From the NCBI GenBank assembly GCA_030324005.1, contig JARDVH010000124.1:22844085-22908084 (forward strand): a DNA stretch of 64,000 nucleotides, in the 5' to 3' direction. The stretch comes from Negaprion brevirostris (taxonomy: Eukaryota). This document shows, one piece after another, positions 1 to 64,000 of this stretch (position 1 is the first letter of the stretch; each line of letters starts with the position of its first letter). Under the pieces are notes generated by a model. It searched no databases. It was not told the origin of the DNA and saw only the letters and a program-made list of their open reading frames with translations. The position numbers were made by a program, and so were the translations under genes.

Positions 1-1105
1 CAAGGGTGCCACAAAACGAGCGAGAGCACACTCGTATGCGAGTCTGCCACAGAACGAGAGAGGGAGATCGCTCGCGCACGAGGGTGCCACAGAACCAGAG
101 AGTGCACAAAGGTGCCATAGAATGAGCGAGAGAAAGCACATGCTCACACGAGGTGCCACAGGATGAGTGAGAGAGCGCGCTCACGCGCGAGGGTGCCACA
201 GAACGAAAGACAGAGAGAGCACTCGCGTACAACAGTGCCACAGAACGAGCGAGAGAGTGCGCTCATGCACGAAGGTGCCACAGAACAAGCGAGAGAGCGC
301 GAGCATTCACGGACAAGGGTGCAACAGAGACAGAGAGAGAGCGCTCACATGCGAGTGTGCCACAGAACAGAGAGCGTGCTCACACGAGGGTGCCAGAGAA
401 CAAGCGAGAGCGAGCGCTCACATGCAAGGATGCCACAGAATGAGTGAGTGCACAAGGGTGCCCCAGAACGAGCAAGAGACCACGCGAGGGTGCCACAGAA
501 CAAGCCGAGAGAGAGGGCACTTGCACACAAGGGGTGCCACAGAATGAGCGAGAGAGAGAGAGACAGAGACAGACAGCACTCACACGCGAGAGTGCCACAG
601 AACGGGCAAGAGAGACCTCACTCGTGCAACAGTGCCACAGAACGAGAGAGTGCGCTCGTGTGCGAGGGTGCCATAGAACAACCAAGACCACGTGAGGGTA
701 CCACAAAACGAGCAAGAGATTGCACTCATGCGCAAGTGTGCCAAGGAACGAGCGAGAGACCACATGAGAAAGAGCAGGTGAAGGTGCCACAGAATGAGAT
801 CGTGCGCTCGTGCGTGAGGGTACCAGAAAAAGAGAACGCGCGTGCTCGGGTGCCACAGAACAAGAGCCCACGTGAGGATGCCACAGAACAAACGAGAGCA
901 TGCTCACATGCCAGGGTGCCATAGGACAAACAAGAGAGCGTGCTCACACGCGAGGGGGCCACAGAACGAGGATTCGTGCACAAAGGTGCTACAGAACAAG
1001 CTTGAGTGCGCGCGAGGGTGCCACAGAACGAGGGGGTGAGTGCACTCATGCGTGAGGGTGCCACAGAACAAATGAGAGCACTGGCACGCGAGGGTGCCAT
1101 GAAAT
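1..1105. repeat. Degenerate GC-rich minisatellite: about 30 copies of core GGGTGCCACAGAAC with variable GA/GC-rich linkers, period about 28-58 bp
   Basis: Core visible at about 5, 82, 191, 273, 488, 532, 848, 1016, 1056 and elsewhere. The ORF track shows repeating RVPQNE / GCHRT / GATE peptides in all frames. Runs off the left edge. Confidence 0.9.
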
Positions 1106-1129
1106 GAGACAAAGCACCTGAGCCAGCAG

Positions 1130-1720
1130 AGTGAGGCACACACAGGTGACACTGACCCAGCGGGAGCAGGGCGCAAGCGTGTGCACCAGGGCACCAGCGG
1201 AAGTGGGGAGCGATCACACACGCCAGGGGGAGCAGGGTGGGAGCACACACAATAGAGTACCAGTGGGGAGCGGGGCACGCATGCACCAAGGGGAGAGAGG
1301 CGCGACACCCGGGTGGGGAGCACACACGCCAGAGCGCCACTGAGCCAGGGGGAGTGGGGAGTGGGGCGTGACACCGGGGAAGTGGGGAGCGGACGCACCA
1401 GGCGCCACTGGGCCAACAGGAGCAGGGTGCAGGGCGTGTGTGCCAGGACACCACCGAGCAAGCACGTGCATGCGAGCCAGAGGGAGAATGTACATATGAA
1501 CCAGAGCAAAAGCACACACGCGAGACAGAGACAGCACACACCAGAGAGAATGCTTGTGTAAGAACGTATGCACGTGCAAGAGTGAGAGAGAAAGACAGCA
1601 TGTGTGTGAACGTATGTAAGTAGTGTGAGAGGGAGTGTGAGAGACTAAGAGTGTGCGAGTGAGATTGTGCAAACGCATGTGAGAGGGAGAGGGAGTGAGA
1701 AAGAGTAAGATTGTGTCTGA
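1130..1720. repeat. G-rich degenerate repeat (GTGGGGAGC units) grading into (GA)/(GT) low-complexity sequence
   Basis: Repeated gtggggag at about 1203, 1263, 1313, 1354 and 1382, followed by gagagag/gtgtg runs to about 1720. Confidence 0.75.
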
Positions 1721-2200
1721 TCATGTTAACAAGAATGTGAATGTTGGATATGAGAATTCAGCTCTCCTAAAATTTGACAGCGGAAAAGACAGCATCACGC
1801 TTCCCATTTAAAACAAAAATCACAAAAATTTAAGACTTAAATACTTTAATGGAAACAGGTTGAACTAAGCAATCAGATATTCGGAACAATATGCTTCAAC
1901 AACTTTGTACTCCAATTTTAAAATTCCAAAAACAAATATAAAATGCAAAGCACACAAGTTCCATGCAATCCATAGTGAAAATGATACTAACAAACGTAAC
2001 AAAGTGCACCAGCTCAAAACAAACTTCTGAACTAAACCATTTAATTAGCTTTCCAAATTTTGTCTCAGGGGATTTGGGGCTGGTAGGAGGAGCTTACCTG
2101 ACAACAGGCAAGGGGCAAATTTTAAGATGGGAATTCGTTAAGGTGGAGATTGAGCAGAAGTGTAAGTAACGTGACTGCAGCAACCAAACTTTGGATTTAG

Positions 2201-2385
2201 ACCATAAGACATAGGAGCAGAATTAGGCCACTTGGTCCATCGAGTCTGCTCTGTCATTCAATCATGGCTGATATTTTTCTCATCCGCAGTCTTCTGCCTT
2301 TTCCCCATAACCCCTGATCCCCTTATTCATCTGGAACCTATCTATCTCTATCTTAAAGAAACTCAATGACCTGGCTGCCACAGAT
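2201..2385 (-). mobile_element. CR1/HER1-type LINE 3' end fragment
   Basis: cataagacataggagcagaattaggccacttggtccatcgag... resembles the reverse complement of the CR1-type 3' tail. Related tails are seen at 31328-31400 and 54430. Confidence 0.75.
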
Positions 2386-3677
2386 TCGAGGATTCTACTT
2401 CCTGCACTCTTATCAGCACCTACATTTCTGACATGTGCACAGAAAAGACACTCTGTTCTAGAAAATCAAATACTACGAAGCCTATAATTTGTATCTTAGT
2501 TTATGTGTTATTATATGGTGGATCAGTTGAGTAGATTGCCCGTTGAACTCATATAAATTCATTCAGATTCACCATGCATTGTGAGCACTAAAATTATCTA
2601 TTCAATGTTAGAAAATGTTATAGATAATTAGGTTCACAAATACAATTCCACCCTTATTACTTCATGTTATTTTAATCCAACATTTTCCCCATCTCTTCCT
2701 CTTCCCCATTCCAGACTCCGGTAGTTAACCTGCTCTACATTCCCTGATGACAGACTTCAATCAGCAAAAAGAGGTTGTCCTCAGATTTCAAGTCGCAGTG
2801 CCAAGTGGTTTGCATCAATTTGTCCCTCCCTCGATTGGGTGGAGTGAGGGACCACAAGAAATAATTCACAAGCCAACTGCCGATCACAGTGTTTTAAAAA
2901 AAACATCCAGGATGAATGCTATGAAAAAGAGCTATAAAGGCACAATACATTAATTTGGCCATAATTGGTGCAATGGTCAATGCCCACAGGAAAAACTATG
3001 CAATTTGAATGGCGATTTCTGGAAAACATTTCTGTGGGAAAGCTTTATTTTTATTTGGAGCTGAGTAAGCAGTTCAGACTCTCAAAGCATGGCATTGATT
3101 TTATTTTTTAAACATTTCTTGCCAGGATTCTAAGCATTTCATTTTTCACAAGTAATTAAATTAATTTAAATATAGATATAAGTATAATTTAAATATAGAT
3201 ATAAAAATGGGCCTTTAAATCTTATGCATAATTTAAAAAGAATTCAAAGAATAGGTGCAAATACCATCAGCTAGTACCCAAATGAAAACTGTGCACATGT
3301 GAAGCCTGGCCGATAGCACTCTCCCATTTACAAATCAACTGACTATGGAGGCAGCAGGAACGATACCTGGCGCGAACTGATGTTTGAAAAAGTTCACCTT
3401 TCCATCAGAAAGTCATTCATTGCTGGCAACATGACACATGGAACATTCTGGTATGGAATGTACAACATTCAAATTCAATTACACTGTTGACATGTATTAC
3501 TGTAAATACATAGAAGACAAATAACAATCAATGTCATTTCGTTTGGGTGCAGACATGGATCTCCCCTAATGCCTTCTGAGTAAAGGAAAATTCAGAACAT
3601 TTGCATCTGAATTGTACTCTGATCCCAGAAGTGTGCAGCATTATCAGTGAAGTGTTTCTTGTTCCCCCTTTACCTAC

Positions 3678-3810
3678 CTGTTTTGGGGTCCACATCTGCT
3701 GGTAAGTGTGGTGGAGGGTTACCTGGTGTGAAGTGTTCATTGCTGTATGTTATCAGTGGCGTTAACGGGTGGACGTGATGGGGATGTTGCACAACGGGTA
3801 CTTTGTTAGA
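3678..3810 (-). CDS. TCF7L2: TCF7L2 internal coding exon (133 nt, phase 0 in, phase 1 out): [44 protein letters not shown](G)
   Basis: Manual minus-strand translation matches the human TCF7L2 peptide as recalled. TCF7L1 (HHMHPL..NDHFSPGSPPTHL) and LEF1 (QPSHAVHPL) differ. Acceptor ctcctttcctgtctttcttttggcag with CTAAC branch point at 3844-3840. Donor CAG|gtaggt at 3678/3677. Confidence 0.97.
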
Positions 3811-6800
3811 CTGCCAAAAGAAAGACAGGAAAGGAGTGAGTTAGACAACAGCAACCAATCGATGAACCATAACTTAAGACAAATGGCATCGTGTTGAAGG
3901 GGGCCTCCAACAGGGGACACTTGAACATATTAAGTGTTGTCAAAAATCAGAGGTGTGCATTAGATGATGAATGGTTCCCAGTCAGATTTTATTTTGATAT
4001 ATGTCATCTCTCTTCTGCTATCAATTTAAAAGAATTGTAACAAAAGAGAGTGATTTGAATCACTCTGCACTAAAGCAACCATATCTGTTACAATTTATCA
4101 ATCAGGTTTTTGTTACTTAGCAAATATCCACATTTCATCAAGTCAACACCCAAAAGAAAACTCCATTAGAAATGAACCATCTCACAGTTGTCCAAAAAAC
4201 TCATCCAAGGGAAGAGAAATGGTGAAAAATACAAAACTCTTTGGGTTGTAACAAAAAACAGCTGTCATCACCTTAGGGGCTTTGCTTTTACCTGGTAATA
4301 TTTTAGCTCAGTTTATGAATTTTCAGGAACAGAAATATTATCTAAGTCTTTTGTCCATTTTATTGACTCCAGTTGAACTTGCCCACGAAACTCTGTAACC
4401 ATTATAACCCAAAAGACCAATCACAAGGGCAAGGAACAATTTTTATAAAAGCCTATTTTGATTAACATCAACATAAAATAACCACAGTAACCAAAGATAC
4501 TTGGGTCATTGTGCAACAATAAGCCTTTACAATAAATTAGATCCAACACACTATTTGTTTATGGGGATGTGGGTTGACAAAGCCAGCATTCAGTTCCTAT
4601 CCCCAAATTATCGTATTGTGAATTTAAATATAGATATAAAAATGGGCCTTTAACCACGAGTTTGAGGAAATATTTTCACGTCTTGAGAATACTTTTTTAA
4701 AAAAAAACTATGTCATCTGCTTTATTCAACTAGTATCATATATGTGCACAAAGGAAAGTGAGTACATGATTTAAATTCAGTCTTCGTTAACTAGCTGAGG
4801 TAAAAAACAGTAAACCAGATGGAAGATTCATACGGAAGTAAAAACCTGATAACATCCAATCTCAACTCATTCTGATTTTTTATTGTGCCCTATCACCCAT
4901 CTCTTATGTGGACCCACCAGTGACATCTAGCAACAGTAGATCAGTACTGCATTTTTCTCCTAAAATTAAAAAAAGTTTATCCAAAAAAGTAACAGAGAAT
5001 ATTTTTGAACTTACGAAACCATAATGGTATTAAGTTTCTTCTGGTTCAATTTTGCGCAAAGTGTGCAAAAGCTACATTTTGCAGTTACTCACAGGAATGT
5101 GCACATTTTTGAAAAATCACAATTGACGTGCAGGGTTCACAGGGTTAATACCGTTACTACTTAGGCTTTTGGTATCACTGTAAACCAAAAGGCAGTCATA
5201 AACAAGCAGGAGAACCTTTAAGAAAAACAGATCTGCTTCTCATCGAAGCAAATGAGAAGTAAAACCTTGAACTTTAGCACAAAGATTTCATCATGATGCT
5301 ACAGGGCCTTTTCAGCTGTGGAGTCTGCAGCTGCTTGCACTTTGCGTGAAGGCTCTGTCTACTGGCATCATAAGTCTCCTGCAAGTTTATGCTTCATAAA
5401 GAATTTGCTGTAGAATCCTGAGAGCAAACAGCAGGAGGCTACAGCTAGTTATTTACTGTCTACAGTCTCTCCTGTTTCTAATTGGCGCCTGCTACTGTCG
5501 TAATGAGTTTATATGAGGCATGGACAATATAGAATAGATCATGATTCAGTTTATTCCCCTTCATAAATGATTTGAAAGTCCCATCCCATCATCAACAACA
5601 AACTAATTTCAATTGTAATGAAACATTTATTAACAAGAAAAAACAATTAGGGCCCAATGTAATCTGACTTCCATCTGTCTTATTTTAGAGATTTCTTTGA
5701 TCCTGCACTGCATTCCCTTCAAAATCTATTTATTTGGTTAATATTTCAACCAGGTTAGTGAAGAAGAGCATTAATTTAACATGCATTAACACACAGGAAA
5801 ACAGTAGTTAGAATATTACCTCCTTTGCAAAGAACACAGATCTGATACAGCCGCAAGAACATTTCCAAAGGAAGTATGCACAGAGCCGTTCAGCTCTCTC
5901 AGTTGTATCTGGACTTGACCTACTGCAACCTTTGAACTACCCCCTCGCTGATTAATCAGGAACTGATCCAACTCTCTGTTTAATACCTTGCCAAGGTTTA
6001 AGATTAACTTCAACTCTTGCCCCATTTTGAGCATGTAAATAACAGGCCTAGTTACACGTTTTGCGTAAAATAGTTCTCCACATCCACCTCAATCACTTGC
6101 ACTATTTCAAGTGCTTGCATATTATTTTGTTCCAGCCTTCTATTCTGATAGAAATTAAGCTTTAACTGCCATTCATGGCAATGTGGGCTTAAAAATGAAA
6201 TCATACAATATTTTCCACCACACCCTTTTTTTTGTTGATCCACAGTGCTCAGACCTGTACACAACAGCAGTTGCTCTTTCTCCATTGGCTGCAAGGGGCC
6301 AGATGAGTTGTGCAAGTCTCAATCCAATTTTGTTAGGCACAATTCTAAGGCACCAAACTACCCAAATGTGGCACTAAATAATCAGTTTTATTCAGAAAAG
6401 CCAGAAGAGTACTTGCAAGTGGGTAACTTTGCTAATTTTGGATTTTTGAGGCTTTCCAGGATATGGTCAATGCTTTGTCTGGACTGAGATCATTTGATAA
6501 AAGGGGCTCAAATATCATCCAAAAGAGGAACACAATATTCACCAAAAATGTAAATTAAATTACTTTCTGGATGAATAGTTGAAAACTAACATAATAAAAC
6601 AGTAAAAACAGCAACTAACTCATTTTCAGATAATTAGTAGAAAGAGAGAAGAAAAAACTGAGAAACACAAGGGCGGGGGGAGTGGGAGAGGGAGGGTAGA
6701 AAATAAAAAAAGAACAAAAGGAACACTTCTCGCTCCACAAAAAAATGTATTTGCATGGGTTCATGCAAACAAACTAAATCAATATTGTTCACTGAGAGAC

Positions 6801-9800
6801 AGCTTAATGCACAAAACATGGCGGACCTGTAATTTACATTTCATCCAAATTTATTTTGCATCATGCGACACTGCAGTCCAGTTTGTCCAGTGTTCCCAAA
6901 TTGACCGAACTCAGATACCCTAAAAAACTCATTAGGGTAATAAAGCAAATCAGGTGCTACAAAAAATCTGTACAGCATACCGAATATCATAATATAAAAA
7001 GTAGTTACCATCCATAAGACAATGCAACTCTTCAGATTAAATCAGAGGTTAAGCATGAAAAATGGCAATAAAAAGGACCGAGAAAATAAAAGTTGCTTGA
7101 TCATAAATACCACAAAGTGGGGGAATAAATTAGGCCTTGCCCAAATTCTATATATTCATTTTAAAAATCACAAGTCAGTGTTAGTGTATTTCAAGAAAGT
7201 GCATTTATCAGATAACTATCATCTATTAAGTCAAGACAGTAATGGAGGAAGACTTTATTCAACTCAGGAACTTCTCATTTGCCAATCTGGTGGCTGTTTA
7301 TTTTGTTTTAATGTACGTGATGTATTTAATTCATAAAAATATAAGAAGAATTTCCAAGTAGTAGATCTGATTTCCTTTTTTTAAAAAAACTATCACATCT
7401 GATTTTCAAGCCAAGCGAAAATGTTGAAGAACAGGTCTATGGGGCAACTCTTCAATGTCAATGATTAGCATGGATTTCAAACCAAATCTGACTTCCAACA
7501 ACATGCAAAGGGGAAAAATACTCTTTAGGCTGAAAGAGCCTAAAATATGCACAGTCCAAATGACCAAGATTCAGCACTTAGTAACTGCAGTGATGTTAAT
7601 TGAGCTCTCAGGCACAATTTCTTAACCTGGTGATCGGTATCTACATTCAAGTACTAACGAGCATGGAACGTTCACACCCTAAATCGCACATCAGCAACTG
7701 AATTCAGTTAAAAACTATGCAGTCCACTTTTGTTCTGAACTAAAAGAAACTTATGTAAATAGGTANNNNNNNNNNNNNNNNNNCAAAAAGTGTAATTATC
7801 GTGTACAAATACAAGTTGTTCTTGTGGGAATACTCCCCAATTCCTGAAGTTTTCCATTGTTCCTTGAGGGAATGATGAATGCATTTGACTTAACTGCTTA
7901 CGCACTTAAGATTTTTAAAAAAGCATCAATAAGATATATCAGCTTCATACATAGTTCATTTGTTCATCATTGTTATTATGAGTTCTTTCTAATACAACAT
8001 ACTTGTAAAGTGGAGAATAGAGAGAAATAATCGTATGCTAGTTTATTTCATTAAGGGTGAGTAATTATTTCCAGAATAGGTGAGGGAGTGTGGGGTGGGT
8101 ATTATTTTAAAACAAAATGCCTCTTAGAACATATTTAGCAGTTTTTAAACTTGTGGCGAACGCAGTGATTTTTCATTAACTTCACCTGTTAAAAATATGC
8201 ATTACAAAAGAGATGTATGATAAAAATCAGATATAAAACTACAATCACTTATAGACAGAACCATACTGCCGCGTTATCAATGAACGTGACTTCTACTGGG
8301 GATTAGGGATCACCTTCTGTGATGCTGTCCGTTCCTCCTGTGAAAACCACAAACCTGTGGCCTTGTATGCATCACACACCTGCACGGGTTGCAAGTATAA
8401 AATGCATGACTTTGTGCCAGATTTTATAGCCCTGTTCTCCAATAACCAGCAACAACCCCCACACCCCCCCTCCAAAAAAACACCTTCCCAATTGGCAATC
8501 TTAAGCATTTTTATCCCTCTGGTAGAATTTTCATCCTTAATTACAGTAGCCATCAGTGGGAAATTATATCAAATAATCTTGTCACTTTGCTCTTTTTAAA
8601 AGTGTGTTATTTGGGATTACATGAAGGAAAGAGGATGTTAGAATATGAAGCTGCTTCCGAGGGAGGANNNNNNNNNNNNNNNNNNNNNNNNNNNNNNNNN
8701 NNNNNNNNNNNNNNNNNNNNNNNGGCTGTGAAGGGAAACCCCTCCTCTTGGATCATTGCACAACACTTTACTCAGGAAACTCTAGAATCAACCTCTGACC
8801 TTTCAAGTGTACTTAAGCATCACATTCCAAATAAGCTGCAGTGGGAGATATTTCACTAGGGTGGACCCTACACAGTATTCACAATCAGGAATGTGGCAGT
8901 CAAAGATTGATTGAACACTCATACTCCCTCCCCGCATTTTTAAAAAAAAATGGTAACCCGAGAGAAATGAAAGCTTGCCGTTCACCTCTGATGTCATTAA
9001 TCAAGAGGCAGGCAAAACAAACTGGAGCGGCTGTGACCGTCTTTCTAGCCAGTCCCTTCTACTGAATGCACCCCTATTGCGTTCACTGCAGTTCTGTGCA
9101 GCTGAAGAAAGATTGGGTCTGAAAAGTGCATTTGTGCTCAAAGTACAATAAAACAAAAGCAGCTACACAAGGGGGCTTGTCAGGCTGCCTTCCCGAGGCT
9201 AATTCTGGCAAGTCCAATGCTTTGCTTAAATTACTAGCCCTGAGCTTGGCTGTACCCAGACATGGCTTACTGTTCCAAAGTTACTAATCTTAATGGTCTG
9301 CAACACTACATTCTCTCATACTGAAAGTCTGCTCTCTATTAACTCCCTAATTGCTGGTCAATTATGCCCAACTGCATTTTTTCTTAAAAAAAGAAGAGTT
9401 TTTTTAAAAATAAAAGAGCTATTGACAGTTAAATTTTGCAACTCTCCCCACAATGATAACTTTCCATTAACAGAAGTTGATGGATTTCCTAAAGGACAAA
9501 ATTTAAATACATACTTTCATTCAACTTTTCCTTCACATTCTCACCCACCGAAAAGAAACCCTTCACACCTGAGTAAGCATTTTCTTTCAAATCTACTTTT
9601 CCTATTCTTATTTATACAGTGGTCTGCGCCCTTTTCACAGTATTATACAGCTCATTTCTGGCCAAGGTCTTGCCCTTTTGTTAACTGGCCATTGTTCCCA
9701 GGGACAAGGCCTTCATTGACTAGTAAAACTCTCCTGTTCAGAAAGAGGCTCCTCTTCTCCTCCAACAAACGATGACAGGACCACTGACACGACAGCATAC

Positions 9801-11350
9801 AAGACAAAACTGCATGACCAGGCAGTACAAAACCTCTTCAGAATGCTCTCACATATTTCCACGCTGTTCCAGCTGTCAAGAAAGAAAGACCACTTTCTGG
9901 CCACCCAATTGTTACAATTGTATGAGGCAAACCAAACTAAAATCCAGCTTTGGGGCCTACTATCCTCTTAAATCATTTGGCAGAGGACTACAGTTATTAA
10001 ATGCATTTCTTATGTTAAACTATTAAGTACTCAGCTATATTAGTCCTTAGCATATTTTGGGGAGCAGGAAGATTTTAATGTACTTCAGTGAAACAGTCAC
10101 CTCTCTGTTAGGGCGGCATTCTCAAGAACTTTCCTACCTAATGACTACCTTAGTGGCGCTCGGGTTTCAAAAGACAAATTCACAAGTATGTCAGACTATG
10201 TATTCAAGAGCAAACCAAGCTCACTTCTTCAACATACTACTTTCCCTATATGTAAATAACTAAAAGTAGGCACTTGTAAAAAATTCCACAGTGAAAAAAC
10301 ATTGAAACTTCAATTTGGAAGATTTTCTCAATCGCCATTTTCTGAACCTCATAGCAAAGCTAATGTAGAGCAGAAAAAACAAACTGGTGTTTTTTTTAGA
10401 AGGGGGGGGTGGTAGTGTGAACAGGGGCTTGATGAGCCCACACTGAAATGTGTAGTCAGGACACTCATGTCTTGTAAAGGGATAATTAAAGCTGCTAGAT
10501 AAACATCGAGAACAGAAGACCACAAATGAAGCAGAAAAGATAGATTAACATGATATCACTGCATGTTATAGTACATTAAATACCGCTCAATAATATTCGA
10601 GTTAACTCAAATGGAGGGTGCATTCCATTGCAACTGCAGTGGCTTACTGAAAGGAGCCCTTTATTCCAACTGCTTTAGTAATTCCACCCGCTTTAGACAT
10701 ACACTGGCCATCTATAAGTCTTGAAGCCATAGGAAAAAAAGCATTTGAGATTGACATTTGGGAGGTTCGAGGATAACCCATTAGTGTAATTTACACAATA
10801 TCAGAAGTTTTGGCTATTACAGGGTGTTAAAATGAATGGTTAGTCCATATCATTCTTTTTCAGAACATATTTGATATTTGCCCTTACTAACCTAATAAAT
10901 ATTCGTCAGTGACAAAACTTTTGCAGTTATCTGCCCAAGTTAGCTATTGAGTAATCCAATCATTTGAATTTAATATTTAATTTCTTTTAGTAAGCTTTAG
11001 ATAAATCTTGCAGTTCAGTTCATACATTTTGAGTGAATATGGACACTGATCTCAATACTCATGTAATTTTATCAATTGTGCATTCATTTAAATGATTCTT
11101 ATTTCTGATAAGATTGAGACTGAAGGCAGAAAGGTCCAGCATTACAAAGCAGTTACCCTTTCTTACAATGCACGTATGCTTATTGAGAGGAACCTTGAGC
11201 ATCACTCCTTTCAATGAAAAAAAAATCAATTTGCACTTACAGCAGTTCAGCCTAATGTATAAAAGAGTTTCACAGAGTCCACAGTACAATGACTGAACTC
11301 TGTGTAGGATGTGTGTGCCAGACTGGACAAGTAGTACAAGGAAAGTTAAC

Positions 11351-11370
11351 TGACAGGCAATGATCGATTG
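11351..11370 (+). promoter_or_regulatory. Composite MEIS (TGACAG) plus PBX-HOX (TGATCGATTG) motif in a putative conserved non-coding element
   Basis: Sequence tgacaggcaatgatcgattg: TGACAG at 11351-11356 and TGATNNATKR at 11361-11370. Function is inferred. Confidence 0.45.
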
Positions 11371-14056
11371 GTGTTTCAGGTTGACAAATTCCAGCAGTAC
11401 AAGACATCTGCCAAGCATGTGACCTGATAAATAGCAGCACTGAGGCTCAAATCCAAGTATTCATTTCAGTATAAAACAGAAGTCAGTCGTGTGCGAGCAA
11501 GAAAAACTGAGGGGGAAAAAAGACAATGGGACAATTTTATAAATGTACACTAAAAGTTTACCTTTTTTTGTAATGATTACATTCGCATGGCCTTCAAAAC
11601 ATATGAAAATTGACGACAGTACCTTTGTGGCTATCATTCTGCCTACAGCTCCTCTCAGTAACATTAACGTAGCTTCAATCAGTGAAATTACCATATTAAG
11701 TGATTAAGCAACAAAATATAGTAGAGGCCTCTTAATGGGAACACCCGCATGGAGAGCAAAATGTTTCCTTTATCCAATTACTACTAAACAAATATAAAAA
11801 TCTTGAGTGGCAATCAAGTGCATATTGGAGGTGTCAAAAACTGAAGTCATTAATTGATCTTTAATAGCAGATTTGCAATATAGGGAAGACGTGGAACTAT
11901 TTCAGTGTTTGTTAGAATTGCATTCATCCGACACAATTAAAAAGCAGCCTGATCAATTTCCATCGCAAATGGTCCTAAGCACTTCCTTAAGCAGATTTAT
12001 CTACTACTTCTGTTTATCTCTCCAGATTCAATCATGTTGCAGCTTTGCAACATCAGGCCAAAATGTTCACCACAAACCATCAGTTTTGTCATTAGGGTAC
12101 ATTAAGATTTAAAAACCAGTCATGAAGTGAATGCACCCTCTCAATTAATAAATAATTTGACTGTATCAGGTGTAGTCTACCAGGCTTAAAAAACAAAAAT
12201 AAAACCTAAACATGTGTGGGTATTTTAAAATGCGAGGGCAAGGGGGTGGGAGGAGTAAGGGTGCACGGGTGGGACAAATCAAAATATAGCAAGAAAGAGA
12301 CCTAACAAAGGTAGATTCAATTTTATAAAATGATAGATACTATACTTAATGTGTTTAGAAAATTTAACTCATGTCCACAATGATGCAACTTCATACCACT
12401 TCAAAAAATTGTGCTTTTTTAAATACCATTAAAATATAATATGCAATTTGAAACTTTCGGACATTATTACTTCAACATCAACAAGTTCTATAAAGAGTTA
12501 TTGCACATCATGCTTAATGCTTTAACCAATTCACACAGGAATGCTAACGGTTTGCTGTTAAAAAAATGTCCCACAGGACACTCGACACGTTTGCGTATTT
12601 GTTATTCAAATACCAGCAAATACCAAGTATGAAATGACAGTGAAGTACAACAGTGATATAAAAATGTTTAGTTGCTTAATTATAATGGAGGAGGGGAAAT
12701 CACAGGGAATGGTTATCAATAAAATAATAAAATATCAGCTTTAAAATGTTCGTTTTATTTGTTCTGGTGGTATGTTCAGAACATCTGGCACTAATTTTGT
12801 TCATAGCAGGGAAAAGACAGCCCCACAGCAGTGGAATACATATACAAATGAAAACCTCAACCTATATACATATTTAAGAAAAACATCAGGATTTGTTTTT
12901 AAATCCAATCAGAACGCATAATATTAGACCAAATCGTCATTTGGGTACATTCTAAAATATCATTGAATGGAAGGCTTTTGTTACACCACCCCACAGTGTA
13001 CAAAAACATGCCAAAACCTCAAAAGTGAGGTTTTCCTGCAAACTCAAAAAGACTGTTCAGAAATGCTCCACATTCTCCTTTATAAGCATTTAAGAAAATC
13101 TTTCGCTCCCTCGCAAAAATCTAAATGAAAATGAGCACATTCGAGAACACCAAACTTGCTGTCTACAAGATTCTACAATTACCTGTTATATCTGAAGTGC
13201 GCCACGCTTCTAATAATTTATTTAAGCCATTTTTTTTTTTAAAACATACACTTCAAATAAGTTAACCTTCAATATAGCAAATCATTGCGTGCAATCTGGT
13301 CAGCAATAACGGATAATGTATTTAAGGTTTTAAAGAGAAAGAATATAGGGCAGGGAGTAAATTATTCTATAGTGTTAGCAATACTTCTTTTGAATACGTA
13401 AAGCATTTTGGTTGAAGATGATAAATTAAAACACTGCTTTTTAGGATTCAACGGAAGATAATGTAACAGTTAGTTAAGAAAAAACACAACCTTTTCTCTA
13501 CTACGTCCTTCAAAATGACATGCATTGATTTTTATTTAGAAAGTCTCTGTTATATATTTGGTTTTGTACATCACTTGCACACTGTTGCTTTCGAAATAGC
13601 TTCGACAATTGAGCCACGGAAGCAACTCTACCTCCAGACATTTGAGTATATTTCACTTAAATTTTGAAAGTTAAATTTAACTAAATGAAAGCATGACAGT
13701 GGAATGTCGGAATTAATCAGGTACAGTGCTAATATGTAAATTCTGCACTGAAATCTGAGTGCAGAATATCCCATAGTAAGCAGCTATCGAGAAAAATAAA
13801 TCAGTATTGAGCTGGTTAAATCAACTTTTTTGAAGAAATCCCAATGTCATGCTGCCTGCAATTGGATTTTCCTTTTTTGTTTCTTCTTCACAGACAGATT
13901 CTTCTGAAAGCAGCAACACAAAGGTCACAGTTTCAAGTATTGGATAGAAGGTCGCTTGCCTTAACTGACCACCTCTTAACCACAGTAACTGGCCTTATCT
14001 GAAGCCCATCGAGTGAAATAAAACACAAACGTGCACTGTAGCATATGGTAACTTAC

Positions 14057-14179
14057 CCAGCTGTTTAGATTGAGATGCCAGCAACCAAACTGATGGAGAA
14101 AGGAGAACCCAGAGGCTAGCGTTCCTCCTTTATTGTTCCCTTCTTCCATTCCCAGCAAAATCGCATCCCTCGGGTACAT
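14057..14179 (-). CDS. TCF7L2: Putative alternative first coding exon of a truncated (dominant-negative type) TCF7L2: MYPRDAILLGMEEGNNKGGTLASGFSFLHQFGCWHLNLNSW, spliced in frame to SNKVPVV
   Basis: ATG at 14179 (-3 A) with an in-frame TAA at 14188-14186. Second ATG at 14149 (-3 G, +4 G). Length 123 nt = 41 codons, ending at the consensus donor TGG|GTAAGT (14057/14056), phase 0, matching the phase-0 acceptor at 3810. Confidence 0.75.
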
Positions 14180-17100
14180 GCTGCTTTATCTTCTGTTGTC
14201 TCTTAACCTCTACAACTTTTCCCCCCTTTCTTTCTTGCCTTGGTGCCGACTGCGCTTTGTGTCTTCGTGGTTTTCCTAGCGTCTTTTTTTCTCTTAAAAA
14301 AAGTACTAAAAAAAATGTCTCAAAAGATCAAAAGCTTTCCATTTCTGTGGCCTGGTGTTTTTAGAACCAACATTCTCATTCAAGTTTGCTGTTAGTAACA
14401 TCTTAGTCCTGGTGTAGTCCTCTGTCTGCCGTGTAGCAGGTACCAAAATTTAGGACACACTCAAATGATAACATAGATCACTGCACCAAAACGCTCACTT
14501 AGAAATGAGTAAGCCCGCACACAGGGGTATAACCCCATGCGTACTATTTATTTTCTTTTCAAAGCCTACAACTCTCCTAGGATTACCAAAATGACAATGC
14601 TGCAACTCTATATGGAAAGGTATCAATAAGTGCAGCAGCAAGGAGACAAGCATTGGTTAAGGGAGCATGATCAACAAACTGTAGCATGCAGTCACATCTG
14701 TGGGAATGTCAAACCCCTCACGCTGAACTTCTGGGGGTAGAGTTGCAAGAATGCTCTATTTTCTTTGACACGGTGACACTATAATATATATCTCACGCAC
14801 ACAGATTCATATACATACAAATATATAAAAATATATGTTTAAAAAAAAAGACACCTGTGAGGTCTTGCCATCAGTCCCAGCAGGTTTTTTTTAATTACAA
14901 CAGTAAACAGGGTGGAGAAAAGGCAAAGCACTAGACCTCACTGCAGCTTCTACTGGCTGACCTCAGCTACACACAATATACAAGAGCAGCTTTTGTATTA
15001 CAAGGATTCTCTTTCCGAGTTGCTCTTTGCATACTGCTTCCCGTCGCTAATTGCATCCCCAAACAAAACCCTCTCCATCTCCAAATTGGGGGCAGCTCAT
15101 ATGTTCCAGAAAATGCTTTTCACAATGGAAGCAAAAAGTAATGAAATGTTCCCATAAACCACGCTCACCCCCCCCCCCCAACACCCCCTCCCACCCCTCC
15201 ACCATGAATATAGGTGGCATAAAGCCCACGATACCCTCCCACCAACCAAAAAAAACACTCAACTTTTTAAAAACAAACTTTACAGGCATTCAGTTTTCTT
15301 AAAAATAAAAANNNNNNNNNNNNNNNNNNNNNNAAGATGCCACACACTTTTCCTTCCCGTCTATCTGCCTGATCAGAAAAGTGACAAGACACGAGAACAG
15401 GGGAAACAAAACACTGTGCGGTTTTTTCCCTCTTTATTTCGTGCTCTGCACTAATCTGGCCTTCGCGTGCAAAGTGTCGGCCAGAAATCTTTAAGGCCTT
15501 AATACCAAAACAAAACCTTTGAATTCCCTTTATATGGTGCAATACAGGCGCTAACAAAGGCAATGAGGCTACAGTTTGACATATAAAAAGCCCAACAACG
15601 AGGCAGCTAATTACATTCCCTCCCTCTATTCATGGTGGCCACCACACTCCAGCAGCTTCTTTTGTCACACGTGCAATTTCTTAAGTAAACTGGGAGTTTG
15701 GTTGCTGATGATGGACAGTTACTAATCATTTAGCACAATGAACGCTAAGTGCGACAGAAAGGATGGGCAACTTCAACACAGATTTCTTTGGGATTGGAGG
15801 ATGTGAGAAGAAAAAAAAAGGAGCGGGGTGGGGGCGGTGGAAGCTCGCCACACAGACGACGAAAGGTGAACACTTAAAATACCAGATCCTTTCAGTTCAC
15901 ATATTTACCTTGCATCTACTGAGGGAGGGGGGAGGCCGGGGGGAGTTGGTGGAGGGAAAGGCAAAAACATGCTGTGGGAAAGAGAGACTGCAAATCAAAC
16001 TTGCCAACTCCGATTAACTTCAGACATTACATCAGGAACAGAATTCTAAATACTTCCATTACCCAATAGTTTCTTCGTTTCACCCCCCACCCCCCAAACC
16101 ACCAGAAAAGTTTTCCATAAAATCTCAATTTAAAACAAAACACGCACCAAAGCACAATTAACCTAAATGTCATATTAGTCAATTGGAAAATAATGCTTTC
16201 GAGCATTCAGTCCTTCTTAAAAATTTTGCTAACTTACCATTTACACCTGCTCAAATTACGATGCTTCACACTGCCTGAATTCAAACATGCTGCCGTTCCT
16301 GTGCTACAGCATAAAATCAGCCGGCTCTTTGCGATGTGGGCAGATCCACTGGGGGGCAGCACCCTACCTGAGCCACTTACAGCCGAGATGCTGCTGAGAT
16401 AGGGACACGAAGCGATTACATCCAACTCCAGCTCTCCAGGAAAAGATGCTCAAGTTCAGGTCTATTCAGTGAATTACCTTGCTTCATGGGAAAGAGATAA
16501 TGAGATGGCAGCACTCATTTGATCAGAACCAGCCCCAAAAATCACACCAACAGTTTTCAGAGAGGAACAAAAGAACAACAGTTGCTTGCTTTCTTGGCGA
16601 CATTAAAACCAGTTGCAGCCTCCCATAATGTTAAATTGGCTGGTATTTTTGAAGCCAGACCAGAGAGAGAGAGAGAGAGAGACATACAAAAAAAAGTATT
16701 TCCTCCCCCCCACCACTCCCCCCAGGTACATAAAGGCTAAACCTACCGTTTATTTTGCCCACATAGCCAGCTCAGTTTAAGCACGACCGCCGGGGAATGC
16801 TGAACAATGAAATGATTTTGATACATCAATTCAAAGTTTCTTTTTTAACCAAAAAAAAGGCAACTTAGCAAGTTGTGTATCTGAGCTCTAATATTTGCCA
16901 CAGCCAAATGTGGCAAGCGGTTCCATAAAGCTTCCCTGCCCACTTTTGAAGCCTGCGTTACTAACACACGCAGAATGACACCACTGAGCGCCTTTAAAGG
17001 ATACTAGGGAAAAAAAATGACTATTGATCTTCAAATGGTGATAATTGAAAAGATCAAAAGATTAAACAAAATCAAAAAAAATGCGCTGACTTACCATGTT

Positions 17101-19600
17101 ATGCTTTTTTTTGTTACAACTTGGTTGAAATTTCAGTCAAACAAGCTTCATCGGAGATGTCAAATTTTTGGCGGACTGTGATCGTATTACTTCCGCAGCC
17201 TTGCCTCACAATACTTCAGAACTTTTTACCTAGCTTTGGTTTACTTTGAAAGCTGCAGCTCAGCAAACCAGCACAAATTATCTTGCCACCTTCTACAGCT
17301 CTGATGCTTTGGCCGCTAACTTTGGAAGGCCCTTTACTACTGCATCAAAATTAGCATTGTCAAAGCGGTTAATGAATATTAATACTGTATTTGTCATTGG
17401 AGCTGGCCTGATGCTGAACTCCGAGCCATCCATCAGGGACAAGATTAAGAACACAATTATTTCTGACTGACAGGGTCCAAATCTGCTAGATTTTTTTTGC
17501 AAATCTAAAAAAAATAAGAGACAAAAAAAAAACATCTTATGGGTTCCCCCTGGGGACGAACAGTCAGATTAATACACTTTTAATGAAGTGAAGGCTATTA
17601 AGTATGAAGAAAAAGCAAACAAGATGTACAAGTCGAACTTACAAATGCGGCACGGTGGCTGATAAAAATTAAAAGAATGGCATATCTTTTTCGACAGCTG
17701 TCTGAAATTTTTCTTCAGAGCTTTCTGGAATGAAGAAAGAATCTTTCTTCCCAATTCTGCATCATTTGAATAAGGAATGCACTGTTATAACCCACATGGG
17801 ATAATTGTGTCTATCTTGTGTCTTAACAACATCAACTCAAAGACAGGATCCTAAATAATTCCTACACAAATATTATAATCAACACTTCCTTAAAAGCAAT
17901 TGACAATCATGATTATTCTCTCAATTGCATCTGCATGCTGCTAAAAATACTTTTAAAAAATGTANNNNNNNNNNNNNNNNNNNNNNNNNNNNNNNNNNNN
18001 NNNNNNNNNNNNNNNNNNNTATCCCGCTGTTATAAAAGACCATACTTAAAACACATTTAGAACAGCGTCCTAACCTTTTAACGCTGACAGTTTCTGTGGG
18101 AATTTAAGGAGAGTCGTGAACATCGGCAGCAAAAGGCAACTTAGTTCAACCATGTTTCTATAGTTGCTTTCGCAGCTAAATATCACTAAAATTCCCTGCG
18201 TGTAAAGTCATGCTACATGTCTTGATCTCACATAACAGAACTATAAACACCCAGCAAACATCCTTTGCCGCTACTCATATTTACTTTCTCCCCGCCTCTC
18301 TCAAGCTTTTGTTCCCTAGATTTTCATTAAATTTGCACAAGATCTATTTTATATTAGTTGCAGACACCCGCCATGGTGCTCATAGTGGATTCATAACGGG
18401 AGACGGTGGAAAGGTTCAGATGCAGATTTAAAGAACGACGACTATTTGGGCTAAAGTCATTTGAACGGCAAACGCAAAAAAAGTGTTTTGAATTTCCTCG
18501 GCCACCCCTACAAAGAGTAACCCCAATGCACCAGAAACGGGAAGTGTAGCACTGGCCCTTTCCTTGCTCACAGGACTCGGTTTCCTTTCTCTACAGTTTT
18601 AAAACCTATTAAAGCTATTTTCTTTAAACGGCGATTTGGGAAGGGAGGAGGAAGAGGTGGAAGATAAGGGGAAAAAAAAGAGAAAACTGACAGATGCGAC
18701 AGTTAATGCCATCTGACCAGTGAAATGAGGGGGTCTGGGTCAAGCGACTATGGCTGCCAAGCTAATCTACTGCTCTCACTGACCACCCCACTGGCTGCTC
18801 CTAATACCATTAGCAATCCTTAGATGAACATTCTAAATTGGAGTTTTGTCCTCTGACGAGCCAATCTGACCCCGCTGAAACAACCCTAGAGTTTCATGTG
18901 CAGATGGCAAATCTCCTGAAAACATTTCTTTCAGCTTTAAGATTTTTTTTTTCCCTTGCCTGTTTTCTTTTGTCTCGCTCAATCCTTTTCGCCCCTCTCC
19001 GATTTGAGATAAAACATTGCAAAAGCACAAAAATATGCCTGGTTATCTAACCCGGTGCACCCTGAAACATTTCCGAACGATTTATTGTCGGTGGGTTTTC
19101 AGTTAGCTTGGTCTTTGTACAAGTTACTTTAACTCGCTCCTGCAAAAAAAAGAGGGGAGCGAGGAAAAGAGAAATTGGAGGGTGTTTGTGAAAACTGTCA
19201 GGTTTGAAGCTTTCTAACCAAGTGAAGTTAGAGGCTGCTGACTCTGAAGTGGTGGGTGCAGAAAGCATTTGCCTGACAGAACATTTACCGCAGACAGCTC
19301 CCGCTACCTCTACTTACACAGCACGATCACATCAGCCCGAGTATCAAATTAACTCACTGACTTTGAAAGTTATTGATCTGCTATTAAGACACTAGTGAAC
19401 TTGATGAAATCAGTGCTGTAGGTGCAGCGAAGACTTCAAAGTCTCGCACAGACACATAAAACAAGTTTCTTTGATCCTTTTTACGATCCGCAGAGGGTTT
19501 AAAGCCCAATTCTCGATGTGCTGCTCTTCACACTCGTCAGGTCTGATTTTTTTTTTCACCAATAGACAGCTTGATAATGTTAATAGTGCATATTTTAGCA
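14180..19600 (-). promoter_or_regulatory. TCF7L2: Putative intronic promoter region with several candidate alternative first exons
   Basis: No recognisable TE, more CpG and G/C runs than the flanks (by eye). Strong minus-strand donors ATG|GTAAGT at 16238 and 17095. TATA-like TATAAAG on minus at 15534-15528. An internal promoter producing dnTcf7l2 is established in this intron in mouse. Confidence 0.55.
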
Positions 19601-22600
19601 AACAACTAATTCTAAACCAATATCTTAATCTGTTCAGACTAACAGCATAATTTATTAAAATATGTCAAACAAAAACCAATTTTACCTTTATTGCTGTCTG
19701 CACTGCAGGAGTCAGGAATTTTCAATGCACAAGTATATACGGGTTCTTGCCGTATCTACACCAGTATTTTATCATTAAGGAGATGATTAATTGGCACAGA
19801 CTGACGAAATTCTTATTTGAAAGACTTTAATATTTACAACAAAATGAAACAAAAGCCACAAATAAGTTAAATTCGTAACTTATTTTGTGGATTTTTTTGG
19901 ATAGACAACCACAGGATCTACAGCCATTATTCAAAGTTACCTTTTTAAAAAAAAACACTGTAGCTGTTATAGAAACAGCCACACAAAACACTAACATAAC
20001 AGCAGTGTTGGTATTGGAAAAGCAACAAAGACATTAAGAAGTTCAAGTAGAGAGTAAAAAAGGATTCAAGTAGGAAACTGCTTCATTAGATTCGGAAATG
20101 ATTTTACAATAACAAAAAAAAAAATTGAAATACAAACCTCAGTATGATAAAATGGCCCACAGATTAGAGCTCAGATCACTCACTGGGAACCACAATTATT
20201 TCTTCTGCACCAAACACACATGCCAACTTGAAAAATTAACCTTATTGGTCAGAAAGATACTTAAATTGCAATTCAAAATTTTTGCACACATTTTTAAAAG
20301 ACAAATAAATCAACTATTTTTTTAATACAAAAATCTGCTACACAAATCCTGTTCTTAATTTTAACTATTAAGAGAATACTAGCTGTGGATACTAATATTT
20401 GAGTTTTGAAGGATTGCATTTATTGTAAAATGTATTCAAAGTGACAATTTATGTCGACAAAAAAATCCATTCTGTTAATTATGAGAAATAGAAAGTACTA
20501 TAAACAAAATTTTTTAAAAATCAACTGCAAGAGCCTTCACCATGATTTTACATTAAAACTGAAAAGGTTCANNNNNNNNNNNNNNNNNNNNNNNNNNNNN
20601 NNNNNNNNNNNNNNNNNNNNNNNNCACTGTTCGCTAATGAAATCATCTACAATACAATTCAGGAACAAATTAAGTTTTTGTACTAGCTACTGGGGTCCCA
20701 CTTACAATTCTAATGAAGTCAACACTCCAATAAGATGTGTTCAGAAAGTTTCCTGGGCCACCAGCACAGAGATCCTTTTCACCAATTAGTGCAAAGAAAA
20801 AGAAGGGGAGAGAAAAAAAACCAGAGTGCCCGTACTCAAAGAGCTAGGCCTTACGGCAAATCTGTCATGTCGACTGAATTGATCAACGGGACTGGTATTT
20901 CTAATGGCATCTTGTCAGGAAAAGTCAGCCATAGGGAGCCACCTGTGTTACTCTTTGCAGACAGCTAAAGAGCTAGATACCGATCTCAGGCAGCATCTTT
21001 TACTAACAATTTGGGAGAGCAGTCTGATTTCCACTGCCGTACAACTTGTCATTCTGCAATCATCAGAAATGGTTATATGCTGAACACAGCCATTCTGTAG
21101 ACAGCCAATTTACTAGAAACTCAACACTACAAAACAATGAGAATGATCAATTTCTAATTTAAAAAAAACAATTAATTGTGCATATCATTATGCTCATGGA
21201 TTCCATTCTTTAGTAAGAAGCATGACCTAGACTTTGCAATATAACAAGAGTGCAGATGACGAGGAGTCCTGTTTGGCCAAGGAACGCTTTTCCAGGTTCA
21301 ACAATACAGCCTCTAAACTCTCAGAAACCAGTTCTTAAGACAATAAGATGTTCATGAACCATTTTGAGTGCGCTGCCATAAACATTACAGAATACGGGCA
21401 GCCAGATCTACACCAAATACATTATTAAGTTCCACAAAATGAATCACAAAAATGAGGAACTTGCATACAAACGTCAGAAGGCGCGCACAATTTTTTTGGG
21501 GTGTCTAGTTTGTCAAGCGAGCCAAAAGCACTTGGGTTGCAAATCACGTATCGCAATCTTTCTTGCTCTCATCAGTCAATGAAATTCTCAGGTTCTTTCT
21601 CTTTGCAGCCTGCGGCGGTGGCTTTGCCCAGGGACATATACCAATAGAAAAATTTTCATCGTGTTAGCATTTCAAATGGCAGAAAGTGAAAGGAAGCCCT
21701 AACTGATCATAGCCTGCGGAATTAATTGGCTATTCTCTGAATAATGTCGCTCACCGCATATCCTTGGGAGACCAGCACTAGCCGAGGCCACGTTTTTGTG
21801 CAACGGCTTCAAAAAAAAAGCGCTTAGGGGGTATTGGGGGGGTCTTAAAGCTTTAGCGCATTTCCCCAAAGACCAAGCAAATAGAACCAGCGAGCCTTGC
21901 CCAACTAATCCATTTGGTAATTAAATGCACAATTCCATTAAACATTCTTCCATCATTTCAAAATTACATGAACAATAGATTCCGATTGCTCTGAATCTAT
22001 ATGCTGGATACTCGATATCAATGCAATGAACACGGCTGGAAGACTTCTGTCTTAAGTGAGGAAAATTTAAAATATTCTCGGCTTTTTGCCAGTTTTAAAA
22101 CAAAGAACTCAAGTAGACGCCATGTTGCTACTTGTTTCATTCTGTGGGATTAAAGTTTGGGCTTTTTTTTCACTCATCAAAGGATATGCAATGACCCTGC
22201 TTGATATGAGTATACCACTCTTTAAGACACATCTTAATCTAACCTTTTTAGGACTCTTGGCTTTCAAACTCAAAACAGCATTAAAAATAGGCATTGTTGG
22301 TCAGCCCTGGGAGNNNNNNNNNNNNNNNNNNNNNNNNNNNNNNNNNNNNNNNNNNNNNNNNNNNNNNNNNNCGCGGCCAAGCAAGCTCTGCACAGCAAAA
22401 GGAAAGCAAAGGGGGAGAAAGTGAAAAGACGAGATTAAAAAAAAAATCTTCGCAAATGTTCCATCTTTCGTTATCGACTGCAGCCTAGCGTGAGGTGCCA
22501 ATTTTCAGCTCTAAAGAGAGGACACAAATTCGCAGCGGTCCCATTATGCGGTCTCTTCGCTCATTGTATATTCCGTCAACGAAGTCAATCTTATTAACTT

Positions 22601-25600
22601 CCGCTCTGGTTCACACATGACATTTTCTTCAATTTTCTTGCCAACATCAAAAACATCAATTAGCAGCTAGAAAATAGGAAGGAACAAATGACAGAGCCCG
22701 ATAACGTCAACTATTTGAAACAGAGGGTAAATCTATTCCGCAATACTGAATGCATTCATTACCAATTCATTTTCAAAGGAGGCTTCCAAATAGCAAGGAA
22801 AATTAAATTTATCATCTAGAAATGTCCAGAAATTGTTTGTTTCTTAATCCTATATCTACAGAGCCTCTTTCCAAATGCAAGATGAAGAAACGTTATCTAG
22901 TTTTAGGTTTGTACAGTGCAGCTTGGAGAGAAATCGATGGGTTCAGCACCATACAGGATGCACTGAATCTCACGCAGAAACTTGAAATAGATGTAACCGT
23001 ACTAACTTACTTCCGATATTTCTACATATTTCGCCCCTACTTTACTAAATTTAAATACAAGAAAGATTCCTTCGTCCATCAAAATGAGACACAAATTACC
23101 AAACTTATTTGCTTTTGCAGCTGACTCTGTTTCACTGGATAACTGACATGTAGCTTAAAGTGTATCGTGGCAAACGCTGTTTTACAATACTTAAGTAAAA
23201 GCTATTTCTGCTGATGTACCTGCTTTATGAGAAGGCTTTCATGCTTGTATTACATCTCCTAGGGAGTGAATAAAAGCAAATTTAGTGACTGCTGAAGACG
23301 ACTGCTCGGAATTAATGTGAACAGAAAAGAGCAGCTACACCAAATAAACAGATCACTTTCCTCTGACCATTGATTTCTTGATCTTTTGACATTATTTACG
23401 AGCTTCCTATTCTCTTTCCTGTCTTTTTCCCAATGTCACAAAGGAAAAATGTCTAAACAGCTGATGGCAGGATTATCAATTAGCTGTCAAGATTCTGCTT
23501 TCCAGCACTGAACAATACCTGCCATAACACTGAAGATCGGTAATACAGCGAGACACATACAATACTGTGCTCTCTGCATACAGACTTGGGTAACACAGTG
23601 GCAAGTCTTGAATGAAACTTATGTCCGATCATTTCTACAATTATATTGATTTATCCAGTTGTAACTGAATACATATTGTAAATTATAATTAAGAATTTAT
23701 ATTTAATATCAGATAACACTGACTTGCAACTGCACATTTTTCTTCTCAAAAGGTGGGGTGGCAGTTAGGGTGCTCGATTCCTGCCGCATAAGCTGTTGCA
23801 AACACATTCCACTGACATTGCAATCAGTTCTTTTGGTGCAGCTAGGACCTAACCTTGATGCTTCTATTTATTCTGTTTGTACAGCAGAGGTAAGGCATGA
23901 AGCGGGGGGAAAAGAGAGATGGAAAGACATTTCTTCGTTCAGTGATTAAGCTGGCAATAACGAGACTGTAATGAGAATGGACACATTTGCTCCAGCAATC
24001 ACAATCAATGCTTGCACAAAAATATAGTCCCGTTTTTAAGAACTTGTGCAAGTTGCGGAATTAAGAGTCGCAAGTACAATTTATTCAGTGTGTCACTAGA
24101 CACTGCAGTCCATGCCGTACAATTAAAGTTCTTTTAAAAATAAATCACTCCATAAACAAAACCAGCACNNNNNNNTAGTCCTACAATCTGTGTTAACAGG
24201 TCTTGCAATGTTAGCTATCCTTCAGAGATAAATTTTCAGTTGTCAATGTATCTAAAATTACAAGGCAAGAATAGAGATGATACATGAAATCTTCAGACAA
24301 GTTAGGGTTCATAAAAAAAAATACTAATAACAAATTATCTACATCTTCTTTAAATGATGCACTTAAGTAAAATAGAACACAACTAAAATCATTTCAATTT
24401 ATTTAACAACCGCGTGTCTCTTTCAGTTGGTGTGAGAATCTGCATCAGAATTCCCAATCCTTGCAGCCTTTTTTTTTGAAAAAGGAGCAGAACGTAGGTC
24501 TGGATAACGGCTTGGTAGCGTTCAGAAGTTCCGCACATTTAAAACCAACAACATTACTGCGTAGTTTAGTCAATGTTTTATAAATATCTTAAATATTTTG
24601 TGGCACCTAAAAAAAAGGCATGTTCTGGAAATAGCAGTTAAAGTAATTTAAGCATTTCCTTAGAACATCCTGGACAACAATCAGTCAGAATATATTTGGG
24701 GACAGGTGGCAGCGTTAGAGAAAAGAATCTTCAAAGATTTTCCAGTACTTTAATACCTGGCTACATTTGCTAGAAAATTCCCTATCTGCAGTATCTTGCA
24801 GCTCACCCACAACCACATAGAATATTACTAATGACGAGAGCCAAGCTACATGATACTAAACTCCAAAACTCGTGTTTTAATTTTGACATGCTTTTTTGTC
24901 AAGTGTCACATTTAATTTTTTTTTAAAAACTATTCTGGATTTAATTTTGGCACCACAAAAGTCCAAAACCCAACATTCCACGAAGGGTTATTGCTATTTT
25001 TCTCCAACAATTTACATCCTTATTTGGAATAACAGGCCCAAATATTNNNNNNNNNNNNNNNNAATAGCAAAATGTTCATTGACCCAAAGCTGCAAACAGC
25101 AACCACAAGCTGCTGATTACCAGCATTTGCGGTTGTGGTTCTGCACCATGCTCTGTCCTTGAAACTGATGCCGCACACGAATCCATTAGGCGAGAGAGTT
25201 GGTGCTCTTGATCTATTATTTACAAAGAAAACCCTCCCCTTGCTTAAGTGGCCCCTATACTTCAGCCTTCATTACAAGATCATTTTATTCTGGTAAAAAA
25301 ACCTCATACTCAGTTTAATCAGGCTGACACCTATACTCTGTCCGGTCTTGCTACTGGGAACTTAAAAAAAAGCACTCCTTTTGCGACACTGTCATTTGGA
25401 GCACTGTTATATTTTAAACATCCAAAATTAAGTATAATTGATTAGCCAAGATCCCACGCCAATTGGCCTTTTTGATTCAAAATTTAACAGTTTGCTGCCT
25501 ACTATACATTACCCTGGATTTTTCCTTTGGTATTGCAATTTATATAGCTGCCTCTTAGATAATGCAACCATTCTATTTACAGTTATCACTTGTGCACGGA

Positions 25601-28221
25601 GAGGATTTTTTTTAAAAAAGGAAACTGAGGGGATCCAATTAATGTTTCATCAGTTTTGGGCAAGACTTATAAAGAAACATTTGATGGAATTGTCTTTTAT
25701 ACCGCTGTAGAACTTATTTCTGCAATATTCTATGCTTCATTAAATATTTATATATCAAACTTGCAGGACAATTTAAATTAACAACTACTAGTTGTTCTTA
25801 ATCATATTTGTTTCCCACTCAATAAGTGTATTGTACATTACATAAACTTTAAGATCTGGCAAGCTATAAAACACAGATTAGACCCTCCTCCACTAATCTC
25901 CCCTTTACCCTTCCAACCAATTTTTAAATACAACAGAGATGGAATTTTTATTATGCTTTATAAAGTGGTGCTGTCATATTATGTGTTATGCTGGGGAAAA
26001 ATAGCAAGACAAAAAAATTGTTTGTTGCCTGATTTATTTATATCACAATAATGCTATCAGTTACATACTTCCAAAAGCACTGTATTACACTTGAGGAATT
26101 CAGACTACTTGCCTTAATCATTTTGACATTTAACTAGCAATTATTAATTCAATTTGTCTTTATTACAGCCACCAGAGACTGATGGATAACCATCACTAGA
26201 TGTGGTACAGCACTGCATGACAGAAAATTGCAGAACAATGCAATATTATAGATAGAGCTGTTAAGCAGCTGCTAATATTGTACAGCTGAGACTCCCTTTC
26301 AGGTGCACACCATTACCCTGGCCACGGTTGATCTAAGCACCAGCAAAAAAAACTACAATGCTAAACTATTCAGGTCAATATATGTATTAGAATACAAAAA
26401 TAAAGATTTACATGCTAGATGAAACATACTTAAGAGTCACTAGCCACCCCTCAAAATAAACTATTCGATTTTCACAAGAACTTCTGATGCAAGATGCAAA
26501 GAAAGCCAACTTTGCTATTAGCCAAAGGACATCGAATTGGGTAGCCCACTAAAAATATTGCCGACCCAAATCTATTATTAATATGCATGAATAGTGCACA
26601 CGTTCTCCTCTTTAAATCGTCTTTGATCGGCAGCCACAATTCCATGTGATTTGTTTAAATGGATACTGTTAAGGCATCTGTCATTCTGACTATGTGGAGG
26701 AACACTCATTGTCACAAACAGAATTGACACAAAGAAAAAAGTTGAAAGCAGCCAGGCTTCCGAAACTTGTAACAGTGCAGCATTACTCATATTTTGATAG
26801 TCTGGAACCTCTATGAATTTCTCTCTCCAGTTAATACATTCATAAAGTACCATACAAACTTGAGAGCATTACAACATAAGGTGTTATTTTTCCCGTCATG
26901 GCTGCACCACCTCAAACCATTCACCTTTTTCCACCAAATATCTATCCAATTCTTTTTCAAAGGCTTTTATGGATTCCACTTCCACCATCATTACAGGCAG
27001 GCAGTTCCATAACCTCATAGCCAACTGCAATTTTAAAAAAATCTTTCAAATTATCTTGCTCTTTTTAATGACATTAAATGTTTCTGGTTAGAATTCAACA
27101 ACAGGTGGATTTAGTTTTCCCATATTATCAAACACCGCATGATTTAAATATCTCAGATTTTCTCTTAATTTGCTCTGTTCTTAGGTGAAAGGGCTCCAAT
27201 TTTTCCAATTTCCTTATAACTAAAGCTTCTCACTCCAACTTTACCTTTCTTCTGCAAACTGTGAACATATGATGTCGAGGCAGGAATAGTCTACTTGGCC
27301 CCTCAAGCCATAACTGACATCCTTCCCATTGTGTACACAAAACTGGAGTGGAATACACTTGCTTTCCATTTTAGGCACCTACTATTGAAGTAAAGCACTC
27401 AGATACAAGTGTCCTATTCTACTTCCACTCCTCACCACCCCGTCAACTGAATTCAGAAGGGGGAACCAAAACAATACTAACAATCTGAAGACAATAAATC
27501 TAGGCATCACAGCATTCCAGCACTGTGCTGCATTGGCCATTCTTTGTGTGTGAGCCAAGGCTGTGAAGACTGGAAAGTAATCTGACCATCCAGCACATTA
27601 TAGTAAGCCCAGCCCTGCCCTCACCAGACAGACATTCTTTAACACATGCTTCACATATCAGCTACTCTACGTCAATTAGAAGTAGAATTGTGGATGAATT
27701 TTGTCCTTCATATTCTAGTAGTGTTGAAACCATTTGGAGAACTATCGTGCCTAACTTAGTATAACCAAAAATTACACACAGAAGCTTCCAATTCAATACT
27801 GTTTACTCAGTGAAATGGTGCAATTATGCACTGACCTATTCAGCAGCACCTAGACTGTAATGTTATGGTTAATAGTGGAATTTTTAAAATTGTTTTACCA
27901 AATTTTACTGAAGCTATTGTTCAGTACAGAGGAAATATAAAGTTTTAATATAAATATAAAAATATTTAGTGCAGCATGGTAAAAATGCAGCTCATTTTCT
28001 TTCAGCGTTAACAAGCCCCATATGGCTCCTTGTAACATGGTTTTCAGATAAGGAGATCGAGTGTGATGGATTAAAACCTTATCTTAGTGACCAAAGTAAT
28101 GAAGAAATGTCATCTTCACAGGACTTTTTTTAAAAAGTCAATCATACTTTATTTAACATCGGAGATACTTCTAACTAAACATGTTCATCCCCAAATAAAG
28201 AAATAAATATATTTTTAATTG

Positions 28222-28360
28222 AGCTTTGACTAAGGATCATCTGAACTTGAAAAGTCAGCTTTTTTTCTCTCCTTACAGATGCTGCCAGACCTGCTGAGAT
28301 TTTCAAGCATTTTCCCTTTTGGTTTCAGATATTCCAGCATCCACAGTAATTTGCTTTTAA
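28222..28360 (+). mobile_element. Penelope-like element terminal fragment with degenerate hammerhead core
   Basis: ttgacta-aggatcatctgaactt-gaaa followed by cagatgctgccagacctgctgag...ttccagcatc. Same family as 46124-46240 on the minus strand. Confidence 0.65.
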
Positions 28361-28666
28361 CGTATTTTTAGTACCTGCTAGATGCCAAACTCACCAGCTT
28401 ACCTAAAACACCCGTAAACAGTAAGATAGCAAAGTACAGTGATCATGGAGAAACGCAAAACTAGAATTTAGGCTAATGTTCCTTTTTTTAAAAAAAAGTC
28501 AGTCTATTTAGAAAGAGAGACACTTCGGCTGGAATTTNNNNNNNNNNNNNNNNNNNNNNNNNNNNNNNNNNNNNNNNNNNNNNNNNNNNNNNNNNNNNNN
28601 NNNNNNNNNNNNNNNNNNNNNNNNNNNNNNNNNNNNNGTCAGTCTATTTAGACAGAGAGACACTTC

Positions 28667-28781
28667 GGCTGGAATTTTACCACAAGCCCGCCTTGATTCC
28701 AGGACACACGGAACGGAAATCTTCACTGGCCTCGGGCAGGATTTTACAAATTCACCCGAACGAGGTTGTAAAATCCCGCCC
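28667..28781. mobile_element. Short non-autonomous DNA transposon (MITE, possibly Harbinger-like)
   Basis: Imperfect terminal inverted repeats ggctggaattttac ... gtaaaatcccgccc. A related piece lies at about 54598-54720. Confidence 0.6.
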
Positions 28782-30829
28782 ACCAAGTCACAAGGTTAAA
28801 TCAATGTATGCAGAAATAATAGTGGCAAGAAAATTATCTAGAAAAAAATACTTCAATTTAAGTAATGGAGATCAAAGATTTAACACTAATTCTGAAACCA
28901 TTAATATAAAAGGGAGACACAACACTGAATACGCAGCAGTTCAATCAACAGTTGAAAGTAAAAGCTGGGCTAATATTGCTGATAAAAGGTAGAAGCCAAA
29001 CATGAAGCTTTCCTTCTCTTTCAGATGCTGATTGACCTACTGTGCAATTTTTAGTTCCTCTTTATTAGCTGGAAAGATAACCAGTGAGTGCATGGTAACA
29101 AACAAGATAATTAAAGATAGGGCTCTCTGAAGAAATTCACATGTGTTTTTACCCCAGTTTGAAGGAAAAAATGTTTGGTCATTAGAAATGTTTCTTTCCC
29201 CTCTTTCAAAAACTTTTGATTCATGGTTTTAATTGAAGATTTAGTTCTGTACCAAATGGTGTTTATACCTTACCTGCACAGCTCCTCTTGCCTTGCATAA
29301 AGAAAATATTTATGGTTTACGAAGAGTAAAAAAGTGTTTAAATCCAGAAAAGGATCGGCTAAAAAAAAACACCCCCATAAAACCTTCACACTTTTTAAGT
29401 CTTTTACCATTTGCTGCTTAATGCAATCACAGCAGACAAACTGTCGGGATCACTATCCGCTCAGAGTTAATCAACCGTTCAGCCTAGTCTGTTCATTCTA
29501 TAATATTACAGGAATACAACACTGTGCACTTAATACCTTGCTGCAGTTATATAGCAATTCTCAGCTTGATGATGCCCAAAGGGTGCAATTATCTTCAATT
29601 TCACCAAGTAATTTTTATTATGGAATTCCAGTTGACCGCATCGCATAAAAAGTTAGAATATTCAACCATTTCCGCTCATCTCAAAATAGCGCACGTGCAA
29701 TTCTGTGCAGCTGAAACTTCAAACATATAGGACTTAATCACAGGACAATATTAGTCTAATTACAAATACAAAAAAGTCTAAAGTAGACCCAATGACTAAT
29801 ATTAATTTGGGTATAAGAATTCAGCCCAAAAGGAAGGGATTTGTAACTTGATCTTCTCCCAAAATTACCAAAAAAAGTTAAATAGCACCATACTGCATAA
29901 AGATTGAGATTACTTGTAATCAATTAAAACTAGTGAATAGTTGTCCAGTACTTGCCAAAAAATCATATACAATATATTGCCAGCCTGTCCTTTAATTGCA
30001 ACTTTAACTGCACCAATTACTGTTTCAGTAGGAACTGATTGTGTAGCACTTGCAAGGCAGTGAACATGAGCAAAAAAAAACACAAATCTGGAATATTTTC
30101 AGGACCATCTAAATTGTATTTTTCTTGATGGAGAGGTCAATTTTCCCAGCTGGGTGTTAGAATGCTGCTGAGAGTTAACAATCACTGCTAGATCTTCTCT
30201 ACAGGCTCAAACACCTTGGGAGATTATTCAGGTAAGTCAGCTGCAGCTTCAGGAATTTCACATCATATTTAGCTTGTCTATAAGCCAACTGATCTAGAAT
30301 CAATTTGTTTGCTCAGAGTTAACTGTCGATTTGTGATGAATGGATAATCTACATTTAGAAAACCTCAGTTCTTTCAGTTAAACTGAATTTGTAACTATAG
30401 CGGGAGCATTGACTTACTTGTGTTGCAGGACTCCTCCACTGCCCACTCTTTTCCCACCCCCACGCTACCCCGTTACAACCCAGCATTCAGCATGGCCTTC
30501 ATGCCAATGACCCTTGAGAATAGTGCATCTGCATGCACCCATCAGCTCATGCAAAACAAACAGCATGCGTAATTGACATTGCACACCAGAGCTTTGTGAC
30601 CTTCAAATGAGAAGAATCCTTATTCATCAAAACCAAATCCCATGGATCAGCTACAAGGTTTCACTGCCAAGGTCCAAAAACCTCCACCTGAAAGTAGCCA
30701 CAGCCATGGGAACAAAAACAGGCCACATCAGAAACTGATCCCAGGATACTCCGTTATTTTAAAAGGCTAACTGAATGTTAACCTCATCTCAATGGAATTG
30801 GAATTCAAGAAGTAATGCTTCTTTTTTTA

Positions 30830-31400
30830 CAAAATCTTGTCAGGCCTCACCTAGTGCGTCATGTTCAGTTTTGGACACTAAACCTCAGCAAGAATATTCT
30901 GGTCTTGGGAGGGGTACAGCAAAAGAAAAATCACCAGAATCAAGAATTAAAGGGATAAACTATGTGAACACGTTACATAAAGATGGCTATTACGCCCTCT
31001 ACTTCAGAGGGTCAGATGCCATCTAATCAAGGTCTTCAAAATGGTAAAATGGACTTAACGCTATTTCCACTGACTGGAGAAATCAGGAGACGAGAACATA
31101 ATCTTGAAAAATCAAGCTGTGCAGTTTACTCCATCTAAGAACATAACAAGAACATTAGTAGTAGGAGCAGGAGNNNNNNNNNNNNNNNNNNNNNNNNNNN
31201 NNNNNNNNNNNNNNNNNNNNNNNNNNNNNNNNNNNNNNNNNNNNNNNNNNNNNNNNNNNNNNNNNNNNNNNNNNNNNNNNNNNNNNNNNNNNNNNNNNNN
31301 NNNNNNNNNNNNNNNNNNNNNNNNNNNATGATCTTATTGAATGGCGGGGCAGGCTCAAAGGGCTAGATGGCCTACTCCTGCTCCTATTTCTTATGTTCTT
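30830..31400. mobile_element. Cluster of degenerate CR1 fragments (RT C-terminus on +, 3' tails in both orientations around an N gap)
   Basis: gttcagttttggacac...ttgggaggggtacagc (QFW..LE.VQ-like). Tail gaatggcggggcaggctcaaagggctagatggcctactcctgctcctatttcttatg. Confidence 0.65.
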
Positions 31401-32265
31401 AAGTATGGAGGAGACTTTGGTTGATTCCCTTTAAGTGTTCCTGCTCTCAATATTATTTGGGTGAGAAGTAACAACCTACCAGCTAAGGAAAGCCTGACCC
31501 ATAGGACGCTGGCTCTTAGCACTCACTCTTCACCCCCCAGCCCCCTCCACAACCCCGGATGTGACAAGCTGCCTGAAGGGTAGCAGCTGCCATGCATGCC
31601 ACATTGCAACAGGCCATCCAGCAGCTGGGTTAATCCCAGCAGTGACAGGATGAGGTCCTTAAATGGTCCAAAAGTAGTCATTTGAGGGCCTCAAATGGTT
31701 GTGGCCACCATAGTCAACCATGGGTCCTTTTGCCCAGAACTTAATTCGGGCAGAGACAGGAAGGCACGTGGTTCCAGTATGCCATGATCCCAGCCAAGTA
31801 CGTGCCCTTCCAAGTTTGCCACCAGTGAGAGCACAAGATTCCGTCCACAAGCAGGACTGGATCTAAAATCAAGCCTTCTAAGCTCCTGTCGCATCACATA
31901 CTGTTGTATCACAACAAACTACTCTTAAAACAAGTCAAAAGAAGTTTGAAACAAGAATGCAAGATTAATTTTAACTAAAATACGGTGTTAGAAATGCAGT
32001 GGCCTTTTTCTAAAATGGTGATATTCTGTGTTGTGTTAATATTCCCAGTTTTGTTGCTACCATAGACATTCCAATTCTGCTGCTCGCAGTTTCCTGTAGA
32101 CTTCCACTGAACAGAAACACCTTTGCCTGGACTCCTTGAGAGACTATTATAAACACCTCTCACTGCTGCTCAGGTCTGCATAGCATCTTTCATCTAGCAC
32201 TTCATTTTTCTACCCTTCGAGATGTTATTTAGCAAGTATAATGTTTAAATCAACTGCATGTCATA

Positions 32266-33020
32266 GTCCCATGGCACTAACTTTCTTAAGAGCAAGGGAG
32301 TTATCCCTCAATCATCATCACAAAAACAGATTATCACATTGCTCGTGTGTGGGATTTTGCTGTGGACAAAACAGTGTGATTCCGACATTACATAAATTTC
32401 AACAAGAATCTCCAGTGNNNNNNNNNNNNNNNNNNNNNNNNNNNNNNNNNNNNNNNNNNNNNNNNNNNNNNNNNNNNNNNNNNNNNNNNNNNNNNNNNNN
32501 NNNNNNNNNNNNNNNNNTCACAAAAACAGATTATCACATTGCTCGTTTGTGGGATTTTGCTGTGGACAAAACATTGTGATTCCGACATTACATAAATTTC
32601 AAAAAGAATATCCATTGCCTATAATGCATTTTGGGACATCCGGTTGATCACGAAAGACACTACATAAACGTGAGTCATTTGTTTTTGTTAAACTGATGAG
32701 CCGTGGGTCAGTTGGCAGCATTCACGCCTCTTAAGTTAGATGGTTGTGGGTTCATGTCACACACCAAAGATGTAAGTACAAAAACAAGACTGACACTCAG
32801 ATACAGTGCTGCACCCTCAGTAGAGCCATTGTTCAGGTGAGACATTAAACCAACACCCTGTCAGATCCCATGACACTATTTTGAAGACGACCAGGGAGTT
32901 CTCTCTGATGTCTTGGCCAACATTCATCAATCAACATTAATAAAACAGGTTATCTGGTCATCACCACATTGCTGGGCACCTATTATGCCAACAGGTGCTG
33001 TATAAAGTCAAATCTTCGTT
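32266..33020 (+). mobile_element. Two DeuSINE/SacSINE1-like SINE copies (32266-32690, interrupted by a gap; 32698-33020)
   Basis: Deu-domain-like text atcccatgacactattttgaagacgaccagggagttctc...ttatctggtcatcaccacattgctg, with a tRNA-like head at about 32700-32760. Confidence 0.65.
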
Positions 33021-33376
33021 CTCCCATTGTCCCCAATAACTTATGACTATTTCATTTAATGGCAATAGCCACTGTTTACCACGACTTATTCTGACCTTTA
33101 GCCAAACATGTAAATTAAACCATTTTACTGAAATCAGAAAGACTTAGCCACTCCCATAACAAGTCGAAGATGTCAACTGAAGAGCTCACAGGATGGGAAA
33201 TAAAATTATAATATTATTCCAGAAAGAGCTGGAAACGTTCATCAAAAGTCAAGGCCCAGGATCATGAATGGGCAGTGAAGAAGAAGCTTTGCTTTGTGTC
33301 TAATCTATGGGGTGATGCTACTCAGCATAACATTTGGAAGAAAAAATACCGTTCCAAACATTACACTTATAACTAC

Positions 33377-33660
33377 GCAGTGGTTAGCACTGCTGCCTCA
33401 CAGTGCCAGGGACCCAGGTTCAATTCCAGCTTGAGTCACTGTCTATGTGGAATTTGCACATTCTCCCCGTATCTATGTGGGTTTCCTCCTTCAGTCCAAA
33501 GATATGTAGGTTAGGTGGATTGGCTGTGCTAAATTGCCCCTTAGTATCAGGGGGACTAGCTAGGGTAAATGCATGGCATAATGAAGATAGGGCCTGGGTG
33601 GGTTTGTGGTCGGTGCAGGCTTAATGAATGGCCTCCTTCTGCACTGTAGAATTCTATGAA
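33377..33660 (+). mobile_element. tRNA-derived HE1/V-SINE-like SINE with CR1-type tail
   Basis: gcagtggttagcactgctgcctcacag...gggacccaggttcaattcc (A and B box), core tgcacattctccccgt..gggtttcctc, tail ggcctccttctgcactgtagaattctatg. Confidence 0.85.
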
Positions 33661-35677
33661 TTCAAACACATTTCTTATTGATAAACGAAAGGTCACCATG
33701 CTCAACTGAATTAACTAGGTTCAGCACAAAGTCTGCTTTCTATTGGCCCACTCTCAACTCTGAAGAGCACTTCTGATTTCTAAGAGCGAGATTGTTAATT
33801 TGTGCAGTGCTTTTCTTACCCATGAAGGTAGCACATGAGGCACCAGGTTGAGACTGAGCAAACTAATTTAATACAGGTATGCATATGCACAATGGAGGAG
33901 CTTTGGGCTACAATTTGTAACCTGTGAGTAAAGGGCTTATGGTCAGTGCCTTGGGTGGGAAATACATGTAGTATGCCATGGCTCCTGCTCCTGTGTTTTT
34001 AAAGCCACTTTAAGCAATTAGAAGTAAAATTTTACTTGAAATCATTATTAATGCGAGGAGCACAAAGTCGTACCACCTTCACTGTGAAATTCGTACCCAT
34101 TACACATTTTTCCTCAATTATAATATTCATAAAATATGAAACCATTCCATGAAAATATATTCAGTAACGGTCAAAAAATATTAATGGAGAAAGGCAGTAC
34201 AGAATTTTATAATTCTGCTGCTGGAATTAAAGTATGCAACAGTAATTTGAACAGTCATTCTCTGGTTCTAATTGAAGGTTAAAATTACAGAAATATTCAT
34301 AATTACATAATATCGTCTCCAGTCAATGCTGGCATCAATTAAAAAGTACTGGTGCATAAGCAAAATGGCAGAGTAGACACAAAATATGAAAGAGACTTAG
34401 TTCTTCCAAAGATTACTTCATAATCCAAAAGTTGTTACGTTCATTGACCTAACTTTGTTTTCAATGCACTCTGCAGCCTGCCACACAACAGAAACTGGTA
34501 GAACACACTACCACGTGAAGAATGCTGCCCAATGGCTTATAAATGACTGCTTTAATGAATGAGAACGCTTTACCATAATATATATTAAATTGCACATCAT
34601 GTTTGGGAATTCTTCACAGTAAACTGTAAAATACCTGAAGACAAAAGTCAGAAGAGATTCAACTGAGGAACAACACAAACAGAACACTGCATCAGCTGCT
34701 GGACTATCAGAACACCACTTAACGGCAACACTGAATTTTAAACGGTGCAAAGTGAAAATGGGACTTAAACTTGGACTTCAAAACTGTCTGGGAATCATAT
34801 TCTGCATGCCAAATTTTGACTTAACAAGGCAACATTTGGTCTGCAATTTACAGCTTGTGCCCCCCCCNNNNNNNNNNNNNNNNNNNNNNNNNNNNNNNNN
34901 NNNNNNNNNNNNNNNNNNNNNNNNNNNNNNNNNNNNNNNNNNNNNNNNNNNNNNNNNNNNNNNNNNNNNNNNNNNNNNNNNNNNNNNNNNNNNNNNNNNN
35001 NNNNNNNNNNNNNNNNNNNNNNNNNNNNNNNNNNNNNNNNNNNNNNNNNNNNNNNNNNNNNNNNNNNNNNNNNNNNNNNNNNNNNNNNNNNNNNNNNNNN
35101 NNNNNNNNNNNNNNNNNNNNNNNNNNNNNNNNNNNNNNNNNNNNNNNNNNNNNNNNNNNNNNNNNNNNNNNNNNNNNNNNNNNNNNNNNNNNNNNNNNNN
35201 NNNNNNNNNNNNNNNNNNNNNNNNNNNNNNNAAGGCAGGCGAACCTTTGAAAAGCCTGCACAGCACCAATACATTGGGGACAGGCTAAACAGGCCAATGG
35301 TGAGACCCCCTCCCCTCCTGGATCAGAAGTCCCACTCTCCCCAAGAGCTACAGGCTATCAGATTGGCCTGCGATCTAGCAGTTCCAACACTGGCAGAACT
35401 CAGTACAGGTAGGTCTCAGGACTGCAAGGAGGCCCGGGAAAGATCATGGCAAACAGAGATAGACAAGACCTGGACCTTTAGAGCAGGGTTGGATTGGTGA
35501 GCCTAGGGAGGGGACTGGCGGTTGGAGGGCAGGGTGGGAGAAAACGGACATCTGAAAGGGGGGGATAGAATGTGATGAGCAGGGGGAACCTCCCCAGTTG
35601 ATCAGCAACCTCTCTTTTCTTCCCACCTTTACAAAAATGATCTTCACACTCGGGCAGTGCAGTTGTGCTCAATGTTT

Positions 35678-35935
35678 TATAGAATAGAATCATAGGAGGT
35701 TTATGGCGGAATGGGGCCACTTGGCCCATCAGTGTCTGGGCCAGCCAAAAACAAGCCAGTCAACCTAATCCCACTTTCCAGCAATCAGTCCGCAGCCCTG
35801 CAGGTAACAGCACTCGAGAGACATATCCAGACAACCATTTAAATGAGTTAAGGGTTTCTGCCGCTACTACCCTTTTTGAGCAGCAAGTTCCAAACTCCTA
35901 TCATCCTCTGGGTGAGAAAGATTTCCTCATCTTTT
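35678..35935 (-). mobile_element. CR1 3' fragment
   Basis: tagaatcatagga...ggccacttggcccatc...aagttccaaactccctatcatcctctgggtgagaaag. Confidence 0.65.
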
Positions 35936-36966
35936 CATGACAGTGGAGGCAAACTGGGGCCCTTCACTTGCTCTTAACTGGGCAGTTAAATGCATTGACA
36001 GGAGCCCAGTGGACATATTACCCACCTACGTATTATGGGGAACAGGTCTGGGTTTGGATTTGGGGGGTGGGGGAATAGGTTGGACACCCAATGTATTTTA
36101 CTTGCTGCCTTCCACCCCTCCAAAATTACATCCACGAGAGGAAGTCAAACCCCAACTCTACAGATTTCCCAATACAATGAAAATTTCCACCCCATTGTTA
36201 ACCACCATCAGCTTGTAAAAAATAAACTTCTGACTTTCCATTGCTTTGTACCAATCCAACCATTTTTATATAATTCCGTCCATAAAATATATATCCTACG
36301 TATATAGAAAAATTACAGCTAACGCTGCTTATGATAAATTGCAGAGATCCTTGGGTATCCTCCCCCACATTAGTGACAGAGGAGATAAGATAATGTAAGA
36401 AATCAGTCTGAATATCATGTGAAAGGATCGGTACAAAGCAACTCACAGTACAATGCATTATTAATAATTTTCTGTCACTATACCAGAAATCCTTAAGAAC
36501 TGAGATATAACAATGCTCCTTCAGGACTTGAGTGTTACCAATCATATCTTTAATCCTGCTCNNNNNNNNNNNNNNNNNNNNNNNNNNNNNNNNNNNNNNN
36601 NNNNNNNNNNNNNNNNNNNNNNNNNNNNNNNNNNNNNNNNNNNNNNNNNNNNNNNNNNNNNNNNNNNNNNNNNNNNNNNNNNNNNNNNNNNNNNNNNNNN
36701 NNNNNNNNNNNNNNNNNNNNNNNNNNNNNNNNNNNNNNNNNNNNNNNNNNNNNNNNNNNNNNNNNNNNNNNNNNNNNNNNNNNNNNNNNNNNNNNNNNNN
36801 NNNNNNNNNNNNNNNNNNNNNNNNNNNNNNNNNNNNNNNNNNNNNNNNNNNNNNNNNNNNNNNNNNNNNNNNNNNNNNNNNNNNNNNNNNNNNNAATCAC
36901 TTTTTTTTTTATATAAAAAGTGCTAGGCAAAACCAAAAATAAACACTAGGTCAACTCATGAAGTAA

Positions 36967-37228
36967 AGTTTATTTATTAGTCACACGTAAGGCTGACATT
37001 AACACTGCAATAAAGTTACTGTGAAATTCCCTGAGTCGCCACATGTTCAGATTAATGCACCTAACCAGCACATCTTTCAGAATGTGGGAGGGAACCAGGG
37101 CACGTGGAGGAAACTCACGCAGACACAGGGAGAATGTGCAAATTCCACACAGACAGTGACCCACGTCAGGAATCAAACCCAGGTCCCTGTGAGGCAGCAG
37201 TGCTAACCACGGTTCTACCATGCCACCC
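36967..37228 (-). mobile_element. HE1/V-SINE-like SINE with AATAAA-ending tail
   Basis: Reverse complement of the head at 33377 and 62946 (cagcagtgctaaccac). Tail tttatttattagtcac at the left end. Confidence 0.85.
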
Positions 37229-39289
37229 AATTTTTATATCTTACATTTATATTTTATATTGTAAAATGTTATACTTTACCTTAGAATTATATGAATACAC
37301 TATTATCAGTAACCTGTTACTTAAGGGTACTGAACTAGAAGATTGTGAAATGGATTTTCCTCCATTGGCTATTCATTTTTTGCATACATAAAACATCCAA
37401 CGATCCAAAAGCAGTCATTTGAGGTCCACTTCAGTTGTACCAGTAGACTTCTCTGTTCAGTATAAACTGGATCTCAGAACCAGTGGGCTTTCCCATAGTT
37501 TCTCTCTCTCTCTCTCTCTCTTCCACACACACACACTCCCCCCCGGGGGGTTGTTGCTTTGCATCGAGGAAGAGAAGACGTGGTTCAGGAACGTCCGCTA
37601 CAGCGACGCCAGCCACGTCCAACTGCTGTTCTCCTCTTCCATGCTTCGCTGTCTTTAGATGTAGGTGGGTTACAGAGGGTTATATGTCTTATACCTATCA
37701 GTAGCTGAACTGTTCCAGCTGCTATTTAACTGCAAGACAAATAGCGGCGATCTTCAGCTAACCAAGGTCCAAAGCCATTGCTAAATGAAGCTTGCCAACA
37801 TGACTTCTTTTTGATGACAAGTTCAACTTAATAACTGGTTGACATGGAACTTACCTTCGCAACTATCAAGTCTCCTATTTGGAGATCCATGTGCTTCTCA
37901 TTGTACAAGTATTCCTCTACTGGGTTCAAATTCTGACAACATTTCTTCTGATAGAAGCCACACTTTACCTCTTGATGTCAACTCTTGGGTGTCCTTATAA
38001 CCGTAGGTTCCTGTGTCCCTCACAGGTAGTATGCTCTGAGGTGGGTGCTTGTTGATCAGGTAAAGGGTGGAGAGATTCAGGTGAAATAGTGAGGCTATTT
38101 GCTCATGTATGGAATGCAACTCAAGTTGTAGGCAATATTCTTTAACGATAAGGTGGCAGTCTCTGCCAATCCAGTCTCCCATCAGCTCAGGTTAAACCTT
38201 TCACGGGACTCCTTCAGGGATCAAACACTGGTACCTCCTCTGGCACTAAGTACCACTTAAAGCCATCATGAAGAGAGAGTTACAGCCCAAATTCTCGCCC
38301 CTACTGCCATCTTCATGGACCAAGCATGGCTGGTGGAACCAAAATAATCAAAAACTGACATGACCCTGGCACAGAAAGCATATTGTTTCAGAATACCTTG
38401 GACTCATTACAGAATGCACTTCATGAACAATCTGAAACAGGTCAAATAAGAAGTCTTTTGCCACTAACCCATTGTGGATGGATGAGTTATTAGCATGCAA
38501 GACAAGATACATGCAGCATCCAACACCTGTTAAAGTACAAAGTGGTTTACTGCATTTAGAACTATATTCAAATTTTTAAAAATCGTTGACTACGTTTTTC
38601 CAGAATAGAGTTTTGTGTTGGCAGCATGTATTGGTGTTGAAACTCAGAATTCCCATAGGATTTTGCGCCTTTTATCGTGTTACCTAAATGTGTTACACAT
38701 TTCCACTTGCACCTAAACGTATTATATCTGAGTGAGCCAAGAATTATCTTCAAAAAGAATACTTAGATGCCAATGATGTTCAAAATATTAATTTTAGAAT
38801 TAGAATTTAAAACTCATTGTTTCATGTTAAATTAACAGCAAAGGAAAAGTACAAAGAGTTATTCATATTCTGTGTTCATACAAAGGCATAATCAAGTGCT
38901 GTGTCCATTCAGACTAACCCAAAACTTGCCAGCCTTGGACTTCCAATCACTAGCAAGTGTACATGGATATTTAATGACTAGGTCAGTAGAATAATAGTGG
39001 TCTTATTCTTTCACAAGGCTTGGGCCTTGCTGGCTACGCAAGCAGTTTTATTGCATATCCCTAATTGTTCTGAGAAGGCAGGGTGAAGGTGGTGCTTTTT
39101 TGAATCATTGCAGTCAATGTGGTGGAGGCACACCCAAGGAACACTGCAGCAAGGAGAATCGAGAAGCTGGTCGCAGCAATGACACACCCTTGTTTGACCC
39201 AGCCTGAATATTAATTGGGTCTGTGATAGATCCATTAGTCAGGATCTCACCCTCAGCAAGTTCCCCGCTAGAGTGGTGCTAAACAACAG

Positions 39290-40530
39290 ACAAGTGGGAA
39301 TCTGTTCAACCTCCACTACCTGCAGACCAGATCCAATATTGCCCTATCCTCTGTCACTGAACTACAATATGCGAATGATGCATGCATCTACACACACTCA
39401 GTAGCCAAGCTCCAAGCCAACATCTTCATTGAAGCACGAGACCACAGGCCTTTGGCTAAACATCTGTAAGATAATGGTCCCTCTACCACCCTGCCCCAGC
39501 CACAGAGCACAGCACCCTGGTTATCAAGATCCATGACAAGGCCTTGGACAACATGAACAATCTTCCATACCTTGGGAGCCTACTGTCAACAAGAACGAAC
39601 AACATTGCTTTCAGTGCACCAGCGCAGCCTACGTGTCACCTGAGGAAGGGAGAATATGAAGACCAGGACCTCAGACATGGCACCAAGCTTATGATCTACA
39701 AACTCCGATCCGGACGCAACTCGCTTTGCGCTAGATGTGGCCCATGGGCCATAGTTTGGAGACCCCTGATCTACAGAGTAGTAGTGATGCCCACCCTCCT
39801 ATATGGCTCAGAAACATGCACTATATACAGCTGCACCTCACCACTAGCACTACCTCTGCAAGATCCTGCAAATCCATTGGCAGGATTGGTGCACCAACAT
39901 CAGCATTCTTACTCATGCAATCATCCCCAGAATTGAAGCTTTGACCATGCCCGATTAGTTCCTCTGAGTTGACCACATCACCTGCATGTGGTCTGATCGC
40001 AGACCCAGAAAACATATGCTCTACTCGAAGCTTTGACGTGACAAGCAAACTACAGGAGGGCACAGCACATGCTTCAAGGACACTTTCAAAGCCTCTTTGA
40101 AAAGATGCAACTTCCCCATTGAATCCCTGGCCCAAGACTGAAAATGGAGAAAAAGTACCTGGGAAGGAGCTGAACATCAAGTCTCTTCACCACCAAGACC
40201 AAGCATCAACAACAAAAGGAGCACATGNNNNNNNNNNATAATCTGGCCTTGTACTAGTGTGAGAATGCCATATTATCTGGGTTTTTCTGAAAATGGCAGA
40301 TACTTCACAGGTGAAGATCATGGGAAAGCTTGTCTCCATGGTAACTGGCATGATCCTTGGTGAAGTAGACATGTATCCCTCTGCTTCCTTCAACAACAAA
40401 AGGAGCACATGGGAACCCACCTACCCGCTCCTCCAACCACTGTCAATCCCACCTGTGACAGACACTATAGGTTACACGTTGGACTCCTCAGTCACCTGAG
40501 AACTCATTTTTAGTGCTGAAACAAGTCATC
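39290..40530 (+). mobile_element. Degenerate RTE-clade LINE (RT C-terminal part and 3' end) with two internal insertions
   Basis: Peptide remnants LPYLGSLLS, TKLMIY...YRVVVMPTLLYGSET typical of RTE ORFs. Confidence 0.8.
39701..39768. mobile_element. hAT/Charlie-type MITE remnant nested in the RTE
   Basis: Right end tggcccatgggccatagtttggagacccctg (TIR CAGGGGTCTCCAAAC). Flanked by atctaca (39694-39700) and atctacag (39769-39776), consistent with an 8-bp TSD. Left TIR mostly deleted. Confidence 0.7.
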
Positions 40531-42224
40531 CTCTGCCCTAAGGAGGTATCCTTGCCCATGTGCATTCTGATACCACGAGACTAAATGGGATCCAGAGTTG
40601 ATGTAAAGAACTCCTGGCTGCATACTCACTGTGTTATCCAATTAGGGGGGACAGGTATGGTGATAGTGGTGTCACATGGTTCCGAGAGCATGTCTATGTC
40701 AACCTGTTTTTCTGTGAGACAGCTCTCCCAACTTTTATGCAAGTCTCCAGATGTTAGACTATGCAGGGTTGACAGAGCCGGGTTTGCCATTATCATTTCT
40801 AGTGCTTAGGTCAATGACAAGTGGTCCTTCCAGTTTCAATCCTCTTTGCAACTTTGTAGCTAACTGAGTGGTTTGCTGGGCCACACCAGATTTCTCCCCT
40901 AAAGAACATGACTGAACCACATGGGTTTTTATGACAGTCAAGTGTGGTCACTATCACTAAGAGTAACTTCTTAGTTGCAAATGTATTCACTGAATTTAAA
41001 TTTCACTACCTGCCATTGAGAGACAACTGGGTAGCTAGAGAAAGATCAATATGTGTCAAAAGCAACGAGAACCCAGGAGATGACAGATAGCAGATGACTG
41101 AAATTGACTTTAAAAATACATGTTCACACTTCTTTATATTTCTATAAACTAACAAATCAACTAGATGACTTCATCCAAGGCTGGACCTACAGAATTTTCC
41201 CAAATCCTAGTGTATCACGTTCAATAGCTTCCTCCTCCAATAGACTCAAAATATCACTTAAGTGGAGACGAAGGGTCCATGTTTTTTGTGCCAGGGTTAC
41301 CTTTGCAAACTGCAAATGTTGGCAATGCTGATGGACTAATTATAACCCGAAAATTTGCTAACCCAAAATAGTTTTTATAAATAACTTCTCCATTCTAAAC
41401 ATGAAAACTGCAAGAGCTCATGCAACTAGTTTACATTAAAACTGAGAATAAGTGCGAGATTCCAATGNNNNNNNNNNAGCATCATGTTATGTGGCTCATT
41501 AACTAAAACATCTCTAACTTAACAAAACATATAGCAATGTCCCTTGCAGTCACCAGACATTGAAAATAATTTCCATTTCTTAATCATTTTCACACAATCC
41601 CTTCCCCAAATGAGGCCCAAAACTCTCCAATAAGGTTAAATTTCATCTAACTACCAAATAATTAAATCACCTTATAATTCCAAAGCTAGGTTTTCAACTG
41701 AAGCAGCAACAGGAGTANNNNNNNNNNNNNNNNNNNNNNNNNNNNNNNNNNNNNNNNNNNNNNNNNNNNNNNNNNNNNNNNNNNNNNNNNNNNNNNNNNN
41801 NNNNNNNNNNNNNNNNNTTTTCAACTGAAGCAGCAACAGGAGTAGAAACAGCATTCAAGATCAGGCTCTCATATAATCAGCACTAATATATTAAACGTGA
41901 AAAAGGTTGTTACAATCTTGGAAACACTGGGTAAAGATTCAACAAGTTTGTCTCAATCCAATATCCCAACTTAACATTTACCAAGATGGAAACCACTCCC
42001 CTCTGCTGCTTCAGCTGGAGGGGGAAAGCAGCTTAGGGCAACTCCTTTACTCCGTCTTTGAAGAAAATAGCCTCTGGTTCATTTTCCCTCTCAAGTGAGT
42101 GGGTGCAAAGTCAAGCAGTGCCACCCATCCTTCTCTCCTCTCCTCACCCTCACCCCCTCCCCCTGCATAGGTCATCCAACATAGCCATTCCTAATGCTGC
42201 ACTTGGGTCTCAGCTTCCTGCATG

Positions 42225-43700
42225 TTTGATCTGATTTTGATTTATTATTGTCACATGTATTAACATGGTGAAAAGTTTCTTGCGTGCTATACAAACAAAA
42301 CATACCATTAAGAGAGAAGGAAACAAGAGTGTGCAGAAAGAGTGTTAGTCAGTCATAGCTAGGGTGCAGAGAAAGATCACCTTAATGCAAGGTAAATCCA
42401 TTCAAAGGTCTGACGGCAGCAGGGAAGCTGTTCTTGAGTTGGTTGGTACGTGACCTGAGACGTGTGTATCTTTTTCCCAAAGAAAGAAGGTGGAAAGAGA
42501 ATGTCCAGGATGCGCAGGGTCCTTAATTATGCTGGCTGCTTTGCTGAGGCAGTGGGAAGTGTAGACAGAGTATTTGGATGGGAGGCTGGTTTGCATGATG
42601 GATTGGGCTACATTCACGACCTTTTGTAGTTTCTTGTGGTCCTGGGCAGAGCAAGAGCCATACCGAGCTGTGATACAACCAGAAAGAATGCTTTCTATGG
42701 TACAACTGTGAAAGTTGGTGAGAGTCGTAGCTGACATGCCAAAGTTCCTTCCTATTCTGAGAAGGTAGAGGCGTTGGTGGGCTTTCTGAACTGCAGTGTC
42801 AGCATGGGAGGGGGAGGAGGACGAGGACGGAGACCAGGACAGATTGTTGGTGACCTGGACACCTAAAAGCTTATAGCTCTCGACACTTTCTACTTCGTCC
42901 CAGTTGATGTAGACAAGGGCACATTTTCCTTTATGCTTCCTGAAGTTGATGACAATCTTCTTCATTTTGCTGACATTGAGGGAGAGATTATTGTTGCTGC
43001 ACCAGTTCACCAGATTCTCCCTCTCATTCCTGCACTCTGTCTTATCATTGTTTGAGATCTGGCCCATTACGGTGATGTCATCAGCAAACTTGAAAATCAA
43101 ACTGAAGGGGAATTTGGCCACACAGTCATAGATGTATAAAGAGTATTAGTAGGGGGCTGAGAACACAGCCTTATGGGGCATTGTTGTTGGGGATGATCGT
43201 GAAGGAGGCGCTATTGCCTATTACGATTGCAGTCTGTGGGTTAGGAAGTTATATAAAATGACATATAAAATATGATGAAGTCATCAGATAGATGACTTCA
43301 GCTAAGACTGGACCTACAGAATTTTCCCAAATTCTAATGTGTCATGTTCAACAGAATACTCCACCAAGAGACTCAAAATATCACTTAAGTGGAGCTGAAG
43401 GGTCCATCACAGAGGAAGGTACCCACCCCCAGCCAACAGAGTTTGGAGATGAGTTTCATGGGAATAATAGTGTTGAAGACTGAGCTGTAGTCAATAAATA
43501 GGAGTCTGACATAGATGTCCTTGTTACCTAGGTGTTCCAGAGTTGGGTGTAGGGCAAGGGAAATTGCGTCTGCTGTGAACCTGTTGTGGCAGTAGGCAAA
43601 GTGTAGCAGACCCAGGTAGTCCGGGAGGCTGGAATTGATTTGTGCCATGACTCACCTTGCGAAGCACTTCATAACGATGGATGTCAGAGCCACCGGCCAA
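42225..43700 (-). mobile_element. Rex1/Babar-clade LINE, 5'-truncated RT region with 3' tail, interrupted at 43251-43408
   Basis: ORF remnants VRLLFIDYSSVFNTIIP, KFADDITVMG, LSLNVSKMK, KAHQRLYLLR, IESILSGCITARYG. AATAAA plus TCAAA-like tail at about 42225-42250. Confidence 0.88.
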
Positions 43701-44984
43701 TGTAACAGCATAAGAGATTGATTAGCGAGCTCATAAACGTTAGCACTTCAATTAACTTCTACAGGGGAGTGTCATCGGGGTGACGAGCTATGCAGGACGG
43801 TTTGATCCCTTGTTTGTGCTAAGTTAGCTGCCTGGGCTGCACGTTCCTTTGTCTAGGATGGTTGGTTGGTTGGTTGGTTGGTTCAGCTCCCAACTGCTGC
43901 CAATGACCACTACTGCGGGCGAAGGCAGGCTGAAATTCAACTGAATTACCTCCTGTATTGAATAGTCGCCTAAGGTCGCGAACAGCATGCCAAGAACTGC
44001 CAATTACCTGTCAGTACGCCAAAGGAATCACAGCCCAGTACAAGTGGCCGTCTTCAAGAAAGAAGGACAAGTGGAAGTGGGAGAAGCTGAAGAAAAATAT
44101 TAACTTTACAGCTGCTGCTGCCTCAGCGTGCGTTTTAAAGCCCACCTGTACAATATTTATTTAACACCACAGCAATGATACATATACAACCGGCAGGAGC
44201 ATCCTAACAGGAAATCTTTTAAACCTACCTTTTTATTTTTAAAATGTACAAAACATTGCAGTTTCTTTTGCAACCCACTGCTAAATATTCCCAGAAGCTC
44301 TGCATCCACTTTATAAAACAGCAGGCTTAGGTTATTTAACTTCAAACCTGTGTTTTCTTTATTGCTCAGTAGTATTCACAAGTTCCAGGATGGTGCTTCT
44401 GTTAACAGCAAGATTTTTTCTCAGTTCTAAAATTGTCTCTTGTGTTTACCCTGCTAAATATTCTCATACAGCAGTTGAAAAATCCATTAAAACCTTTGTG
44501 CAACGACAATTTGCATGAGAATCTACCACTCATGTTGTATGAAAATAAGCCCACAAACTAAGTACGTTTTGCTTCTGAAATCCATACTCTCTAGGTCTCA
44601 GTGTCAATTAACAAGCACTTAGGCCAGAATACAATGTTTGCATTAAAAAAAATTGTAATTACTTCCAGAGAGGAAGAGGTTTTCACTGTGCACAGACATC
44701 TCTAAGCAGATTTCTTAAGTATTTGTTAGCTTGTGCCAATTATGGGCTAGAAACAGCAGTGTGGATCTACAGTAATTCTAGCCTGCTCCTCTACCAACAA
44801 TTACGAATCAACTAAAAGCAGTTTAACTTTAGGAAGCTACCTTCAATCACCAAAATGCCACTTTCAAATCAGAGCCCCACTTCTTTGGGAGCTTCTGGAT
44901 TAACTGTGCCACTAACCACGTGCAAGTAAAACATTAACAGTACCGGTGGGCCTGATGGTAAATACAAAGAAAGTGCATCAATGT

Positions 44985-45420
44985 TAGCTGTGACTCAGTG
45001 GGTAATAATTTCACCTGGAGTCAGAAAGTTGCAGATTGCAGAGAGTCAAGTTAAAAGTCTAGGCTAACTCTTCAATACAGATAGTATCACAGGAGTGCCC
45101 CACAGCCTGAGGTGCCATCATTCAACTGAGCTGTCAAACCAAGGCTCCATCATGCCTCACAATGGAGATAAAACAGGTAATTTCACTAGTTACAGAAAAT
45201 GGGTGGTTGAGTTTTCCCCAGTGCCCTGGCCAAAACACCCACACATTGTTCTTGGTGTGCAAATTGGACTGATATTAACATGGGAGCTTGCTGTGCATAA
45301 AATGGTTTCCATATTTGCCTACATACAGCTATCACCTTTCAAAGTAATGCAATGGTTGGGAAGAGCTTTGAGCTTTCTAGAACATGTTAGACATGCTATA
45401 AAGCTGCAAGTTTCCCTCCT
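44985..45420 (+). mobile_element. Old DeuSINE/SacSINE-like copy
   Basis: agctgtgactcagtgggta head; gagttttccccagtgccctggcc; tgggagcttgctgtgcataaaatgg; gctataaagctgcaagt tail. Confidence 0.6.
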
Positions 45421-45944
45421 GCTTCACAGCAGCATTAATTCAAGAGGAACTACATACTTTGGTTTGTAGGAAGTTTGTTATTGCTGCATTATTTTCAGGA
45501 AAGATTTGGTGAAGTAGCATTTCCACCTTTTCATACATATGAAACTCTTCTCTTTGCCACAGTCATTCACACCAGCTAGTAAAGTGTGCTGAACAACTCC
45601 AGATTCAAAAGTATACATAGCCAGTCTTAAAGATTATTATTTTTGGGCTATCAAATATTTCAACGGTTTAAAGGGGAAAAAAAGCCTATACATCAAAAAA
45701 TCTCATACATGACAAGAAATCCAATTCTCAAAGAACAACTCATACCACCCTCAAATAAAAAGAAACACAGGCAGCATATGCAACACCACAACCTGAAAGC
45801 ATTATCACATAGCTCCAGGTTTGCATGGTACTGAATTACTAATCTTAGCTGTGCTGTTACAGACAAGCACAAAGCAAATGTGAAGTATTTCCCCTCGAAG
45901 GAGGGGGAGGGTAACTGACTTGACAACAATGGTAAAGGCAAAAT

Positions 45945-46240
45945 ACAGTAAAAAGTCTGACGACACCAGGTTTTGGTCCAACCGATTTATTTGATAATAA
46001 ACTCACAAGCTTTCGAGGGGACANNNNNNNNNNNNNNNNNNNNNNNNNNNNNNNNNNNNNNNNNNNNNNNNNNNNNNNNNNNNNNNNNNNNNNNNNNNNN
46101 NNNNNNNNNNNNNNNNNNNNNNNGATGCTGGAATCTGAAACAAAAAGCAGAAAATGCTGGAAAACCTCAGCAGGTCTGACAGCATCTGTGGAGAGAGAAT
46201 GCAGCCAATATTTCAAGTCGGGATGACCCTTCATCAGAGC
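45945..46240 (-). mobile_element. Two Penelope-like/retrozyme-like terminal fragments flanking a 100-N gap
   Basis: Minus strand CTGATGA-agggtcatcccgactt-GAAA (46237-46211), then cagatgctgtcagacctgctgag. Second family ...cGAAAgcttgtg...aaataaatcggttggacc..aacctggtgtcgtcagac at 46023-45945. Confidence 0.7.
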
Positions 46241-46504
46241 AACAATGTCGTCTCTCGCACCTTCTAGTAACTAGCTGAAGAGCAAAACCTAGTTTGTTCA
46301 CTATTTTCTTGGCTTCGGGTTGTGGCTCCAGGCACCCCAAAGTGGAAGGGGAAGGAACCAAGATTAAAATTTAGCACAGCTTTCCAAAACAGTTTGAAAA
46401 CACAATGACTGCAAAGTATTTACAGTAGAAACAAAAACTGTTTTCTTCTTTCTCAAACGGAAGGTAGCAACTATTCATGATTTCTTAATGCTTTGAATCA
46501 AACT

Positions 46505-46940
46505 TTCAAAGAGCTTTCAAAACAACAATGTATATTTACGATGTACTACATTAAAGCTGCAACATACCAAGGCGTTTCACAAGAAACTCAGCTGAAAAGA
46601 AAGGTTCTAAGGGGAATGCCTTAAAGAAGGTAGAAAGGCAAATAGGTATATGGACAGCATTCCAGAATTGAGGCTTGCCAATTCAAGGCCCAACCACCAA
46701 GTGTTAAAATTGGTAATGCTCAAGAGGTGACAAATAGAGCACAACCATTTTGGAGGGCTGTGGAGCTGGAGAAGACAGAGACAGGGAGGGATGAAGCCGT
46801 GAAGGAGCTTGGAAACAAAAATCAGGGCACTGCTTCACCGGGAAGCAAAGTAAGTCAACGGGCAGAGGGATGATAGGTGAATAGGGCCTGGACAAGTTTA
46901 AACATGACCACCAGAGTTTTGGATGACTTCAGGTTTATGG
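46505..46940 (-). mobile_element. L2-clade LINE 3' fragment
   Basis: Minus strand HKPEVIQNS-like remnant at about 46940-46915, and an L2-like tail (caaggcgtttcaca, tatatttac) near 46530-46580. Confidence 0.55.
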
Positions 46941-47099
46941 CGATCACGTTTTCTTAATCTTAACATAAAAGCTGGGCGTATTAATCTTGAAGGGACAGAT
47001 TGTGTCCTATTTGAGGCCTGAACCCTGAACCCTGAACCCTGGCCAGTAATCATGCACTTTCATAATTTCAGTCGTAGTTGTTTCAAGGAGGCTGGAAAA

Positions 47100-47575
47100 C
47101 GTCTGAAAGCTATCTGAATGCAGGTTGCCCTGCTTTATCCTGCTACCCTGAGGGTGACATCTGATGGATTCTTAAGGCTGCTCAACAACCTTACTAAGGC
47201 TTTGGCTTCTTACCATGGATGTCAATTTGGAATCGTAATCTGTAGTTCATTGGTAATCTTGGACATTAACCCTTGTCATTACACTCCTTCTTTGTTTTGT
47301 GACATTACTTATCATGTTGACAGGGGCAATCAAGTATCTGAGCACTGGGGCAAATTTTGCTCACTGTTTTCTGAAAACCAAGACCATCCATTTGTTTATA
47401 ACAGAATGCATCTCTCAACATGTTTCTTTAATTATTCCAAGTTTAAGACACAGATTTCATCTTACTCTATCTTTGTCGTGCCTTTGGGGTGACACATGGT
47501 GATTATCTGCATTGCTTTAGGCTCTGTGCTAAAATTGAATCCTACTGGTTTAATATCCTTAAAGAGCACGAGTGT
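47100..47575 (+). mobile_element. L1/Tx1-type ORF2 C-terminal Cys/His-rich domain remnant
   Basis: CRAFGVTHGDYLHCFRLCAKIESYWFNILKE matches the CxxC..G...H.F..C..I..(F/Y)W pattern. A matching AATAAA plus A-tail is seen at about 48296-48319. Confidence 0.6.
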
Positions 47576-48319
47576 GTTGGAATGGGTTGTATGGCAACAG
47601 GGCTGAGAGATATTTATCCATGTTTTCCTCTTACAAGTCTTGCATTTACTACACCATATCCTTCGGTCTTGTCATGATTAATACAAGTATTTCCACTGTG
47701 GGGTGGTGGGTGAATGGTTTGGGTAGAGATCGCAGGTATGGTCCAACAAGTCCTCACAGCTGGTGAGGAAAACCCCCTTTGAACTATGGTGTTTTGCATT
47801 TTTTTCATGTATTGTTATTTTGGGGTCAAAGAATCACTAACTGGCACATATCCTGGGAAAACACGTTTTGTATCAATGGCACACTGATATAGCTGAATAT
47901 GGGGGGGAATGTGCTTTGGTATGCACCCAAGCGTGGCGCGAGAATCTTTCACTGATCAGCCTTTTCCGTACCCATCTCAATATCCTGTATTCTCCTTAGT
48001 TGAGTACACAGTTGCAGTAGCGACTTTGAAAATCCTGGAGTCTAAATTACGCGGCTCTGTCTCTAGTATCCTGTAAGTGAGGTTGTACACCATACTCGCG
48101 GCCTTATCTTGTTATCCTGTTTTCCCCCAAATCTCTGAAATTTATAATTCGTGTCTTTGGGGGCATTGTTGGTAATGAATAATCTGAAATCAACCGTGTT
48201 GGTGCTCTTTCTGTAATATATACGTGGAAAATTTATGCTGTACTGTACCATTGCTTGAGGATGTGTCACGTTGTTATAAAAATGGGAAAATCTTCAATAA
48301 AAATATATTTTTAAAAAAA

Positions 48320-49060
48320 CCACCTCAGTGGTTGCAGACAGGTCAAGTCAGATGAGAAGACAAACTTTAACTTCACCATAGTCACCTAGGATATCATCCA
48401 TGACTCTGATAAAGAACCACTTCAGAGTTGTGATAGAAACCTGGTGAGAAGAATTTGAACATGGAGTTCAAGGAAAGATGAACAGAGATTTGGGGGACAA
48501 CAATACATTCAAGGACTTTTGCAACAAAAGGGACATTGAAGATGGGGTGGCCGTTCGCAAAGACAGTGGGGTCAAGGGTTGATTTTTTTTTGACAAAAAA
48601 GGTGATGACGTTTAAAGACCAGGAAGTGTGAAATGATATGGCCAGGAGAGAAAGTTAGTGGCAATAAGATCAAAGGAACAGGAATTGGGTCTTGTGGACT
48701 TGATGTGCTCAGAGAGGGCATGAGCAGACCTGGGAAAGAAACAAGACAACGGTGCAAGTTCAAGGCTGGGGAAGTGGGAGACATGGGAGGAATTTTGGTC
48801 AGGTGGGCTGTTCGCAGAGAGTGACATAGCAGACACAACTTAACAGATGACCTTGATCTTCGTGACAACAGTGCACTCCAAGCACTTATTATTGGAGATA
48901 AGATAATGAGAATGAAGATGAGAATGAGAATGAGGATGAGGATGAGGATGAGGTGCTTGAAATGATGGTTGGCAGCAAAAAAGAAAGTAGCCAAGTGCTG
49001 TCTTTATCACCCTATGATGATCCTGGAACTGCGACATGGATATGGAGGAAGGATCCAACA
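48320..49060 (-). mobile_element. L2-clade LINE RT fragment with an internal (GAGAAT/GAGGAT)n microsatellite at about 48900-48952
   Basis: Minus-strand remnant IRVMDDIL...LI*LDLSA resembles L2 RT (ETAL..V..D.L....LLDLSAAF). Confidence 0.6.
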
Positions 49061-49411
49061 GTGCTTTCTGTGGTATAGTCTGGTCTGGCTACTACCATAC
49101 ATGATAAACTAAGTGAGGGTTAACCCTTGAAAAATAATCTGTGTTGTTAAGCACCCATTTCACATAGATGAAACCCTTTCTAAACCTGCTTCTTCAACAG
49201 TCACCAGTACTGAAATGCTTTTGCCTATTCCTTTTCTTTCATCGCTCCTTGTTTGCATTGGCCAAGCAGTGGCTGTGAAATGACTGCGACGCAAACCGCA
49301 ATGCATTATCAAATGTGCATCTCTAACTCTTGCAAACGAAACCCTAACTGTAAATTAACACAATTCAACACAATGTTTCATCCACAATCCCCATCATGTG
49401 TTTTGCTTTTT

Positions 49412-49475
49412 GGTGGTGGTGGCGGTGGTGGTGGTGGCGGTGGCGGTGGTGGTGGGCAGTGAGTGAGTGAGTGAG
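49412..49475. repeat. (GGT/GGC)n then (GAGT)n microsatellite
   Basis: Seen directly. Confidence 0.9.
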
Positions 49476-52400
49476 ATAGGGACTGTGGAAGAATTCACAT
49501 CTGTAAAAGCATTTTTTCTATTCAAAACAGCTGCATAATATCGAAGTTCCATTTTTACTGAAATTTGCCCTGGAGAGGACTCTCAGCAATTCACTGCTCT
49601 GCTTCCCTCAGGGCCAATACTGGAGTGTTTCCAAGCTATAACACAGACGGGCGTTACATTACACTACCTCCTGCACCACCACAACTCTGTTGAATATACT
49701 TATTCAGATGTAGCTGAAAAAAATGTGAAGGCTGCAACAATCATTCAACTGTTACCACCCGGTCCTGGCCCCATTTTAGGGCCCCAAACCCCTGCCTGGG
49801 TAGTAGAATTTTTCACTAAATGATACTGTATACTTGAAGAATCACAATGGACAGATACATTAAAGAGAGAATACTGGCTCAAAGATCTTTTCAAAGTGGC
49901 ATTGAAATGGTAGTAATTAGGAGAGATTTTTCAACTAACTTTGGTGTTACCTATAGGCTTGTTTTGTTTACACTGATTTTCAGTTCCAACTTTCTTAAAC
50001 TCTCATAAAAGGGTCTCTAGTCAACTGTCAATTTAAGCTCTTTTAAATGAAGTCTGATCTGACAAGTACTGGTGCTGATGACATATAAATGAATGTTTGC
50101 CAAGGACCTCTGTGTTCACCCTTGACCTCTGTCCTGTAGATCACATTAAGCCTGACATTATCTTACTGTCAACTCGATGGGAAGGAGTGTTTAAGATAAA
50201 GAGTGGAATCAGGCTAAGACAACAAGCTGAAATTGGAAAGAGCATGGACTGGACTTTCTTTACCAGCAACAAGATAGTAAATATTAAATANNNNNNNNNN
50301 ACTTCCTGCTTTCCATCAAAGACACTAAAACACAAACATCACCTCTTCTATCTGCTGCTTTACGACAAAAGTACAGTGGAAGTAAGTTGAGGTGGGCTAT
50401 GATGCCAAAACAAAATGCCTTATTCATTCCACAGAGAAATAAACAGATTATCCAGTTGTTCCCATTATTTCTGCATTGCTACAAGACGTCAACTAATAGA
50501 ACAAGAGCACGCAATTCTAGATTCCCTAAGTCAGGACAATATTCGGGTCTTGCAAGAATTTGTTTTATTCGTTTTTGGAATAAGAACATCAGTGGTTAGG
50601 CCAGCATTTACTGCCGATCCTTAATGACAATCGAGGTGGTGGTGATAAACCACATTTTTGAACCACTGGTGTCTGAATAATAGGTACACCCACAGTACTT
50701 TAAGGAGGTACTCCAGATTATGACCTAGCAACAATGAAGAACATCGATACACATCTGCACATACAAGTGCCCAAAATTTCAAATCACTAGGCCTAATTTA
50801 AACGGATTCAACTCATGTGNNNNNNNNNNNNNNNNNNNNNNNNNNNNNNNNNNNNNNNNNNNNNNNNNNNNNNNNNNNNNNNNNNNNNNNNNNNNNNNNN
50901 NNNNNNNNNNNNNNNNNNNNNNNNNNNNNNNNNNNNNNNNNNNNNNNNNNNNNNNNNNNNNNNNNNNNNNNNNNNNNNNNNNNNNNNNNNNNNNNNNNNN
51001 NNNNNNNNNCTATTGTTTGGGCCGCTGTTAAATCTCATGTCATTTCCAAATAAAATACGCTTTGTGACACCAGGTGCAGCACCACAAGGCAGGTCTGCAC
51101 ACAATATCTGTGATGATGGAAGTCTAGACATACTTGCATGTTTGTGCCCTTTATTCATTCCTTTACAAACTTTAAATCAGTGGCTCAAAGCCAAATCCTT
51201 GTTCTCAGTAGCAAATGAGAAGCAACTCAAATGAAAATATTTTTTGAATGTGTCAAATGAAAGCACTGAAGGGAACACAATTGAAATAAATAGCACTCCC
51301 TATTTCAGTGAATTTCAAAAATTTGGAGAACATAGCCTTCTACTTAAACTAAAATCCTGGAACCCGCTGCCTACAGGAATGGTAAAACTAGAGACGAATA
51401 CGTTTGAGAGAAATAAACTTACAAGGCTAGAGGATAGGGCAGCAAAAGGACTGACTAGGTTGCTGTCTAGAGAACTAGCAGGAACTTGATGGGCCAAGTG
51501 GCTGCATTCTGTGCCATAATGACTCTACGATGCTACAATGAAGGACCAGCACCAGACAGGAGAACATCAGCAAGCTTGAAAAAGTTGCATCTAGGCATGA
51601 GTTTCAAAACTGGGCATGTTAAAGGATGGGGACCAAGGAACCTTAGCAGCTTCAGTTTTTGCAGTCCTTGAGACAAAAGGGGGAGAGAAAAGATGGAAAC
51701 AAGTGGGGAATCATTGATCAGACAAGCTTCTCCTTGCACAGGATAACCAGAGCTGCTGGAAATCTTTGAGACACAGAAAAGGCATTCAAATTTTGGATGG
51801 GCTCAGACTATTGAGACAGTTAACTAATGAGATGAAAATACGTGGAGAGCTGAAAAGAGGAAACCATGAAAGGAGGAAACAGTTTCTCCAGCAGCTGGAG
51901 CAATGGCATTGAGATGGAAGGTCTAATTGAGGTCATAGTTACTCAATGCCAAAACTGCTGATAGATGAAGAACTACTGAAGAAGTCAAAGTTATCGAGTG
52001 ACAGCTGTTGTTTAGACTTGAGAGATGTGTAGAAGAAACAACAACTTGAGGGCTAACAGCAGCTTCTATAACTTTATATGGGCAAATGGACTGAAATTAG
52101 AAAGCAGATGATTTTTCTGAGGGACAGGATGAATACTAGCAAACTTCGAGGGATCAAGGCAGATGAACGGTAATTACAAGGGACTGAAGAAACAGTGCAA
52201 GACATGGGTCAGTGAGGGGAAAATTTTGAATCTTCTGAAAGTATGAGAATAGCTACTATTCAGACCAATCGTCTTATTGGATTCCAAACAACCAAGTAGT
52301 AAATGGAACTTGGAGAAGAAAGATTTGATGTCAGACATATTGACTTGAGCAGGACAGAGGAAAGATTCCTCATGAATATCAAGAATAGAGCTGGAGAAAT

Positions 52401-53249
52401 GCAAGCTGAAAAGGTCAGCTTTTATCTTTGAGAGTTAGCAACCACGACATTTGTACAGAAATGGGGGGGGGAACATAAATAAACGCAGAAGTTACAAGAG
52501 ACAGCTTTACAAAAGGTGTGAAACTCTCTACAGTTCTTCGCTCCCATATTGCTTCAATAAATCTAAATTAGCTTTACCACCAAAAGTTTGAAGCTGCCAA
52601 GAAAAATGGCCAAGTGCCACCAGCCATTCTATTTCATTTTTCTGTCCATACAGTGAATGAACAAAAAAAATTCTTAAAAAAAAAGGGAAGAGTTCCGAGC
52701 TCTCGTACTTACTTTTTGAACAAACAGCACATAACACCACTACACCCCCCTACCACCCCCAAAAGTCCACTTTTCGGTCGCAGGGGGTCCAGAACAATTA
52801 CAACAATTGCGCTGGGGACGGTACAGGCAGAAATGTGAGCCATCATCAGTCATGTCTTTTGTCATCTAAAATGCTTTCTCCCTGGTACTGAAGCAATCTT
52901 CCAACATGAGCAGAGCTGCTGCCTGGAACGGATGTTCTAAATGTCCAGTCACTCCACAACACGCTTCCACAGCTCAAGGGGCCACAGGGATTTAAATTCC
53001 TGATAACTCTGGATCTATAGTACTCTGCATACAAAAGATATAGCAAGATAGATAAGTTTTCTATTTTTCATTTAGGTAAGTTGTAAATGGATATTACTGG
53101 AGCATAACTTTTGCACTTGTAGTGTAAGTTAAATTTATTTCTTTTAAATGCAAACACGAGGCCGCTTTGAATAGAAGATTTCCAAATTAGCTTCAGATTT
53201 GTAAGAGGCAAAGGATAACTCAAGAGTTTCAATCAAGGAGTGCAGCATG

Positions 53250-54060
53250 CTAGGAGGACATTTGACCTTCCTAGTCCCAATGAGCTCTCTAAGAGCAAAT
53301 CAGCTAGTCCCACTCCCCCACCTCACTCCTCCTTCCAAACTTTATCACTTTACAATTCTTTACATTAAATTTAATCTGTCACATGTCTAGCCATTCCCTA
53401 TCTTCACAATGGTTTTAAGTTTTGTGTCACCTGCAAAGTATGAAATTATAGCATGCACACCCAAGTTGAGATCATTAACAAAGATCAAGAAAAGAAGCAG
53501 TCCTACTACTGATTCCTTGGGAATCCCACTGCATATCTTCTTCCAGTCCGTAACACAACTATTCATCACTACTCTCTGCCTCCAGTCTACCTTGCGGCCA
53601 CCTTTCTATCCATGCTACAACTGTCCCTTTTATTCCACAGCCTCTAACTTTGCTGACAGGTCTGTTATGTCGCACTTCATCAAATGTCTTTTTAAAGTCC
53701 ACATACATCACATCAGCCACATGACCCTCATCAAAAATTCACACAAGTTAATTAAGCACTTAATTAATCCACATCTCTGCAAGTGAATATTAATTTTGTT
53801 ATGTATTATTGTTTCTAGAATGGTTTTCCCATTGCCAAGTTTAAATGATACATAGCGGCAGTGCCTATCCTTTCCCCCATCCCAACTTTTAACAAGGTTA
53901 TTATACCCACAATTCTCCAGTCCTCCAGCCATGTATCTAAGATAGATTGGAGGGTGCCTCTGCAATTTCCACCCTCACTCCCTCAGTGTCCTCAGATGCA
54001 TCTAATCATGTCCTCGTGGCTTATCAACTGTTCAGCCTGCCTCTTTAATACCACCTCTTT
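53250..54060 (-). mobile_element. Degenerate CR1 RT fragment
   Basis: SGIPKESVVGLLLFLIFVNDL...ISYFAGDTKL and NCGYNNLVK...HCRYVSF remnants. Confidence 0.8.
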
Positions 54061-54429
54061 CTCATTATGCACTCATCCAATGTCTCATTATGTGCTGGGC
54101 AACATCTTCTACCAGAGACAGCGGGGAAGCAGGAGGTGGTGAATCAGGAGGTGAATGCACGGAAGGCAAGCACAACAGAGAACAGCTGCAACTCATAACC
54201 CATTCCAATGTCAACAGTATTCCAAAGCTATCTGTCCTATCCCATCATTCCAGCCACACATACACCTCCTCTATCCTTACCAGTGTGTAACACCAGAAGT
54301 AATCCAGCCATTATTCCCACTGGAGATCTTCCTTGCTAGGTTCTTTCCTAGCTTCCTAAAATCTGCCTGCAGGACCTCATCCCTCGTTTTACCCATGTCA
54401 TTGGTACTGATGCAAGACCACAGATCATG

Positions 54430-54810
54430 AGTAATAAGAACAGGTGAAGGACGTTCGGCCCCTCAAGCCTGTTCTACCATTCAACAGCATCATGACTAAT
54501 CCAACATTCCTCACATACACTTTGCTGCCCTTTCACTGCAACTCTCAATTTCCTTACCAATCAAAATTCTATCTATCTCAGCCTTTAATACGCACAAGCG
54601 CTGGAAGCCTACCGCCCTGCCCGCCATGGAATCGGAGCAGGCCGGGGTGGACAATAGAAATGTCTGTTGACCTCGGGTGGGAATTTCCAGTCTCGATCAA
54701 GCGAGGTCATAAAATCCCATCGTGGACTCTGCCCCCACAGCTCTCTATGGCAAGAAATTCCAAAGACTTTCATCCCTCAGTGAAGAAATTCCTCCTCATC
54801 TCAGTCCATG
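54430..54810 (-). mobile_element. CR1 3' fragment with a nested MITE-like piece (about 54598-54720)
   Basis: ttcggcccctcaagcctgttctaccattcaa...ctatctatctcagccttta [insert ending ataaaatccca] ggcaagaaattccaaaga...gtgaagaaattcctcctcatctcagtcc. Confidence 0.7.
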
Positions 54811-56639
54811 GCTACTAGTTGCCCAACCTTGCCCATCAGTATGTTCCGCAGCTGTTCACTGATATCCTTTACCATGGTGCCAGGGCAGCAACATATCCTG
54901 TTCCATGTGTATAGAAATATCCATCACTGCTGCTTTCCCAATTCTTCCCCTGCACTCCACTCCCCCTCCCCAAAACAACTGGTCTTGAAACACTCAGTCA
55001 TAGCGATATGTATTATACTGCATTTTTGATCTTTGCACGTAATCTCTTTGAAAAGTAAGGGAGAGACATTTAATGATGCATTCTCCCCTCATGAAGAGAA
55101 CAAGACACACTCAGCCAGCCAAGAATGGTTGAGGAAACTGGATCAGGCAGAGGGCAGAAAAGGCAGGGAAACTGTCAAGCTTGGAAAAGAATATCAGCTG
55201 TGGCTGAGAACATACGATACCTGGCCCACGTTTCCACTCCAAACCTATTTCATCACTCACCATCAAACTTTCCCAGGCCACTCTCATGCAGGATGAAGGC
55301 ACAGGCTGCTGTGGCTCATCTTACCAAGTGCCCCTTCACCACATGACCTTCCAAATTACCCACTAGCTTTGGCTTGACACTAATTGGTAAACCTGCTGAA
55401 CCATATTGAGGCAAACAAAAAGACACCTGGAGTTCTGTCAAAACATGCCGTCAGTGAAAACTGAACAATTTAAATGGGCTCAGACCAGCCCCATAACAGC
55501 CTGGGCAAAAAAAAGGGGGCAAGTATAATCTGCAGAAAAACAAAGGCTCAGAAAGAAGAAATTCTAGAATCCTCTGCTTGTATACAGAATATACAATTTG
55601 AAAATCAGTTTAAATCTAAGAATTGAAAAGAATGTGCATTTGTACTCAGTCACTGGCAAGCTCCTTTACATTTGAAGGATCTCTGCGACCAAGTTTTCTA
55701 CAATAAGGCCCGGCTTTGAGTAGCTTTGTGAAATAGCAGATCAAATTTCACATTAACGTGGGACTGCAGGCAAGTAACTAAAATATAGAATTCCAGGTCC
55801 GTGCCATTGTCTGAATTTTGAGATTTATCCGAGAATTTGCTGCTTAAAAACTTAATCTGTGATGCTTCATGTATGTTTATTAAGGCTTGAACAGCAATCC
55901 AAAACTTCACAATAATTCATTTCGGACTAAAATAATAGCATATTGGAATACAATCTAGTTTGTAAGATTGCAACTAATTGCCTAAGAGCCCTCAGAAGAG
56001 CCAAGTTGCTGCAAGAAGGAAGTCTATAACATAGATCAATTCACTTCCCACACAAGCCTTTCACCAGAGCCAGTCCAAGGTCCAGAAGGTGTACGCCTAC
56101 ATTAACTGCCTATTCTTTTCCAAAACAGAAAGTCCTTACTGCTCATAACTATGTAATAACCCCTGCTCTGAGGTGTTCATCCATGATCGATGCAGTATGA
56201 GAACCATTTGTTATTAAATTAAAAAACACAAAAAGGCCAAGCTGGGCACACAGAATTTATGTTCCGTTTACTTGATTTGTGAAAAACACCCAACTGTGTG
56301 ATTACAGATTCCGTCTCAAATGTGCATTGGCTACAGACAGCAACCCAAAGTGCATACAGCCAACTCCGCTACACTCAAAGATGCTCAATTTCAATACATT
56401 GAACATTCAAATGTGTTTTGGAGCAAAAATAGACTTTAATCATCAACATAGATTGGTGACACTACAACCAAGTATTGCAATTTAGTAATCTGTTAGCAAG
56501 TGGCAATGAGCAACACACTATGTTGACAATTAATACTAACAGTGCTGTACCATCAGTTGACCCCAGTGTCTCTAAATTGTCAGACTTTTATTCAACATAC
56601 AATGTTACAGCAATGCTAAGTCCAATACTACGCCATCAC

Positions 56640-57160
56640 TAAGGCCATTATTTCCACCTCTGTATTGTCCCCTGCCTCAACTCATCCACTGGTGAAACAC
56701 TCATTTGAGCCTTTCTTACCCCTGAACTTGATTACACTCCTGGCTAGCAGCCCATGTTCTAAGTTCCATTAGCTAGAGGTCATCTAAAACTCTGCCTAAC
56801 TTGCACCATGTACCATTACAACCACCTACTTAAGGGCAGCTGGAGATGGACAACAAATGCTGGCCTTGCCAGTGACACACGTATCCCATGAAAGAATAAA
56901 AAAAATTCTCCCAGTGCTCCCTGAACTACACTGGCTCCTGGTTTAGTAGCATCTCAATTTTAACATTTTTATCCTGGTTTTCAAATTCTTCCATGGCCTT
57001 GTCCAGCCCGAGCTCTAATCTCTCTGGCTGAGATTTTGGTCATCTGCCCCAGTTAGCATCTTGTGTGGCCCTGTGCCAAATTTTGTTTCACAATGCCCCG
57101 TGAAGCAATTTGGCGTGATTTACTACATTGACAGGTGCTATGTACAAGCTGTAGGAGTGC
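56640..57160 (+). mobile_element. L2-clade LINE 3' fragment
   Basis: ctagaggtcatctaaaactctgcc; ctacactggctcctggtt; gtgaagcaatttgg...ggtgctatgtacaag. Confidence 0.6.
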
Positions 57161-58094
57161 CATAAAATCAGAGCTATAAATGCAAATTAGTACCAGCACA
57201 TGGAATAATCTAGCAGAAAACTGATGGACTGAAGTTAAGTGTCTGATAACATCTTGTTTTGTAAAACAAATTAATCTCTTTTCCAATGATAAGCAACCCA
57301 CACTCAGTGCTTCAGGAAAGCAGACACTAACCAAAAGTTGTACCAACTCCACCCAAGACCCCACAGTGAAATGGACTGCAAGGCAAATAAACAGTTGAAC
57401 CCTGATCCCACTCCTTCATAGATGTCACCATCACCCTATCCCAGTTCCACCAAACATTAAATACAAAGGCTTCAAAATTGCAAGATGCTAGCAAACTGAA
57501 GTGTACTGCACTCCACTGAACTTCAGTCGAAGCACAAACCAACTCAAGATAAATGGATTAAAAAGCTATCTTTTCATCAAATGGTATAATTCAAGGCCCA
57601 AGTTCACACCCAAAATTGCTTGCATCAACACAAGTGACAGGAAGCAGGCAATACGTAACTAATCATCCAGTAATATACTCTCAATCATACTCAAAGCTTA
57701 AACATCACTCTTGCATTTTGAACTCCGTGCACATGCATGTATTTCCTACAACACTTCAGCATTCAAATTTCCATCAGTACTGCTGGTAAAATGAAAATGA
57801 ATCTAAACAATTCAACCAACTCATGTTCGACACACTGCATCAAAAATGGCGGCATTTTGAAAGAATTAACATTTGTTGGCAATCACGCCACCAAAGTTTC
57901 ATGCTAATATTTTAACAGAAAGGGAACATTCTTGTTTAAGAAAAAAAAAGGTAACAACATCAAAATTTGTACTTGTTTGGGTACCTTTATTTGTGGCACT
58001 TCTATAGATTAGAAAATAGAAGTCTGGTTTATGTACAACATTTCTCTAGTAAAACTAGCTCCCTAAGCTCCTACTTCTGACACAGATTGTGATT

Positions 58095-58250
58095 TTTTTA
58101 AGGGGCGTCTTGACAAATACATGATTAAGATGGGCATAAAGGGATATGGTCCCCAGAAAGGTAGGGGGTTTTAGTTCAGTTGGGTATCATGGTTGGTGCA
58201 GGTTTGGAGGATCGAAGGGCCTATTTCTGTGCTGTACTTTTCTTTGTTCT
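58095..58250 (+). mobile_element. CR1 3' tail fragment
   Basis: tttaaggggcgtcttgacaaatacatga...gaagggcctatttctgtgctgtac. Confidence 0.7.
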
Positions 58251-59907
58251 GCATTTACTCAAGTGCAGAACCACAGAGCAGAATTTTTGAGAGTTTACGG
58301 TTGTCAGGATTAGGAAAACAATATCAATGCAAAGTAAGTGAACAATGCACAGATGTCAATCCTGCCACCCAAACCACAGCAACGTATGTGAACTATTCTT
58401 TTATCCATGTTGATTTCTCGCTCATGCATTTTACCACGTGCGTGTCCACTTTCAATGGCGACATTGAGACACGAACAGCTGTTAAAAATCAATGCTGTTC
58501 AGTATTCGGCAGATAGGAGGCAGCACTTAAGAGCCTCAGATGTCCTTTCTTTTCCCAAAACAAAACCTTGCGCACTCTTAGCAATTTCCATCCAAGTGCC
58601 TAAATGATTGCACTCCCTTCAGCTCTGCTTCTCCCATGCTCAAAAAATATAAAGATTATGTATTTTAAAAAGTTGAATATACCCATTGCCAACAAGCATG
58701 AGAGCATTACATTGTGTATATTCACTTTTAAGTAGATCTGAAATAGAGCCTAGAAGGGTTAACAAAGAGGTACTGTCCTGTTGAATAATCATTTATAATT
58801 TTTATTCTTCGGGCTCAGTTACAAATGAACATTCTATGAATGAAAAAGGCTACTTGTTATCGTTCAGAGACAACACTGAGGGAAGGAAAAAAGACGACAT
58901 TATTCCCTTTCTAGTGCAGCTCAGAGTGGGCTGTTCTTAACTTTGTGTCCTACATGACCTCTCTCAAGTCTATGACTCCATAGTTTTAAATTTTGGTNNN
59001 NNNNNNNNNNNNNNNNNNNNNNNNNNNNNNNNNNNNNNNNNNNNNNNNNNNNNNNNNNNNNNNNNNNNNNNNNNNNNNNNNNNNNNNNNNNNNNNNNNNN
59101 NNNNNNNNNNNNNNNNNNNNNNNNNNNNNNNNNNNNNNNNNNNNNNNNNNNNNNNNNNNNNNNNNNNNNNNNNNNNNNNNNNNNNNNNNNNNNNNNNNNN
59201 NNNNNNNNNNNNNNNNNNNNNNNNNNNNNNNNNNNNNNNNNNNNNNNNNNNNNNNNNNNNNNNNNNNNNNNNNNNNNNNNNNNNNNNNNNNNNNNNNNNN
59301 NNNNNNNNNNNNNNNNNNNNNNNNNNNNNNNNNNNNNNNNNNNNNNNNNNNNNNNNNNNNNNNNNNNNNNNNNNNNNNNNNNNNNNNNNNNNNNNNNNNN
59401 NNNNNNNNNNNNNNNNNNNNNNNNNNNNNNNNNNNNNNNNNNNNNNNNNNNNNNNNNNNNNNNNNNNNNNNNNNNNNNNNNNNNNNCTCCAGCAAATTCT
59501 CTGTAAATATCTCCTGGTTCAACATGCATCATATTGCCAGACCTCTCTAACAACCAAGCCTGTTGAGGTATTGCATCAGTGACCTGAAACAGCGTAACGT
59601 GTAGAACTATTGACAGCTCGATGCTCCCTCAGCATGGATTTGTTAGAACCCTTTTCCCTACTGCAGGAGGAAAATATCTCCTCCATATCCACCGGCATGT
59701 TACTGAGCAGGTTAAAGTGATTTAAATCTAGTTCTGTGCATAACCAACACACTTACAAAATGTAATTAAATGAAGCACAAATTAGGATTTTAGTGCTCTC
59801 TTGCATTAAATCTGTCTGATTTTTGGAACTAAATGCAAACACTGCAAAATAATTCACTGGTCTGCAGAACTATCTTCATAACCAAAGAATGAGGAAATGA
59901 ATTTCAG

Positions 59908-60113
59908 AACATTCTCCCTGTGTCTGTGTGGGTTTCCTCCCACAGTCCAAAGATGTGCAGGATGGGTGGATGGACCATGCTAAATTGCCCCTTAGTGTTA
60001 GAGGGACTAACTAGGATAAGTGCATGCAGTTATGGGAATAGGGCTGGGTGGGATTAAGGTTGGTACAGACTAATGGGCCAAATGGTCTCCTTCTGCATTG
60101 TAGGATTCTATGA
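59908..60113 (+). mobile_element. 5'-truncated HE1/V-SINE-like SINE with CR1-type tail
   Basis: Colinear with 33460-33660. Confidence 0.8.
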
Positions 60114-62140
60114 ACATCCTCCCTTTTAAATTCAGATCAGATTTTTTATCTGCTACCAAATGCTAATCAATCATTTGAAAGTTGTTTTGCTCTCACTGTA
60201 TCTGTTCCTCAAGTAACCCAACTCCCATCAGTCACAGTCTGGACAGACACAACATCTGTGAGGTTCATGTTGTTCCTGGTTCAAAACAGTTCTTCACGGA
60301 ATAATTCCCTGATCCGAACTTTACTATGAGCAGTTTATAACCCCAAGAGGGGCAGAGGTGGGAAAATAAACCTCCATCTCATACTTTGTTATCAAGCTCC
60401 CATTTTGAAATGGAGAATTTACCAAGTATCACTCTGCCTCACTCTCACATTAATTATGGAAATTGGTCACAGCTGGCGACAGTTCATAAGGAAAATGTTG
60501 ATGTTCCCTCATTCTACTTTCATAACACAACAAACCCAATCCAAGGACCACCTTATTTCTATAATATTTTATGCACAATGACTAACCCTCAATGTGCAAT
60601 CGAAATCACAAGAGTTCACTTTTGTTCTTCTTAAACTGCTTCTAAAATATATTGTCAAAAACCATAATTAAGCTCACTGCCTCTGATTTGTGACAGCATC
60701 ACATTTTGTATGACATGCAGACAAAATTGGAAAACTTCAATTATGTGGAGAGATTACAAGAGAATCCAAGATTGTTTCTCTTGGGGCCAAGATAGCTTTT
60801 GGGGGAGNNNNNNNNNNNNNNNNNNNNNNNNNNNNNNNNNNNNNNNNNNNNNNNNNNNNNNNNNNNNNNNNNNNNNNNNNNNNNNNNNNNNNNNNNNNNN
60901 NNNNNNNACGAGTGTTTCTCGTGGGGCCAAGATAGCTTTTGGGGGCGGGGAGACCCGGATAACTTTTGGGGCGGGGGGGCATGGGGGGATTTAATAGGTG
61001 TTCAAAATTGTGGGGAGCAGGTCTACAGAATGCATAAGGGGACACCATTTTGACTGGAGGGTGCACTGGTAACCAAAAGTAAAAGTAACTTTTGAAAAGA
61101 AAATTGGCCATATGTTTGAGACAGACACATCTGCAGGTCTATGGAAAACTGAACTAATTGAAGGGCTTTTCAAAGAGAAGTGGCAGATACTTGATGGGTG
61201 AATGGCCTCCATTTGTGCTTTACGATTCTCTGACTGGGACTAATAGGGGTAGCTCTTCAAAAAGTTTGGCACAGATACTATAGGTCATATAACCTCCCTT
61301 ATGTGTGGTGAGATTCTATGATTTCTTCAACATAAACATTATGGTGGACCTGAAAGGCCTTATAGTGTACTCCTGCTCATTATTTCTTAAGTGCTTATCT
61401 TGCTCCACTGCCAGTTTAAGCCATGCAGCCCTGTGAAGTAGCGATGGCAACAGATTTTCAGGACCAATGGGAATTTTTTTACTTATCCAATTTTTACCCA
61501 ATAACATTCATCACAAACACTTTTTCTTTTAAAAAAGTGCTGGACGAGAGTAGCAGCACAGTATGCTGCAGTGCAACTCTATCATACTACCCCATACAGC
61601 ACACTCATGATGCGCATTAAGCAAATGATTTTTAGAATTTAGATATAAAATGATTAATAGAAGTTCCTTGCTGTGCAAAATATTGCCCGACGTATTCAAC
61701 TCCAAGTACATATTATCATTCAAATACAACTATTAAGTGCATTAAGACATTTAGTCTCCTCAAATGTACAGAGAAAAATTAAGTAAACTACAAACATTAA
61801 AAACACATAACACTGCAAACACTTCACACCCGAAACCTGCCTGATACTTTTTTGCATTTTCTCCTTCATCCCATCTCAAACCTACACTGTATTAGAATCT
61901 GTTGAACCACAAAAACCTAGACTAGGGTACAACCCATCTTTCAAAAATTGTCTTTGTTAACTAAACTTTTCCTTTCTCTGCAACCTTACCCCACCTCACC
62001 CAACAGTTTTTTTCCAAGTAGAGCTTTCTCCAGGCATCTTTTAAATGAGAAATGCAAACCTGAGGAATGGTATTCTAATGGGAGTCTTGTGATGGCGCTC
62101 TTCCATTTATTTTACTTTCTATGACCCAAGTTAATTAATT

Positions 62141-62800
62141 AACATAGAACACTACAGCACAAACAGGCCCTTCAGCCCACTAGTTGCGCCCATCACATCC
62201 ATACCTACCAAGCCGTAGAACTGTCTGTAACTCCCAATCCCATTAAATCCCGTATACTCATCCAGAAGCCTTTTAAAAGGTCCCAGTGAGTTCGCCTCTA
62301 CTACCACCGACGGCAGCCGATTCCACCCACCCACTCACCACCCTCTGAGTGAAAAACTTATCCCTAAACATCTCCTCTGTACTTGCTTCCCAGCACCTTA
62401 AACCTGTGTCCTCTCGTAGCGACCAATTCAGCCCTGGGAAATAGCCTCCGAGAATCCACCCTATGTATTCCTCTCAACATTTTATAAACGTCTATCAGGT
62501 CACCACTCAACCTTCGTCTCTCCAGGGAGAAGAGACCTAGCTCCCTCAACTTATCTTCGCAAGGCATGTCTCCCAATCCAGGCAACATCCTTGTAAATCT
62601 CCTCTGCACCCTCTCAACAGCTTCGACATCCTTCCTGTAGTGAGGTGACCAGAACTGTGCACAGCACTCCAAATGGGGTCCGACAAGGGTCTTATAAAGT
62701 TGCAGCATTACCTCCCAACTCCCAAACTCAATCCCTCGATTAATGAAGGCCAGTACACCATATGCCTTCTTGACCACATCCTCCACCTGTGAGGCCGATT
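62141..62800 (-). mobile_element. CR1 (HER1-like) LINE 3' part, comparatively well preserved
   Basis: MLQLYKTLVGPHLECCAQFWSPHYRKDVEAVERVQRRFTRMLPG...LFSLERRRLSGDLIDVYK, then WNRLPSVVVEA, then tail aagggcctgtttgtgctgtagtgttctatg. Confidence 0.93.
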
Positions 62801-62945
62801 NNNNNNNNNNNNNNNNNNNNNNNNNNNNNNNNNNNNNNNNNNNNNNNNNNNNNNNNNNNNNNNNNNNNNNNNNNNNNNNNNNNNNNNNNNNNNNNNNNNN
62901 GAAATGAACAGGTTTAGGCAGGAATTCCAGAGCTGGGGTTTAGAC

Positions 62946-63246
62946 ACGGGCACCACGGTGGCAGTGGTTAGCACTGCTGACTCACAGCGCCAGGGACCCA
63001 AGTTCAAATCCCAGCTTGGGTCACTGTCTGTGTTGAGTTTGCATATTCTGCTCGTGGTTGCATGGATTTCCTCCGGGTGCTCCGGTTTCCTCCCACAGTC
63101 CAAAGATGTGCAGGTTAGGTGGATTGGCCACGCTAAATTCTCCTTCAGAGTACTCAAACAGTGCTGGAGTGTGGCGACTAGAAGATTTTCACAGTAACTT
63201 CATTGCAGGGTGAATGTAAGTCTACTTGTGACTAATAAATAAACTT
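62946..63246 (+). mobile_element. HE1/V-SINE-like SINE with AATAAA-ending tail
   Basis: ggcaccacggtggcagtggttagcactgctgactcacagcgccagggacccaagttcaaatccc head; tail cttgtgactaataaataaacttt. Confidence 0.88.
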
Positions 63247-64000
63247 TCAGACTTTACAGCTAAAGTTTACAACTTTTAGTTGTAGGCTCTGCTCCTAATG
63301 CTGGGGTGAAGGAAGCGAGGGGTGCACAGTGACAAGAGTTGGAGGGGAGAATCACAAGTTCTTGGGAGCTTCTACAGCTGAAAGGGGTTTTGGAGGCAGG
63401 GGAGGAGGAGGAGGCCACTTGAATATAAAAAGGTGAGGTTTTTAAAGTTGAAACATCAAATCAAGAACCAATGTGGATCTGCTAGCACTGGGCTAATAGG
63501 TGAACTGAAGAACTTGGTGCAAATTAGGCTACAGGCTACACAACATTGAGTGTAAAGTTATAGAGGGCAGAATATAGATGAAACAGATGCTCCATTCCTG
63601 AAGTTAACAAAGGAAGAAAATCCAGCTTTGCGATTTTAAATTCAACTGGAGATGTGATAGCATAATATGAGTCTCTAGGTGCTTAGCTAGATCAGTTTGC
63701 AGGAGGGCACATGGATGCACAGATACCATACAGTTACAGTGCTAAAACTGCCTCCCAATTCCCCATAAAATAAACTGGGGAAAAACTACGCTGCCATAAA
63801 TGGAGCTGTTTCAGCAATGTAGATGTGGCACACAGACATTGCTCTCCTGTAATATGGACCAAACTAGTGCTTCTGATGTGCCTATGATGTCATTGGGGGC
63901 CAAAGTCAGATTATTTAAATTAACATCACTGGCACAGAATCCAGGGAAAATGCTTTCAAAACTCCTTGGGCAAATGAGATCTGTGCAGGGCACTTGATCG

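Follow-up and report, generated by a model that had tools for sequence, protein, structure and literature searches.

A likely coding alternative first exon with its own 41-residue N-terminus in intron 5 of shark TCF7L2

The TCF7L2 locus and the putative first exons of intron 5

The DNA analyzed here is a window of 64,000 nucleotides from Negaprion brevirostris (contig JARDVH010000124.1, abbreviated C124, positions 22,844,085 to 22,908,084), which carries part of TCF7L2 on its minus strand. Using the shark's own genome, we placed exons 1-3 of the gene at C124:22982885-22981958; they are of the shark type, exon 2 matching shark-type TCF7L2 (P0008/P0013) at 96% vs 88% for the batoid type (P0011/P0018). 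Exon 5 (about C124:22914775-22914671) ends 6.6 kb beyond the window, and exon 6 in the mouse numbering, which is the common acceptor exon, occupies 3678..3810 on the minus strand and starts at C124:22847894. The latter is identical to TCF7L2 of cartilaginous fishes and follows a normal acceptor at 3810 (...TTTTGGCAG), reading SNKVPVV in phase 0 from its 5' end. The HMG exons lie downstream, and the exons beyond exon 6 are intact in the shark genome. Intron 5 is 66.8 kb long, and it is within this intron, where the first exons of short TCF7L2 isoforms are located, that the 41-codon exon studied here is found.

Three other features of the contig were recorded in passing. Window positions 45-967, in intron 6, are occupied by an array of degenerate 40-bp tandem repeats rich in GC and purines. 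A small exon after the C-clamp exons (L004:1889-1779, near C124:22814800) encodes a stretch present in all chondrichthyan TCF7L2 models fetched and absent from the bony-vertebrate ones. Finally, a lone TCF/LEF HMG-box exon, 86% identical to TCF7L2 residues 366-408, lies 24 Mb from TCF7L2 at C124:46904025-46904153 (plus strand); the paralogue on C110 has no match for this exon, which may be a misplaced piece.

The coding part of the putative alternative first exon spans 14057..14179 on the minus strand (C124:22858263-22858141), between exons 5 and 6 and 10.2 kb above the latter (10,246 nt from 14057 to 3810). All the elements of the original prediction are present: an ATG at 14179-14177 with an in-frame TAA two to three codons upstream, 41 codons of which the last, at 14057, is TGG, and immediately after it a GTAAGT 5' splice site in phase 0 (14051..14056, minus strand). 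The predicted phase match also holds, since exon 6 begins in phase 0, and the two exons are joined in frame in 45 predicted proteins of other species. The ATG has a modest context, with G at -3 and T at +4, and no ATG occurs upstream of it between 14305 and 14180. This upstream stretch (14180..14305) is the likely 5' leader of the exon, as judged from a three-frame comparison with amniotes. A genome-wide protein search with the 41-residue peptide returned a single match in the shark genome and no paralogous copies.

The open reading frame and donor alone are insufficient evidence for an exon, because they do not exceed chance. The 60,190 intron bases of the window contain 15 GTAAGT sites, and at least one GTAAGT closing a phase-0 ATG frame of at least 41 codons appeared in 22 of 100 introns simulated with an order-3 Markov model. 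We judge the 41-codon exon to be real because of its conservation across species, which is described below.

The same part of the intron contains two further donors, which the original prediction did not mention. Each is an ATG directly followed by GTAAGT, at 17089..17097 (donor at 17095) and at 16232..16240 (donor at 16238), both on the minus strand, and each is the predicted end of a first exon contributing a single Met to exon 6. Two or more such 9-mers were found in just 3 of 100 simulated introns, and three of the window's four minus-strand GGTAAGT sites fall in the same 3.1 kb. Isoforms in which a Met is joined to exon 6 are on record in chicken, quail, marmot, and sparrow (P0050, P0052, P0065, P0086). 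If spliced to exon 6, donors 17095 and 16238 would give the Met-only short isoform, and with these two extra donors the shark would therefore match mouse in having the full cluster of first exons in intron 5. The three mouse guide-RNA spacers that flank the published cluster deletion could not be mapped in the window (4-6 mismatches at best), and thus gave no pairing of individual exons between mouse and shark. About 200-400 nt above the 17095 donor, the minus-strand interval 17251-17500 has the densest TAAT/ATTA words between 13 and 20 kb (seven in 250 nt) along with a TCF-like word, and is a candidate homeodomain-bound promoter element. In mouse, the intron-5 promoter is activated by Vax2; the TAAT/ATTA peak does not amount to significant evidence for such activation in the shark. 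CpG observed/expected is only mildly raised at 13-22 kb, and an Rfam search over 10-22 kb gave no match.

Conservation of the frame across jawed vertebrates

Protein databases proved to contain many copies of the peptide. A search with the shark sequence identified it in 7 proteins among 10 candidates, including TCF7L2 isoforms of skate, lizard, and python that start with it, while 20 of the 7165 candidates scored in one profile search matched, as did 39 of the 8000 scored in another. Among 1.84 billion representatives searched exhaustively there were 30 matches, just one of which is truncated (P0120, after 22 residues, in a record of 341 bases). In all, 87 of the 157 proteins fetched carry the peptide, so that orthologous sequence conserved in frame and donor does exist in other vertebrates. 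Eighty-four of these were parsed, the remaining carriers being the truncated P0120 and two proteins missed by our start pattern, P0148 and P0156, in both of which a 41-residue peptide is joined to exon 6. The length is exactly 41 residues in 79 of the 84 parsed copies and 39, 39, 42, 58, and 59 in the others, always in frame. Exon 6 follows the peptide in 43 copies, the dipeptide V-S in 33, and another sequence or the end of the record in 8. A V-S after the last Trp is what unspliced read-through of a GTRAG/GTRAGY donor would give, which is consistent with a splice site at the same position in those species.

The carriers are widely distributed. Among fishes they include the little skate, the sterlet, an eel, zebrafish and other cypriniforms, salmonids, and many percomorphs, and among amniotes squamates, chicken, quail, platypus, stoat, otter, marmots, guinea pig, hamster, and deer mice. 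Isoforms that join the peptide straight to exon 6, all of them predicted gene models rather than curated or proteomic records, come from skate, sturgeon, zebrafish, salmonids, percomorphs, squamates, chicken, platypus, mustelids, and rodents. For named cartilaginous fishes the joined form is represented by Leucoraja erinacea only (P0001), whose cluster has 34 members; the other 14 of the 15 members listed are full-length isoforms. No carrier was named from human, Mus, amphibians, coelacanth, gar, holocephalans, or jawless fishes in searches that show one representative per cluster, which makes this a weak observation and not a demonstration of absence; such protein searches are also blind to orthologues that have lost the frame.

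Identity to the shark peptide amounts to 25-31 of 41 residues in the named amniotes and 22-29 of 41 in the named bony fishes. The C-terminal tail of TCF7L2 is conserved to a similar degree (53-67%), and exon 5 (29-32 of 34) and exon 6 (43-45 of 45) more strongly. At the DNA level, similarity between shark and amniotes reaches some 35 nt above the ATG, in shifted frames interrupted by stops. The amniote frames upstream of the ATG match the shark DNA in two different other frames, and therefore at least two frame-shifting indels must have occurred within these approximately 35 nt, as against none in the 123 nt below. Judged from this comparison, the conserved frame extends from the ATG to the donor.

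Chondrichthyan, ray-finned fish, and tetrapod records thus agree in start, length, and donor, and this traces the coded N-terminus back to the jawed-vertebrate ancestor, as originally proposed. The distribution supports the view that the 41-codon exon is a coding alternative first exon found throughout gnathostomes and belonging to a known class of isoform. A few ENA records (P0109 and P0134-P0137) have a mammal-type peptide with changes at the near-invariant positions 2, 5, and 26, the frame and donor being kept; this may reflect relaxed constraint in one lineage.

Constraint on the peptide and competing explanations

Constraint within the peptide is unevenly spread. In 49 distinct 41-mers, M1, W34, L38, and W41 are invariant, and P3, R4, G10, E12, K17, G19, G24, S26, L27, Q30, and G32 are kept in 45-47 (P3, K17, and G32 in 47). 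The first five residues are conserved, with a near-invariant Y2-P3-R4, as is a hydrophobic C-terminal third that follows the pattern S-L-x-Q-Q-x-G-x-W-x-L-x-L-x-x-W. The middle is variable and tolerates insertions of 17-18 residues, such as the acidic in-frame ones mid-peptide in P0157 (tidewater goby) and P0130. In 13 of 14 lineages the amino-acid changes are more conservative than the mean of simulations under a neutral DNA model, with P ≤ 0.05 in 5 of the 14 and no individual significance in the other 9, the comparisons sharing the shark branch; the sturgeon and croaker peptides look neutral.

We searched for resemblance to known motifs, families, and folds. The eh1 motif for Groucho/TLE binding, F-x-I-x-x-I-L, has an invariant Phe and hydrophobic residues at +2, +5, and +6. 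It does not fit the peptide, in which 12 of the 49 sequences have F at position 25, 31 have L, and 6 have V, and in which position 30 is Q or H. An LxxLL coactivator box, with Leu at its positions 1, 4, and 5, was likewise rejected, since residue 32, where a box starting at L28 would need its last Leu, is Gly in 47 of 49. The peptide has no Pfam family, the skate version scored at best 0.79 in the ESM Atlas, which is below the lead threshold, and AlphaFold run on an 11-sequence alignment returned two helices with a pLDDT of 62 and a pTM of 0.27, that is, no confident fold. None of these analyses points to a specific partner. As to origin, the HMM comparison gave no match that would indicate duplication of exon 5 or of exons 1-5, and no copy of the peptide was detected at the three other TCF/LEF loci in 10-20 kb each upstream of their exon-6 equivalents.

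Taken together, the intron-5 stretch is likely to be a translated alternative first exon of an internal promoter cluster, joined to exon 6 and replacing the beta-catenin-binding arm with a peptide of its own. That it is a genuine translated first exon we regard as very probable; whether the peptide also alters the behavior of the protein is an evenly balanced question.

The main rival bears on this second point. The exon may be translated with the peptide itself remaining passive, selection acting to keep the ATG, an open frame, and the donor, in addition to DNA or RNA elements of the promoter region, in which case the product would be functionally the Met-only isoform and simply add to its dosage. 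We consider this a serious possibility, if the somewhat less probable one. It accords with the variable middle and its long in-frame insertions, with the weak signal of conservative change per lineage, and with the coincidence of W41 with the exonic part of the donor, as well as with two published observations, namely the large redundancy of long and short isoforms in mouse embryonic thalamus (bioRxiv 10.64898/2025.12.27.696670) and the many interchangeable first exons of the mouse cluster (PMC10208975), as far as the available text of these papers goes. It does not readily account for the constant length of 41 residues (79 of 84 copies), for the invariance of W34 and L38, or for the near-invariance of Y2-P3-R4. 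Moreover, the peptide has been kept for over 400 million years, and with two Met-only donors next door a passive leader of 40 residues need not have persisted that long.

Two other explanations are less likely. The original prediction had also entertained an internal exon of 249 nt (14305-14057), spliced after upstream first exons or exon 5 through a T-rich acceptor, and this proposal fares poorly. The AG at 14307-14306 (14306..14307, minus strand) does exist, with a run of T and a branch-point-like TTGAT about 22 nt upstream, and 249 is a multiple of three; the literature has also considered an "exon 5b" lying between mouse exons 5 and 6 (PMC3825142). However, 196 of the 1806 YAG sites in the 60,190 intron bases are as pyrimidine-rich or more so (3.3 per kb), which places this acceptor at background level. 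Furthermore, a stop is met at codon 4 in the frame of exon 5 and in that of the two upstream ATG donors, so that inclusion would lead to decay or a tiny upstream ORF, and PMC3825142 obtained no evidence that exon 5b, which may or may not be the same exon, is included. We therefore find an internal exon improbable. Least probable is a conserved non-coding element, part of a promoter or enhancer, with an ORF and donor that are by-products taken up by gene predictors: the chance rate reported above, the fact that about 77-88% DNA identity without codon bias would suffice for the protein identity seen, and the invisibility of frame-lost orthologues would all allow it, but it is contradicted by a frame kept from ATG to donor, by at least three independent length changes that are all in frame, by the single truncation among the 30 exhaustive-search matches, by the gain of a stop in 17-60% of neutral simulations, and in 38-60% of those at such distances, and by joining to exon 6 in many independent annotations.

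Under the preferred reading of a translated first exon, the internal promoter cluster would produce transcripts that skip exons 1-5, the 41-codon exon being spliced to exon 6 as in the gene models of other species. By analogy with mouse, transcription from the intron-5 starts would take place mainly in thalamus and midbrain neurons, and the retained HMG box would allow binding to Wnt response elements with no response to beta-catenin, which could result in context-dependent repression or in beta-catenin-independent regulation. That the domain at the N-terminus which binds beta-catenin would be lost, as originally proposed, agrees with the joined skate orthologue P0001, which matches Pfam CTNNB1_binding (PF08347) only at profile positions 138-222 and the HMG box (PF00505) in full. 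The cluster would then yield two classes of protein, Met-only and Met plus 40 residues. Because constraint sits in the first five residues and the hydrophobic C-terminal third, with a tolerant middle, the peptide could tune the short isoform, as a short module that binds a partner or affects stability. We tentatively propose, in the knowledge that this is doubtful, that brain short TCF7L2 is in fact two proteins and that, since the origin of jawed vertebrates, a 41-residue module has swapped in for the beta-catenin-binding arm in one of them to recruit a different cofactor or set its half-life.

The predicted short TCF7L2 of the shark and known systems

An intron-5 promoter and a short TCF7L2 are established in mouse and Xenopus (PMC4963812, PMC3825142, PMC3429047, PMC3468386), the same papers being our source for the dnTcf7l2 or S-TCF7L2 of Vacik et al. 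2011 and its exons Ex1b-e. In the available text of these reports, mouse short TCF7L2 lacks the first 161 residues (PMC3429047), which is the number of residues that precede exon 6 in full-length amniote proteins, and has a mass of 35 kDa, or 35-40 kDa (PMC3468386). Gel size does not discriminate between the two predicted forms, since we computed 31.7 kDa for the Met-only vs 36.2 kDa for the peptide-bearing protein with one C-terminal tail and 36.0 vs 40.4 kDa with another, and the reported bands fit either; the 35-40 kDa range could represent two sizes already seen. Nanopore reads have since revealed at least 10 brain-specific alternative first exons ("exon 5-prime 1-10") in about 6 kb of mouse intron 5, deletion of which removes the short protein (PMC10208975).

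The term "dominant-negative" used in the original prediction is justified in part. Short TCF7L2 represses TOPFlash in reporter assays and is needed for pup vocalisation (PMC10208975). In embryonic thalamus, however, isoform knock-outs shift genes in the direction seen in the total knock-out, which indicates redundancy of long and short isoforms there (bioRxiv 10.64898/2025.12.27.696670). The role of the short protein is accordingly disputed between Wnt antagonist, dosage back-up, and regulator with partners of its own (PMC10208975 vs bioRxiv 10.64898/2025.12.27.696670), and the published deletions, as far as described in the text available, take out the entire set of first exons, whose products are considered a single protein. 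If correct, the two-protein reading would account for gene control independent of beta-catenin in thalamus and midbrain, and TCF7L2, a gene tied to autism, speech delay, and type 2 diabetes, would have one more coding exon that has gone unscreened. A peptide shared from shark to mammal offers an epitope specific to one isoform, one ATG or donor that can be mutated, and a small exon in which to look for constraint and for variants in patients, and its distribution would date the internal promoter cluster to the jawed-vertebrate ancestor. We rate the overall importance as no more than moderate: the class of isoform is not new, and automated annotations already contain the sequence.

The latter point means that the peptide is not undiscovered, and it is apparently uncharacterised in searchable papers. 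Our literature searches found no paper on it, Vacik et al. 2011, which may already describe the exon, lying outside them, and the available portions of PMC6908431, PMC2748888, PMC6772062, and bioRxiv 10.1101/2022.01.10.475593 contain no coded N-terminus of short TCF7L2. In public databases, little skate isoform X18 (XP_055502842.1) has an N-terminus identical to that of the shark at 37 of 41 positions before exon 6, and orthologous 41-residue N-termini are joined to exon 6 in chicken X11 (XP_015144042.1), platypus X23 (XP_028936495.1), and zebrafish X19 and X41; these TCF7L2 isoforms are automated, uncurated models with no function attached. N-terminally truncated LEF1 and TCF7 also arise from internal promoters (PMC4963812, PMC8651982), in their case from a different intron and with no copy of the peptide in the stretches compared. 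The short isoform class known from mouse and Xenopus is here extended to a shark, with one difference: mouse short TCF7L2 is described as a plain truncation, and the available text of PMC3429047 and PMC3468386 mentions no coded N-terminal peptide, whereas the shark exon would code for 41 residues.
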